Positions 1 through 64,000 are shown, counted from the stretch's first letter. The stretch is DNA of 64,000 nucleotides from Spirochaetaceae bacterium (GCA_051531975.1 JAOPTT010000003.1:237119-301118), one strand, 5' to 3'. Notes: generated from the sequence alone by a model not told the origin. A program made the numbers and translations.

Positions 1-3000
1 ATATTCAGACCTAAAAGATCTTCCGGAGTTATAATTTTTTCTCTGATTTCACCTTTAGCAATTTTAAATGGGATTGTAAAATAGAAGTTTGATCCCTCAC
101 CATATGTACTCTCGACACCTACTTCTCCACCCATTAATTCAGCGAGTTTTTTACTTATTGAGAGTCCTAGACCAGTACCTCCGTATTTTCTTGTAGTAGA
201 TGTATCTGCTTGGGCAAAGGACTGAAACAGTTTATTAATCTGTTCCTGGGTTAACCCAATACCTGTATCTTTAACTTCAAACTTTAGAGTAACAGATTTA
301 TCGTTTCTTTCAACAACATTAGTAACAACAACAATCTCACCTTTTTCTGTAAATTTTACAGCATTATTAGTTAAGTTTAATAAAATCTGTCCTAACCGAA
401 GTGGATCACCAATTAAATTATTGGGAATATTTATATCCTGATCAAAAACTAATTCTAAGTTCTTATCTCTAACCTTATCCCCTATCATTCCAGATAAGGT
501 ACCAAGAACCTCGTTAAATACAAATTGAGTATTTTCTATTTCTAATTTCCCAGCTTCAATCTTAGAGAAATCTAATATATCGTTTATAATACCTAATAAG
601 TTTTTAGCTGAACTGCCAATTTTGTCTACATAATCCAACTGCTTATGGTTTAAATCTGTTTTTCCTAACAAACTATCTAACCCTATTATAGCATTCATCG
701 GTGTTCTAATCTCATGGGACATATTTGCTAAAAAGTCACTTTTTGCTTTATTAGCATCATCAGCTATATCCTTAGCACTGGTTAATTCATTTTGAATCTT
801 TTTTAAATCTGTAATATCTATTACCCAACCTAAAATTGCCTTTTCTTCCATATAATCTATGCTAAAAAATGTTACTAAGACATCTAAAATATTTTTATTG
901 ACATCATATATCTGTGTTTCAAGGTTTCTAATTACTCCATATTCTTTAATGCTTACAAGCATCTGATTCCTATCTTCAATATTTACATAAGTACTAAGAA
1001 TTGATTCTCCAATATTAATCCCTGTCATTTCAACTATTTTAGGGTTAACATTTTTAACTATGCCATCTACGGCAACAACAACTCCAACAGGGCTTGAATC
1101 AAAAATAGATTGTAATTGTTCCCTTTGTTTTGATAATGCTTCTTCGTTTACTTTACGTTCAGTTATATCCTGATTGATTCCCATAACCATTTTAGGGCTT
1201 CCATCATCGTTTCTTTCAACGATCTTACCGGCACCATATAACCATACATATTCATCATCTTTTGGGTGTCGATATCTAAATTCAGAAACATACATTTCTG
1301 TTTTACCCTCTAAATGATCTGTTAATGCTGTAAATGCATTGTTCAAATCCTCTGGGTGTAACCTCGATTTCCAAACTTCAGAAACATCTTCTTCTTCAGG
1401 GTCAAAGCCAAAAAGCTCTAAGTACATCTCGGAGCCTGTAGTTTTATCATCTGCTAAAGTCCAATTCCATGTAGCAATTCTAGCACTATCAGTTGCAATT
1501 TTTGTTCGCTCTTTTTCACCTTCTAATTGTTTCTGATTTTCTAATAACTCTTTTGTTCTTTTTAATACGGTCTCTTCCAAAGTTCGATTGGCATTTTCAC
1601 CTGACTTCAATACTAAAATGATTATGAGACTACTCATTAACATGGTTAGTGAAAATACGATAATAATTGTTAATCTAAGGGAGTCAAAAACTGAAAATGC
1701 ATCATTTACTTTTATTTCAGATATAATACCTAAACCTAAATTATCAAGCCAAAATCCAGCACCATAAACTTCTTCACCTATAGAATTAATATAACTTAAC
1801 ATATTTGTATAAATAGTATCGTCCTTAATATTAATTCCGTTTGTAATTACTCTATCTGCAATTACAGTAAGAGGAGCGTCTATACTATTTTCAGTTTTTG
1901 AATATAGGTTCATTGCAGATGTCTGCCCAGGTTTTAAATAACCAAGTTCTATAAATTTTTCATCTAGAAAACTTGTGGATAAAAAGAGTCCATTTTTATC
2001 AATTGCGTAGTTACTATTTCTTTTATTATGTATAAAACTTATAGAATCAGAAAATCCCTCTTTTGGATCACACTCCAACATAACTAATGCAATTACATTT
2101 TCATCTGTATCTGTTAATGGTCCGACAAAAAAGAGCTTTTTATCAGCTTCGAAAAACGATATATTTCCATTCCATGCACTTTCTATTAAATTTAAATCAT
2201 CAACTATAAATTTATTACTAAGCCCTATCTCTTTTTCTGAACTTGAAGCTATATTTATATTTTTAGAATCTAAGATATGAAATCCAATATTGGGGAATTC
2301 TTCCCTATATTTATTGATACTAATTCTAACATTTATTGAACTATTTGAACTTATAAAGCCATGGGTTGATTTTACATATAATAACTCTTTGCAGATTTCT
2401 ACTAGGTCATGATCTGTGCCAATATCTTTTAAATTATTATATCCATTTTGTATCCATATATTCAGATTATGTCCTGTAATATCTAAAGAGACATCTAAAG
2501 ACTGTTCTATAGCCATTAATGTTTCATTTTTATTTTTATCTAATAGCCGTAACCCTACAAATAAAATTATTATTACTACTATACCAAAACTAGAAAGAAT
2601 AAATATACGAAATTGTTTTGACCCAAAATTTATATTAAAATCTTTTCTATTTATCATTCTAGAAATTATTATAAATAGGGCAATAAGAATTACTAAAGTC
2701 AATATTATTTTAAGGCCATTTAGAAGTAAATTATTTGTGGTAACCGCAACATCTTCTTCAATAACATTAATTCCAACTCCCCACTTTTTTGTAAGGGCAT
2801 CAAAATCATCTCTAGGAAAGGATCTAATAGCTTTGTTTAATATTGATTGCAGTTCAGGCCAATCATCCCTGACCCCGATAAAATACTCATCTGCACCTTC
2901 ATCTTCTCCAAAGAAAGTATAAGCTCCTATTATTAAATTACTTAAACCTAGGTCACTTAATAAATAATTACCAACACCTGCATCAAATGGAGCCGCATCA

Positions 3001-4577
3001 GCATCTCCAAATGCTACAGCTCTTAACGCTTCAGCTGCATTTTCAGTTTCTAATAGAACTGCTTTAGGGTATTTCTCTTTAATATATCCTATGTCTGCAA
3101 AACCTGAAGGAATTGCAATAGTGGAGTGGTTTAAATCTTTGTCAGTTTTAAAAGATTTATTATTAATATTTATATATATTGCTGTTATGTTTTTAAAATA
3201 TGAATCCGTAAATAGTGTGAATAATTTTCGCTCATCAGTTACAGAAATAGTGTGTAACATATCAACTTTTTTATTTTTAAAGTCTTCAACTGCTCCCACC
3301 CAATCATCCCGGCTTTCCCAATTTATATTTAAACCAACCATATCACTTAAATATTCCACAACATCGATACTAAAACCCTGGGGTTCATTGTTTTTATAAA
3401 AATCGTAGGGTGGATAATTTTTATCATTTATAACAGTAATTACTGGATGTCTAGATATAAACTCCCGTTCTGCATAAGTAAGCTCTATTAAACTATTTTC
3501 TATATCTTTCTCTATTAGGCTTGATATATCAATACTATATCTTCTTAGATTAGGGCTGTAAAATTTTGAATTCTTCCTAAAATTAATGTCATTTACATCC
3601 ATTGATAGAAAAAATGAAAAAAGTCCTATATTATCTTTTGAAATAGCGTTGATTGGCGTATTAAAGGATGTTCCCTCATTTGCAAAGTCTACACCTTTTA
3701 AATAGTCGTGTAGTAGAAGAACTGCCCAACTACCTTCAAGGAAATGCCCTCCAACTGATACGGACTGATTATCATTAACTATTTCAGTTATAGAATCTGT
3801 ATCCCAATTTATTCCTCCAACAAATATTTTATTGGTCAATTTAAGCTCTTTTATAGCTTTAACTACACCCCGGGCCATTAAATCAGTAGAACACCATACA
3901 ATATTTATAGAGGGGTCTTGAATATACATTTCTTTAAATACATTACCAGCAATTTCTTCTTTAAATTTACCACTTTTTATATATAAAGCATTAATATCTT
4001 TTGAATATTTAGAATATGATTTTAGAGCTTCTATACGGTCTTTGTTTTTTTGTGCTGTTAAGTTACCAGAGATACTAAGAACATTATATTTGTTTACACC
4101 ATTTTTGCTGGCACTGGATATTAATTGCTGAAGAAGCAGATTTCCCATATTAATTGAGTCAGGTACCATTTTACCTATCCAACTACTATATTTGGTTCTA
4201 GGTAAAAGCTCTTTATTTGGTAAGTCACCATCTATAATAAAAACTGGAACACTATATTTATCGGTTATTTCTAATACTTTTTCCCCATTTTTACCAGATG
4301 GAGGTATTATAATTCCATCAATACCATTAATACATTGCTCCTCTACTTTGGCCAGTAAGGCCCCGGTCGTAACCACAATTTCTAGTTCTGTATCTAGATC
4401 AAATGCTGTAGCTTCTGCATATTTTGCTAAATTAAGCCAAAACAGACCGTCACCTGGAATTAGTAGTGCAATTTTAATATCAGTAGAGTTTGAATATATT
4501 GGGAAAAGCATTATTAAAAAAAATGCTAATATAATTGTTTTACGAGTAGAAACCTTAAGAAAATTATTATTATTCAT
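1..4577 (-). CDS. Multi-sensor histidine kinase, probably hybrid (type I PBP + type II PBP + Cache-like + 2 PAS + HisKA + HATPase); 3' end lies outside the window
   Basis: Absent from the ORF track because no stop falls in the window. ATG at 4577 with AAGGA upstream is in frame with [17 protein letters not shown] (~690-730), [21 protein letters not shown] and TTRKYGGTGLGL. Manual translation also gives YPPYDF (type II PBP) and two PAS-type (Q/I)DIT motifs. Confidence 0.9.
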   Translation of the reverse strand, partial: MNNNNFLKVSTRKTIILAFFLIMLFPIYSNSTDIKIALLIPGDGLFWLNLAKYAEATAFDLDTELEIVVTTGALLAKVEEQCINGIDGIIIPPSGKNGEKVLEITDKYSVPVFIIDGDLPNKELLPRTKYSSWIGKMVPDSINMGNLLLQQLISSASKNGVNKYNVLSISGNLTAQKNKDRIEALKSYSKYSKDINALYIKSGKFKEEIAGNVFKEMYIQDPSINIVWCSTDLMARGVVKAIKELKLTNKIFVGGINWDTDSITEIVNDNQSVSVGGHFLEGSWAVLLLHDYLKGVDFANEGTSFNTPINAISKDNIGLFSFFLSMDVNDINFRKNSKFYSPNLRRYSIDISSLIEKDIENSLIELTYAEREFISRHPVITVINDKNYPPYDFYKNNEPQGFSIDVVEYLSDMVGLNINWESRDDWVGAVEDFKNKKVDMLHTISVTDERKLFTLFTDSYFKNITAIYININNKSFKTDKDLNHSTIAIPSGFADIGYIKEKYPKAVLLETENAAEALRAVAFGDADAAPFDAGVGNYLLSDLGLSNLIIGAYTFFGEDEGADEYFIGVRDDWPELQSILNKAIRSFPRDDFDALTKKWGVGINVIEEDVAVTTNNLLLNGLKIILTLVILIALFIIISRMINRKDFNINFGSKQFRIFILSSFGIVVIIILFVGLRLLDKNKNETLMAIEQSLDVSLDITGHNLNIWIQNGYNNLKDIGTDHDLVEICKELLYVKSTHGFISSNSSINVRISINKYREEFPNIGFHILDSKNINIASSSEKEIGLSNKFIVDDLNLIESAWNGNISFFEADKKLFFVGPLTDTDENVIALVMLECDPKEGFSDSISFIHNKRNSNYAIDKNGLFLSTSFLDEKFIELGYLKPGQTSAMNLYSKTENSIDAPLTVIADRVITNGINIKDDTIYTNMLSYINSIGEEVYGAGFWLDNLGLGIISEIKVNDAFSVFDSLRLTIIIVFSLTMLMSSLIIILVLKSGENANRTLEETVLKRTKELLENQKQLEGEKERTKIATDSARIATWNWTLADDKTTGSEMYLELFGFDPEEEDVSEVWKSRLHPEDLNNAFTALTDHLEGKTEMYVSEFRYRHPKDDEYVWLYGAGKIVERNDDGSPKMVMGINQDITERKVNEEALSKQREQLQSIFDSSPVGVVVAVDGIVKNVNPKIVEMTGINIGESILSTYVNIEDRNQMLVSIKEYGVIRNLETQIYDVNKNILDVLVTFFSIDYMEEKAILGWVIDITDLKKIQNELTSAKDIADDANKAKSDFLANMSHEIRTPMNAIIGLDSLLGKTDLNHKQLDYVDKIGSSAKNLLGIINDILDFSKIEAGKLEIENTQFVFNEVLGTLSGMIGDKVRDKNLELVFDQDINIPNNLIGDPLRLGQILLNLTNNAVKFTEKGEIVVVTNVVERNDKSVTLKFEVKDTGIGLTQEQINKLFQSFAQADTSTTRKYGGTGLGLSISKKLAELMGGEVGVESTYGEGSNFYFTIPFKIAKGEIREKIITPEDLLGLN

Positions 4578-4664
4578 TTTTAATCCTTGTTACAAATTAT
4601 ATATAACAAAGGATCATTATTCAAACAATTAAATTTGTCATTATTGAATTATTACAAGTTAAAA

Positions 4665-4696
4665 TATGTAGCATATAATTCCTCATATGCTACATA
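4665..4696 (-). terminator. Intrinsic terminator after GH3 gene
   Basis: Perfect 12-bp inverted repeat TATGTAGCATAT/ATATGCTACATA with 8-nt loop, followed by TTTT on the minus strand, 4 nt past the stop. Confidence 0.75.
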
Positions 4697-4700
4697 ATTT

Positions 4701-7463
4701 TTATTTTCTCTGAAATGATACATAATCTATTTCAAGGCCTGCTTTGGTAATTTCAAGATCTAGTCTATACAGCCCTTTTTTAAGAAATAGGGGTATATTT
4801 TTCTCTTTAACCCAACGTCCAAAAGTTCCATTTAATTGAATATTTGTTACAACTTTACCATTTAATAGAATATTACAAGATGATTGAGCCGAAGGATCAT
4901 GATCGTGCATCATACATGTGATAATGTTATAAACTCCATCGATTTCCACTCTAAAAGCGCTGCTCTTATTTTCTGTTGAATTAAACTTCAAATCACTATC
5001 TACAGGAAATATTTCACCGTTATAATCTAACTTTTCTAATGGCTCAACAGGTCTAGATTCTATAGCTTTTATTGGTCTATCCATTGCCTTAGTATTAGTT
5101 ATAAATCTGCAAATATTTATTGCACATCTCTGTAGTTCAGCAATTGATAACTCTCCATTTTTTATAGCTTCAAACTGGTCATCATCTAAACTATTTACTT
5201 CTGCACCAAAGTTATTAACCAACATGAAAATATCATTCTGGGAACGAACCATACAGGACAGGCGTCTAATTGTAGCTTCACCACCATTTATAGGATCATT
5301 CATTTTAGCCCACCAGTCAGTCATGACAATTCCTGTATAACCCCACTCTTTTCTTAAAATTGTTGTATTTAAGTCGTAATTTGATGCAGCCCATATTCCG
5401 TTAATCGGGTTATATGCTGTCATTAAACTTTTTGTATCCCCTTCTTTTACAGCAATCTCAAAACCTTTCAGGTGGATCTCTCTTAAAGCTCGCTCTGATA
5501 TAATTGAGTCAACGATACTTCTGTTATGCTCTTGATCATTACAGGCAAAATGTTTAACTGTACCTGTTGCTCCACCTTTTTTCAGGCCTAATGTAGTAGC
5601 TTTAGCCATACATCCTGTTAAAAAAGGATCTTCTGAAAAGTATTCAAAATTACGACCATTTAACGGATGTCTATGTATATTCATCCCTGGGCCTAATAGT
5701 GTATCGATGTTATTTAAAACAAGTTCTTTACCCTCAAAGGTATATAATTCTAAAACCATTTTAGTATCCCAACTCGAAGCTAATAAAGTTCCAATTGGTA
5801 ATTGTATTGCCTTCTCTCCACTATCCATACGTATTCCAGAAGGACCATCCGCGGCACATGTAGCAGGGATACCATATTTTTGTAGGTTATCTCCAACACC
5901 ACCAAATGCTCCTGCAGTTCCCGATGTTACTCTTGGACTACCCATACCTTCGCCACGAACTATAGTTTCTAATTCACTTTGTGAAAGTTGGGCAACAAAA
6001 GATTCCAAGGAATGTTTACCATCTTTTACATCCTGGAGTTTAATACCTAAATCTCCAGTCTGTTTATACTCTTGTGGTAACCACTTAGTCATACGTTCTT
6101 TTAAAGAACCAACTCTTTTTGGAACATCTTCATAAACTACTTCATATTCACCATTACTTTTTAGATTCCCTGGCTTCATACGTTTAAAGTCGACCGTTGG
6201 GCACATCGATTCATTTAATTCTTCAACAACCAATAGATCTAAAGTTTCTGATTTAATTAATTCTACATTCCTAATACTATTTCCAAGAAATAACTTATAC
6301 TCTCCTTCTTCAAGAACATAAGCAGATTTAAAACCTGTTAGTCCAGCATCATCGTAGGATGCCATTCTTGATAATGGGATTTTTATAGTTAAGATTTGAC
6401 TCTCACCTGGTTTTAGAAGATCTGTTTTATTAAATCCTCCAAGCTCCATGGCTGGTTTCCCAAGTTTTCCTTGTGGGGCAGAATAATAAAGTTGAACAAC
6501 CTCTCGCCCGGAATATTTATCTCCAATGTTAGTAACATTTACCTCTATTTCAAACAGTGAATTTATGCCATTATCTATTTTTTTACATACAAAATTATCT
6601 AATTTGAAATCGGTATAAGTTAAGCCATAACCAAAAGGAAATCGAACCGCATCTTTATTAAAAGTTTCAAAGTATCTATACCCTAAATATATATCTTCCT
6701 GGTAGATATTTTTTGTTTCGTTTCCAAAGTTTTTATGGCTAGGGTACATTTCTAATTCATAAGCAATAGTATTTGTTAACTTACCACTAGGAGTAACATC
6801 ACCTGATAAGATATCAGCTAATGCATTTCCACCCTCTATTCCACCTTGCCAAGAGTATAAAACCGCTGTGATACTGTTTTTAAGTTGATCATTATCCAAC
6901 CAACTCATATCTATAATATTTGATACATTTAAAACTACAGCAATATCACTGAAATGTTTTGCAACATTTAATAACATCTGCATTTCTAGGTCGGTTAATA
7001 GATAACTACCTTTTCTGTTTTTATTATCGTGTTCTTCTCCAGCAGTTCGACCAATTATAACAACTCCTTTATTAGAGGTAGTTCTAGCTTTTTTAACAAT
7101 ATCTTCTGTTAAAACCATCTCAGTTTGAAACCAAGGCTCTGCTGCCCAACCTCCACCACCATTTTGAAATGGATTTTCGACTACAAAGTTTCTATATACT
7201 TCTTCAAGATAACTGTTATGGTTTATTGAATTACTGTTTTTTATACCATCTATGGCATTTACAGCGTATGGTACATTAACGGAACCACCAGAACCTGTTC
7301 CACTTCGGTAATAATCTATCTGACATCTACCAAAAACTGCAAGCTCATCATTTATATTTAAAGGTAACATCTGGGTACTATTTTTTAATAGAACAATACC
7401 ATCCGCACCTGCTTTTCTTGTATATTCTGTAAATCCTTTAACTTCTTTTACATCTGATCCCAT
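4701..7463 (-). CDS. GH3 beta-glucosidase with permuted domain order and C-terminal beta-sandwich
   Basis: N-terminal IVLLKN, FPFGYGL and GREVVQLY (GH3_C/Fn3) come before ADGPSGIR, GRNFEYFSEDP, KHFACN and VMTDW (GH3_N, nucleophile Asp). Confidence 0.93.
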   Translation of the reverse strand: MGSDVKEVKGFTEYTRKAGADGIVLLKNSTQMLPLNINDELAVFGRCQIDYYRSGTGSGGSVNVPYAVNAIDGIKNSNSINHNSYLEEVYRNFVVENPFQNGGGGWAAEPWFQTEMVLTEDIVKKARTTSNKGVVIIGRTAGEEHDNKNRKGSYLLTDLEMQMLLNVAKHFSDIAVVLNVSNIIDMSWLDNDQLKNSITAVLYSWQGGIEGGNALADILSGDVTPSGKLTNTIAYELEMYPSHKNFGNETKNIYQEDIYLGYRYFETFNKDAVRFPFGYGLTYTDFKLDNFVCKKIDNGINSLFEIEVNVTNIGDKYSGREVVQLYYSAPQGKLGKPAMELGGFNKTDLLKPGESQILTIKIPLSRMASYDDAGLTGFKSAYVLEEGEYKLFLGNSIRNVELIKSETLDLLVVEELNESMCPTVDFKRMKPGNLKSNGEYEVVYEDVPKRVGSLKERMTKWLPQEYKQTGDLGIKLQDVKDGKHSLESFVAQLSQSELETIVRGEGMGSPRVTSGTAGAFGGVGDNLQKYGIPATCAADGPSGIRMDSGEKAIQLPIGTLLASSWDTKMVLELYTFEGKELVLNNIDTLLGPGMNIHRHPLNGRNFEYFSEDPFLTGCMAKATTLGLKKGGATGTVKHFACNDQEHNRSIVDSIISERALREIHLKGFEIAVKEGDTKSLMTAYNPINGIWAASNYDLNTTILRKEWGYTGIVMTDWWAKMNDPINGGEATIRRLSCMVRSQNDIFMLVNNFGAEVNSLDDDQFEAIKNGELSIAELQRCAINICRFITNTKAMDRPIKAIESRPVEPLEKLDYNGEIFPVDSDLKFNSTENKSSAFRVEIDGVYNIITCMMHDHDPSAQSSCNILLNGKVVTNIQLNGTFGRWVKEKNIPLFLKKGLYRLDLEITKAGLEIDYVSFQRK

Positions 7464-7563
7464 ACTGGCCTCCAGTTATTTAGCATATATACAACATAAT
7501 ACAGCATTTACTCAACTATTACCTTGATTCTATTGCTAAATATTAGCACAATATTGCGAAGTT

Positions 7564-8433
7564 ATGATAAAAGAACAATCACTGTATGTTTTACCTCCAA
7601 TACCTGATAAAAGGTTCCCTATCTATGTTGAGGATCAAAAATATAGCAATAGGGATGAAATTTTTAGAGCTCATTGGCATGAACACCTAGAACTACTATT
7701 TATGAAGAAGGGTGAAATAAACCTAATTTGTAATGGTCAGACATATATTGCAAAGCAGGGGGATCTTTTAATAATCAATCCAAATGATATTCACCACCTA
7801 CAAAGTAGAACTTCCTTTGTAAATATGTATTGTCTGATTTTTGATCTTTCACTTGTTAGAAGCTCTTTAACAGATCCAAGTGATCTTAACTTTATTATGC
7901 CTCTATCTAATAACCAGTTAGTTTTTAATCATCAAAATATTATTGATAATAATATGGACCGGTGTATAAAAAACTTAGTAGACATCTACAATAAAAAGTC
8001 AGAAACCAGATCTCTTAAAATTAAATCCCATATTTTTGAACTACTAGACCTAATTTTTACGAACTGCTCCTATACTATGTTGACTCCTACTAAATTCAAG
8101 AAAAGAAATAGTAATGTGAAAATTATACAGGATCTATTAGTTTACCTAAACCAGAACTTTAACAGTGAGATAAATTTAAAGGAATTAGCATTTAACTTTA
8201 ATGTTAGTTACCATCATCTATGTCACCTGTTTAAGGATTATACAAATAGTTCTATTATCCAATATGTAACTTCTTTAAGAATTGATAAATCAATCTACTA
8301 TCTAAAACATACAGATAAGACCATGTCTGAGATCGCAATGCTTATTGGATACGATGATAGTAATTATTTTAGTAGAACATTCAAAAAGCTTATGAATCTC
8401 TCTCCAAGGGATTATCTAAAGTCTCTAGAATAA
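7564..8433 (+). CDS. AraC family transcriptional regulator (cupin + HTH)
   Basis: HWHEHLE cupin motif; C-terminal [19 protein letters not shown]; divergent from GH3. Confidence 0.93.
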
Positions 8434-11400
8434 GAGTGTATTTAACCAGTGCATCTTTGAAGTTATACTTATTTATTAAAGCACCTAATTCTACAATCTC
8501 ATTGGCTAGACCAGATGGTAAAATATAGTTATTTATTGTCTGTAAAGTTATTTTGAGGTCTTTTGGTTTTCTCTTATCAAGATTAGGTTTTAATTCCAAT
8601 ATTAATTTTTTCAACACACCAGATTCTATTTCTAACTTAATGTTCTCTTTAGTTTTTATTAATGAGCTTAAGTTAGCCTTGCCTATATTAGTAATTAAGG
8701 ATGATAAAACTATGTCGAAATCTTCAAGGTCAGAACTACTTATTTGCTCTGAATTTAAAATCTCTTCTAAAACTAGAGACTTTTGCTGTACTAGTTTTGC
8801 TCCAAGATTCCCTGCAACACCCTTAATAGTATGGATAATTCTTTTGACTGTTTCAAAGTCACTGTTATTAATTAGTTCTTTAATTTCTGTAATAGAATTC
8901 AGATATTCAGTTTTAAATTTAAGTAATAGATCTATATACAATAATTTATTACCACCTAAATGTCCTAAACCATCTTGAATATCTAGACCTTCTATATCCG
9001 GTATGTTTACTGTTTTTTTATCTCTGTTCTCTTTTATATTCTGGGATGTTTTTGGAATCTCTCGTTTTCCTGGTTTTATCCATAATACAAGGGTTTCCCA
9101 TAAGTTCTTTGGTATTATTGGTTTTGTAACATAGTCATTCATTCCAACATCTTTAACCTGATCTCTTACCCCTGTCATAGCATCTGCTGTCATAGCAACT
9201 ATTGGTAGGTCATCAAAATCTGGATTTGTCCTTATCTGTCTCGTAGCATCGTAACCATCTAGAATTGGCATCTGTAAATCCATTAAAACAAGATCGTATA
9301 CTGTTTTACCATTAGTTACTATTTCAACACCTTCTTTTCCATCATTTGCAATATCAACAACAAAACCTTCTTGCTCTAATAACTCTTTTGCAACTTGTTG
9401 ATTTATCTCATTATCCTCAACTAATAAAAGCCGTGCTCCACAAATATTCTTGAAACCATCAGGTCTATCTTCATCGGTAGATTTAACTAGCTTAACTTGG
9501 TTTGAATTTTTACCAAAAACATCCATTATAGTATCAAACAACATAGAAGGGCTTACGGGTTTTAGGAGGAATCCTTGTAGATCAGCCATTTCTGCCTGTT
9601 GCATAATCTCCTCTCTTGCAACTCCTGTAACCATAACTATTAGTGGGATATGTACATTCTCAAGCTCTTCCCTAATTCTATTTGAAGTTTCAATTCCATT
9701 AAGACCAGGCATTTTATAATCCATTAAAATCAGATCATAATCTATATCTCTACTTGCTTTAGACTGTACTAACTCTCTAATTGCTAATTCTCCAGAAGAG
9801 ACAGCTGTAACTTTGAAAGAAAAGTCTTCTAAGTAAGAAGTTAAAACATCCCGAGCGGTTTTGTTGTCATCTACAACTAAAACGTTAAAACCTGAAATAT
9901 CATCTGGTAATACATTTTCTTCAGCTTTACCTTCTTTCCCTATTTCAAATTTTCCTGTAAAAAAGAATGTACTACCTTTTCCATATTCACTACGAACTCC
10001 AATGCCGCCACCCATTAATTCTGATAGCCTTTTACTAATTGTTAAACCAAGTCCAGTACCTCCGAACTTTCTAGTTATTGAACTATCAGCTTGGGCAAAA
10101 GAGTTAAAGAGTTTACCTATCTGCTCTTCTGTTAAACCAATACCTGTATCACGAACTTCAAATTTAAGCACAACTTCGACTTCGTTAATAGATTCAACTT
10201 TAACTGAGACTTCAATCTCTCCTTGAGCAGTAAATTTAATTGCATTATTTGTTAAATTTAGAAGTACCTGCCCAAGTCTTAATGGGTCTCCCATTAGGAA
10301 CCTAGGAATATCCTTAGACTGGTTAAATATTAGCTCTAAGTCATGATCTTTTGCTTTGTGCCCAATTATTTCTGAAAGATCGGTCATAACATCTTTTAAA
10401 CTAAATGACCTAGATTCCATATCTAGTTTACCAGCTTCAATTTTAGAAAAATCTAAAATATCGTTAATAATTCCTAAAAGGTTTTTAGATGAGCTACCTA
10501 TTTTATCAACATAATCCTGTTGCTTAGATGTTAGATCTGTCCTCGACAGAAGATTATCAAGACCAATTATTGCATTCATAGGAGTTCGTATTTCATGGGA
10601 CATATTTGCCAAAAAATCACTCTTAGATTTATTAGCATCTTCTGCTCTTAACGTTGCATCTTTTAACTCTATTACAAATGAACGAACAAAAAACAGGACA
10701 ATTATCCCAATAATTAGGGATAGAAGGGAGATAAAAAGTGTAATACTTACAGCTTTATTTATTGCTTGTTCAGCATGTGGTCCTAGGATATCTTGCTCAT
10801 TTTTAATTGTTAGTTTTAATTGCTCTATCTCATGGGCGACACTAGGACCAGTTTTATCTAATTTGTTTTTTATAACATCATTTCTAGAAGTAATTGCCTC
10901 GTAGACTAAATTAAAATTACTTCTGTATTTGTTTATAGTGAATTTTAATGATTTAGCAATTTCTAACCGGTTTGGATCTTCTATATATGAAAAAAGTTTA
11001 GAATAGTTTTCCGACATAATAGAAAATTCTTTAATAACACGGGTATAAGCAACATCTTCATTAGTTACTAAATATCGTGTTGCATATATTCTAGCAAGTA
11101 ACAAATTTCTCAATGTCTCACCTGCCCAGTATGTGACATCTTTATCTGAGTCAAGATAAGCACTTTCCATAATTGTGGTTAAATCTCTCTCGATCTGAGG
11201 ACCAATAACATTTAGTACATCATTAACATAATCATTTCTTAACGTTTGATATATTATTACATCATTAAAGTTACTAATGTAACCATTTAATTCAACTCTT
11301 AAGTGACCAATGATGTTGCTAAGCTCATCATTGGTTGAGCTAATAGAAGCTACTTCGATCATATCTAGGGTTAGTTGTGCTCTTTGATTTACACCATTAA

Positions 11401-11638
11401 TACTCTCGGTGTCTGGGTCAATAATAAAGTTTTTTACAAATAACCTAGTCATTAACATATTTGCTTGGACTCGCCCATATGCATTTGTCTGCCTAGCTAG
11501 GGTTCTATACTCTTTAAAATTCTTATCTGCTCTTACTAAATTTATAGTCCCAATTCCTGCAATTAAAAAAAGTAAAAGTAATATAATTACAAAACCAAAT
11601 ATGACCTTTTTCCATATATTTACTTTATGATTCTTCAA
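8390..11638 (-). CDS. Hybrid sensor kinase (helical periplasmic sensor, HisKA, HATPase, 2 REC, Hpt)
   Basis: Two TM segments, [18 protein letters not shown], two VDDN/VEDN...MD receiver motifs, [11 protein letters not shown]pt. Confidence 0.93.
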
Positions 11639-11797
11639 TTATCACACTTCCCAATATAATTTTATATATAACTATACTAAAATGATAAGCATTCTCATTA
11701 AATTGTCTACTAAATTTGCTGTATTCATATAAAAAACTAAAAAAAGACTCAAGACTATTCCAATAGAGGAATTGTTGTCAAAATCCGTTATTACTTA

Positions 11798-13678
11798 TTA
11801 TCTGCGGTATACCATCTGGAACTCTGTAGTTCCACTTCTTAATATAGGATTAATATTCTTAATCTTAATCCTCCAAAGAGTTTTAACTCCCCAACTTCCC
11901 ATTTTATGATCATCTTCAGGAATCTCTTTAGGTTCTACCTCTAGGTTGTAGTTTTTATAATCCCAAGTCATATCAAACTGACCTTTACTTGACTCTATGG
12001 TTAATAGACCGGGCTTATCATTAGACAGTTTAGGTCTAGCTACAAACATAAAATTCCAACAGATGTTATTATTATCTTTTTCAAAACCATAAGAATCTAT
12101 TAATCTAATTGATGAGTTCTCCCTATTTAAAAACAATTGTCTATTCCAAAGGTTTACTCCGGACTTTATAGGATACGCATTTGATATGCTCATGGAAACA
12201 CTATCACCTGACTTATGGAAGTTGTCACATTCAAAGCTTTGTCCCACTTCCTGACAGGTTCCGTTAATAGTTGGTAGGTTATGCCAACCGGACTGCATGG
12301 TCCAGATTGCATAACGTTTATGATTAAATGTATCCTTTGTATAATCTCCAACCCCAGGGTCGATAACCATAGGTTCCCCATCGGCATAAATTACAAACTG
12401 ACCTACATCGTTATGGTTATGACACTCGTTATTATGTCCACCTTTACAGGCTAACATTAGTCCTGATTTGGTGTCATTAAATATGGCAATTTGCAGATCT
12501 TCAAAGAGGTCCGTTTCCAGTTTACCGGTATTAACATTTTCATCTAAACTGACGCTGGCAAATAGATTTCGAATCAGTCTGAATGATGAAAATGCCTCTT
12601 CGAAAACATCTTTGTTATCCAGATCCACTGGATTATTCTTTTGTGATTCTAATGCAAACTTTATTAATGATTGGTTGTTTACTGCTTTACCTATCCGGGC
12701 TATCAAACCATATGGAAGAGAGTCCAACTTACCGGAAGAGTCAGCAAAGTTTATAAAATAGTTTTCTGATATAAACATTCTTTCCAGATATGATGCAGCT
12801 TTTTTAAACCACTTATCCTGGAAAGGTTCTTCAGTACTATCACATGCAAAATTCAGAATATCCAGACAGTCATAAAGTGATCCGATGGAGTGGTTCCAAT
12901 AGGCAGGGCCTTCGTTACATCCACCATCAGCACTTAATGTTTCTAGATAATTATTGAGTATAGAAACAGCTCTGACAACACCTTGTTGTGGACTATATTT
13001 ACTCTTATTCAAAAGAAATAGAGTATGTAGAAAGTTGGAAGTTATCCAGGGATTCCAATTATTAACCGGTCCAAAACCAGGGGTTTCAACAAACCCCATC
13101 CACCACTGGGAACTGTTCTCCATATATGGTTGTATACACCTCTTATAACATTCCAATGTTACTCTTTCTACTAACCTTGGAACCTCTTTCATTAAAGGGT
13201 CTTTTAGAAGATGAACTGTCATAACCAAAAGGGAGGATGTATTAGCAGCAAAAAGATCCACTATATTATGATCCAAAGGGGGTAAATTTTCAGTTTGTGG
13301 CCAATTATGGGCTGGAACAACCCAGGTGGACTCTTCGCAGATACTACCCAGGGCATTAATTATTCCATCCAACATTTCAGGGGAATCCTCCCCAACACAA
13401 TGTGCCAGTACCATATGAATCAGCTTAATCCGTCTATCAAAATAGAGTTTTTGAAACCTTTTTCTGTTTCCAGTTCTATGAAAATCCATATAGAGGGTAG
13501 TAGGTATGTTACTCCATGGTTCTTGTAGTGCAGTTAAACCGGTTTTTTTAATCTCTTCTATCTTATTGATATCTAAAGATCTCCACCGGTTTTTAGATTT
13601 TGTGCCTGGTAGATAACTCTCTAGGTCGATAGTTTCTTTTAATCTGGCATCAACACTATTCAACCAATTTTGTAACAT
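11798..13678 (-). CDS. Heparinase II/III-like polysaccharide lyase
   Basis: NNWNPW, DGGCNEGPAYW, KGGHNNECHNHNDVG, IDPGVGDY, SGWHNLPTING motifs. Confidence 0.85.
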   Translation of the reverse strand: MLQNWLNSVDARLKETIDLESYLPGTKSKNRWRSLDINKIEEIKKTGLTALQEPWSNIPTTLYMDFHRTGNRKRFQKLYFDRRIKLIHMVLAHCVGEDSPEMLDGIINALGSICEESTWVVPAHNWPQTENLPPLDHNIVDLFAANTSSLLVMTVHLLKDPLMKEVPRLVERVTLECYKRCIQPYMENSSQWWMGFVETPGFGPVNNWNPWITSNFLHTLFLLNKSKYSPQQGVVRAVSILNNYLETLSADGGCNEGPAYWNHSIGSLYDCLDILNFACDSTEEPFQDKWFKKAASYLERMFISENYFINFADSSGKLDSLPYGLIARIGKAVNNQSLIKFALESQKNNPVDLDNKDVFEEAFSSFRLIRNLFASVSLDENVNTGKLETDLFEDLQIAIFNDTKSGLMLACKGGHNNECHNHNDVGQFVIYADGEPMVIDPGVGDYTKDTFNHKRYAIWTMQSGWHNLPTINGTCQEVGQSFECDNFHKSGDSVSMSISNAYPIKSGVNLWNRQLFLNRENSSIRLIDSYGFEKDNNNICWNFMFVARPKLSNDKPGLLTIESSKGQFDMTWDYKNYNLEVEPKEIPEDDHKMGSWGVKTLWRIKIKNINPILRSGTTEFQMVYRR

Positions 13679-13680
13679 AT

Positions 13681-14499
13681 TTACCCCTTAATTCCACTTG
13701 ATGCGATACCTGTAATAAAATATTTCTGCAGAGCTAAAAATAGTATCATTACAGGTACGATTGATACTAATGCCGCGGCCATCTGAGGCCCAAAATAGAT
13801 CTCATACTCTCCAACAAAATCTGTCATCCCCAATGGTAGAGTCTTCAATTCAGCATCAGCCAGGTAAATCAGAGCAGAGAAGAATTCATTCCAAAACCAC
13901 CTAAAAGAGAAAATTAGTACTGTCGCTATTACTGTTTTAGCAAGAGGCATTATAATATGTAAAAATATTGTCCACTCTTTAGCCCCGTCAATTCTTGCAG
14001 ACTCTAATAGTGAGTTTGGAATTGTCATAAAAAACTGTTTAATTAAAAAAGTTCCGAATACAGAAAACGAACCAACTAAAATAAGAGCTAAGTGGGTATT
14101 GTAGAGTCCAAGAGTTTTAATTATTACAAACTGGGGAATTATTATAACCTGTATTGGAATCATCATAGACATTAAATATAGGATAAATAGGGAGTCACGT
14201 CCCTTCCACTTTAGTTTAGCAAAAGCGTAGGCACTGGTTGTTGCTGTAATTAGCTGAATTGCTGTTGTAAAAAAAGTAACTTTTACAGAGTTCCAAATAT
14301 ATAGTGGAAACTTTGTTAGTTGTTTGAAATTAAATAGCCCCGAATCTTTTGTAAAAAGAGAGATAGGAGAATCAAAAATATCAATTTCGGTTTTAAAAGA
14401 TGCAGTTATAATAACATACAATGGTAACAGTATTAATAGTGTCATTAATATTAAAAAACACCATGATATAGATTTTTTTATAAGGTTATTAAATGTCAT
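13681..14499 (-). CDS. Carbohydrate ABC transporter permease (MalG-like)
   Basis: ESARIDGA EAA loop; about 6 TM segments. Confidence 0.93.
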   Translation of the reverse strand: MTFNNLIKKSISWCFLILMTLLILLPLYVIITASFKTEIDIFDSPISLFTKDSGLFNFKQLTKFPLYIWNSVKVTFFTTAIQLITATTSAYAFAKLKWKGRDSLFILYLMSMMIPIQVIIIPQFVIIKTLGLYNTHLALILVGSFSVFGTFLIKQFFMTIPNSLLESARIDGAKEWTIFLHIIMPLAKTVIATVLIFSFRWFWNEFFSALIYLADAELKTLPLGMTDFVGEYEIYFGPQMAAALVSIVPVMILFLALQKYFITGIASSGIKG

Positions 14500-15388
14500 A
14501 AGTCACCCACTTCTTCTGCTGTCTATACTGTAAAAGTGTTACAGTTAAAATGATAATTAAAAGCAATAAAGATTCTGCAGCAGCATATCCAAATCTATAG
14601 TTAATAAACGAGTTAATATAGACATCAAATACCACAACATTTGTTGAACCCGCTGGTCCACCACCTAACTGGCCGCCTGTCATCATAAATACCTGGCCAA
14701 AAACCTTAAAACTACCAATAATGGACATTGTTAAAGCAAAAAACATAGTAGGACTTAACATTGGAAGAGTAATTTTAAAAAATGTTGTAAAACTTCCGGC
14801 ACCATCAATAGACGCAGCTTCGTACAGGGATGTATTTATCGATTGTAATCCACCTAAAAAAATTATCATGTAGTATCCAAAAGTCATCCAGACTGTTACA
14901 AAAATAATTGTATATAAAGCAGTATCAGGGCTTGTAAGCCAAGATGATGCCTCTAATCCTAAAAAAAGCAGTAGTTTGTTAGCAGCACCACTATTAGGAT
15001 GAAAAATTAGGGAAAATGCCAATGAGATACCTACAGTAGACAGCACGTTTGGCATAAAAAAGAGACTTCTAAAGAACTTTTTACCACGGATGTTACCATT
15101 TAAAATTGAGGCGAATAATAAGCCCAAAACTATCTGGAATATCACAGTAATTATTACAAATTGAATTGTTATAGCTAAAGATTGTCTGAAAATTGAACTA
15201 TCTATTAATTGGGTGAAGTTTCTAAGCCCAACAAATTTCCATTTGGGACCACCTGAATAGTTAGTAAATGCAAAGCCTAATGTGGTTATCATTGGAATAA
15301 AAACAAAAAGTATAAAACCTGAAAACCCAGGTAAAAGAAAAGATAGAACAGTAAACCAGTTGGTTTTTTCTAAAGTCTTTTTTTTCAT
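14489..15388 (-). CDS. Carbohydrate ABC transporter permease (MalF-like)
   Basis: LYEAASIDGA EAA loop; TM segments. Confidence 0.93.
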   Translation of the reverse strand: MKKKTLEKTNWFTVLSFLLPGFSGFILFVFIPMITTLGFAFTNYSGGPKWKFVGLRNFTQLIDSSIFRQSLAITIQFVIITVIFQIVLGLLFASILNGNIRGKKFFRSLFFMPNVLSTVGISLAFSLIFHPNSGAANKLLLFLGLEASSWLTSPDTALYTIIFVTVWMTFGYYMIIFLGGLQSINTSLYEAASIDGAGSFTTFFKITLPMLSPTMFFALTMSIIGSFKVFGQVFMMTGGQLGGGPAGSTNVVVFDVYINSFINYRFGYAAAESLLLLIIILTVTLLQYRQQKKWVTYDI

Positions 15389-15409
15389 GCTGATCTCCTC
15401 CAGAGAGAA

Positions 15410-15439
15410 CTATAGCCCACCATTAAGGCAAGGCTATAG
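15410..15439 (-). terminator. Intercistronic stem-loop after SBP gene (mRNA stabiliser or partial terminator)
   Basis: CTATAGCC...GGCTATAG inverted repeat between the SBP stop and the permease RBS; no U-tract. Confidence 0.5.
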
Positions 15440-15447
15440 GTTTATTA

Positions 15448-16746
15448 TTAGTCAGTTGTATCAGATACTATCTGAAGCTCTTTTTCCATTGTTGATAAGT
15501 AGTCCACTTCTGCAATTTCACCTAATAAATACATCTCAGTAAACCGGCTTATTGTCTGCTCTACACGGCTTCCGTACTTATTATAGAACATAGGAAGAAC
15601 CGGAACATCTTCAAGGAAATATTCTAGGGATGCTGGATCTGTTACTGATTCAGATATTATTTCTTTAATATCACTGTTTACAACAGGGGGTAACAGTCCA
15701 AGTTTAGCGGCTGCCAATGCACCCTCTGAACCTGCGTACCATGATAATACCTTAAATGCTGCCTCTTTCTTTTTAGACCGAGATGAGATATGGCCAAACG
15801 TAGGAGCTCCAACAGTGTTATACATCGGAGAGTCACTAGGCATTCGTGTTATTCTGAAATCTTTCTCTTCCATTGCTACTACTTTTCCATCTTTAAAAGC
15901 GTTATGCATCATCCCTGCAAACCACTCTCCAATTATTAACATTGGAGCCATACCGCTATACATAACCTGGGAATAATGAGTTTTAGTAACTAAAAGATCA
16001 GTCATTGGTGTCATATCCTGTCCATCTTCTAAAGTTTTCCGAAGTTGAACTGATCTTAAAACACTCTCATCTAAATCTATTGTTCCATCAGCATTTATAA
16101 ACTGAACACCTTTTTGTGTTGCAGGAAAAACCTGCTGGCTTCCCCATGTATAGATACAGGAACCATATGTTTTACCATCGTTTTCTGAAACAGCCTGGGA
16201 TAGTTCAATAAATTTATCCCAAGTCCACTCTCCTTTTTCTACTAACTGTTGGGGAGTTGGAAGACCTTTATCAGTAAACGCTTTCTCGTTATAGTATGTA
16301 TAATATTTCCCAGCTCTAAATGGTAAACCTAATATGTCCTCATCTACTTTTAAAGCAGACTCCCAGGATTTAAGAGTAGAAAAATCAAATCCCTGACTTT
16401 CTATTAAGTTATTAAGTGGTTCGATATATCCATTTGCATTATGGGGAAACATATCTGTCTGCCGTTTCTGAAAATAGATATCCATCTCCATACCACCAGC
16501 TAAAAGTGTAGTTAACTTTGACTCATAATCTGCAGCCGAGATATATTTAGGATTGATAATCACATCTGTAGCCTGTGCATTATATGCATCAACCAGTTTG
16601 GAATTATCGTCATCACCATTTGACCATACATATAGGTCCACTGAAATGGGTCCCTCAGGTTTAGCTTCAGAACTCTCATTTGCACCATTTGCAAAGACCA
16701 CACACATTGGTAGAATTAGTAATAAAACAGCTATAATTTGTTTCAT
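15448..16746 (-). CDS. Sugar ABC transporter substrate-binding protein
   Basis: Signal peptide ending VFANGANE; YYN..F, WTWDKF motifs; adjacent to permeases. Confidence 0.9.
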   Translation of the reverse strand: MKQIIAVLLLILPMCVVFANGANESSEAKPEGPISVDLYVWSNGDDDNSKLVDAYNAQATDVIINPKYISAADYESKLTTLLAGGMEMDIYFQKRQTDMFPHNANGYIEPLNNLIESQGFDFSTLKSWESALKVDEDILGLPFRAGKYYTYYNEKAFTDKGLPTPQQLVEKGEWTWDKFIELSQAVSENDGKTYGSCIYTWGSQQVFPATQKGVQFINADGTIDLDESVLRSVQLRKTLEDGQDMTPMTDLLVTKTHYSQVMYSGMAPMLIIGEWFAGMMHNAFKDGKVVAMEEKDFRITRMPSDSPMYNTVGAPTFGHISSRSKKKEAAFKVLSWYAGSEGALAAAKLGLLPPVVNSDIKEIISESVTDPASLEYFLEDVPVLPMFYNKYGSRVEQTISRFTEMYLLGEIAEVDYLSTMEKELQIVSDTTD

Positions 16747-16871
16747 TTTTTTGACTCCTTTTTGTCATTTAATCTAAACTCAGTATGGAACCGAACATTG
16801 AAATCGGCATACTTTCAATTTTAACAAATAGTTGTAGATTTACTTTTTTAAACTCTAGAATTTAACAAAAA

Positions 16872-19127
16872 CTACAGTTTTGAACTCTTTCGTCTAAATT
16901 CCGCAGGAGTTTCACCTTTAATTCTCTTGAAACATGTAAAAAAAGAGTTGTAATTTGTAAACCCTGCTGGCTCATAAATCTCTTTTACAGAGTCACATGT
17001 TTCCAATAATAGACGGCAGGCCTCATCTATTCTTTTTGATACCAGGGAATCAGAGAGGGAGATACCGGTATGGTTTTTATATATTTGCCTTAAGTAGTTT
17101 GGAGAAAGGTCTAGTTTATCGGCAATAGATTGAACACAGCAGTTAACGTCTTTATAGTGCCCCTCTACATAGTTATGTATAAGGTTAAAATGTGTAATGC
17201 TTTTCCTGCCTGGTTTCTCCAGTTGTTTGAATACCGATTCTAAAATATCCTGAAATACTATTTTGAAATTATCCAAGGTTTCAAGAGTTTGAGGGGATGA
17301 AGCTATATTTTGTAATAAAGATTGAACCTCTTTTACATCCCTATCCTTTAAGAATCTCAGTATTCTGTAGACAAAGATTCTAATAAACTGAATAAAGTCC
17401 TGATAAGTACCACCCTTTAATATATTAACCAACTCTTCCAGTTTCTTTATAACACCTGCAATATCCCCTTGTCTCATAAATTGAAATAGGCGGTCAGAAA
17501 TATCCCCGGGGTAGATAATTGAACTCTTATCCTGATTCGAGTATGGAACTATAGCTCCAAATCCTGTTGAAAACTTTCCCCCAACAGCGGACAAAACTTT
17601 TGGATACATCTCTTTAAGTCTCAGTACATTCCAATTTTGTCTATGAATCCACGATATACTAACAGAACAGGAGAGATTTTGTTTTAAAGTGGTCTGTATA
17701 ACTTCCATTACCTTTAAATACTCTTCCGGTTCCCCTGAAAACAGACAGATAATATTTCTATTATCCATATCCACCAGTGTCTGAGTAAAATCCCATATGT
17801 TTTCCTGAATAATTTCTACAATGGATTTTCTAAAAGATCTAAGAGCTTCCGGCTCCATTTCTTGTGCAATTCTGTAATAGTTATCTATCTGAATTAAAAA
17901 CATGCTTAGAGGATTTCTAATAAGATCCATATCTTCAGTAGATAGTTCTTCTTCCCAACTGTGATACTCCTGTCCATCTATAATTGAACGCAATATTTCT
18001 AATCTATAATCATCCTGTAGATTTAATAATGTCCCTTCTAAAGATATATTTCTATTTAAAATATTTTTAAATTTATTTGAAATAAAACTCATCTCGTGAC
18101 TATCCCGATTGGTATAAGACGATTCTGTTGTAACATCACCTGCCATAATATGCATTAAGGAGTCTATTGGTTTGTAAACTTTTCTGGTTGCAAAATAAGA
18201 TAAAACAACACTTAAAAACAGTATACCAAGCATAATAATAAAAGATGTTCTACTAACTGTAAAAATCTCCTGATTAATATGATCCAAGGGTATAACTCCA
18301 ATAAAATACCAGCCTAAACTATAATTAAACTGATAAGAAACTAACTGATTATTAACGGTTATCAATGTACCACGCTCTTTGCCATGCTTTTTTAATAGGG
18401 GAAATATTGAGTTAAAATCTGTATTGCTACCCCTGTTGCTTTGACAAATCAGCTCACCCTGGCCATTTATTACAAAGATCTCATCACTTTGTGACCCATA
18501 CTTTGTACTTAACAGTTTATCCAGCTCCAAAACATCAATATTTGATATCAAAGCACCATTAAGGCGTCTGTTGTCCTTAGTTGGTATACCCATAAACAGA
18601 GTTAAAACAGGCAATGACCCTATAGCAGTATTTTGGGCGTAATGGACAGCATCCCTAGGCAGATAACTCTCTATCCGGTTACTGCCATGTTTATTGACAA
18701 TATTAAGAACATCTTTATCAAAAAAGTCTTCAGATTTTTGTAAACCATTAGATGTAGAAATAAAATAATCTTTCTGTCCATTATAAAGATATAGAGAGTC
18801 TATTAGAGGATATGTATATAATAATTGATCAAGAGTTGCTATTCCATCCAGCATTTCCCGCGTGGATATATCCTGCCCGTACATCAGCTTAAATAGATTA
18901 CGGTTATTATAACTTGCCTCTTTTAATCCCGGGATCAGTTGGGAATGCAGTACATCGAACATTTGACTGACCTGGGAAATTGAAGTCAGGGCTCTCTTGG
19001 AGAAAGCCCCTTCTATTATATGTTGTGTACTCCTAAAAAAAAGTCCCATAGAGAAGAGGACAACGAAACTGGTAACTAAAAGAAATAACCCTAATATTGT
19101 GGTAAAATAACTTTTTTTTTTACTCAA
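16872..19127 (-). CDS. Membrane-anchored Cache-sensor AraC regulator (YesS-like)
   Basis: Two TM segments flank an extracytoplasmic domain; C-terminal AGFTNYNSFFTCFKRIKGETP AraC HTH. Confidence 0.85.
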   Translation of the reverse strand: MSKKKSYFTTILGLFLLVTSFVVLFSMGLFFRSTQHIIEGAFSKRALTSISQVSQMFDVLHSQLIPGLKEASYNNRNLFKLMYGQDISTREMLDGIATLDQLLYTYPLIDSLYLYNGQKDYFISTSNGLQKSEDFFDKDVLNIVNKHGSNRIESYLPRDAVHYAQNTAIGSLPVLTLFMGIPTKDNRRLNGALISNIDVLELDKLLSTKYGSQSDEIFVINGQGELICQSNRGSNTDFNSIFPLLKKHGKERGTLITVNNQLVSYQFNYSLGWYFIGVIPLDHINQEIFTVSRTSFIIMLGILFLSVVLSYFATRKVYKPIDSLMHIMAGDVTTESSYTNRDSHEMSFISNKFKNILNRNISLEGTLLNLQDDYRLEILRSIIDGQEYHSWEEELSTEDMDLIRNPLSMFLIQIDNYYRIAQEMEPEALRSFRKSIVEIIQENIWDFTQTLVDMDNRNIICLFSGEPEEYLKVMEVIQTTLKQNLSCSVSISWIHRQNWNVLRLKEMYPKVLSAVGGKFSTGFGAIVPYSNQDKSSIIYPGDISDRLFQFMRQGDIAGVIKKLEELVNILKGGTYQDFIQFIRIFVYRILRFLKDRDVKEVQSLLQNIASSPQTLETLDNFKIVFQDILESVFKQLEKPGRKSITHFNLIHNYVEGHYKDVNCCVQSIADKLDLSPNYLRQIYKNHTGISLSDSLVSKRIDEACRLLLETCDSVKEIYEPAGFTNYNSFFTCFKRIKGETPAEFRRKSSKL

Positions 19128-21006
19128 TGATTAACCACTCCCTAGGTATCTCAATTTTCTCTGTTTTTCCAGAGATAGTAATAGTATCAGAAGTATTAAT
19201 ATTAATATTGGAAATATCATTTCTGAATTTTTCTAAGCCTGCACAAACTACCGAAGCCCACATTGCTATACCTGAAGATTGTCTTCGGATAAGGGATGGT
19301 ATAGCAGTTCTGGGAAATATCAGATTACTATTTGGTTCAGCAGCAATATTCCAGGCTTCCACACTGTTTTCTGATTTTTTGATTGTAATATTTTGAATAT
19401 GTGAGTAGTGCCCGTTACCGGTATAATAACTACTCTGCCCATTCAATAGTATGTTATCCTGAAGTTGTTTATCATCATCAATAGGGCAGACACATCCACC
19501 TTCACAGAATTCAATATCTTTATCAGTTTTAACCAGATGGATTCTAACCTGACATCCATCCATCCAGGTTTGTATAGTTCTAAATACAATACCGGAATTC
19601 AGCACCCAGTCAGAAGTAAGAGCTTTCTCTGTAAATTTGTGGTTTACTGTTTTCCCCCTATGTAACCAGAGCCCAAACTCTGTTTTTAACATTAGAGTAT
19701 TATCCCCACCCTGTTCAGAAATTTTACTGTTACCTGTGGGAACTGAGAATGCAAACCTACTGCTATAAGATAACTTTGAATATTTTTGTTTATTGTGTCT
19801 TGGTTCAAATCCTGCAAACTGCCCACCATTTAAGAAGGTAACATCTCCGGATATTTTATCACGGCAGACTAAAAACTTTGGGTGTTTCTGCAGAGAAACT
19901 TCAGGACCGTTAATTGGTAAGTCTTCCTCTTTGGCTAACCAGAAATCTGAATCATCTGCTAATGCCAGGACAAAAAATGTTTTCATCCCCCAATAGGGAC
20001 TTCCCGGTGCATTGTAACCCTCCGCCATTATTAAATTGGGGTATGAGTAACCAATGGATAGAAGCCCTGACTCTGTAAATATAGGTTGCCCAAACCACCA
20101 TCTAAAATGTCTTAATACCATACCTTTTATTATTCCCGGTGTTAACCAGTCACTATTTTCATGAAGGTTACAAAATGCAGCGGCGGACCAGAAACTTCCC
20201 TGGGCAAAACGGTATGTCTGGCTTCGTCCAAATGCTACAGCCTCTCCTCCTGGTGCAAACCACTCTTTAAAATCAACAGCAAAAATAGCTGCTCTCTCTT
20301 TAAAAACCAGAGACCGTTTTGGATCTTTTTTACCCATAATCCCCGCATACAACATACCGTAGAAATGCATTCCAAATGAGATATAGTAGTCAAACTGGTC
20401 GTTTTTACCATCAGAGTACCAGCCGTTTCCCAGGTAGTAACTCTCAAGTTCGGCAAAGTCCTTTTCAACCATTTCCTGGGAACCTGCACCACAAACAGAG
20501 TTTAGGCCTATATTTACAAATATACGGAAAAACAGCCAGTTATTTGCCGGATAGGCATGATCATTTACCGATTCAAACCATATTTTAAAATTATTCTGAT
20601 CTTTTAACTCCAACTTATTCCAAATAAGAAGTGGAGACATTATTAGAGAGAGACCTATAACCGCCATCTCTACAAATTTCTGATCTAGGTCAAATGTATC
20701 CCCCCAATAATCTTTATGGTTAGGATCAACTCCACATTTTAGCCCTTTAACTGCCATGGACAAAAAAGGATCTAATAGTTTTTCATCTGTACCACCTGCT
20801 ACTGCAGATAAAATACCCCAGAATGGTCTTGAATAACCTTCAAACCCTGCACCATTTACTGTATAAAAAGCTCTATTACTTCCGGGAATAACAAATGTAT
20901 TACTGTGGGAAAACCAGTTGGATAACGGTTTAATTAGGGATATTAAAGCTTCTGTAAGATCCTCTTTGCTGTTTATAGGATTATTCTCTATCTCTTTAAA
21001 TATCAT
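19120..21006 (-). CDS. DUF2264 family protein
   Basis: FEGYSRPFWG, DQKFVEMA, NNWLFF, GWYSDG, FGRSQTYRFAQ, YNAPGSPYW motifs. Confidence 0.85.
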   Translation of the reverse strand: MIFKEIENNPINSKEDLTEALISLIKPLSNWFSHSNTFVIPGSNRAFYTVNGAGFEGYSRPFWGILSAVAGGTDEKLLDPFLSMAVKGLKCGVDPNHKDYWGDTFDLDQKFVEMAVIGLSLIMSPLLIWNKLELKDQNNFKIWFESVNDHAYPANNWLFFRIFVNIGLNSVCGAGSQEMVEKDFAELESYYLGNGWYSDGKNDQFDYYISFGMHFYGMLYAGIMGKKDPKRSLVFKERAAIFAVDFKEWFAPGGEAVAFGRSQTYRFAQGSFWSAAAFCNLHENSDWLTPGIIKGMVLRHFRWWFGQPIFTESGLLSIGYSYPNLIMAEGYNAPGSPYWGMKTFFVLALADDSDFWLAKEEDLPINGPEVSLQKHPKFLVCRDKISGDVTFLNGGQFAGFEPRHNKQKYSKLSYSSRFAFSVPTGNSKISEQGGDNTLMLKTEFGLWLHRGKTVNHKFTEKALTSDWVLNSGIVFRTIQTWMDGCQVRIHLVKTDKDIEFCEGGCVCPIDDDKQLQDNILLNGQSSYYTGNGHYSHIQNITIKKSENSVEAWNIAAEPNSNLIFPRTAIPSLIRRQSSGIAMWASVVCAGLEKFRNDISNININTSDTITISGKTEKIEIPREWLIIE

Positions 21007-21007
21007 A

Positions 21008-22117
21008 TTAACTCTTCTGGGAACCTCTTTTTCTTAATAATGCTTCTAAGAAGTAATAATCTCCATAGATTATAGGTTTATCAACTTCATCATTTTCCGG
21101 TTTGCTTCCAACACTATGTTTCAGTAAGAAACAGTTATTTGCCCCAATTTCTGCTAAATACTCCCTCGAGGTTAAACTTGTAATTAATTTATCAGCAAAC
21201 TTCATGTACTTATCTGAATCCTCTTTTAAATATGTAACCATTTCATATAGACCTGAACTGATTATTGCAGCTGCAGAAGCATCCCTTGGAGCGTTAGGAA
21301 TATCTGTATCATCAAAATCCCAGTAAGGAACACCATCGGCCGGTAAGTTTTTATGATTCATAATCATATCAGCAACTTTCACTGCATGATCTAAAAACTT
21401 CTGATCCCCTGTTTCACGGTAACACATAGTATAACCATATATAGCCCAGGATTGACCACGGTTCCAGGTTGAGTCATTACTAAATCCCTGGTGGGTATGT
21501 CTGTGTAAAACTTCCCCATTTGTTGGATTATAATCTATAACGTGGTAGCAACTATTATCATCTCTAAATTGATTTTTTAGTGTTGTTTCAGCATGTGATA
21601 TTGCAATCTCTCTGTATTTCGGATTACCACTCTTTTTAGATGCCCAGAAAAGAAGTTCAAGGTTCATCATATTATCGATAATTACAGGGAACTGCCATTT
21701 ATCTTTGTTAAAATCCCAGGATCTGATACAACCAACATTAGGATCAAATCTGCTGCTTAGACTCTCTGCACTCTGAAGTATGATATCTATATATTCAGAA
21801 TTATCTGTTAACCTATACCCTGATCCGTAACTGCAGAACATTCTAAAACCAATATCATGGTCACCTTTATTAAACTGCTGTTTAATCAGTTTATCCGTAT
21901 ATTTTTCCGATGCAGTTTTCCAGAATTCATCCTTAGTGGATTCATATTGTTGCCATAAACATCCTGCAAAAAAACCACTAGTCCAATCTGCCGGTTCAAC
22001 CAACCTTATTGTTCCATCGTTATTTGTTGACCTTGGGATAAGATCTGAGCCGGCGATCTGTTTTAACATAGATCTCATCTGCTCTTCAGTATGTTTAAAA
22101 ATATTATTCAATTTCAT
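21008..22117 (-). CDS. GH88 unsaturated glucuronyl hydrolase
   Basis: WTSGFF, HDIGF, VIIDNMMNLELL, W.RGQ.WA.YG, DASAAAI, YGDYYFLEAL. Confidence 0.92.
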   Translation of the reverse strand: MKLNNIFKHTEEQMRSMLKQIAGSDLIPRSTNNDGTIRLVEPADWTSGFFAGCLWQQYESTKDEFWKTASEKYTDKLIKQQFNKGDHDIGFRMFCSYGSGYRLTDNSEYIDIILQSAESLSSRFDPNVGCIRSWDFNKDKWQFPVIIDNMMNLELLFWASKKSGNPKYREIAISHAETTLKNQFRDDNSCYHVIDYNPTNGEVLHRHTHQGFSNDSTWNRGQSWAIYGYTMCYRETGDQKFLDHAVKVADMIMNHKNLPADGVPYWDFDDTDIPNAPRDASAAAIISSGLYEMVTYLKEDSDKYMKFADKLITSLTSREYLAEIGANNCFLLKHSVGSKPENDEVDKPIIYGDYYFLEALLRKRGSQKS

Positions 22118-22347
22118 TCAATTCTCCTGTAGTGCATTTTGATTAGTATCAGCCTGATGTTATGTTTTGGATACTCATAATGTTAATGAATAGTTACCAA
22201 TTTAATTATGCTGTCGATATATGACCTGAATCCGTATAAAAAACCTTAAAAAACTCAATTCATTGTTGATTGTATAAAGAATACCACAGAGCAGTTAGAA
22301 GATATAGGCAGATTAATTTCTTCAGAAGGTAGTTACATTCCTGTAAC

Positions 22348-23085
22348 CTATAAATTAAGGATATCCCCATTTCCTGGTATAAAAACATTCTGGTTATAAC
22401 TAATATCCCGAAGTTTATCCCTTGTATCACCACAATGATTGATTGAGTCCATATGAACTGCAACCGTAGTACTATCAGGTAAAAGTTTACTTATTTTAAT
22501 TATATCTCTGTTTCCCATTGTTATTTGTCCTAAAAACTTCATTTTAGCTGCTCCACCATTGGCTATGATCCAATTTGGTTTTGTCCTTAATAATGTGTTT
22601 TTAATCTTAGGAGTTAATAATGTATCACCTGTTAAATACAATATACCTTCTGAACTCTCTAATAAGTATGCTGAAGATATACCAAGCTTATTTTTTAAAA
22701 GCTTACCACCATGTGAACCTATAAATCTTGTACAATCAAATCCTAACCATGATCTATTATCTGTTATTGAAGTTAAGTTTGTAAAACCAAGATCTTCAAA
22801 GATCTCATTATCTTCGACCTGACATAATATTGGAATATTTTTAGGCAATACTTTCTTTGCTAACTCATCAAAATGATCATTATGATTATGGGTAATTAAG
22901 ACACCATCAACATTAAACAACTCTTCATAATTTATAGGTAGATCAACTAATGGATTCCTACGGTTATTGTAACTATATACTATGGGAGGGTATGTTTCCT
23001 TTCCTGCAAAAACAGGATCTATAAGTATTCGTTTATTGTTTAATTCTATAATCGATGTAGCGTGTCTATAATGTATTATCTTCAA
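22348..23085 (-). CDS. MBL-fold metallo-hydrolase
   Basis: ILIDPVF, THNHNDH (HxHxDH), GDT, VHMD; TTG start with GAGGAG RBS. Confidence 0.88.
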   Translation of the reverse strand: MKIIHYRHATSIIELNNKRILIDPVFAGKETYPPIVYSYNNRRNPLVDLPINYEELFNVDGVLITHNHNDHFDELAKKVLPKNIPILCQVEDNEIFEDLGFTNLTSITDNRSWLGFDCTRFIGSHGGKLLKNKLGISSAYLLESSEGILYLTGDTLLTPKIKNTLLRTKPNWIIANGGAAKMKFLGQITMGNRDIIKISKLLPDSTTVAVHMDSINHCGDTRDKLRDISYNQNVFIPGNGDILNL

Positions 23086-23104
23086 ATCTAAACTCCTCTA
23101 TTTG

Positions 23105-23136
23105 AGTATAAACTATGTAGTAACCTACAGGGTCAA
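23105..23136 (-). promoter_or_regulatory. MerR-type promoter/operator for the MBL hydrolase
   Basis: Minus strand TTGACC-CTGTAGGTTACTACATAGTT(20 nt)-TATACT; dyad TGTAG/CTACA inside the long spacer. Confidence 0.8.
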
Positions 23137-23243
23137 CTAATATCCATGATTTTGCATATAACATTACAATAATTTTAAATCTTTACTTCTAGTTAACATA
23201 GGTTTATATTACCCTATAAAATTAAATTTATCAGGATGTTATT

Positions 23244-23672
23244 ATGTATAAAAGAAAAGAGGTTGCTGAGTTTCTAAATATAAATAGTGAGACTGTTAGA
23301 TTTTATGAAGATAAAGGACTTTTGCCACTTCTTGAAAGAGGCTCAAATGGCTACAGAAAATATGAGAAACAACATTTAGTTAGGTTAACTTTTATATTAC
23401 AGGCTAAAGAGTTTGGCTTCACGTTAGCTGAAATTAAGGAGGTAGTTGAAAGTGGAATTGCTGATTATATAACTAGGGAAAATAATGACAAACCCAATAA
23501 TATGGAACTTGAATCTATGTTAGAAAACAAAATAAGTAGTGTAAATGAACAGATAGATAATTTAAAAATAATGAAGCATAAATTAACAAAATACAAAAAC
23601 CAGAAGATGTATTTAGATCTAAAAAAATATGATTTTTGTAAATTAAATCAAGTTATTGACTCTGTACTATAA
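23244..23672 (+). CDS. MerR family transcriptional regulator
   Basis: ETVRFYEDKGLL, NGYRKY, AKEFGFTLAEIK. Confidence 0.93.
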   Translation: MYKRKEVAEFLNINSETVRFYEDKGLLPLLERGSNGYRKYEKQHLVRLTFILQAKEFGFTLAEIKEVVESGIADYITRENNDKPNNMELESMLENKISSVNEQIDNLKIMKHKLTKYKNQKMYLDLKKYDFCKLNQVIDSVL

Positions 23673-23687
23673 TACAGGGTTTAGCCT
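23656..23687 (+). promoter_or_regulatory. MerR-type promoter/operator for the EFR1-type ferredoxin gene
   Basis: TTGACT-CTGTACTATAATACAGGGTT(20 nt)-TAGCCT; dyad CTGTA/TACAG; overlaps the merR stop codon. Confidence 0.78.
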
Positions 23688-23704
23688 AAGTCCAAGGAGT
23701 AGAT

Positions 23705-24472
23705 ATGACAATATTTTATTTTTCAGGAACAGGTAATAGTCTTTGGGTAACTAAAAGTATAAAAGAGAGTTTTGATGGTGTTAAATTAGAACCAATAACT
23801 AGGTATATAAATAGAGAAATTAATGATGATAAAATTGGGTTTATATTTCCATGTTATTGTCTAACAGTTCCCCCATTTATTAGGAAGTTTATATCTGAAC
23901 TTAATATAACAGCACCAAATCCATATATCTTTAGTGTAATAACCCACAATGGTGTTCCAGGTAGAACTCTATCGGTTTTCGATAAACTTCTAAAGAAGAA
24001 AGGTTTTAATCTTAACTATGGTGATGACCTGATAATGCCAGGAAACTCGGTAATTATTAAAGATTATACAAACAGTAGAGTAGAGGTAGAAAAAAGGTTA
24101 AAAGATTCTTTAATTAGTATCAAACCTATAATAGTAAATATTAAAAACAGATTAGAGAGTAATAATTATCCTAGGATTTCTCTAGGAGGTATTATAAAAA
24201 ATAACTTTGAAGAATTTATATTAAACAAAGTTTATATGCCTAAACCATTCTGGACATCAGACAGTTGTAATAACTGTGGAATCTGTAAAAAAGTATGCCC
24301 TACAAATTCAATAGAAATTATTGATAAAAAAATAATATGGGATAATAGTTGTGTGGCATGTTTAGCCTGTTATCATTGGTGTCCAAAAAAGGCTATTGAA
24401 TTAGATAAATATACGAAAGCGAGGCCAAGATTAACACATCCACAAATAAATATAAAAGAGATGTGTCTATAG
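23705..24472 (+). CDS. EFR1-family flavodoxin-ferredoxin fusion
   Basis: YFSGTGNS flavodoxin loop; CNNCGICKKVCP and CVACLACYHWCP 4Fe-4S motifs. Confidence 0.9.
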   Translation: MTIFYFSGTGNSLWVTKSIKESFDGVKLEPITRYINREINDDKIGFIFPCYCLTVPPFIRKFISELNITAPNPYIFSVITHNGVPGRTLSVFDKLLKKKGFNLNYGDDLIMPGNSVIIKDYTNSRVEVEKRLKDSLISIKPIIVNIKNRLESNNYPRISLGGIIKNNFEEFILNKVYMPKPFWTSDSCNNCGICKKVCPTNSIEIIDKKIIWDNSCVACLACYHWCPKKAIELDKYTKARPRLTHPQINIKEMCL

Positions 24473-24626
24473 TTTAATATTGGCTTATCAAATACATAGC
24501 ATTTTAAATATGACCTTATAAAAAATCTTAATACTATTATTAATTGTGATTTATACAACCTTATAGTATGATAGTACAGTAGAACATGGTTAAGCATTAT
24601 ATAATAAGATAAAATAAGGAGAACAA

Positions 24627-26132
24627 ATGACTAAGAAACCAAATATTCTAGTTATTATGGTCGATGATCATGCAGCAAAAGCAATTAGTGCTTATAATTC
24701 TAGATTAAACAGTGTTTTTTCCACACCAAATCTAGACAGAATAGCAAACGAAGGGGCTCTATTAGAAAACTGTAGTTGCACAAATGCTATATGTACCCCA
24801 AGCAGGGCTGTAATATTAACTGGTAAGTCATCCCACATTACAGGAGTTAGAACTCTTTCAGATGCAATGGATCCTAATGAGCAGACTTTTCCAAAAATGT
24901 TACAAGAAGCTGGTTATAATACAGCACTTTTTGGGAAATGGCATGTACATTCTGAGCCTTTGGGTTTTGATGATTATAGTATACTTCCTGGGCAAGGAGA
25001 CTATTTTAATCCATCATTTGTAGCTAAGGGAGCTAAATGGGAAACACATCATTCAGGATCAAATCACGATTATCCAGCCTCTACACAAGAGGAAGGATAT
25101 GTTACTGATATAATAACTGATAAAACACTTAATTGGTTAGATAATAGAGAGAGTAACAAACCATTTATGTTACTCTGCCACCACAAAGCACCACATGATG
25201 ATTTTGAATACCACTCAAGAGATGAACATATGTTTGATGGTATAACAATACCAGAACCAGGAAATTTAAGAGAAGATAAATCACATAGATCTGATGGTTC
25301 TAGAGATTTTGGAACAACTATTTCCGAAAAAAATAGAAAAAGAAATGCTGTTATGATAATGAGTAAGGAGGATTATCCAACTGGATCTTTAGATGTTTCA
25401 GGCTTAAATTCAGATCAGAGGACATCAGCTGCTTATCAAAAATATTTAAAAGATTATCTACGTGTTTGTAAAGGAATTGATGACAATGTGGGAAGACTTT
25501 TAGAATATCTTGATAATAATGATTTAACTGAAAATACTGTAGTGATCTATACTTCCGATCAAGGGATGTTCTTAGGAGAACATGACTATATGGATAAAAG
25601 ATGGATTTATGAAGAAGCACTTCAGATGCCATTTTTAGTCAGATACCCTAAAGAGATAAAGCCAGGTATTAAAATGGATAGTATCGTGAGTAACCTGGAT
25701 TTTGCACCTACGTTCTTAGATATTGCAGGACTTAAAAAGCCAAATGATATGCAAGGCAGAAGTTTCCTTCCAATTATAAAGGGTCAGGAGCCAGAGGATT
25801 GGGTAAACATAGCATATAACAGATACTGGATGCATATGGCTCACCACGATGTCCCAGCTCACTTTGGTATAAGGACAAAAGAGTACAAAATAATATTCTT
25901 TTATGGCTTAGCATTAGATGCAACAGATGCTCTTTTAGATTCTACACCAGCAGGTTGGGAATTATATGATTTAGTTAATGATCCTAATGAAAATTGTAAT
26001 ATCTATAACAACCCCAACTACAAAGGATTACGAGATATTGCAAAAAAGACTTTATTAGAATACAGAGCAAACTTAGGAGAAGATGATACTAAATACCCTG
26101 AACTTTGCAAACTTTTAGAAGAGGTAAAATAA
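24627..26132 (+). CDS. Cys-type S1 sulfatase (GlcNAc-6-sulfatase-like)
   Basis: KPNIL..DD, CTPSRA, GKWH, HKAPH, YTSDQG, DKRW. Confidence 0.92.
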   Translation: MTKKPNILVIMVDDHAAKAISAYNSRLNSVFSTPNLDRIANEGALLENCSCTNAICTPSRAVILTGKSSHITGVRTLSDAMDPNEQTFPKMLQEAGYNTALFGKWHVHSEPLGFDDYSILPGQGDYFNPSFVAKGAKWETHHSGSNHDYPASTQEEGYVTDIITDKTLNWLDNRESNKPFMLLCHHKAPHDDFEYHSRDEHMFDGITIPEPGNLREDKSHRSDGSRDFGTTISEKNRKRNAVMIMSKEDYPTGSLDVSGLNSDQRTSAAYQKYLKDYLRVCKGIDDNVGRLLEYLDNNDLTENTVVIYTSDQGMFLGEHDYMDKRWIYEEALQMPFLVRYPKEIKPGIKMDSIVSNLDFAPTFLDIAGLKKPNDMQGRSFLPIIKGQEPEDWVNIAYNRYWMHMAHHDVPAHFGIRTKEYKIIFFYGLALDATDALLDSTPAGWELYDLVNDPNENCNIYNNPNYKGLRDIAKKTLLEYRANLGEDDTKYPELCKLLEEVK

Positions 26133-27206
26133 ATGGATAAATTAAGAACTATAAGCAATGAAAATCAATCAGAAATGTTTAAAGATCTGAAACCAATAGG
26201 TAGAATATTGGAACTTGATGGCTACCATGTATGGGGGACATCCCCTATCCGCGGGGAAGACGGAAAAGTTCATCTTTTTTTTAGTAGATGGTCAAAAGAT
26301 GCATCCCACTATGGATGGGTCATGAACTGCGAAGTGGCACACGCTGTTTCAGATAGCCCAGAAGGTCCTTTTGAAGTAACTGGAACTGTTTTGGAAGGAA
26401 CAAGGGGCACAGAGTGGGATTCATGGTCTATTCATAACCCAACTGTTCATAAAATTGGTAATAAATACGCTATCTTTTATATGGGTAGTAATGGATCAAA
26501 CTTTGATAAATCTCAAGAAGAGCTAATAACACTTAGTAAAGAAGATAAAAATGCTTACCAACCATATTTCCATGCTTTAGTAGCATCAAAACAGGTTGGT
26601 ATCGCTGTTGCTGACAGCCTTAATGGCCCCTGGGAGAGATTAACAGAACATCCTGCTGTTCCCCAAGGTAAAAATGGAGAATGGGATGACTTTGTTACAA
26701 GTAATCCAGCTTTTTTGAACCACCCAAATGGTGAATTATGGTTATATTATAAAGCATGGAATCAAAAGAGTGCAGAAGAAAACAATGGAAACAGACAGTA
26801 TGGTTTAGCCATATCAAACTCTTTAGATATACCATTTAAGAAGTTAGATGCTAATCCAGTTATAGATCTTTCACATCTTGGCAACAATACACAATGTGAA
26901 GATGCATATATGTTTTATACGAATGGTTTGTTTCATATGTTATGCAGAGATATGGGGTATTATGATCATAGCGTAGGGCTGCATTTTACATCAAAAGACG
27001 GTCTAACTTGGGATATTCCTAAAATGGCTTATAGAGAAGCTAAATATTATTTTGATGAACCAATGCCCGGTTTAGATAGAGAGGGCCGTTTTGAAAGACC
27101 CCAACTGCTTCTTAAAAGCGATGGAAGCCCTGACTATCTTTTTGCCGCCTATGTAGGAGGTAAGTCTGGGACTTCTTCTGCTGTTATACTAAAATTTACG
27201 AATTAA
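26133..27206 (+). CDS. Five-bladed beta-propeller glycoside hydrolase (GH43/GH117-like)
   Basis: HLFFSRW, HAVSDSPEGPF, HNPTV, SNPA, EDAY, ERPQLL; starts immediately after the sulfatase stop. Confidence 0.75.
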   Translation: MDKLRTISNENQSEMFKDLKPIGRILELDGYHVWGTSPIRGEDGKVHLFFSRWSKDASHYGWVMNCEVAHAVSDSPEGPFEVTGTVLEGTRGTEWDSWSIHNPTVHKIGNKYAIFYMGSNGSNFDKSQEELITLSKEDKNAYQPYFHALVASKQVGIAVADSLNGPWERLTEHPAVPQGKNGEWDDFVTSNPAFLNHPNGELWLYYKAWNQKSAEENNGNRQYGLAISNSLDIPFKKLDANPVIDLSHLGNNTQCEDAYMFYTNGLFHMLCRDMGYYDHSVGLHFTSKDGLTWDIPKMAYREAKYYFDEPMPGLDREGRFERPQLLLKSDGSPDYLFAAYVGGKSGTSSAVILKFTN

Positions 27207-28612
27207 ATAAGTTTATTACTACCTGGATATGGTCTTTCCCAATTAGTTTTATAAAAACTATGGGAAGGATCATCTACTCCAGGGACTAAAAGTTTATCAC
27301 AGTTAGATTTAACTATGGAACTATTTAACCAGAGCATTAATTCTTTGTTCAAACTCGAAATAATATCCATATTATCACTATTGCTCGCCAAGTTATTAGA
27401 TTCAGACGGGTCACTCTCTAAATTATATAGATAGGACTCACCATTTTTATATAAGGAGTAGCGCCAGGAACCGTAAGCGACAAAATAACCTGAATCTAAA
27501 AAACCCAAAATGTATCGATTTTCAGGTTGTGTATAGGGCTTAATATTTGCGATATTAAGTATTGTTGGATATAAATCTGTAAGAGATATCAGATTAGTAT
27601 TAATTTCTCCAGGGAGGAAACCTTCCCCTTTGATTAACATAGGAATATTCACAGACTGATTATGGTAGAACATTTTACCTATGAGTCCTCTATCTCCTAA
27701 ATAGTCTCCGTGATCAGAGCTAAAAATTATTGTAGTATTTTCTGCTAATCCCTCTTTATCCAGGTAATTTAGAATATCCCCTACACAGTCATCAAGTTGT
27801 TTAACCATAGCAAAATAGTGGTGCCTTATTTTTTTTATATGTTGGATATTCATATCACTATAATCGATTCCATTCCAACTTCTAAGATTAGATAAAACAC
27901 ACTCATCAATCATCCATTTATCAAAATTTTTATCAGGTTCTTTAATTAAGTCTATATCAACCTTATCAATATATTCTTTTGGGGGATCATATGGGCAATG
28001 GGGGCCAGGAAAACCTATCATTAAAGCAAAAGGTTCTTTTGTGTTACGATTACCAAGGTATTCAAGAGATCTATCTGTAACCCATTTATCGATCTGTAGA
28101 TCTGCAGGAAGACTATTTATTATTGCACCTTTATTATCGAAATAACCTTCAGATTCATTCCCATGAACCCGTTTATACCCTCTTTTATTAAGAGCTGTTT
28201 GATAATCATCATGAATATGAATATGTCTTTTATCCTCAGCAATAACTCTATGTTTAAAACCTTCATCTATATCCCATGGATAAAAGTGCATTTTACCAAT
28301 TGCTACTGTTTCATAACCAACAGAGTCTAATACTTCGGGCCAAGTTTTTATACCAGTTTTCCCTCTATCAGGTCGTAACCAGCCGGAATTATTAACAACA
28401 CCAGTTACAACCGAGTCCTCTCCTGTTAAAAACGATGCCCTTGCAGGTACACACAAAGGAGTTGGACTCAATGCGTTTTTATAGTTAACTCCGTTATCTG
28501 ATATAGAATCTATATTAGGGGTAGATATTGCTCTATTCCCATTACAACTTAGTGCATCAGCTCTTAACTGATCTGGAAAAAGGATTATAATGTTTTTTTT
28601 ATTGTCTGACAT
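27203..28612 (-). CDS. Cys-type S1 sulfatase (choline-sulfatase-like)
   Basis: DQLRAD, CVPARA, GKMH, PHCPYDPP, SDHG; start moved to ATG 28612 (MSDNKK) behind GGAG. Confidence 0.9.
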   Translation of the reverse strand: MSDNKKNIIILFPDQLRADALSCNGNRAISTPNIDSISDNGVNYKNALSPTPLCVPARASFLTGEDSVVTGVVNNSGWLRPDRGKTGIKTWPEVLDSVGYETVAIGKMHFYPWDIDEGFKHRVIAEDKRHIHIHDDYQTALNKRGYKRVHGNESEGYFDNKGAIINSLPADLQIDKWVTDRSLEYLGNRNTKEPFALMIGFPGPHCPYDPPKEYIDKVDIDLIKEPDKNFDKWMIDECVLSNLRSWNGIDYSDMNIQHIKKIRHHYFAMVKQLDDCVGDILNYLDKEGLAENTTIIFSSDHGDYLGDRGLIGKMFYHNQSVNIPMLIKGEGFLPGEINTNLISLTDLYPTILNIANIKPYTQPENRYILGFLDSGYFVAYGSWRYSLYKNGESYLYNLESDPSESNNLASNSDNMDIISSLNKELMLWLNSSIVKSNCDKLLVPGVDDPSHSFYKTNWERPYPGSNKLI

Positions 28613-28701
28613 CTCTAATCTCCAATTTTTTAGCAAATTTTCTTAGATACTTACTTTTCAGGTATTTTATTTATATACATTTTCATCTGATTAAAGATTG
28701 C

Positions 28702-29685
28702 CTATAACATATTTAAAGTATCTAATTTTTTTCGAAGTCTCATTAAAGAATCAATCCATCTCTTTGGCATTCGACCCTGTCTATCAGGAGGACAGTTTAA
28801 GAGAAAATTAACACCTCGGGATGTAGAAGCTAGATACATTCCTAATAATTCTTCATCGGAACGTGGTTCATCGTCATCTTCGTAAAACCACTCTTTTCCA
28901 ATGGTATCATTCATTTCACCAGGTATATAATATTTTTTATCCATAATAAGTTTTTCATTATAATATGACTTTTTATCGTGCCCTCTGTTACTATTTGGTA
29001 TAGTTCTCTCTAAAGTCATAAAGTCGGAAGGCCAGGCAAATGTGGGATCAAATTTAGTTCCATCCTGGCAAGAATGGTTAAAACCTGTAATCATAGAGGG
29101 TTTTAATTCTGTAAGTTGTTTATATGTTTCCAATCTAGCATAAAGTGGAAGAACCTTTGGCATATCTATCCAGAAATAATCAGGGCTATAATTTTCAACT
29201 AGCTCTTTCATCTGTAACTGCATAAACTCAATATATTCAGGATTAGTATAACACATACCCTTTTCGTATTCTGTCCAATCTGGAGTTGACTCCATACCAA
29301 AGAGGTTTGTATTATCCCAGGCACAATAATAGAAACCAGGAAGTATACCCTTAGATCTACAAGCATCTACAAACTGTCCAACCACATCGGTAGTAACACT
29401 GCTATTCTTTACAGAATAATCCCCATACTTACTTGGCCACAGAGCGTGTCCTGCAACATGCTTTGTAGTTAATACAGCATATTTCATACCTGCATCCCGA
29501 GCAACAGATATCCACTCGTCAACATTGATATCAGTTGGGTTATATGTTTTTATAGCCTCCTGTGACGACAACTCTTTTCCATCGAATGTAGACATACCCC
29601 AATGTATAAACATACCATACTTTAACTCTTCATATTTTTTTAGTTGATCAATTGATAACCGTTGATTACCGACAATATTTTGCAT
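28702..29685 (-). CDS. GH29 alpha-L-fucosidase (catalytic domain only)
   Basis: [27 protein letters not shown] nucleophile region, NFLLN.PPD..G. Confidence 0.9.
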
Positions 29686-29921
29686 ATAGATCTCTCCTTT
29701 TAGTATAAAAAAAACCCATATACTTATATAGTATACGGGTTAATTATTAAATTTAATCTAGATTATATTTTTTGATAACGCAATACTTTTCTACTAAATT
29801 GACCATTAAAATATGAGTAAATGTACACTTTTTATAATTATCCATGCTTTTGTTTAAAATAGTACATTTGTGTCTAAATATTACAGGGTTAGTATTTAAA
29901 CATAACAACAAGGAGACAATA

Positions 29922-31244
29922 ATGAAACCAAAATTTACAAAGCTAATCATGATGTTTTTAATGACAATGATTTGTAGTTCACTTTTTGCAAGTGGTAACA
30001 ACGAAAAACCTGCTGGAACAGAGAAAGTAGAAAAAAAACAAAAAAGAGAATTAACAGCAATGTTACTTCAGTCAAGAAACTTTGACGGTTTACAGGAAAT
30101 GATTGCAAAACTTGAAGCTGAAGAAAACATTGTAATTGACTTACAAGTTATTCCTGACGATCAATACGACAACTTATTGAAAATCAAAGTTAATTCAGGT
30201 GTTGCTCCAGATATTATGGATTACAATGTCCCACATATTTATGACATCCTAGACCCAGATAAGCACTTTGAAGATTTAAGTGATCAACCATGGGTTTCAA
30301 AATTAGTTAACCCTTCTCTTTCAGAATATAATGGAAAAACTTATAGTTACACATTTATGTCTACTGCTGGTTACCAAGCAATGATCTATAACAAAGATGT
30401 GTTTGATAAATTTGGTTTAGAAATACCAACAACAGTTGCAGAGTTTGAAAATGTTTGTAATACATTAAAAGCTGGTGGTGTTACTCCAATGTTATTAGCA
30501 TCAGATATATGGGTACCACAAATCTGGATGACTGCTGGATATAGTAGAGCCCTAGGTAGTACAGAAGCTGCACAGGATTTTGCAGATAAAATATTAACGA
30601 ACCAAGCTAAGTTTACTGACTACCCACAAGTAGTTGCAGCTGTAGACGAGTACCTTTCAATGTTTGAAAAAGGTTGGATGAACGATGACTTTATTACTTT
30701 AAATGTTGATGGTGTAGTTCAAAAATTAGGAACAGGAGCTGGAGCAATGTTCTTTGGTTCTTTGGGACTTGCGAACAATGTTGAGAAAGCTTTCCCAGAA
30801 GGTAACTTTGGAATGTTTAACATCCCAACATCTTATGATAAAAAAGATGTTATTTCAGGTACAGTATTTTCATACGGTTTTGTTGTAAATAAAGATTCTA
30901 AAAACAAAGATCTAGCAAAAGAAGTATTTAACCATTTTGCTTCACCTGAGTATGCAGATATATACTTTGCAGACAGACCTGGTTTCCCAGCGCTTACTGA
31001 TACAAACGGTGGCGAACTAAAAGACTATGCTCAAAAAGTATATGACGACTATGTAGTAACAGGTAAAATGGTTCCAGAAATGAACCTTTTCTTAAATCCA
31101 TTAGGTGCTCTTAATGGCTCTACTATTTGGGTTTATTACCAAGAAGCTCCTGTTAAAGGAAACATGGATGGTTACCAACTACTTGATAGATACCAACAAG
31201 ATGTTAATAAGTTTATGACAGAGCAAAAAGCTCCAGGTTGGTGA
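29922..31244 (+). CDS. Sugar ABC transporter substrate-binding protein
   Basis: Start at ATG 29922 after AAGGAG; leader ending LFASGNNE; YNKDVFDK.G..IPTT motif. Confidence 0.9.
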   Translation: MKPKFTKLIMMFLMTMICSSLFASGNNEKPAGTEKVEKKQKRELTAMLLQSRNFDGLQEMIAKLEAEENIVIDLQVIPDDQYDNLLKIKVNSGVAPDIMDYNVPHIYDILDPDKHFEDLSDQPWVSKLVNPSLSEYNGKTYSYTFMSTAGYQAMIYNKDVFDKFGLEIPTTVAEFENVCNTLKAGGVTPMLLASDIWVPQIWMTAGYSRALGSTEAAQDFADKILTNQAKFTDYPQVVAAVDEYLSMFEKGWMNDDFITLNVDGVVQKLGTGAGAMFFGSLGLANNVEKAFPEGNFGMFNIPTSYDKKDVISGTVFSYGFVVNKDSKNKDLAKEVFNHFASPEYADIYFADRPGFPALTDTNGGELKDYAQKVYDDYVVTGKMVPEMNLFLNPLGALNGSTIWVYYQEAPVKGNMDGYQLLDRYQQDVNKFMTEQKAPGW

Positions 31245-31288
31245 TAATAATAACAACAATATAAGATTATAATAATTTAAATAATAAG

Positions 31289-31310
31289 ACGGCAATCGAT
31301 GGATTGCCGT
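31289..31310 (+). terminator. Intercistronic stem-loop after SBP gene
   Basis: ACGGCAATC-GATG-GATTGCCGT perfect 9-bp stem followed by TCTTAT. Confidence 0.65.
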
Positions 31311-31339
31311 TCTTATATATTAAACCAAGGAGTAATTAT

Positions 31340-32218
31340 ATGATACGAAGAGAAAAAATGTTTTATCCAGTTGGTTTAATAGTACCAGCAATAATCGTTT
31401 TTACACTTTTTACGATTATTCCAGTTTTAATGAGTTTAGTTTACTCCTTTACAGACTGGAATATTATGCGTTTAGATGAACCCGAATTTAGGGGATTATT
31501 AAACTACCAAAGACTATTTTCAGATCCAATCTTTCTTCGATCTTTAGGAAATACTCTGCTATTTGCTTTTTCAACAACATTCTTAAAAACAATATTTGGA
31601 TTGTTATTAGCAATTATTTTAATTAAAAAAGTACCAGGGAATGGACTTTTTAGAACACTTTTTTATCTACCATGTGTATTAAGTGCCACTGTAGTTGGGA
31701 TTTTATACAAAGCTATCTTAGCTTCTAATGGTCTATTAAATAATGGTTTAGCCGGTATAGGATTAGGATTTTTATCATTTGATTGGTTATCTACTTACGC
31801 AACAGCTATGATATCAGCAATATTAATTGAGACATGGATGTGGTCTGGATTTAATATGATTATTTTTATTGCAGGTCTTCAAGCAATTCCAAGAGATTAT
31901 TACGAAGCTGCAGAAATGGAAGGAGCAGGAAAACTTACTACATTTTTTAATATAACTATACCACTTTTAGTTCCAGCATTTACTGTTGTTATTACACTTT
32001 GTATTACTGGTGGTCTAAGAGTTTTTGATATTATTTATGTATTAACAAATGGGGGTCCTGGGTTTGATACCCAAGTTATGAATACTTTTGCATTTAGAGC
32101 ATTTGGCCAAGGATTACTTGGAGAATCATCAGCCGCATCAATATTATTAGCTATTATTGTTGTTACAATATCCTTTATTTTGAACCATACACTTAAAAAT
32201 AAGGAGGTAGAGGCATAA
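31340..32218 (+). CDS. Carbohydrate ABC transporter permease (MalF-like)
   Basis: YEAAEMEGA EAA loop; start at ATG 31340 after AAGGAG. Confidence 0.92.
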   Translation: MIRREKMFYPVGLIVPAIIVFTLFTIIPVLMSLVYSFTDWNIMRLDEPEFRGLLNYQRLFSDPIFLRSLGNTLLFAFSTTFLKTIFGLLLAIILIKKVPGNGLFRTLFYLPCVLSATVVGILYKAILASNGLLNNGLAGIGLGFLSFDWLSTYATAMISAILIETWMWSGFNMIIFIAGLQAIPRDYYEAAEMEGAGKLTTFFNITIPLLVPAFTVVITLCITGGLRVFDIIYVLTNGGPGFDTQVMNTFAFRAFGQGLLGESSAASILLAIIVVTISFILNHTLKNKEVEA

Positions 32219-33045
32219 TGAAGACGATAACTAAAAAATATAGCCCACTTATTTTATTATTAATTTTACTTGGTATATCAATGTTCTACGTTGTACCAAT
32301 TATAATGATGCTTCTTGGATCTTTAAAAGACCAGACTGAAGCAGTTCTTTTTAACTTAGATCTACCCTCAAAATTCCACTGGAAAAACTACATTGATGTT
32401 ATTCAAAAGGGTAAAATATTAAACGGATATAAAAATAGTTTTATTATAACAAGTTTAACAACTCTGTTTACTTTAATAGTTGGTGGTTTTGCAGGAATAA
32501 CCATTTCTAGAAGAAACGATAAAGTATCAAACGGTTTTTATTACTATTTTATTTTTGGTTTAACTATAACACTACAAATAGCATCTACATTTTCTTTATT
32601 AAGAACATTTAATATCTATGGGTCATTTATTTCAGTCATTCTGATATTTATAGCACAAAGAATGCCCTTTACAATTATGACATTTACTAGTTTTGTAAAA
32701 GGTGTACCAAGATCCCTAGACGAAGCTGCAATTGTTGATGGTTGCAATGTTTTTCAATTATATGCATTAATTTTAATGCCTATTCTTAAACCAATAATTT
32801 TGACAAATACAATTGTAACAATTATTAGTGTCTGGAATAACTTTAACATATCCCTGTTCTTCCTTAACTCGGCTAAACAGTGGACTGTATCTCTAACTAT
32901 ATATAATTTTTACGGAATGTATGCTAGAGACTGGCATCTTGTTTTTACAGCATTGGTTCTTACAGTAATTCCTGTTATGTTAGTTTATTTATGGTTACAA
33001 AAATTTATTGTATCTGGTATGACTGCTGGATCAGTAAAAGGATAA
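32218..33045 (+). CDS. Carbohydrate ABC transporter permease (MalG-like)
   Basis: DEAAIVDG EAA loop; ends GMTAGSVKG. Confidence 0.93.
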   Translation: MKTITKKYSPLILLLILLGISMFYVVPIIMMLLGSLKDQTEAVLFNLDLPSKFHWKNYIDVIQKGKILNGYKNSFIITSLTTLFTLIVGGFAGITISRRNDKVSNGFYYYFIFGLTITLQIASTFSLLRTFNIYGSFISVILIFIAQRMPFTIMTFTSFVKGVPRSLDEAAIVDGCNVFQLYALILMPILKPIILTNTIVTIISVWNNFNISLFFLNSAKQWTVSLTIYNFYGMYARDWHLVFTALVLTVIPVMLVYLWLQKFIVSGMTAGSVKG

Positions 33046-33120
33046 AAAAGAGTAACAACCATATTTTATTAATGATCGCTTAAAATAGTGTAGAATAATA
33101 TTATTAAAGAGGAGAATAAA

Positions 33121-34866
33121 TTGAGACGTGGTCAGAGTCTTAGAGACAAAATTGTTAAAATCAATATGTTTTTTTTCTCCTCTGTACTTATCATATTATT
33201 CACACTATTTTTTTCATACTGGTACAAAATAGAGAACAATAATAACAAAAAAGATCTGGACACTATAGCAAACGTAAAAGCAAATCAACTTTATGACAAA
33301 CTTCTGAGCATGGATAGAACAGCACTGCAACTAGTAAGTGATCCATATATAGCAAATGACCTCTTTAAAGGTTTTTTTCTCTCTCCAACAGAAGGAAATG
33401 TATTTGAAAACGATAGAATCTTAAATAATAAAATCATAACCCATATTATTCCCTATATACTCAACGACAGTATAACATCAAGGATTTGCCTATTTAATGA
33501 TTCCAATGATTTTGTTTTTGTCGGAGAGATAGTGGATAACGTTAAAACACAAAATTATTTTAATAACATAGATATTATACCAGCAATAGAGAAATTGTCC
33601 GCTGGAGACTTTTTAGCCCTTATACCCCCGAGAAAAGATCCATTTTATTACAATAAATTTAATTCAAAAGAAAAAATAATAATATCTATAGTTCGGGAGG
33701 TTATAGATTATTCAAATGCAGAATCAGATAAAGTTGGCTATGTAGAGGTCCAGCAGACTCTAGAAAAATTATCACAAATGTTCGAAGATTTAGATTCATC
33801 TATCTCATTTGAAATAAAAGATACAGATGATAATATAATTTTGAATAGTAGTACTCCCTATTCAAAGACCAATCTAGAGATATCGGTACCGATAAAAGAT
33901 TACGGTTATACCCTTATTATCAAAAAGGATAATAAGTATTTTGTTACCATGACATACTTGTTAGGTGCAGCACTTCTCATAATGTTATCTTTATTAATTT
34001 TGGGAATTAGAACTACAGAAAATTTTGTAATAAAGACATTAACAAAGCCATTAGATGAACTTCAGTCCTTAGTAAATACCATAGATATTGGTAATATGGA
34101 TTTTTCATTTAAAATGGATGGAGAAATTGACCAAATTCAGCATTTGGAATCAGCATTTAGGGAGATGTTAATAAAACTAAAAGATTCTATCGATGATAAA
34201 GTCGAGGCTAGAACTGAGGAGTTAAGATCCCACTTATTTGCGTTACAAGCACAGATGAATCCACACTTTATTCATAATATGATGGCAGTAATATCCTCTA
34301 TAGCGGAGGAGTATGATGCAACAGAAATTGAAGATATCTGTGTTAAATTATCCAGTATTATACGTTATACCGTTCAATTCAATCAGGCTGATATAGCTTT
34401 AGAAGATGAAGTAAAACATGCCCAAAACTATCTTGATCTTATGCACATTAGATATGAGGACCAAATTGTATACTCTATATCTGAAGGATTCCAAACAGGA
34501 ATTAAGGTTCCAAAGTTTTTTCTACAACCACTTGTAGAAAACTGCTTTAAACACGGATTCTTAAATTCCCCTTCTCCATGGAATATTCATATCGATATTA
34601 TTATAGAAGAGACAATATGGAAAATAACAATAACAGATAACGGCTCAGGATTTTCTGATAAAATATTAAAAACAATTGAGAACCTATTATTAGAAGTAAA
34701 AAACAGCAGAGCAGACGAGATATTAAAAAACCTGCAAATAGGTGGTATGGGATTACGTAATGTTTTTGCTCGTTTATACCTTAATTATAAAGAGAAGATG
34801 ATTTTTAATATTAGTAATAGGAGTGATACTCCAGGTGCCATAGTTGAAATAGGAGGCCCTAAATGA
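33121..34866 (+). CDS. YesM-like sensor histidine kinase
   Basis: ALQAQMNPHFIHN, LQPLVENCFKHG, DNGSG, GMGLRNV; TTG start after GAGGAG. Confidence 0.92.
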   Translation: MRRGQSLRDKIVKINMFFFSSVLIILFTLFFSYWYKIENNNNKKDLDTIANVKANQLYDKLLSMDRTALQLVSDPYIANDLFKGFFLSPTEGNVFENDRILNNKIITHIIPYILNDSITSRICLFNDSNDFVFVGEIVDNVKTQNYFNNIDIIPAIEKLSAGDFLALIPPRKDPFYYNKFNSKEKIIISIVREVIDYSNAESDKVGYVEVQQTLEKLSQMFEDLDSSISFEIKDTDDNIILNSSTPYSKTNLEISVPIKDYGYTLIIKKDNKYFVTMTYLLGAALLIMLSLLILGIRTTENFVIKTLTKPLDELQSLVNTIDIGNMDFSFKMDGEIDQIQHLESAFREMLIKLKDSIDDKVEARTEELRSHLFALQAQMNPHFIHNMMAVISSIAEEYDATEIEDICVKLSSIIRYTVQFNQADIALEDEVKHAQNYLDLMHIRYEDQIVYSISEGFQTGIKVPKFFLQPLVENCFKHGFLNSPSPWNIHIDIIIEETIWKITITDNGSGFSDKILKTIENLLLEVKNSRADEILKNLQIGGMGLRNVFARLYLNYKEKMIFNISNRSDTPGAIVEIGGPK

Positions 34867-36377
34867 TAAATGTTTTAGTTGTAGAAGATGAACCACCTAT
34901 TTTAAAAAGTATATGTAGAAACATAGAGAAGGCAAATGAGAACTTTAAAATAGTTAATACAGCTTACGATGGGAAAGCGGCTCTAGAGATCCTCGAAAAT
35001 CATCACAATATTATAGATCTAGTAATTACCGATATACATATACCACTCATGAATGGTATAGAATTATTAAAAATTATTAACAAGAAATATCCTGATATTA
35101 TAACAATGGTATTAAGTGGATTCGAAAACTTTAACTATGCAAAAGACGCTTTTAAATGTGGGATATTTGATTATATGTTAAAGCCTGTAGATAAAATATT
35201 ACTCAAAAAACAGTTGGATTCCATAGAAAAACTCATCAAAAAAAATAGGAAAACAGATATCAATAAAATGCTCTATGATGGGATCAATTCTGGAAAGGTA
35301 GCGGGATTAGAAACTCTACTAGAAGGCCAACCACTTAAGATATTATTAATTTGTGCTGGCCCATTTCCAATTAGAGAATATGACTATCTTCTACCTGGAC
35401 GATCTTATTGGGAACGGGTGGATTTAAAAAGGGTATGTAAAAGATTTTTAAACAATATGAAGTACTGGATTATTCCTGGTAAAAATTCAGTAGAGAAGAT
35501 AATAATTATAGCAGGTAACTCTCAATCTATTAAAAACTATGAACAAAATATCCATAGCTATTTAAACAGTATTGATCCTATGCCAATTACCACCTGCTCA
35601 TCTCCTGTTATTGTTGACTACTCCAGTCTTTCTAAAGTTCATTACCAGCAGAGGATTGCACTGCACAACAACATAAAATTTTCAAAACCATCATTTATAG
35701 AGTATAATCCTTACCTTTCTGAGCGTATTACAAAAGTGGATATTAAGCAGTTAAATCAGCAGCTAAAACAAGAAATTATATCACACCGAGGGAATAATAT
35801 ATCAGAGCTGATAATAAATAAAATTAATGAGGTAATCTCAGAAGACCTTTATCAGGTAGATCTTGAAGCCTTTTTACACTTTATAGTCTATTTTCTGAAT
35901 AATTATAAATCTAACAATAACTTATACACTAATCCTGAAAAGATGATCAAAAAATTAATAACCAACAGTTTCACTAAAAAGGATATACTAGAGGGAGTAA
36001 CAGATTTCTTAAATGAATTTCTTACTCATAAAAATTCTATTACACTCCAGAAAGAAGATATGGTAAAAGAAATTGCAGATTTTCTTATGTTAAATTATGA
36101 CAAAACTATTTCAAATCAGACCCTATCGGATCAGTTTGGATTAGTACCATCATATATTAGTAATATTTTTAAAACATCAATGGGATTAAGTCCTCTTGAT
36201 TTTATACTTAAGTATAGAATGGAAAAAGCTAAAAGTCTTCTAATCAATAGATCAGACCTTCTAACAAAGGATGTCGCAGAGTTAGTTGGCTATAGTGATC
36301 CGTTATACTTCTCAAGGGTTTTTAAAAAATACTTTGGAGAAAATCCAGCAAAAATAAAGAAAAGTAGACCCATCTAA
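34863..36377 (+). CDS. YesN-like response regulator (REC + AraC HTH)
   Basis: VVEDE...TDIHIP receiver; VAELVGYSDPLYFSRVFKK. Confidence 0.93.
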   Translation: MINVLVVEDEPPILKSICRNIEKANENFKIVNTAYDGKAALEILENHHNIIDLVITDIHIPLMNGIELLKIINKKYPDIITMVLSGFENFNYAKDAFKCGIFDYMLKPVDKILLKKQLDSIEKLIKKNRKTDINKMLYDGINSGKVAGLETLLEGQPLKILLICAGPFPIREYDYLLPGRSYWERVDLKRVCKRFLNNMKYWIIPGKNSVEKIIIIAGNSQSIKNYEQNIHSYLNSIDPMPITTCSSPVIVDYSSLSKVHYQQRIALHNNIKFSKPSFIEYNPYLSERITKVDIKQLNQQLKQEIISHRGNNISELIINKINEVISEDLYQVDLEAFLHFIVYFLNNYKSNNNLYTNPEKMIKKLITNSFTKKDILEGVTDFLNEFLTHKNSITLQKEDMVKEIADFLMLNYDKTISNQTLSDQFGLVPSYISNIFKTSMGLSPLDFILKYRMEKAKSLLINRSDLLTKDVAELVGYSDPLYFSRVFKKYFGENPAKIKKSRPI

Positions 36378-36418
36378 ATGAATAATGTGACCAGTAAAGG
36401 TGTCATTTATTAGTTATT

Positions 36419-37432
36419 TTATATTTCCCCTAGTAAAAACCATGTCTCGACCTGTTCAAGGTTTTTTATTTTAATTAAACCTCGAGGCTCTAGGTTGAAA
36501 TCATCTTTTAGAAGGTTATAGGTTTCTTTTGAAACTTGAATTTTACCTGGTACACCATGGGATTCCATTCTAGAGGCGAGATTTACAGTATCACCCCAGA
36601 TATCGAACGTAAACTTTTTAGTACCTATAACACCACCAATTACAGGGCCACTATGTATTCCTATTCTAACTTGCAAAGGTATAGACATCTTGTCATTAAA
36701 CTTATGAACAGTGTCTAACATTGCTATAGCCATATCTGCTATAGCATGGGCATGATCCTCACGTTCATCAGGTAGCCCACTAACAACTAAATATGCATCT
36801 CCAATTGTTTTGATTTTTTCTAAACCAAGAGAACTTGATAACATATCAAAAGCTGATATTAATTCATCTAAGATTGTAATCATCTCTACTGGTGTGTGGT
36901 TCTTAAAATACTTCGTAAAACCAACTAGATCACAAAACAGGATTGTAGAGTCTATATACTTATCTGCTATTAGTGTTTCTCCATTTTTAAGTCTCTTTGC
37001 TATAGATACTGGTAAAATATTAGCTAAAAGTAGTTCTGTTTTTTTGTTTTCTTCTTCAAGTAGTTTTTTAGTCTCTTTTAAACTGAAATGCATATAACTT
37101 ATATAAGCACTAATTATTGAGACAAGAATATAACTAGTTATACCCATAAAAACTACTGGATTAAATACATCATCTCCAGTAATAAGAAAAAATGTAGAAC
37201 TTGTTACCACAGAAGATAACAAAGTATAAATTAATCCGTACTTAATATTGGTATTCCAAGTATATATACCTACCAAAAAAGCTCCTATAATAGCAGCCTG
37301 AGTATGAATTATTGGATAAAAAATATTAATAAATATAAAATGAAAAAGTAGCAATATTGGGGCTAAAATAAGCATCTTTTTACTTATTTTAAATTTGACA
37401 TGCCCGTTATTAAAGTTGTTTATTGATATCAC
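36419..37432 (-). CDS. Membrane-bound class III adenylate cyclase
   Basis: LFCDLVGFT, EKIKTIGDAY, FDIWGDTVNLASRMES (K and D specificity residues of ATP-using enzymes); N-terminal TM segments. Confidence 0.9.
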   Translation of the reverse strand: MISINNFNNGHVKFKISKKMLILAPILLLFHFIFINIFYPIIHTQAAIIGAFLVGIYTWNTNIKYGLIYTLLSSVVTSSTFFLITGDDVFNPVVFMGITSYILVSIISAYISYMHFSLKETKKLLEEENKKTELLLANILPVSIAKRLKNGETLIADKYIDSTILFCDLVGFTKYFKNHTPVEMITILDELISAFDMLSSSLGLEKIKTIGDAYLVVSGLPDEREDHAHAIADMAIAMLDTVHKFNDKMSIPLQVRIGIHSGPVIGGVIGTKKFTFDIWGDTVNLASRMESHGVPGKIQVSKETYNLLKDDFNLEPRGLIKIKNLEQVETWFLLGEI

Positions 37433-37580
37433 ACCTACTCCTTCTAAAGAAATTAAATGATATTACGTATTTCCTATACGCACAAGTTAAAATATAATTA
37501 CATAAATGAAGACTATAGTACTCAAATATACATTATCGTAATTATTACTTCTCTAAACCCATAAAACACTACTTAAAACA

Positions 37581-37595
37581 TGGCATAAATAATGC
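37581..37595 (+). promoter_or_regulatory. sigma54 (-24/-12) promoter of the hypothetical nif-linked gene
   Basis: TGGCATAAATAATGC: GG-N10-GC spacing, 24 nt before the ATG. Confidence 0.7.
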
Positions 37596-37619
37596 TTCCT
37601 ATTATTAAGGAGTTTTATT

Positions 37620-38537
37620 ATGTTCCAAGATATAAAACACATAAAATATAGCAACATCAATGGAGACTTAGAATCCATACAACCATTTGAAGAGGTTAAA
37701 ATTAAAACTAGTATAGGCACAATAATCCCTGTTTATAATGTAGAAGATATGGGTAGAAAAAAATTAACCCCAATTAAATTTGATTTAGATGGGAATATAA
37801 AATCTTTACAGCTACAAGATGTTAAAAAAATAAAGACCTCTATTGGAATGTTTTTAACTGAGTTTATTACTTTTTATGCAAGTGGGGAAATGTGTAGACT
37901 TTTCCAACTAAATGGTAAACTTTCTGGGTTTTGGTCAGAGCAAAATGAATATGATTTAGCTAAAACAATAAAGATTTCTACTCCAATTGGAGATATAATT
38001 GGAAAACCTATATATATCCATTTTTATAAATCAGGTGAACTTAAAAGTATTACTTTCTGGCCCAAAGAGAGAGTTTCAGTTCAAGGAGAGTATGGGTTAT
38101 TTGAGATTAAAACTGGTATATCTTTTCACCCTTGTGGTTCACTAAAATCATATGAACCAGTTGAACCAATAATTGTACACACTGCATTAGGAAACATTGA
38201 AGCTTTTGATCCTGATCCTGTAGGAATAAATGGAGAGCGAAACTCATTAGAATTTAATACATCTGGAGATATTTTAAGACTCTCTACAATAAAGTCTCAA
38301 GTAATGGTTATAGATGATGATGGAAACAGTGAAATATTCGCACCTGTGGAAATTATAAGTAGATGTAATGATGAATTATTTGTAATTCAACCCTTAAACA
38401 TTGAATTTAGCGATGATGAGGTAATTTTTAGATATGGATTTAAAATTGCAGGTAAAGCTTCGAGGAATTTAGTATTTGTATTGCAAGAATTTTCTCCACA
38501 AAATCAACTTGCAAGTGTAGGTTGTTGTTCTGAATAA
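37620..38537 (+). CDS. Hypothetical repeat-containing protein associated with the nif cluster
   Basis: 305-aa ORF with AAGGAG RBS; recurring (K)TSIG/TPIG/TALG and FY.SG/FH..G units; C-terminal GCCSE. Confidence 0.8.
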   Translation: MFQDIKHIKYSNINGDLESIQPFEEVKIKTSIGTIIPVYNVEDMGRKKLTPIKFDLDGNIKSLQLQDVKKIKTSIGMFLTEFITFYASGEMCRLFQLNGKLSGFWSEQNEYDLAKTIKISTPIGDIIGKPIYIHFYKSGELKSITFWPKERVSVQGEYGLFEIKTGISFHPCGSLKSYEPVEPIIVHTALGNIEAFDPDPVGINGERNSLEFNTSGDILRLSTIKSQVMVIDDDGNSEIFAPVEIISRCNDELFVIQPLNIEFSDDEVIFRYGFKIAGKASRNLVFVLQEFSPQNQLASVGCCSE

Positions 38538-38557
38538 AAAAATTAAAAAACAGAGTG

Positions 38558-38589
38558 GTTTATGCCAAAAGTTTATATTTGGTATAGAC
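38558..38589. terminator. Possible terminator hairpin between convergent genes
   Basis: GTTTATGCCAAA/TTTGGTATAGAC imperfect inverted repeat (G-U pairs on +) with an A-run on its left. Confidence 0.45.
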
Positions 38590-38619
38590 TCTTCGAATCC
38601 TAAAGAATTATAAAGTATT

Positions 38620-40173
38620 TTATGTTTTAAATTTTTCTATATCGATTCCATATTTCTCCAACCTTAAACCTAACTGCCTATAAGATATACCAAGGTTATC
38701 ACTTGCCTCTTTAAGTTTTCCCCTCGTTCGTTTTAACTCCTCAATTATTAACTCGTATTCTAATATTTCCATATGTTTTTGTAACTTTCCACTGTCTACT
38801 GTGGTAACTTTACTTATTGTTTGCAGAGAGGGAGGCAAATGATAACTGTGTATAACTTCATCATCTACTAAAATAACCGCTCTCTCTATACAGTTTTCAA
38901 GTTCCCTAACATTACCAGGCCAATGATATGTCATTAACATATCGATAGCCGGAGTTGATATTCTTAATACTTTATTATTACTTAAATTAGAATACTTGCT
39001 AATAAACATATTAACTAATTCTGGAATATCAGTTTTCCTCTCTCTTAATGCTGGAACAGTTATTGGAAAAACATCTAGACGATAATATAGGTCCAATCTA
39101 AAAGAACCTTCTTCCACAAGTTTTAGTAGGTCCCTATTGGTTGCAGCAATTACTCTAACATCAACCTTGACCTGTTCGTTTGTTCCAACCTTTTCAAACT
39201 CCCTCTCCTGAATAACCCTTAAGAGCTTAGCTTGTGCATTTAATGTTAATTCTCCTATTTCATCTAAAAAGATAGATCCACCATCTGCAATTTGAAACTT
39301 TCCATCTTTATCGACAATTGCTCCAGTAAAAGAACCTTTCCCATGTCCAAAAAGTTCACTTTCTATTAAATTTTCAGGTAGTGCTGCACAATTAAAAGTT
39401 ACAAAAGGTTTTGTTGCTCGTTCACTAGAATAATGGATAGCCTGTGCTACGAGCTCTTTTCCTGCTCCACTCTCACCAAAGACTAAAACAGTAGAACTTG
39501 TTTTTGCTACACGCTTAATCATAGAAAATAAGTTTTGCATAATGCTAGAATTACCAATTATATTTTCAGGTTTGTATTTATCAATTAAACTCTCTTGTAA
39601 TCGACTATTCTCCGCAACCAAAGAGTGTTCTTCATGAATAGCCTGATGTAGGCTTACCGATCTAGAAATCATAGTTGTTATTATAGTTAAAATTGTTAGA
39701 TCATCTCTTATATACTTCGCTTCTTCATAAGATTTATGAATACTTAAAGCTCCAATAACTTCGTTAGTAGTTTTTACAGGGACACAAATAAATGCTTTTT
39801 TTACACTACTTTTAGTATTTCCTGTTCTATTTAAAAATCTAGGGTCTTTTGATATATCTGGAATAATAATTGATTCTCCAGTGTTGACAACAGTTCCTGT
39901 AATTCCCTCTCCTAGATAATATATTCCTTTCGATTCCTCTTCCTCTGACATGCCAAAAGATGATGAAACTATTATCTGGGAGGTTTTACGGTTTAAAATA
40001 GTCGCCATACCACGTTCTATTTCTAAACTTTCACCCATGAAATTAAATAATCGAGGTAGAATCTCTTTTAAATTCTCCCCTGGGGTGATAATTGATGAAA
40101 TTTTTAGTAACAATGTTAAATTTCGACTATGTCTTTCCTGACATTTATCTTGTAAACATTCTTTTATATCCAA
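38620..40173 (-). CDS. nifA: NifA-type sigma54 enhancer-binding protein (GAF-AAA+-HTH)
   Basis: N-terminal GAF (GEGITG.V..TG), GESGAGKE Walker A, ESELFGH.KGSFTGA, WPGNVRELEN; located inside the nif cluster. Confidence 0.88.
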   Translation of the reverse strand: MDIKECLQDKCQERHSRNLTLLLKISSIITPGENLKEILPRLFNFMGESLEIERGMATILNRKTSQIIVSSSFGMSEEEESKGIYYLGEGITGTVVNTGESIIIPDISKDPRFLNRTGNTKSSVKKAFICVPVKTTNEVIGALSIHKSYEEAKYIRDDLTILTIITTMISRSVSLHQAIHEEHSLVAENSRLQESLIDKYKPENIIGNSSIMQNLFSMIKRVAKTSSTVLVFGESGAGKELVAQAIHYSSERATKPFVTFNCAALPENLIESELFGHGKGSFTGAIVDKDGKFQIADGGSIFLDEIGELTLNAQAKLLRVIQEREFEKVGTNEQVKVDVRVIAATNRDLLKLVEEGSFRLDLYYRLDVFPITVPALRERKTDIPELVNMFISKYSNLSNNKVLRISTPAIDMLMTYHWPGNVRELENCIERAVILVDDEVIHSYHLPPSLQTISKVTTVDSGKLQKHMEILEYELIIEELKRTRGKLKEASDNLGISYRQLGLRLEKYGIDIEKFKT

Positions 40174-41288
40174 GATGTAACCTCACATTTATAAATATTT
40201 ATAACCTCAGAACTTGTTAAAAAGTTCTTCTTAATAATTGCTTTATTTTTTAGTACTTTTAATAATTTAGGAATATCAGCATTTTTATATTTAATACCTG
40301 CATTCTCGAGTAAATGTATAATATTTGATCTACCAGAATGAGTTCCAACAACAATAGAGCTAAAACTTAATCCTTTATCTTCAGGACAGAATGGTTGATA
40401 TGCTAATCTATTTTTTTGCATACCATGGCTATGAATTCCTGACTCATGGGTGAAGACAATATCCCCAACTATTGGTTTATCCACAGGGATAACTCTATTT
40501 GAATAAGATGAAACTAATTTACATAGATCTTTAACTTTTGTTAAATCTACCTTTGATGATAATTTTTTATGCATATCTAAGATAAATACTAATTGTTCTA
40601 AGGATGTATTACCTGCCCGTTCTCCAATACCATTTACTGTAACATTTACAGAGTCAGCTCCATTTTCTAATGCGGTTAGAGCATTTGCAGTTCCTAAGCC
40701 AAGATCGTTATGCCCATGGAAATCAATCTTACCAGAAAATTTATCTCTATATAACTTAATTAGTTGTTTAACATTATTAGGAGTGGTATTTCCTACTGTA
40801 TCTGAAAATCTAATCCTGAATAAATTATGATCTTCAGCAAAATTACATACATCTAGTAAACGACTATGTTCAGATCTAAAACTATCTTGTAGACCTAGCG
40901 ATACAAACTCAAAATTATCTTTAGCGAATGTTACTACTTCAGTTAATTTTAACATTGCACAGGACCAGGAACCTATTTGAGTTTGTAGATGATAACTTGA
41001 TATAGGCATAGAAATATGTATTGTATCCGCACCTGTTTTAAAAGACGCCTTTACATCTTCAATACTTAATCTAGACCATGTCGAAATTCGAGTATTTGTA
41101 CTTTCCGATACTAACCATTTTATAAATTTTATTTGATTCGAACCCATAATTGGAGTACCAGCTTCTATCTCATCAACTCCAATATTCATTAAGCTATGGG
41201 CTATATTAATTTTCTCTTTTATTGAAAAAGAGACACCAGGAGCTTGTTCTCCATCTCTTAGGGTTGTATCAATAATCTCTTTATTCAT
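40164..41288 (-). CDS. nifV: Homocitrate synthase
   Basis: DTTLRDGEQAPG, HGHNDLGL, GIGERAGN, FTHESGIH; nif context. Confidence 0.9.
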   Translation of the reverse strand: MNKEIIDTTLRDGEQAPGVSFSIKEKINIAHSLMNIGVDEIEAGTPIMGSNQIKFIKWLVSESTNTRISTWSRLSIEDVKASFKTGADTIHISMPISSYHLQTQIGSWSCAMLKLTEVVTFAKDNFEFVSLGLQDSFRSEHSRLLDVCNFAEDHNLFRIRFSDTVGNTTPNNVKQLIKLYRDKFSGKIDFHGHNDLGLGTANALTALENGADSVNVTVNGIGERAGNTSLEQLVFILDMHKKLSSKVDLTKVKDLCKLVSSYSNRVIPVDKPIVGDIVFTHESGIHSHGMQKNRLAYQPFCPEDKGLSFSSIVVGTHSGRSNIIHLLENAGIKYKNADIPKLLKVLKNKAIIKKNFLTSSEVINIYKCEVTSWI

Positions 41289-41299
41289 ATAAATAACTA

Positions 41300-41315
41300 T
41301 GCAAAAAGTATGCCA
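41300..41315 (-). promoter_or_regulatory. sigma54 promoter of nifV-nifA
   Basis: Minus strand TGGCATACTTTTTGCA. Confidence 0.85.
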
Positions 41316-41406
41316 TGTCTAAACACGATTAGAAGCGAGTTTAGATACATAAAGACTACACGAATGTATGGATGTTTAATTTCCTCAACTGTAATGTAGG
41401 GAACAC

Positions 41407-42039
41407 TCATGAAACCTTTCCTAAGTTTATCTTATATAAAGTATTGGTCATAAATTTTAAGTCATTAAAGTCGTGACTTATTACTAATATTGGAATATCA
41501 AGTTCTTTGTTTAAACCCTTTATATATCTTAAAATATTTGATCGTAAACAATAATCGACTGCATTAAATGGTTCATCTAAAAGTAATAATTCCGGGGATG
41601 TTAATATTGCTCTACCGATAGCAATTCTTTGAGCCTCCCCCCCAGATACTAAATATGGTTTTGCTGATAAGATTTTCCTTAAATTTAATATCTCGACTAT
41701 TTTATTAAAATCAACATTTTGTTTTTTAATATATCTAAGACCAAACCTTAAATTTTCTTCAATTGTTAAGTGAGGGAATAATAAATTATCCTGAAAAACA
41801 ATACCCACATTTCTTTTATTAGGAGGTGTATTAATTTTTTTTTCCACATGGGTAATATATCTGTTATTTAATTTAACAAAACCTTCTGTAGGTTTCTCTA
41901 ATCCAGCTAAAATATTAAACAGCGATGTTTTTCCTGCTCCTGAATCACCATATATTCCTGTAATACCTTTTCCAAAATGACCTTTCAGTTCTAATTTATA
42001 ATTTAATCGGGGTAGTTTAATGTCAAATTCAAGACTCAT
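41407..42039 (-). CDS. modC: Molybdate ABC transporter ATPase (short form without TOBE domain)
   Basis: GDSGAGKT Walker A, VSGGEAQR, LLLDEPF; follows modB. Confidence 0.88.
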   Translation of the reverse strand: MSLEFDIKLPRLNYKLELKGHFGKGITGIYGDSGAGKTSLFNILAGLEKPTEGFVKLNNRYITHVEKKINTPPNKRNVGIVFQDNLLFPHLTIEENLRFGLRYIKKQNVDFNKIVEILNLRKILSAKPYLVSGGEAQRIAIGRAILTSPELLLLDEPFNAVDYCLRSNILRYIKGLNKELDIPILVISHDFNDLKFMTNTLYKINLGKVS

Positions 42040-42715
42040 TAATTATCCTCCAATTGTTGTATTTTTTATTGAGGGTTGAAGATGAAAACAAAGCTAGAAA
42101 CGAAATAAATATAGAAATTGCAACTAAAAACATTGCATCTCGCCCTCTACCTGGAATCTGTAATAAAGTATACACAGACAGAGGAATTGTTCGTGTCTCC
42201 CCTAATATATTACCAGCAAATGTTATTGTAGCTCCAAACTCTCCTAAGCTACGAGCAAAACCTAAGATTGAACCACTAATAATACCAGGAATTATTAGCG
42301 GTACTATTACTCTAATAAATGTTTCAAATCTTCCTGCACCTAATGTCATTGCTGCTTTCTCCAACTTAGGATCAACCATTTCCATAGAAACTCGTAAACT
42401 TCTTGTAATTAAAGGAAAGGAGACAACCATAGAAGAGAGAATGGCTGCCCCCTCAGTAAATGCTATTCTAAGACCAGTAAATAAATATAATGGAGCACCT
42501 AGTAGGCCATTTTTTCCAAATATCAATAACAGTAGAAATCCAGTGGTAACTGGAGGCATAACAAGAGGAAGATTTATAAAACCATCTATTAATTGCTTTC
42601 CTTTAAACTGTTTTCTTGCCATGATATACGAAACAAATAGAGCAAATGGTAAATTAATTACCGTTGCAAAAAAACCGACCTTAAGAGATAAAAGAACCGT
42701 TACTAGTATATTCAT
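42029..42715 (-). CDS. modB: Molybdate ABC transporter permease
   Basis: LPLVMPPVTTG, FARSLGEFGATITFAGNI. Confidence 0.93.
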   Translation of the reverse strand: MNILVTVLLSLKVGFFATVINLPFALFVSYIMARKQFKGKQLIDGFINLPLVMPPVTTGFLLLLIFGKNGLLGAPLYLFTGLRIAFTEGAAILSSMVVSFPLITRSLRVSMEMVDPKLEKAAMTLGAGRFETFIRVIVPLIIPGIISGSILGFARSLGEFGATITFAGNILGETRTIPLSVYTLLQIPGRGRDAMFLVAISIFISFLALFSSSTLNKKYNNWRIINES

Positions 42716-43458
42716 AGGTTACTAAATCCATTTGTTTTATATATTTGTTTTGCTTCTTCATCCTCTATAAGGAATTTATAGAGATCTGCAGCCTGTTTAT
42801 TATTATTAAGAAGGGCACAGTAATATTCAATTTTATTATGAGATTCTTCTGAAAAAACCTCTACTATTTTAACTTTTTTACTTCTTAATGCATCAGTATT
42901 ATAAACAATCCCGAATTCAGTCTCTGACATTTCGACTACAGATAAAGCTGCTCTTACATTTGCTCCAGGTAGAAGTCTTGATTCCAGAATTTCATACCAA
43001 TCATAAAACTCTAAAACCTCTTTTGCATAGGCTCCTGCAGGTACATAATCTGGGTCACCAACTGAAAGTTTCCCTGTAAAAGATCCCGGAAAACTATTAT
43101 CAAGATTAAATGTTAAGTCACTATCTTTAGGAGATATTAATACTAACGAATTAGATAGAAAAGGTTCTATCCTTATTGTTAGATGTTCGATGTGATCCAT
43201 CCATTTTTTTGATGCTGAAATGTAGATATCGGCAGTGGCACCATTTAAAACTTGTTTTGCTAAGACTCCACTAGAAGCTGGACTAAGCTTTATTTTAATA
43301 CCTGTTTTTGATGAGTACAAATCAGATAATTCCTCCATCAAATCTGTACTACTTGAAGCAATAAAGAGGGTTATATATTCAGATTTATTATTTATTGGTT
43401 TTACAGATATTAAAAAAATAACCAGAGTAATTGTAAATATTAATACTATCTTCTTCAT
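42712..43458 (-). CDS. modA: Molybdate ABC transporter substrate-binding protein
   Basis: ASSS, ASSGVLAKQ, GDPDYVPAGAYA, NVRAAL, GIVY.TDA. Confidence 0.92.
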   Translation of the reverse strand: MKKIVLIFTITLVIFLISVKPINNKSEYITLFIASSSTDLMEELSDLYSSKTGIKIKLSPASSGVLAKQVLNGATADIYISASKKWMDHIEHLTIRIEPFLSNSLVLISPKDSDLTFNLDNSFPGSFTGKLSVGDPDYVPAGAYAKEVLEFYDWYEILESRLLPGANVRAALSVVEMSETEFGIVYNTDALRSKKVKIVEVFSEESHNKIEYYCALLNNNKQAADLYKFLIEDEEAKQIYKTNGFSNL

Positions 43459-43473
43459 TTAACCCTACTAATA

Positions 43474-43782
43474 TTATGAAATCTCGTAATCTGTATTTAT
43501 TTCATCATCTTCTATACTATCTAATATATTATCTATATCTTCTTCAGAGTTGATTCCGCCATACCATGTGTTCTCAGGATAAACAACCAATGCAGGCCCT
43601 CTATCACAAACCTTTAAGCAACTTGTTAATGACAACATAATATCGTGTAATCCCCTATCATCAATTTCCTCTTGGAGGTATTGAATTAGTGCAACACCCC
43701 CACTTTTATCACAAATCCCCTGAGGTGTTCCATTTGCTCTAAAACTCGCACATAAAAAAATATGTTTTCTTGGTTTTTCCAT
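43474..43782 (-). CDS. Thioredoxin-like [2Fe-2S] ferredoxin (nif-associated)
   Basis: HIFLC...C...CLKVCDRGP.LVVYPE..WY. Confidence 0.9.
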   Translation of the reverse strand: MEKPRKHIFLCASFRANGTPQGICDKSGGVALIQYLQEEIDDRGLHDIMLSLTSCLKVCDRGPALVVYPENTWYGGINSEEDIDNILDSIEDDEINTDYEIS

Positions 43783-43809
43783 AACTATATACTCCTTCTT
43801 TTATGAATT

Positions 43810-45087
43810 TTAATTACAACCACCACCTGAACCACTACACGCGATACCACAATCTTTACTTCTACATGTCATAGGAGCTAGAGATTGACCGCTATATACT
43901 TTATTAACAGCATCGCTTAATAGACCTTCTATCTGGTAAACTTTTAATCCTTTACTCTCCAACACTTTTTTAGGACTATTACCAATACCATTCACGATTA
44001 TTGCCCTACAGTCTGAAAAACAATCAGCTAATGATTCCCACCTAGTTGTATTGCCACCTTTAGAAGGAGTAATTCTCCTCTCTTTAAGTTTAACTTCGTC
44101 ACCAATTTTTTCGTATATTGCTAAGCTACTAGCTTCACCTAAATGTTGATTGACCAAAAATCCTTCTCTTGTTGCAACAGCTACAAATGGCCTATTTTCT
44201 TTAGGAAATATAGACATTGTAGATGCTTGTCGCATTAATCCTTGAAACTTAGTTGGATCTTTATCATCTAACATTCCAGCAGCATCAGCTCTGCAGCGTT
44301 GGCAATGTTTCATTTGAGGAAGATACTCACCAGCCTCTTTTTTAATCTTATACATCATCGAATGGTCTGGTTCTTCAAGATCAGAAAATGCTGTACCTTC
44401 AACAGGAATCATTGGAATGCAATTAAAAATGTCTACACCTCTTTTAGCCATCTCCTTAGCAATTTCTGGAATATGATGATCATTTATTCCTGGTATAACA
44501 ATAGAATTAACTTTTACAGTAATCCCATGATCTTTTAAAGAAGCTATTGCTGCTAGTTGGTTTTCTAATAAAAGAGTTGCAGCTTCTTTACCTCTAAATA
44601 TTCTTTTTCCGACTCTAATCCAACCATAGATCTTCTCCCCAATCTCAGCTTTAATAGCATTGACTGTTATAGTTACGTGGCTAACTCCAATTTCTGCTAA
44701 GTCGTTTACAGAACCTAATAAATTGAGACCATTTGATGAAATACATAACAGTGTATCAGGATGAGATTCTCTAATTAACCTCATGGTATTTAGCGTCGGT
44801 GCAGGGTCTGAAAAGGGGTCTCCAGGGCCTGCAATTCCTGCAACGGAAATAGGTATATCTGCTGAGATCTCATCAAAAAACCATGCTGCTTGACCTGGAG
44901 ATAATATGGAACTAGTAACACCAGGCCTAGACTCATTAACACAGTCATAATCTCTGTTGCAAAAATTACACTGGACATTACATTCAGGAGCAACAGGGAG
45001 ATGCACTCTACCATATGATTTTGCTGCTTCTTTGTTAAAACACGGATGTTTTGACTGTGACCCTAGGCTGTCTTTTTTTAAATTCAT
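43810..45087 (-). CDS. nifB: Radical-SAM FeMo-co biosynthesis protein with C-terminal NifX-like domain
   Basis: HPCF, CNVQCNFC, ESRPG, AGPGDP, HCQRCRADA, VNQHLGEA. Confidence 0.96.
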   Translation of the reverse strand: MNLKKDSLGSQSKHPCFNKEAAKSYGRVHLPVAPECNVQCNFCNRDYDCVNESRPGVTSSILSPGQAAWFFDEISADIPISVAGIAGPGDPFSDPAPTLNTMRLIRESHPDTLLCISSNGLNLLGSVNDLAEIGVSHVTITVNAIKAEIGEKIYGWIRVGKRIFRGKEAATLLLENQLAAIASLKDHGITVKVNSIVIPGINDHHIPEIAKEMAKRGVDIFNCIPMIPVEGTAFSDLEEPDHSMMYKIKKEAGEYLPQMKHCQRCRADAAGMLDDKDPTKFQGLMRQASTMSIFPKENRPFVAVATREGFLVNQHLGEASSLAIYEKIGDEVKLKERRITPSKGGNTTRWESLADCFSDCRAIIVNGIGNSPKKVLESKGLKVYQIEGLLSDAVNKVYSGQSLAPMTCRSKDCGIACSGSGGGCN

Positions 45088-45098
45088 AACTTTCTCCT

Positions 45099-46433
45099 TT
45101 ATTGATACGAGTACCCAACTGGGGATTTATCTTGTTTTATTGTTAATAATGTATTTGTAATTTGATCTAGTAAATTCATTGCACCTGCATAGCCTAAATG
45201 AAGAAATCTTGGTCCTCCAATCCGGTCATGGATTGGGAATCCACACCTAACTAGAGGTATATCTCTAGTTCTCGAAATTCTGTATCCTTTACTGTTACCA
45301 ATTAGAAGATCAACTTTTATATTGTCTAATAGCTTATCTAGGGTCTCAAAATCTACATCTGCTTTTATGAACTCTGGTTTTGAAAATTCTAAACAACTAT
45401 CTATATACTCTTCAAACTTTGGAAATGGCGTTCCACATGCACAAATTACTGGAATAATACCTACTTCATCTAAAAATGAAGCTACACCAGCAACAAAGTC
45501 TGCATCACCATATACAACAGCTCTTTTTCCAAATGTATATTTATGAGAATCTGCATATGCATCAATAAGTCGTGCTCGTTCACTTAAATAATATTCATTG
45601 GTCTTAACTCCACTTCTTTTACATAAAAGCTGAGTTAATTCATCTGTTCCCCTAACACCTATTGGTGGTCTTAGCCCAAAAAAATCTACATTATCATTTA
45701 TTTCTAAAGTTTTACCTGGGTTAATATCATCTCTTAGTAGTGGACTAAAACCTATCGAAGTATTAGCTAAGTGAGCGGCTGCAATGTTTTTTAATGCTGT
45801 TCCTCCAGGGGCTATTGGGACATATTCCCCCCAAACTCCTCCATCTAAAGTTTCTGAATAATCAGGAAGAACCATATAATTTTCAAAATAACTTCCTACT
45901 AATTGTTTTAAATATCGTAGATCAGCTGTAGAGTAAATTGATGGAAAAATATTTATATCTTGAACTTTTATATTATCCCTCTTTTTCTCAGTTACCATAC
46001 TTGTAACTGCAGCATAATATCCGTCTAAATGTGCCCCACCAAATGTTGGGGGTGTAATTGAAATAACTTCTGCATCCACTTCTTTATTACACTCTCTACA
46101 GTATGACTTTATATCATCACCAATGGTCTCAGACAAACATGTTGCCGCTACTGCAATAAACTTCGGATCATATTTTTTTTGAACATTTTCTATAGCCGCT
46201 TTTAAGTTAGTTTTACCACCAAAAATTGCAGATATTTCACTAAAACTTGACGATGCAATATCTAAAGGTTCTTTAAAGTGACTTATCATATATCGTCTTA
46301 TATAAGTGGCACATCCCTGGGAACCGTGCATAATACTCATTGCAGATTCAACACCTTTTATAGCAAGGCTAACCCCTAAAGGAGCGCATACTTTACATGG
46401 ATTTGTTGTTGATACAAAATCTTCTTCTATCAT
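45099..46433 (-). CDS. nifN: FeMo-co scaffold subunit
   Basis: NPCKVCAPLG, HGSQGCATY, GFPIHDR.G; start at ATG 46433 after AAGGA. Confidence 0.92.
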   Translation of the reverse strand: MIEEDFVSTTNPCKVCAPLGVSLAIKGVESAMSIMHGSQGCATYIRRYMISHFKEPLDIASSSFSEISAIFGGKTNLKAAIENVQKKYDPKFIAVAATCLSETIGDDIKSYCRECNKEVDAEVISITPPTFGGAHLDGYYAAVTSMVTEKKRDNIKVQDINIFPSIYSTADLRYLKQLVGSYFENYMVLPDYSETLDGGVWGEYVPIAPGGTALKNIAAAHLANTSIGFSPLLRDDINPGKTLEINDNVDFFGLRPPIGVRGTDELTQLLCKRSGVKTNEYYLSERARLIDAYADSHKYTFGKRAVVYGDADFVAGVASFLDEVGIIPVICACGTPFPKFEEYIDSCLEFSKPEFIKADVDFETLDKLLDNIKVDLLIGNSKGYRISRTRDIPLVRCGFPIHDRIGGPRFLHLGYAGAMNLLDQITNTLLTIKQDKSPVGYSYQ

Positions 46434-46435
46434 AC

Positions 46436-47794
46436 TTAATTCCTTAAACTGCCAATTTTTCTTGGGACAAAACTCCAAACAGGACTCATTACTGAGCTAT
46501 AAACTTCTCTAAAAAAATTAATCATACCTTCGTAACCTGCTAAAGCTATCTTTCTCTCATGATTATGGTCACAAAATCCAATACCGATTTTAAATGCTAT
46601 TGGTCTCTCTTTTACTCCACCAATGAAAAGATCCGCACCTTTTTCTATTACAAAGTCTGAAAGTTCTAAAGGATTTGAATCGTCAACAATAATACAACCG
46701 GGATCTGATAACATTTTAAGCTGTTCATAATCATCTTTGTTTCCAGTTTGAGAACCAGCAACTACAACTGACATTCCTATTAATTTAAGGGCTTTTATTA
46801 GGGAGAAAGCCTTAAATGCACCACCAACATAAACTGCAGCTTTTTTACCTGCTAAAGCTGTTCTATACTTCTCTATTTCAGGCATTATCACACTGATCTC
46901 TTCTCTAACTACTTCTTCAGCCTTCTTTCGAACTTCTGGGTAGTCACCAAAAAAATCCGCAACATCGTAAAGAGCTTTAGACATGTCCTCTATTCCAAAA
47001 TAGGAAACTCTCATAAATGGAATCCCATACTCTTTTTTCATATGTTTTGCTAAATAAGATAAAGAGCCTGAACATTGCACAACATTTAAACTTGCACCGT
47101 GGGATTTACTAATTTTTTTAACTCTACCATCACCAGTTAGAATTGATACAACCTCTATTCCCATACGTTTATAATATTCTTGAATCATCCATGCTTCACC
47201 AGCTAAGTTAAACTCACCTAATATATTGATGCTAAGTTTTGGTACTTTTGAGATATCACCTGTACCTACAATTGTGGCTAACGCATCACATGCAGCTTTA
47301 TACCCATCTTTTTTAGTACCTTTAAATCCCTCTGAATGGACTGGAATTACTGGAATACCTACTTTAGAACCAGCAGTTTTACAAACAGCTGCAATGTCAT
47401 CTCCAATAATTCCAGTTATACATGTAGCGTATACAAATGCCGCTTTAGGATTATACTGTTCTATTAATTTTTCTAGAGCACGGCCTAGTTTTTTCTCGCC
47501 ACCAAAAACTACATCTTTCTCTTTCAAATCCGTAGAGAAACTTAAACGATGCAGTTCTGGACCAGAACTTAAACTACCTCTGATATCCCATGTAAAAGAA
47601 GCACAACCTATAGGCCCATGAACAATATGTAGAGCATCAGCTACTGGATATAAAACCACACGAGATCCACAAAACACACATGCTCTTTGGCTAACAGAAC
47701 CTGCCAAAGATTTTTTCTCACATGTAATTGACCCCTCACTTTCCGATTTTATCCATACCTGATCTTTTCTCTCGTTTAATAATGTTGAACTCAT
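46436..47794 (-). CDS. nifE: FeMo-co scaffold subunit
   Basis: SQRACVFCGSR, HGPIGC, YVGGAFKA, DHNHERK. Confidence 0.95.
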   Translation of the reverse strand: MSSTLLNERKDQVWIKSESEGSITCEKKSLAGSVSQRACVFCGSRVVLYPVADALHIVHGPIGCASFTWDIRGSLSSGPELHRLSFSTDLKEKDVVFGGEKKLGRALEKLIEQYNPKAAFVYATCITGIIGDDIAAVCKTAGSKVGIPVIPVHSEGFKGTKKDGYKAACDALATIVGTGDISKVPKLSINILGEFNLAGEAWMIQEYYKRMGIEVVSILTGDGRVKKISKSHGASLNVVQCSGSLSYLAKHMKKEYGIPFMRVSYFGIEDMSKALYDVADFFGDYPEVRKKAEEVVREEISVIMPEIEKYRTALAGKKAAVYVGGAFKAFSLIKALKLIGMSVVVAGSQTGNKDDYEQLKMLSDPGCIIVDDSNPLELSDFVIEKGADLFIGGVKERPIAFKIGIGFCDHNHERKIALAGYEGMINFFREVYSSVMSPVWSFVPRKIGSLRN

Positions 47795-47823
47795 ATCATT
47801 AACCTCTTCTATGTTAATAACAT

Positions 47824-47839
47824 TGCAATGAGTATGCCA
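47824..47839 (-). promoter_or_regulatory. sigma54 promoter of nifENB-fdx-modABC
   Basis: Minus strand TGGCATACTCATTGCA. Confidence 0.85.
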
Positions 47840-48058
47840 AAAATAAAAAAGTATGGTAAAAAGTAGTAAAAAGGTAATTTTTTACATAGATGTAATAGAT
47901 TAGAGTTTTAAAACAAACATATAGACAAATATGTGAATTCAAGTTTCTGTTTATATATTATTAAAAAAAAGATTAGAACATTAATGTCTACAAGTAGCCG
48001 GTTTATGCCATAAATGTAGTTTAAAGTAATTATAATAATTAAATTCTTTTTATATGTA

Positions 48059-49087
48059 TCACGTATCATAACCCATTTTTATAAGTTCATTTAAATCGTT
48101 ATCGTTAATTTTAACACCCTTTGATCTAGCTTCTTCCAAAGATTTCCACCCTCTCTGCCCGGGATAACGAACCTCTGAAACTCCTGGAACTGGAGTGCTA
48201 TCTAATACCCACGCCATTAAGTCCTCTATTAACATATTGTACTCATCCATATTTCCTAGGGCATCTATATTCAGTGCAAAAACATGGGTATTTTGACCAC
48301 CTACCTTTTCTTTATTAATAGGTTTAGAACCAGCTGCTGCAGTCATGGCCTCTATTAATAGTGCTAAAGATGTACCTCTAAATCCATAGTCAGCACCACC
48401 AAAAGGTAAAATAGTTCCACCGTTTCTTGCCTCATCTGGATTATTACTTGGGTATCCCTCTTTATCCTGATAGATATTGCCAATAGCTTTTACACCATTT
48501 GTAGACATCTGATTAGTCTTTCCCATAGATATTGTAGATGTTGAAAAATCGGCAACAAGTGGTTTTAATCCAGTCTTTTCTCTGTTAAGTGGAAAGCTAA
48601 ACGCCATTGGACTAGTATTTAATTTAGGTTCTTTACCACCAAACATATTAACAAATGCAATATGTGATGTCTGATTCCAAGCCATCATTAAATATCCTTT
48701 TTTTGCCCAATGTGACAGGTGATAACCCATAGTTCCAACCCATCCACCATTAATTAATGAAACAAAACCAAGACCATGATCTTTAGCTAAATAGGCAGCT
48801 CTGTCCATACCCCATAAAATAGGTTCAACATTAGGTGTTTTTGAGCAATCTGCAGTTAGTAGTGCTCCAAACTCATTAATTATTTTAGGAAGGACTATAT
48901 TTTCTGGTGATTTTTTTATATCTCTAATAGTACAATTTAGTGGTGGTAATCCATGTGTATCGACACCAAAACCATGAACTTCAACCTGAGCTGTGGCCAT
49001 TCTATTTGCCCGATCAAATGGTACCCCTAGTTCTACTAATTGTTCTGTATAAAATGTTATTAAATGATTTATCTCTATTTTTTCCAT
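48059..49087 (-). CDS. Ldh_2 family (malate/L-lactate/ureidoglycolate-type) oxidoreductase
   Basis: GVDTHG, NTSPMAF, DFSTS.I..GK, ILPFGG, VRYPG. Confidence 0.8.
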   Translation of the reverse strand: MEKIEINHLITFYTEQLVELGVPFDRANRMATAQVEVHGFGVDTHGLPPLNCTIRDIKKSPENIVLPKIINEFGALLTADCSKTPNVEPILWGMDRAAYLAKDHGLGFVSLINGGWVGTMGYHLSHWAKKGYLMMAWNQTSHIAFVNMFGGKEPKLNTSPMAFSFPLNREKTGLKPLVADFSTSTISMGKTNQMSTNGVKAIGNIYQDKEGYPSNNPDEARNGGTILPFGGADYGFRGTSLALLIEAMTAAAGSKPINKEKVGGQNTHVFALNIDALGNMDEYNMLIEDLMAWVLDSTPVPGVSEVRYPGQRGWKSLEEARSKGVKINDNDLNELIKMGYDT

Positions 49088-49205
49088 ATTTCACGATTAT
49101 ACATAAAAGGACTCTTTTTTAACATATCTTTTTTTACAGTCTATTCATTATCGAATTACTAATATATTGATTTTATACCCTAAATAATCTGGGAGAACAG
49201 AATGT

Positions 49206-49631
49206 CTAATATAGATTAACTTGATCTGGTTTGACTATCCAAATTTCATCATCATGATAGACATTTAAAAATATCTTAGTATAGTTACCAAGTTCATTCA
49301 TATTGTTTAGTCTAATTCTAAGGGTGTCTATTTCTTCAGATCCCCACTTTTTTGCAAACTCAAATAGAGCTTCCCTTGGATTTTTTATTGTTGAACTAAT
49401 TATATAATCAGAAAATTCAAGATTATGCATAATCCAGATTTTACTATCGAGGGACTCCGTAGATCTAGCAAACCATATAGAAATATATGGTGCGGCTAAC
49501 CACTCTAAAAAAATAGTCCCATTAAATCTGACCCTTGTTTCACATAGATAATCTAATACATTTGTAAACTCACTATTTGACCACTCTTCTGATGGGGTTG
49601 GAGGTTTAAACTGTTCATTTTTAGATAACAT
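49206..49631 (-). CDS. Hypothetical protein, DUF4826-like
   Basis: Start at ATG 49631 after AAGGAG; W...F...YL, APYISIW, W.., REAL..FA..W pattern recalled from DUF4826. Confidence 0.6.
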   Translation of the reverse strand: MLSKNEQFKPPTPSEEWSNSEFTNVLDYLCETRVRFNGTIFLEWLAAPYISIWFARSTESLDSKIWIMHNLEFSDYIISSTIKNPREALFEFAKKWGSEEIDTLRIRLNNMNELGNYTKIFLNVYHDDEIWIVKPDQVNLY

Positions 49632-49649
49632 TATTATCTCCTTTAATAT

Positions 49650-49689
49650 AAAAAAGAACAGCCGATAACAGTGAGGAAACCGACTGTCC
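49650..49689 (-). terminator. Terminator after nifK
   Basis: Minus strand GGACAGTCGG...TCGGCTGTTC followed by TTTTTT. Confidence 0.7.
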
Positions 49690-49707
49690 AAAAAAATTAA
49701 GGTTTTT

Positions 49708-51078
49708 TTACATTACCAATTCGAACTTCTCTTCTAAAGATTCTGCATCAATTTTATCCATTAATGCTGATAGAATTTTCTCAAGAAGTCTTATTCCGCC
49801 CTTATATCCAACTATAGGGAAATAACTATGACCAATTCTGTCATAGATTGGGAATCCTAATCTAACAAAAGGAATATTTTCGTCTCTTGCAATATACTTA
49901 CCATAAGTATTTCCTATTAACAGGTCTACTGACTCTTTTTTAATCCACTGATGTAATAAAAACATATCAGCTTGTGGACCATTTTTAACATTTGCTTCTG
50001 GTACAATTTTTGCCATTGAACCGACAAATGTTTTATCTGGTGTCCCTGAAACAATATGTACTGGTTTCATACCAATATCAACTAAAAATTCTGTTAATGG
50101 TAATAACATATCTGGGTCACCATACAGTGCAACTTTTTTACCATAAAAATATTGCTCCATATCGGTTACAATATCTACTAATTGACCACGTTCATCTGAT
50201 AACTCTTCAGATACTGGGCAGCCAGTAGTTTTACTAATTCCCATTAAAAAACGGTCAGTAGCTTTAATCCCTAGAGGAATATCAAAAGTCTCAGTTGGAA
50301 CTTTACATTTTTTCTTTAGCTGAAGACCTGCATCCTCAGAGCATAACTTTCCTAGTGCAAAAGTTTTTTTACTTGACCCTGCACTTTTAAGTTCTGGAAT
50401 AGTTGTTCCACCTTTAGGAAACATAATATGACTTCCAGTTTGTGGAGCATCCATAACCCCAGATGTATCTGGGAAAAGAACATATGGTACTTTCATAGAA
50501 AACATCATTCTTTTAAGCTCTTTCATATCAGAAGGTTCAACCCAACCTGGTAATATGTTTATTTGCTCAGTCTTTTCTTCTGTTAATTCCGGAAAAGTTT
50601 TTGCAATTGCAGCACACATATTGGAGAATCCAGTAACATGGGAACCAACATAACTTGGAGTACTAGCTTGTACAATATATTTCCCCTCTGGAACTTTTCC
50701 ATCAGTAATTGCCTTTTGGGCAATCTGACTAACATCATCACCAATTGTTTCAGATAAACATGTTGTATGAACTGCAATAATATCTGGATCATAAAGATTA
50801 AACATATTCTGGAATGCCTGAATAAGGTTACTCTGACCACCAAATACAGAAGAACCTTCTGTAAAAGATGATGTTCCGGACATAACAGGCTCTTTATAGT
50901 GCCTTGTTAAAGCTGATCTATGGTAAGAACAACAACCCTGGGAACCATGACTATGTGGTAAACATCCGTGTAAACCTAAAGATGCATACATAGCACCTAC
51001 TGGCTGACAAGTTTTTGCAGGGTTTATTGTTAATGCTTTTCTTTCTACTACTTCTTTTGTTGTGTGTCTTAATAACAT
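49708..51078 (-). CDS. nifK: Nitrogenase MoFe protein beta chain
   Basis: NPAKTCQP.G, HGSQGC, TTCLSETIGDD, PSYVGSH (P-cluster ligands). Confidence 0.97.
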   Translation of the reverse strand: MLLRHTTKEVVERKALTINPAKTCQPVGAMYASLGLHGCLPHSHGSQGCCSYHRSALTRHYKEPVMSGTSSFTEGSSVFGGQSNLIQAFQNMFNLYDPDIIAVHTTCLSETIGDDVSQIAQKAITDGKVPEGKYIVQASTPSYVGSHVTGFSNMCAAIAKTFPELTEEKTEQINILPGWVEPSDMKELKRMMFSMKVPYVLFPDTSGVMDAPQTGSHIMFPKGGTTIPELKSAGSSKKTFALGKLCSEDAGLQLKKKCKVPTETFDIPLGIKATDRFLMGISKTTGCPVSEELSDERGQLVDIVTDMEQYFYGKKVALYGDPDMLLPLTEFLVDIGMKPVHIVSGTPDKTFVGSMAKIVPEANVKNGPQADMFLLHQWIKKESVDLLIGNTYGKYIARDENIPFVRLGFPIYDRIGHSYFPIVGYKGGIRLLEKILSALMDKIDAESLEEKFELVM

Positions 51079-51086
51079 AATCCCCC

Positions 51087-52688
51087 CTATACGACCTTAC
51101 CAAATGTTGCTTCCATAGCTCTGTTCTCCCATGGAGCTTTTACTAAGGACCAAACTTTAGTATTAACTAATCGCTCAATATCTTTGTAAAAGTTATATGC
51201 ACCTTCAAAACCTGCATATGGACCACCATAGTCGTAACTATGTAATTGCTTTAAAGGAACACCCATTTTTTGGACAGCATATTTCTCTTTAATACCTGCA
51301 CAAAAAACATCTGGTTTATACATTTCAATAATTTTTTCCATTTCAAAATGACTAAGATCATCAATAACTAAAGCACCTTTTTCCATTTCAACCATAATCC
51401 CACCATAATCACTAAACCCTACACCTTTTGCTTCTAATGCAGCTTTTTTGTCTACTAATTCCTGGGAGTATCTAGTCTCATCTTTTTCAACTTTTAGCTC
51501 TTCAATATTTCTACTATCAGCATCAACCTTAATATTTGGGATAACCCTTCTACCTTCATAATCATCTCTGTGGGCAAACTCATAACCTGCAGCAATTGTC
51601 TCCATGCCTAACTCATTAAAAAGTTCCTGATAATGGTGTGCTCTAGATGCGCCAACAAATAACATAGTTGTTTTGCCCTGGGTATTTGGTTTAATCTTTG
51701 CAAGTTTAATATCTAATTTTACTTTCTCTTCTGCTATAACTTCTTCAATTTTGGCAATTAGATCTTTATCTTCGAAGTACTCACCTAATCGTCTTAAAGA
51801 TTTAGCTGTGGCTTCAGCACCAATAAAGTTTACCTTTAACCAAGGTATTCCATATTTTGTCTCCATCATCTCTGCAACATAGTTAATAGAACGGTGACAC
51901 ATTATTAAGTTTAAATCAGCTGTATGAGAGTTCTCAAAAGCATTAAGAGTTGAGTTCCCACTAAAAGTAGAAACAATCTCAACTCCACATCTTGCAAATA
52001 GCTCATCAATTACAAAACCATCTCCACCTATGTTATATTCACCTAATAAGTTAACTCTAAATTTTGCTTCACTTCTTGTATCATCAAGTCCAACAACATG
52101 CTTAAAAATTTGGTTATTTGCAATGTGGTGACCAGCAGACTGGGATACACCTTTGTATCCTTCACAAGAGAATCCAAAAACATTACAGTCTCCAAACTTC
52201 TCTTTCATCTCCCTAGACGCCGCATGGACATCATCCCCAATTAAACCAACTGGACAAGTAGAGAATACTGCAATAGCTTTTGGATGGAATAGATCGTAAG
52301 CTTCTTGAATAGCTTGCTTTAATAACTCTTCTCCACCAAATACAATATTTTTATCCTGCATATCTGTACTAAAACAGTATGGAATGTAATTTTCAGATGT
52401 TTCTGAATCTGGTCTAGTCTGGTTTCTTCTTGTTAACCATGAGTAGAAACCACAGCCAATTGGGCCATGTGTAATATTTACGATATCCCTAGTAGGGCCT
52501 AAAATAACCCCTTTACAACCAGCATAAGTACACCCTCTTTGGGTAATTACCCCAGGAACAGTTCTAACATTTGCTTGTATTTCTAATTCAGCCTCAGGGT
52601 CGTTAACAACAACACTTTTTGCTCTCTTCCTATATATCTTTTTGGGATACTTTTCCTGCATATATTCGTCTAATTTTTCATAACTCAT
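51087..52688 (-). CDS. nifD: Nitrogenase MoFe protein alpha chain (group II, long insertion type)
   Basis: RGCTYAGC, HGPIGC, GVSQSAGHH, MCHRS (FeMo-co Cys), QLHSYDY (FeMo-co His, Mo-type context). Confidence 0.97.
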   Translation of the reverse strand: MSYEKLDEYMQEKYPKKIYRKRAKSVVVNDPEAELEIQANVRTVPGVITQRGCTYAGCKGVILGPTRDIVNITHGPIGCGFYSWLTRRNQTRPDSETSENYIPYCFSTDMQDKNIVFGGEELLKQAIQEAYDLFHPKAIAVFSTCPVGLIGDDVHAASREMKEKFGDCNVFGFSCEGYKGVSQSAGHHIANNQIFKHVVGLDDTRSEAKFRVNLLGEYNIGGDGFVIDELFARCGVEIVSTFSGNSTLNAFENSHTADLNLIMCHRSINYVAEMMETKYGIPWLKVNFIGAEATAKSLRRLGEYFEDKDLIAKIEEVIAEEKVKLDIKLAKIKPNTQGKTTMLFVGASRAHHYQELFNELGMETIAAGYEFAHRDDYEGRRVIPNIKVDADSRNIEELKVEKDETRYSQELVDKKAALEAKGVGFSDYGGIMVEMEKGALVIDDLSHFEMEKIIEMYKPDVFCAGIKEKYAVQKMGVPLKQLHSYDYGGPYAGFEGAYNFYKDIERLVNTKVWSLVKAPWENRAMEATFGKVV

Positions 52689-52699
52689 ATCTGTCTCCC

Positions 52700-53077
52700 C
52701 TAATCTAATGTAACTTCACCACGTTCCGCGGTTCGTACTCTATATGAATCTTCTATTGGTAAAATAAAAATCTTACCATCACCAGAATTTCCTGTCTGAT
52801 TTGTTTTAATTAAAGTATTAACTGCAAGGTCTACTTTTTCATCGTTTACAATTAGTGTTAATAATCTTTTAGGAACCATTTTAGGCTGATCTCCTAGCTG
52901 AGAAATTGCCTCTGGGTGCCCGTCCTCAGCCCCTTTAATTATTCTATAATCTACAAGTCCTTTACCTCGACCAAATACTCGCCCTGTTGCAGTTAAAGAA
53001 GGAAACCCAGCTTTTGCTAATGCCTTTTTAGTCTCATTTATTTTATTTATTCTAATTATTGCCATTACCTCTTTCAT
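52700..53077 (-). CDS. nifI2: PII-like nitrogenase regulator
   Basis: MKEVMAIIR.NK, GRGKG, GDGKIF; lies between nifH and nifD. Confidence 0.9.
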   Translation of the reverse strand: MKEVMAIIRINKINETKKALAKAGFPSLTATGRVFGRGKGLVDYRIIKGAEDGHPEAISQLGDQPKMVPKRLLTLIVNDEKVDLAVNTLIKTNQTGNSGDGKIFILPIEDSYRVRTAERGEVTLD

Positions 53078-53082
53078 AGAGT

Positions 53083-53406
53083 CTACTCCTCTTTTACACC
53101 TGAACTTATGGTATAAACATCACCTACAGGAGAAACAAAAACTTTACCATCTCCGTAGTTTCCCTCTCCGGTTTTTGCTGCATCTAAAACAGTGTTAATA
53201 ATCAACTCTTTATCTGAATCTTTAACTACTGTCATTAAAAGATCCTTTGGGAGTTCGTCGTATACAATCTCCCCAACTTTTAGCCCGTGTTGCTGACCTC
53301 GTCCAGCTACATTTATCTTAGTTACAGCTGGATACCCAGCATCAAATAGTGCTTTTATTACATCCTGAGACTTCTCAGGTCTTACAATCGATCTAATCAT
53401 TATCAT
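53083..53406 (-). CDS. nifI1: PII-like nitrogenase regulator
   Basis: IVRPEK, GRG.Q.GLK.G...YDELPK, GDGKVFVSPV. Confidence 0.9.
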   Translation of the reverse strand: MIMIRSIVRPEKSQDVIKALFDAGYPAVTKINVAGRGQQHGLKVGEIVYDELPKDLLMTVVKDSDKELIINTVLDAAKTGEGNYGDGKVFVSPVGDVYTISSGVKEE

Positions 53407-53419
53407 TTTTTAGTTCTCC

Positions 53420-54316
<897 letters not shown>

Positions 54317-54573
54317 TCAGTAATATTTATAGTTTTTTACAATTATGTAAATAAATAAAAGCTATTTGAAGGAATGTGACAGTTATGTAAAGCAGGTTGT
54401 TCATACATGTAAATAAGAGTGTATAAGTTTTAACATTTAGGTAGAAAGTTATATAAAGATATGCAAAACAATGTATTACATAAAGTTAATAAAGAATTTA
54501 TATAAAATTCACATCTCATTTACATTTTAATATTACCTTATATGTAATTAGAATTATTAAGGAGAATATAAAA

Positions 54574-55641
54574 TTGAAAAAATTCATAAAACCATACCTA
54601 CTAACTGGTGTAGCTATATTAAGTATGAATAGTTCTTATGCAAACAATAATAATACAGTAATATCAAAAGAGAGTAAGCAATCCCAATTAAATGAGCAAA
54701 GCTCTTTGGTATTACAAAATAATAAAGATATATTAATAAACAAATCAGGAATATATAGCTTTAGTGGAGATGTAACAAACTCATCAATCATTATAGAAGC
54801 TGGGGAAAAAGATACTGTAAATATCATTTTAGATAGTGTTACAATCACAAACCAAAACACTCCAGCAATTTATGTTAAATCTGCAGATAAAGTCTATATA
54901 ACAACAAACAACAAAAATAGTTTAGCTGTAACTAAAGAGTACATACCAGATGGAGATACAAACTTAGATGCTGTTATATTTTCCAGATCAGATCTCAGTC
55001 TAGATGGACTAGGATCTCTAAATATATCTGGTACAACAGGAAATGGTATCTCTAGTAAAGATGATTTAATAGTTGCTGGTGGCTACATAACAATAAATGC
55101 ACTTAAAGATGGACTAGAAGCTAACGATTCTATACAAATTATAGGTGGAGATATTGCAATAAGAGCTGGAGCAGATGCTTTACACTCAGAAGGTTACATT
55201 CACATAGAGAAAGGGGATTTAGAACTTAACGCTGCAGATGATGCAATTAGGGGAACTACTTATATTTTAATCGACGGAGGAACTATAGATATTCCAAACT
55301 GCAAGGAAGGAATTGAAGCTACAGAGATAGAGATAAATGGTGGGAAAATCACTATTAATTCTTCAGATGACGGTATTAATGCTACTGCCAAAAGTGAAGG
55401 AGAGGTAAAGATAACTGTTAATGGTGGTGATATTTTAATAAATATGGCAGACGGAGATACTGATGGATTTGATTCAAATGGAGATCTTTATATTAATGGT
55501 GGAAAAATAGAAGTTAATGCCCGATCTGCTTTTGATGCCGATGGAACAGCTGAATTAAAGAATGTATCCGTTATAGTAAATGGAGAAATACTAAATGAAC
55601 TACCAATTACTAGGGGTGGATTTAGAAAGAAAAGAAAGTAA
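54574..55641 (+). CDS. Secreted Cthe_2159-like (DUF4353) beta-helix carbohydrate-binding protein
   Basis: Signal peptide; repeated GG.I.I.A..DG/DAI units; DGFDSNG; TTG start after AAGGAG. Confidence 0.82.
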   Translation: MKKFIKPYLLTGVAILSMNSSYANNNNTVISKESKQSQLNEQSSLVLQNNKDILINKSGIYSFSGDVTNSSIIIEAGEKDTVNIILDSVTITNQNTPAIYVKSADKVYITTNNKNSLAVTKEYIPDGDTNLDAVIFSRSDLSLDGLGSLNISGTTGNGISSKDDLIVAGGYITINALKDGLEANDSIQIIGGDIAIRAGADALHSEGYIHIEKGDLELNAADDAIRGTTYILIDGGTIDIPNCKEGIEATEIEINGGKITINSSDDGINATAKSEGEVKITVNGGDILINMADGDTDGFDSNGDLYINGGKIEVNARSAFDADGTAELKNVSVIVNGEILNELPITRGGFRKKRK

Positions 55642-55661
55642 CATTATATAAAAACTTAAGT

Positions 55662-55977
55662 TTATTTAAAATCCAATGGTGAAACAGCATTATTGTTTGG
55701 TTTCACAGAGACATGTGTGTAGACCATGGTAGTTTCTAAGTTTTTATGCCCAAGGTAACTCTGAATAACTCTATGTACACCAAAGTCTAATATGCCCTGA
55801 ATTAGGATAAACACTATCATTTATCTGTATGAAATATTTAATAAACTTTTTACTCCAAGAACTAAAGCTATTCTCTCGTCCTTCTTCAACTAACTGGTTT
55901 CTATTAAGAAATTCTTCATAACCAGCGATACGTTTATTTAATTCATTATCAATTCTATCCACAAATCTCTTATACAT
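55662..55977 (-). pseudogene. Internally deleted tyrosine recombinase, integron-integrase-like
   Basis: 55790-55662 translates LDFGVHRVIQSYLGHKNLETTMVYTHVSVKPNNNAVSPLDFK* (box II His 55746-48, catalytic Tyr 55719-21, SPLD tail). It is joined out of frame to an N-terminal fragment MYKRF...YEEFL...SWSKKFIKYF. Confidence 0.75.
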
Positions 55978-56073
55978 AAAAATTGTACAAAGCTTCAAAG
56001 TATAATTATTAACATTATTATTGACCTATCATTATCCCCCCGGAAGATGTCAACATAGTTGAAGTGTGCTCTT

Positions 56074-57176
56074 AATTTTTTTCCTATACTGCAGGCCTCA
56101 TTTTTTTATTAAGACTAATCCTAGTATCTGCTGAAGGATTTAAATATACGACATGTTCCTCTTGCAACTGTTTTACATTATTACTCCAGTGCTTTGGGTT
56201 TGCTGCTTTTGCTTCAAGCATTACATTATTTCTCTTTTTACAATTTTATTATATTTTCCATTTCGCATTTCTAAAGGTGTAATGAAGTTTATTCCTGAAT
56301 GACTATGGGTAGAATTATATCCATCAACAAATGAGGCAAACCATTCTCTAGCAACAACTACGTTTGGGAAATCATGAGGATATGCAGCCCCATATCTTAG
56401 TGTTTTAAAACATGATTCAATAAATGGATTGTCATTACTAACTCGTGGTCTTGAGTAACTATTACAAATACCTAGATCATAAAATAGTGCCATAAGTGTT
56501 ACACCTTTCATCACGCTTCCATTATCAGAATGTACAAAAACATCTGGGTGTTGGTTTTCAAGTAGAGCACACTGGAATAATTCCTGGGCATGAGAATCAT
56601 GTTCTCTATCATGAATAGCCCATTTCACAATACTTCTATCCCAAATATCTATAATTACATATGCATAAAAAAAGAGCCACCTGATATCGGTTTTAAGATA
56701 GGTTATATCCCAGGTCCAAACCTGATTTGGACCGGTAGCTTTTCTTTCAGGGGGAGGATTACGCCTCTTTGCTGGACGTGAATTACCACTATGATTTATT
56801 AGACTCTTTTTCCGTAAGGCACGATAGAAAGAGCTTACACTGGCGATATAGATGCCATTATCTAGTAAAGAAGCATGGATCTTGTAAGGATTTAAATCTT
56901 TATACTTTTTACTACAGCACATTTTTATTAGTTCTTGCTCTTCTTCGTTAGTCAATTTGTGAGGGACGTTTTTTACTGATCCTTTATTGGTATCTGTAAG
57001 ATTTCCAGCTCGCCAACGCTCAAAGGAACTCATTGATATTCCCATCGCCTTGCAGGCCCTCCCTTAAACGAGCGCCAGCTTCAGTTGCTGTAGTTATTAA
57101 TGCTACAGCAGATTTCCTTCTTTCTGTAGAAATTAGTCGTCCTCTTGATCCCCCCAAAGTTCGTCCGCTTTTTTTT
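56074..57176 (-). pseudogene. IS3 transposase OrfB with two frameshifts
   Basis: The -1 frame reads SGRTLGGSRGRL...GARLRE, then an extra G near 57058 before ACKAMGIS. DDE core at 56221-57045. A missing A near 56237 precedes RNNVMLEAKAANPKHWS. Confidence 0.75.
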
Positions 57177-57597
57177 AAAGCGTATAAAGAGCAGCCTGAC
57201 TTCTTTTAAGTTCCTTCTCTAATCTTTTATTCTCTACTTTTAACTTTTTGTTAATTGTTTTTTCAGAATCTTTCTTATTTTCCACCATGTCTCTCAGTTC
57301 CTGTTCGTATAAAGTTATATGCTCTGAGTGTAATCCTTTATCACGAAGCCAACGACCTTCATCTTCTTCCGATAAGGACTTGGATTCTATAACAAGACTT
57401 AGTTTTTCTCTCGCTGAGCGATTAGCACTATGAACAGTATCATTTACATTGAGTGTACCTTCTTTTGCTTTGTTAAACCATCTTCGTAATGTTGGTTCTG
57501 AAACTCCGGACTCTTCTGAAACTGTTTTTATTGATTTATTAGATGGTGGTAGAATCTTTTTAACCTGTGATTCTTTGAATCCTATACTGTATCTCAT
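57133..57597 (-). pseudogene. IS3 transposase OrfA with premature stop
   Basis: HTH VSEESGVSEPTLRRW; TAA at 57175-57177 interrupts L*KKADELWGDQEDD* next to the A-AAA-AAG slippery site. Confidence 0.75.
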
Positions 57598-57748
57598 AAT
57601 TGAAATTCTCCTTTAAAAGTTAAACTTCAACTATCCTGAAACATAGGGCCCCTGAGATAACCATACAGTAGAACGAGAACAGAATTAAACAAAACTATCC
57701 CATATAATCGGAATCCTGATAACATTGAAATATATCTTATTAAAGATC

Positions 57749-57768
57749 CTTATAAGAAGTTGTTATGT
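57749..57768 (+). other. Candidate attI recombination site
   Basis: CTTATAAGAAGTT-GTTATGT: GTT core at 57762, upstream of and facing away from the intI-like remnant, ahead of the first cassette-like gene. Confidence 0.35.
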
Positions 57769-57975
57769 ACATACAAAAATTTGGCCTTTTCAAATCTTTA
57801 GTTTTTTAACCATACAGGGGGCTAAAAAGAAATTACTTATAGAAAGTATTAGTTGTAATTATTTTTTATGTCTTTACATATGTCTTACATTTTATAATAC
57901 CATCTTTGCCCATCTATAATTAAAACACGTAATATGGATTACATCATTAATGATTATATATATTAAAAAATTCCT

Positions 57976-59066
57976 ATGAAAAATAAAAATTGAGATTACT
58001 AATCATGACGATGAAGAGACTAAAGGATATGTGACTCTTCCACTATCACCAAATCATTTCAAAGACTTTATATCGGGTTTGCTTGGAAAACCACAATCAA
58101 TTGAAGGTGATATACATGGTACATTTGAAATAGATAAAGGTGATTTAGTTCAACTGCATCATCTTATAGAACAACGAATTTCTCAAAATGATAGTTCCCT
58201 TGTTTCTTTAGAAATACAAGTTAGTTATAATGATGATTCTAGTATAACTCTTACAGATTTTGAATCATTAATAGCTTGGACCAATAGTACCAGTAAAAGT
58301 ATTTATTTCATGGACATACCTTGTAACTTTTACCAAAAAGAATGTTCCTGAGAAGCAAGTTATTAGTAGTTCTATGAGTGCATATAGTTATGAATCAAGA
58401 AATTTTTTCAAAAGTAATTCATTTCGTTTTAATTCTATTCCTAGTCATAGTCCTTTAAACTATAGTATTCAAACTACAGAAAGGACTTGGGGGGTTGATT
58501 TAGAAAATTTAATAAGAAATCATTTTTCAACATTGATCTTCCACCAATCAAAAGTTAAAAGCTTTTTAAAAGATTTTGATTATGATCGAATTTCTTTGGT
58601 TTTCTTTTTAATTACATCATTACTATCTTCATTTGAGGCATCTTGGTTTATGTCAAATAAAATTACTGATACATTTAATAATATTAATACAATAGATATT
58701 TCTTCAAAAATAGATTGGATTTCAGAGGTAATCTCATCAGGATTATGGGCAAATTTCTTTTTAGGAATAATAGCTCTAATTGGTATTTCTATTTTAATAT
58801 CAATTCCAATTGGTGAATTCTTAGATTCTAAATCAAATATAAATGTATCAAGTCATTTTTTATTTAATGAAGAAGCAATGCGGAACAAAGAACTAATCGA
58901 CAAAAAATACAAGGTCGATTGGCAAAAATTCTTTTCAACAGTAATTCTTGGAGTTATATCAAGTATTACTGCAAGTATTTTAGTTCCTTTGATTGTGAAC
59001 CCAAGAAAAGTACACTCTTTAATTTCAGCGACCTTACTCTTTTCTCTGTTAATTTTTAGTTTTTAA
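57976..59066 (+). pseudogene. Frameshifted membrane protein gene (cassette-like)
   Basis: ATG 57976 is one base out of frame with ORF 58031 (A-run). A second break near 58275 links to PIVPVKVFISWTYLVTF..PEKQ, which is in frame with ORF 58374-59066 (3 TM segments). Confidence 0.7.
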
Positions 59067-59252
59067 TTTACCTTCAAGATAACAAGTAACCTCAGATAGA
59101 ATTTGTAATCCTTCCTTCATACTCTTTTCTAAAATTATAACATCATCAGCATATCGTGCAAAAGGAAGCTCTTTTCTCTCTAATTCCTTATCGAATTTAT
59201 CAAGTAAAATATTAGAAAGTAGTGGTGAAAGTGGACAACTTTGTTGTGTCCC
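58976..59252 (-). pseudogene. Group II intron reverse transcriptase/maturase fragment (RT4-RT7)
   Basis: GTQQSCPLSPLLSNILLDKFDKELERKELPFARYADDVIIL...YLEGKL / frameshift / LKINREKSKV....CTFLGFTI; YADD at 59142-59153. Confidence 0.88.
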
Positions 59253-59277
59253 TAGATATTATAACACAAAGATAAAA

Positions 59278-59520
59278 TTGTACTCTTATGAAATACATAC
59301 AATAATCAATATAAAATAACAGTGAATCAACTGTCACTAAACTATCATCCTTAATGGGAATAAAGAATCCAAGTGTTTCTGAGTTGATTTCGAAATTAAA
59401 CAAGAAAAATATGAAAATAAAACATAATAAAAAATGGAAAAAATTGTTCTCTCATTAACTGAAGAAGGCTGGCTAGTATTTAATGGTCATAGAAAAATAT
59501 CACAAAATGAAATTAAAACT
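59278..59520 (+). pseudogene. MarR-family regulator remnant
   Basis: Broken frames give LYSYEIHTIINIK / SESTVTKLSSLMGIKNPSVSELISKLNKK / IVLSLTEEGWLVFNGH (winged HTH pattern). Confidence 0.55.
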
Positions 59521-59562
59521 TAAAACTTAAAACTAGATAGTATAAGGTGTAAATGAAGAGTT

Positions 59563-59715
59563 ATGAAAATTACAGCGTTAGTTGAAAATGAAGAATAAAA
59601 TTCTAAACAAAAAATGAAAACAACACATGGTTTATCATTTTAATTAAACACCAAAGATAAAAAAAATTTAAATGAAATCTATGTAGGTGACACTATAAAC
59701 ACAGATGAATTAAAG
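59563..59715 (+). pseudogene. MBL-fold hydrolase remnant
   Basis: MKITALVENEE*NSKQKMKTTHGLSF*LNTKDKKI resembles the MKIT.LVEN...HGLS..I....KILFD N-terminus; internal stops, remainder deleted. Confidence 0.5.
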
Positions 59716-59872
59716 CAATTTAAATCCACTAATTTTTACAATGTCTGGAAGTATAGAAAATATAAGCTTCATCTTTTTATCGCATGTCGAATGGGATATA
59801 AAAACCTTCTCTTAATAAATGCTATAACGTTCATATCCGAACAGCATTTTGGTCAAGTATATGGGGCTAAAA

Positions 59873-61789
59873 TTAATCAAGTTTAAAAAATTTCATACTC
59901 TCATCCATTTCTATTGCTTGGGCTGACAGTTCTTCAGTGGCGGATGCAGCTTCTTCTACTAGAGCGGCATTCTTTTGGGTATTTTCATCCAATGATGATA
60001 AAGTCTGATCAATCTGGTTTATACCATTTAGCTGTTGTGCCGAAGCTGATGAAACTTCTCCCACCATAATGGTCACTTTTTTTATTACCTGATTAATCTC
60101 CTGCAACATATTTCCTGCTTTATTGGCAATTGCCACACCGTCCTCTACTTTTTTATTACTAACTTTAATGATATTGGCAATTTCACTTGCCGCTTTGTCC
60201 GATTTCTTAGCCAATTTTCTCACTTCTACAGCAACTACTGCGAACCCTTTGCCTTGAATACCCGCTCGAGCCGCTTCAATCGATGCGTTTAGAGCAAGAA
60301 GATTTGTCTGAAAAGCAATATTATTAATAACTTCAATAATATCTGCAATCCGATTACTCGATATACTGATATCATTAATTGAATCTATCATCGAATTAAC
60401 TGCGTCTGAACCATCTTCGGTCTTGCTTAGTGCTTCTCTAGCTAAATTGTCTGCTGCACTTGCATTTTCTGAATTAGACTTGATCGAAGCATTCATCTCT
60501 TCGATAGCTGCAGCAGTTTCCTCAAGGGCAATAGCTTGAACTTCCGTTCTGTTGGATAGATCCTGATTCCCGGTTGCCAGCTCAGAGCAGGCCGATGAGA
60601 TTTGTTCAGCGACAATTATTGTTCCGGAAATTGTCAATTTAAGTTTTTCGGACATCATCAGCATATGTTTCATGATGCCTGTATATTTTTTGCCAGATTC
60701 TTTTTTCAAACTGAGATCACCATCTGATATAACTTTGGTTATTGCTTCCAGATCATTTGGCTCTCCGCCTAATTGCTTCAAGATCCTATTGATTAAAAAA
60801 ACAGTTACTAGGGTGGTTAGAATTAAAATTAACAATGTTAATAGACCGAATAAAATAAAATCTAACCTGGCTTCTGTTTCCAATCCTGAAGCATTTCCAA
60901 TTAATTCCTCAGCTAAAAAATCATCAACTTCTTTAAGCTGATTTATTTTTGCCGTGATCGCATCAAACCAGTAAGCTGAATCCACTCCAAAATTTCCACG
61001 GTTGGCATTTTCAATGGCGATGGTTCTCATTCTCGCCACTTCTCCAACCGAATCATGAGTCATTAATTGATTATAAAAATTAATTTCCATAAGTGTTGCC
61101 GTATTCAGATAATTTTCGAGATATGCGTCCTGCATTGCAATCAGTGATATAACTTTCTGGAACATTCCCTTATCAAATTTATCCTGTGCAAAAGTATTGG
61201 ATAATATTGCCCTTTCGATTCCAGCCCGTTCTTTAGCCTGAAGAAAGTTCACGAAAGAGAATAACCTGGCGGTGATTTTTGCATTCGTACTTAAGTTCGT
61301 TCCATATGCAATTACATTTAAGAAGGAACTGTTCATATCCGTATAATAGCTAATGGCATCACTGCCACTCATATTTAATTCCGAAATACTGCTTCTCTTT
61401 AGGGATATGCTGTCCAAGCGATTCATCGCTTCATCAAGCAGAGTTTTAAATTTATTGTCAAACTTGTCTAAATCAAAGTTTTCGAGGAATCGATTTAATT
61501 CTGTTATTCTAACATCTGTTTCCTTTCTCTGTTCCGGCAATTCTTCGGTAAACTTTGTACCATGAGAACCTAAAAAGGTTGCTGTTCTTCCTCTTTCTTT
61601 TTGTGTTTCATGGACCAATGTACTCAATATGATAGAAAGATCTGTAAGATTCTCCAGGTTTTTCATTTCAGTAGAAATTCTATATCTATCAATAATATTA
61701 TCTATTGAAAAAAATAATAAACCAAATAAAGGTAGAGCCAACATAACCAAAAGCTTTGTTCTAAATTTTGTTCTGTCAAAAATTGTCAT
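59873..61789 (-). CDS. Methyl-accepting chemotaxis protein with NIT (nitrate/nitrite) sensor domain
   Basis: LVHETQKERG and FLQAKERAGIERA NIT motifs between two TM segments; IAFQTNLLALNASIEAARAG..GKGFAVVA signalling hairpin. Confidence 0.88.
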   Translation of the reverse strand: MTIFDRTKFRTKLLVMLALPLFGLLFFSIDNIIDRYRISTEMKNLENLTDLSIILSTLVHETQKERGRTATFLGSHGTKFTEELPEQRKETDVRITELNRFLENFDLDKFDNKFKTLLDEAMNRLDSISLKRSSISELNMSGSDAISYYTDMNSSFLNVIAYGTNLSTNAKITARLFSFVNFLQAKERAGIERAILSNTFAQDKFDKGMFQKVISLIAMQDAYLENYLNTATLMEINFYNQLMTHDSVGEVARMRTIAIENANRGNFGVDSAYWFDAITAKINQLKEVDDFLAEELIGNASGLETEARLDFILFGLLTLLILILTTLVTVFLINRILKQLGGEPNDLEAITKVISDGDLSLKKESGKKYTGIMKHMLMMSEKLKLTISGTIIVAEQISSACSELATGNQDLSNRTEVQAIALEETAAAIEEMNASIKSNSENASAADNLAREALSKTEDGSDAVNSMIDSINDISISSNRIADIIEVINNIAFQTNLLALNASIEAARAGIQGKGFAVVAVEVRKLAKKSDKAASEIANIIKVSNKKVEDGVAIANKAGNMLQEINQVIKKVTIMVGEVSSASAQQLNGINQIDQTLSSLDENTQKNAALVEEAASATEELSAQAIEMDESMKFFKLD

Positions 61790-62159
61790 ACAACCCTCAT
61801 TTTAGTAGTGTTTAAATTTAATATTACCTGTTAGATTACACCAATTTTTTATTTTTCTCTTACAAGTATTGGTTTTTCTGCTAGATTATCCTGACAGAAA
61901 TTCCTTTTCATTGAATCGAAGTAATTATTTTAAATCCCTTTAAAATAAGTATATTCATCATCCATATAAACTTCCATCAATTTAAAAAAATGTGTCCACA
62001 ATCTGAATTTGTACATCGTATTAATGCCACTGCTTTCAGATAATCACCGCAATCGATGAAATGGTCTGAAACATTCATAACAAATTTAATATTGTAGAAT
62101 GTTTACCTTTTTGATTGTAAAATAAAGCATAACATATTTGATATTATAGGAGTTTAGCT

Positions 62160-63593
62160 ATGTCAATTAAACTATTTACAATTGGTGACAGTATATCCCA
62201 GGGTTTTATGAGTGCAGCAGCTGCAAATACAGGGCAATGTTATAGCACAATAATAGCTGAGTTATTAAAAATAGAAGATTATACATATAACAAATACGAC
62301 CCTAAATATAAACTTGGACTTGATCTGGAATTAATATTACGGACTTTAGAAAAGAAATATGGAAATGATATTAATGGCTTAGAAGGTTTAGGTGTTATTA
62401 AAACCATAGCTGATATTTTTGATACCTCTGAGGATTATTATGAACGAGGTAAAGGAAAAATTGGTAACTCACTAAATGAACAGTCGGATTTTTACCATAA
62501 TATCGCATGTGAGGGTATGAAAATAACCGATGCATGGAAAGTTACATCGTCAAAGTGTAAAACTGCCATTAAGGATCTGCCTAAAAAAGACAATTTAATG
62601 GGTGTTGCAAGTGGAGGATTTTATAGGAATGCCTACAGAATATTAAATCCAAATGCAAAACCAGAATTTGAAGATTTCTCCGGGCTAGATTGGTTAAAAT
62701 ATCATTCAGATAAAACAGGAATTGAAAATACAGTATTATGGATAGGGGCTAATAATGCTCTAGGAACTATATTAGATCTAGAAATTTTACAGACTCCCGG
62801 TGATTTAACTGTTTTAAATCAAACTAGATCACAACGTGAAAAATATAACTTATGGCACCCTAATGATTTTAAAAAAGAGTATTCTGAGCTTTTAGACAGA
62901 ACATTAGAAGCCCTAAAAAATAACAAACATACAGATTGGCACTGTATTGTTGGAACAATTCCTCTAGTAACAATAACCCCTATAATAAAAGGTATTGGAG
63001 AGGAGAGAATGGTAGATGGCTCTAGATACTATCAGTACTATACCTACCAACCTATTACACCTGAAACAGCGATAAAAACTGGGAAGTATCTTAAGTTTAG
63101 AGATGCTCTATTTATTGATAACTCAATAACAGAATTTAATAATATTATAAAAGAGTTAGTTAGGAAAAAAAATAGAGAATTAGGACGTGAGGCATTTATT
63201 ATAGCTGACATATCTAAATGCCTAACAAAAATGGCATGGAAGAGAAATAGTGGTAGTCCTACCTATAAATTCCCAGATGAGCTTAAATGGACTTACCCCC
63301 AAGTAGATACAAAGTATTACCATGTTAATAGAAAAGGACACATAGAAAAAGGTGGCATATTTAGTTTAGATGGTGTGCACCCGTCATATACTGGTCAAGG
63401 AATAATAGCCCATGAATTTTTAAAAACTATGAAAAAAGCTGGTATTGTTCATAAAGAGATTAATATAGATTGGGATAAAATAAGAAAAGCTGATTCATTA
63501 ATATCAAAACCAATAAAGTTAATGCCAGAGATATATGAACATGAGAAGTTGATAGAATTACTTTTAAGAGTCGTAAATTATCTGAATAAATAG
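62160..63593 (+). CDS. SGNH/GDSL-like hydrolase
   Basis: IGDSISQG (block I), WIGANN (block III), SLDGVHP (block V); AGGAG RBS. Confidence 0.75.
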   Translation: MSIKLFTIGDSISQGFMSAAAANTGQCYSTIIAELLKIEDYTYNKYDPKYKLGLDLELILRTLEKKYGNDINGLEGLGVIKTIADIFDTSEDYYERGKGKIGNSLNEQSDFYHNIACEGMKITDAWKVTSSKCKTAIKDLPKKDNLMGVASGGFYRNAYRILNPNAKPEFEDFSGLDWLKYHSDKTGIENTVLWIGANNALGTILDLEILQTPGDLTVLNQTRSQREKYNLWHPNDFKKEYSELLDRTLEALKNNKHTDWHCIVGTIPLVTITPIIKGIGEERMVDGSRYYQYYTYQPITPETAIKTGKYLKFRDALFIDNSITEFNNIIKELVRKKNRELGREAFIIADISKCLTKMAWKRNSGSPTYKFPDELKWTYPQVDTKYYHVNRKGHIEKGGIFSLDGVHPSYTGQGIIAHEFLKTMKKAGIVHKEINIDWDKIRKADSLISKPIKLMPEIYEHEKLIELLLRVVNYLNK

Positions 63594-63607
63594 TTTATAA
63601 AACAAAC

Positions 63608-63631
63608 AAACCCTAGATAAATCTAGGGTTT
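63608..63631. terminator. Bidirectional terminator
   Basis: AAACCCTAGA-TAAA-TCTAGGGTTT perfect inverted repeat between convergent genes. Confidence 0.75.
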
Positions 63632-63653
63632 ATATGATATTTATATAAGATTA

Positions 63654-64000
63654 TTAACCTTTTACAGATCCACTCATTAGTCCACGGACAAAATACTTTC
63701 CAGAAACAAAATAGATTGTTAATGTTGGTAATGCCGCTATCATAGCAGCTGCAAAGTGTACATTATACTCTTTAACACCTGTTGAAGAACTTACTAGGTT
63801 ATTTAAAGCAACAGTCATCGGCTGAGAAGTTGCATCACCAAAAGAGACTCCAAACAGGAAATCATTCCAGATATTTGTAGTTTGCCAGATAACAGAAACA
63901 ACAATAACTGGTGCCGAATTAGGAAGAATTATTTGTTTAAATACATCAAAAAAAGTTGCCCCATCAATCTGAGCTGACTCTACTAACTCCATTGGAAAGG
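63654..64000 (-). CDS. Carbohydrate ABC transporter permease, 3' part (5' end outside the window)
   Basis: ELVESAQIDGA EAA loop; WNDFLFG; ends GLMSGSVKG. Confidence 0.9.
   Translation of the reverse strand, partial: FPMELVESAQIDGATFFDVFKQIILPNSAPVIVVSVIWQTTNIWNDFLFGVSFGDATSQPMTVALNNLVSSSTGVKEYNVHFAAAMIAALPTLTIYFVSGKYFVRGLMSGSVKG

Follow-up and report, generated by a model that had tools for sequence, protein, structure and literature searches.

The window, a stretch of 64,000 nucleotides from a member of the Spirochaetaceae, carries on its minus strand a complete nif cluster of the anaerobe type, in the order nifH, nifI1, nifI2, nifD, nifK, a DUF4826 gene, an Ldh_2 gene, nifE, nifN, and nifB, the last with a NifX-like tail; this series is continued by a gene for a 2Fe-2S ferredoxin (fdx), modABC, nifV, and the gene for a sigma-54 activator of GAF-AAA+-HTH architecture. 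The target of this study is a real gene that starts with ATG and lies, as an earlier note on this DNA had pointed out, on the strand opposite the nif genes. It is present in a single copy in its genome; the activator gene on one side is convergent with it, and an adenylate cyclase gene on the other side is transcribed divergently. The activator is matched best, among NCBIfam models, by nifA (TIGR01817), with a score of 493 bits that falls under the cut-off of 528.85, and its N terminus starts with a C-x4-C pair. The coordinates of the features discussed here are collected in Table 1.

Table 1. Features at the target gene and at the nif transcription units of the window
Feature	Position	Strand	Basis or remark
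Distal box TACATAAATGAA	37499..37510	+	TAC-N6-GAA, no more than a half-site; stands 30 nt 5' of the proximal box, and likewise at nifV
Proximal enhancer box TACATTATCGTA	37529..37540	+	Palindrome of the form TAC-N6-GTA; 52 nt from the promoter, on its 5' side
Predicted sigma-54 (-24/-12) promoter TGGCATAAATAATGCT	37581..37596	+	TGGCAY-N6-TGCW, 0 mismatches
Shine-Dalgarno sequence AAGGAG	37607..37612	+	7 nt 5' of the ATG; read directly
Target CDS, 305-aa MORN_2-like beta-repeat protein, C-terminal ...GCCSE	37620..38537	+	ORF, homologs, AF2 model
Weak terminator-like hairpin overlapping the 3' end of the CDS	38505..38524	+	1 found versus 0.5 expected; weak
GAF-AAA+-HTH sigma-54 activator of NifA/AnfA/VnfA type, convergent with the target	38620..40173	-	Family matches
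nifV	40164-41288	-	
nifV promoter region	41300..41368	-	Box 41368-41357; sigma-54 promoter 41315-41300
modABC	41407-43458		
nifE promoter region	47824..47894	-	Box 47894-47883, perfect palindrome TACATCTATGTA; promoter 47839-47824
nifH	53420-54313	-	
nifH promoter region	54280..54349	-	Box 54349-54338; promoter 54295-54280

Promoter and enhancer boxes of the target gene

The earlier note had given the target gene its own sigma-54 promoter at 37581, and the site found there agrees with the TGGCAY-N6-TGCW consensus at every position. Perfect matches to this consensus number five in the window, four of them upstream of the target gene, nifV, nifE, and nifH; when up to one mismatch is allowed, 14 sites are present versus 7.9 expected. 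The genome of the window contains rpoN, and a scan for sigma-70 promoters upstream of the target gene returned no convincing site and nothing above the level of shuffled sequences. With distances counted between the first bases of the box and of TGGCA, the two boxes stand 52 and 82 nt upstream of the promoter at the target gene and 53 and 83 nt upstream at nifV, where they read TACATTCGTGTA (at 41368) and TACATTACAGTT (at 41398). The one-base offset that had previously been reported between the two genes is therefore upheld, whereas the absolute distances given with it (42 and 72 nt versus 43 and 73 nt) differ from ours by 10 nt, presumably through the use of other reference points. At nifV, nifE, and nifH the proximal box lies 53 to 55 nt from the promoter, so that all four units, with the target at 52 nt, fall within a range of 52 to 55 nt.

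The pattern TACAT-N4-GTA occurs nine times in the window versus 3.15 expected, with one palindromic site counted on both strands; the proximal boxes of the four units are among these sites. A composite pattern of box, spacer of 30 to 50 nt, and promoter has four matches in the genome of 5,457,215 bases, and these are exactly the target gene, nifV, nifE, and nifH; the reversed control pattern has no match in the same whole genome. Genome-wide, the combination of box and promoter marks only nif units. This architecture makes it very probable that the target gene is a member of the nif regulon and constitutes its fourth transcription unit, and the neighboring NifA-like activator is presumed to be the protein that binds the TAC-N6-GTA boxes. 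The sequencing runs listed as containing the window include none from RNA, and a small metatranscriptome, from the sample of one DNA run that may be the source, contains almost none of its sequence words. The predicted start of transcription, near 37607, would give a leader that begins at the Shine-Dalgarno sequence and is only some 13 nt long, and this counts against the explanation that we favor. The distal boxes are half-sites; the distal box was rejected as an independent motif, since the loose pattern TACAT-N3-TG is not enriched in the window (15 found, 13.1 expected).

The boxes at the target gene, nifV, nifE, and nifH match the AnfA consensus TAC-N6-GTA, which was defined in alpha-proteobacteria and is set out together with a suggested VnfA site, GTAC-N6-GTAC, in PMC7294313; they also match the motif CTACATTTTTGTAG, predicted in the supplement to PMC4641369 for DVUA0143, an AnfA/VnfA-like activator assigned there to the nif operon of Desulfovibrio vulgaris. 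The enhancer motif and AnfA/VnfA-like activators of anaerobe nif genes had thus already been predicted (PMC4641369). What sets the present case apart from AnfA and VnfA sites is that the box would here drive Mo-nif genes, in a genome in which only one NifD was found. Together with the relatives considered below, the arrangement suggests that an enhancer of the AnfA/VnfA type, TAC-N6-GTA, controls Mo-nif genes in Spirochaetes and, probably, in Chlorobi.

A repeat-protein family with a cysteine-bearing tail

Repeated units of the form T(S/P)IG...FY.SG and a C-terminal CC had been noticed in the translated sequence, and both are present. The pattern [TS]-x-[ILV]-G...F-[YDHN]-x-x-G-x-[ILM] identifies four units, at residues 30, 73, 121, and 188, and a fifth, degenerate unit occupies residues 163 to 177; shuffles of the protein almost never match, with no match in 1993 of 2000 and a single match in the remaining 7. 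The chain ends in ...VGCCSE, with Cys302 and Cys303 as the terminal pair and further cysteines at positions 92, 172, and 249. Searches with the target protein gave no Pfam family at an E value of ≤0.01 and no NCBIfam match, in keeping with the earlier remark that it resembles no named nif gene. Relatives are plentiful: a word-indexed search returned 50 of the same length, with 28 to 63% identity over most of the protein and named only "hypothetical," and an exhaustive profile search of clusters at 50% identity returned 510 at an E value of ≤1e-3 and 240 at ≤1e-30.

The nearest described family is MORN_2 (PF07661), which is matched at an E value of ≤0.01 by 21 of 46 family members; the matches of relatives that were inspected individually scored 19 to 27.5 bits, under the Pfam gathering score of 29.6. 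As in MORN_2 proteins, the sequence units of the family show G...F-Y-x-x-G-x-L-K-S spacing and are predicted to form repeated beta-hairpins, and the AF2 model of the target (pLDDT, 88.5; pTM, 0.85) predicts an elongated, all-beta fold in which the last few residues are disordered. The target itself differs in having no PF07661 match at an E value of ≤0.01 and in lying outside the family as delimited by the gathering score, and the conserved C-terminal cysteine tail and NifA-type regulation are particular to the target's own family. To our knowledge, no MORN_2 protein acts with nitrogenase, and our searches of the open-access literature likewise yielded none.

Comparison of the model with the PDB by Foldseek produced nothing meaningful (TM score of ≤0.22). 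VIA-align returned axonemal MORN proteins, the CPAP G-box, engineered OspA sheets, junctophilin, and a Bacteroides MORN_2-like protein with Z scores of 4.4 to 6.6, values that lie below the level that would prove kinship and that are compatible with a single-layer sheet of the MORN type. Matches in the ESM Atlas were confined to clusters labeled "putative MORN repeat protein" or hypothetical. The PDB sequence matches obtained by profile search, all at E values of ≥2.8e-4, were discarded as noise from WD40 and designed beta-propeller proteins. The target protein is best read as soluble and elongated, built from beta-hairpin repeats of the MORN_2 type and finished by a flexible tail in which one or more cysteines stand at the C-terminal end.

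The tail was followed across 260 nonredundant, near-full-length members: a cysteine is found among the final 12 residues in 224 of them and among the final 4 in 193. Exactly one cysteine occurs in the last 12 residues of 115 members, and those from Clostridia end in CxxCxxCxxC-like tails. The conservation of these C-terminal cysteines is the basis on which the target protein, as proposed in the earlier note, may bind a metal or an FeS cluster. The tail cysteine is absent from 36 of the 260 members, including a subgroup that ends in ...LTLSGDLNK, and one member that lacks it (L111) is nonetheless adjacent to nif genes, so the tail is not indispensable.

Association of the family with nitrogenase

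A collection of species genomes contained 342 relatives. The best 80 of the 342 loci come from 79 genomes and belong to Chlorobi, Desulfobacterota, Spirochaetota, marine Bacteroidales, Bacillota, and a few other groups; cultivable carriers among them include Chlorobaculum thiosulfatiphilum DSM 249, Chlorobium limicola, Desulfobacter curvatus DSM 3379, Desulfobulbus rhabdoformis, and Plebeiibacterium marinum. A NifD or NifE match at an E value of ≤1e-50 was present in 49 of the 50 homolog-bearing genomes tested, and in 41 of these a NifD exceeds the curated cut-off. The one genome that gave no such match is metagenome assembled and has the homolog on a contig of 3.5 kb. Occurrence of the homologs mostly in non-diazotrophs, which had been named beforehand as the finding that would speak against an accessory role, is clearly not what these genomes show.

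Phylogenetic profiling within sampled groups gave a similar picture. In the window's own class, the family occurs in 10 of 301 genomes, with 10 carriers among the 29 NifD-positive genomes versus 0 among the 272 NifD-negative ones. The Desulfobacterota sample (201 genomes) holds four carriers, 4 of 38 with NifD versus 0 of 163 without; the genome at the center of this sample was picked because it carries the gene, and the three carriers that remain without it are all NifD positive. Among 301 genomes of Clostridia, 300 of which were scored for NifD, there are 11 carriers, 10 of 23 NifD-positive genomes versus 1 of 277 NifD-negative genomes; here too the center was picked as a carrier, and without it 9 of 10 carriers have NifD. 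In Bacteroidia, where the family only was counted, it occurs in 1 of 251 genomes, namely, the chosen center, and the other 250 have no match. As the sampled relatives are not independent of one another, we give no P value. The same tracking of nitrogenase is seen in four separate phyla, and pooling of the three groups scored for NifD places the family in 1 of 712 NifD-negative genomes. Outside genomes with nitrogenase the family is almost absent, and nearly all of its carriers are nitrogen-fixing anaerobes. The exception, a genome of Clostridia (G1014), has a copy of the family and no component-1 type gene at all; its copy, 2.5 kb from the end of a contig, has BipA and a TM1266-like gene as neighbors. 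Most of the sampled NifD-positive genomes lack the family (19 of 29, 34 of 38, and 13 of 23 in the three groups as listed above), and it is therefore not essential for nitrogenase in general.

The gene neighborhood was examined across the same relatives. Core nif genes lie within 10 kb of the family gene at 10 of the best 80 loci, and these span Desulfobacterota, Spirochaetota, and Bacillota. Four of the 10 carriers in the window's own class have it 12 to 14 kb from nifD on the same contig, and at 7 of the 10 Clostridia loci examined it stands directly beside nifH-I1-I2-D-K-E-N-B; by our summary count, the family gene adjoins nif genes in four phyla. The copies in Chlorobi and Bacteroidales are not nif adjacent, and their neighbors (flavoprotein and efflux genes in Chlorobi) are lineage specific and include no common partner.

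The promoter, too, recurs among the homologs. A strict sigma-54 pattern is found within 300 nt upstream at 23 of 90 homolog loci (background, 0.007 per 300 nt), and a relaxed pattern is found within 110 nt of the start at 32 of 90 (background, 0.016 per 110 nt); 22 of those 32 loci have TAC-N6-GTA 20 to 130 nt upstream of the promoter. After removal of the window's locus and five duplicate loci, the promoter is retained at 28 of 84 and the box at 19 of the 28, and the promoter-bearing loci come from Spirochaetes, Desulfobacterota, and Chlorobi. The position of the box is constant in Chlorobi, at 91 to 94 nt; promoter and box have been kept there, and thus a gene outside the nif cluster still has a promoter of the nif type. 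The canonical NifA site, TGT-N10-ACA, was considered and set aside in favor of TAC-N6-GTA: it occurs in 1 of 29 homolog regions and overlaps nothing conserved.

A further connection is provided by AnfO. In four cluster representatives, of 527, 536, 497, and 437 amino acids, an AnfO_nitrog module is followed by the target-family domain, and one of these fusions is named an AnfO family protein by NCBI. In Clostridia, the family gene lies directly 3' of a separate AnfO-family ORF, and the ten ORFs of this kind score 140 to 227 bits against a cut-off of 30.3. AnfO_nitrog is thus a fusion partner or neighbor of the family and not a part of the target protein. The AnfO-bearing clusters of Clostridia contain nifE and nifN, and the gap between nifD and nifK is too small to accommodate a gene for the G subunit, which identifies them as nif and not anf clusters.

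The nitrogenase accessory factor envisaged in the earlier note is supported by the phyletic pattern, by the neighborhood, by the promoter and box in three phyla, and by the fusion to or adjacency of AnfO. The link to nitrogenase is strong, and a role as an accessory that is specific to nitrogenase is, in our judgment, likely. Our searches of the open-access literature returned no paper describing the protein family or a link between it and nitrogenase or AnfO, and the target is probably a nif accessory gene from an uncharacterized family.

Candidate function and competing explanations

A working model is offered by AnfO (PF09582), the fidelity factor of the Fe-only nitrogenase of Azotobacter vinelandii, which resembles the target family in being a nitrogenase-linked accessory. 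According to PMC11938142, its NifX-like N-domain binds the apo-FeFe protein, and its tethered C-domain binds FeMo-co and FeV-co, for which His203 is required, so that AnfO docks on apo-dinitrogenase and captures the cofactor by way of a tethered domain. The likeness does not extend to sequence or fold, as the target is predicted to be an all-beta repeat sheet and has no match to PF09582 or PF02579, and whereas the ligand of AnfO is a histidine, the target family conserves a terminal cysteine. NifX, NafY, and NifY, as well as NifQ, are likewise nif-regulon accessories that handle FeMo-co, its precursor, or Mo. The NifX-type carriers use histidine ligands and have an alpha/beta NifX fold, to which the target (which lacks PF02579) shows no homology. 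NifQ is characterized by the motif Cx4Cx2Cx5C, which is absent from the target, given the positions of its five cysteines, and a PF04891 match is also lacking. In the genome of the window we found no AnfO, no free NifX/NafY-type protein (a NifX-like domain is present only inside NifB), and no NifQ match, although this last search is a weak one that matched NifQ in 0 of 14 control genomes too. These absences leave a function vacant for which the target is a candidate.

We propose that the target protein is a nif-regulon accessory that works with NifX/AnfO-type domains in the handling of the metallocofactor of an anaerobe-type MoFe protein, and to this explanation as a whole, including the predicted fold, we assign a probability of about one-half. 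The repeat sheet would provide the face on which a Nif protein or a NifX/AnfO-type domain docks. The cysteine tail would swing as a thiolate arm and, while the MoFe protein matures, would ligate or guard one of the metalloclusters of nitrogenase, for which FeMo-co, its precursor, an Fe-S species, and a Mo species are candidates. The mechanism is the part that we infer, and the handling of a cofactor or cluster through the cysteine tail is put forward tentatively, as a possibility that falls somewhat short of an even chance. In NifD, the terminal Fe of the cofactor is held by a cysteine. Isolated FeMo-co, for its part, is handled with thiols, and thiophenol was used in the AnfO study (PMC11938142); a thiolate carrier of the cofactor would therefore be chemically reasonable. 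A prediction of the complex between NifD and the target, made with a NifD alignment of 46 rows and without controls, scored 0.00 and speaks neither for nor against binding.

The proposal can be taken further, to a form that we regard as rather doubtful. The family would then be an unrecognized maturation factor of anaerobe-type Mo-nitrogenases, the sheet of which docks on apo-NifDK, on NifEN, or on NifX/AnfO-type domains, while the terminal cysteine thiolate carries or gates FeMo-co or its precursor, and it would replace the NafY/NifX/NifQ-type proteins of Proteobacteria. If this is true, the replacement would apply to Clostridia, Chlorobi, sulfate reducers, Spirochaetes, and marine Bacteroidales.

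Much of the same evidence would be expected of a protein that binds nitrogenase in order to regulate or protect it and takes no part in its maturation. Such a protein would dock on NifH or NifDK and switch off, stabilize, or shield the enzyme, for example, against a transient oxidant or inhibitor, with the cysteine tail as a redox sensor. The nif coregulation, the phyletic pattern, and the neighborhood apply equally here; sheets of the MORN type, to which the weak fold matches point, are protein-binding scaffolds, and dispensability in many diazotrophs, as seen for this family, is usual for protective factors. We nevertheless consider a regulatory or protective binder unlikely, because the apo-dinitrogenase binding and cofactor capture described for AnfO, the partner of the family, point to maturation (PMC11938142) and because nothing ties the family gene to nifI1 or nifI2 specifically.

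A donor of Mo or of an iron-sulfur cluster, standing in for NifQ and holding Mo-Fe-S or Fe-S for NifEN or NifH on its tail, either alone or as an oligomer, would accord with the CxxCxxCxxC-type tails of Clostridia, with the failure to match NifQ in the genome of the window, and with several features of the surroundings: modABC is close by in the window and at three other loci (L060, L106, and L111), nifV is immediately upstream at three (L004, L066, and L069), and the copies of marine Bacteroidales are flanked by genes for an Mrp/NBP35-type ATPase and a ModD-like QRPTase. Most members, however, have one or two tail cysteines (a single one in the 115 mentioned above), too few for a cluster held by a single chain; the search for NifQ was without a positive control, and adjacency to mod genes is common in nif clusters anyway. 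A donor of this kind thus seems to us decidedly improbable.

Some MORN_2 proteins are named YwqK-family antitoxins, and this, together with the copies of Chlorobi and Bacteroidales that are not nif adjacent and the G1014 copy without nitrogenase, would suit a protein that has no more than its promoter type in common with the nif genes, be it a general nitrogen-starvation protein, a YwqK-type immunity protein, or something unrelated. Such a protein is very improbable in view of the near absence of the family from NifD-negative genomes and from the 250 further genomes of Bacteroidia, the restriction of the box-promoter pattern to nif units genome-wide, the absence of an NCBIfam match, and the lack of a toxin-like gene among the neighbors in the window, which encode an adenylate cyclase and the NifA-like activator.

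The interest of a nif accessory that handles the metallocofactor lies in the fact that lists of such genes are derived largely from Proteobacteria, whereas maturation of the anaerobe-type nitrogenase with few known helpers matters for the transfer of minimal nif sets into other hosts. A family that is restricted to diazotrophs, apparently coregulated with nif in at least three phyla, and fused to AnfO in Clostridia is a concrete candidate for a missing helper. The extended form of the proposal, if true, may also mean that the action of AnfO-family proteins is not limited to the Fe-only enzyme and includes Mo-nitrogenases. AnfO-family genes occur in nifHDKEN clusters in which no gene for the G subunit separates nifD from nifK.

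Activator and its sites

The MORN_2-like repeat gene and its divergent neighbor, which encodes a class III cyclase, have a common intergenic region of 187 nt, and it is here that the enhancer boxes of the repeat gene's sigma-54 promoter are located. The AnfA/VnfA-type boxes are presumably bound by the NifA-like activator, a protein that scores under the NCBIfam nifA cut-off and carries a C-x4-C pair at its start; despite boxes of this type, the window's genome yielded a single NifD. Two additional TACAT-N3-TG half-sites upstream of the nifH proximal box suggest that nifH has several activator sites.

Features of the window discussed in this section
Feature	Position	Strand	Remark
Class III adenylate/guanylate cyclase, HNOBA-like linker	36419-37432	-	divergent from the repeat gene
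NifA-like activator	38620-40173	-	
nifV sigma-54 promoter start to ATG	41288-41315	-	27 nt
Ldh_2-family dehydrogenase gene	48059-49087	-	no nif name; between nifK and nifE
DUF4826 protein gene	49206-49691	-	no nif name; between nifK and nifE
TACAT-N3-TG half-sites	54389 and 54411 (region 54380-54411)	-	upstream of nifH proximal box

The predicted leader of the nifV transcript is 0 or 1 nt, because the promoter begins so close to the ATG, and a spacing of 27-28 nt likewise precedes the repeat-gene homologs at three related loci (L009, L084, and L085). These may be leaderless sigma-54 transcripts, or the starts may be misplaced.

Accessory genes of related nif loci

Genes of the AnfO family (PF09582; 140-227 bits) lie within nifHDKEN clusters of Clostridia (L106-L111, L114, L041, and L060), in two copies at L106, and the family is therefore not limited to Fe-only nitrogenase systems. 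An Ldh_2-like gene is also close to the nif cluster at L107, as it is in the window. In marine Bacteroidales (L011, L016, L017, L020, and L023), an Mrp/NBP35-type iron-transfer ATPase is encoded two genes upstream of the repeat-gene homolog and a ModD-like QRPTase immediately downstream; each of these flanking functions is related to metal cofactors.

Unusual carriers and copies

Among the carriers found, L105 (G1014:C5) alone lacked nitrogenase component-1 genes altogether; downstream of its copy, close to a contig end, come an uncharacterized ORF of 628 aa and a gene for a TM1266-like "iron-only hydrogenase system regulator." Within the window's class, one genome carries two copies, the second of which, L091 (G051:C11:422692-423540), contains an in-frame TAA, is devoid of the terminal Cys, and is probably a decaying paralogue.
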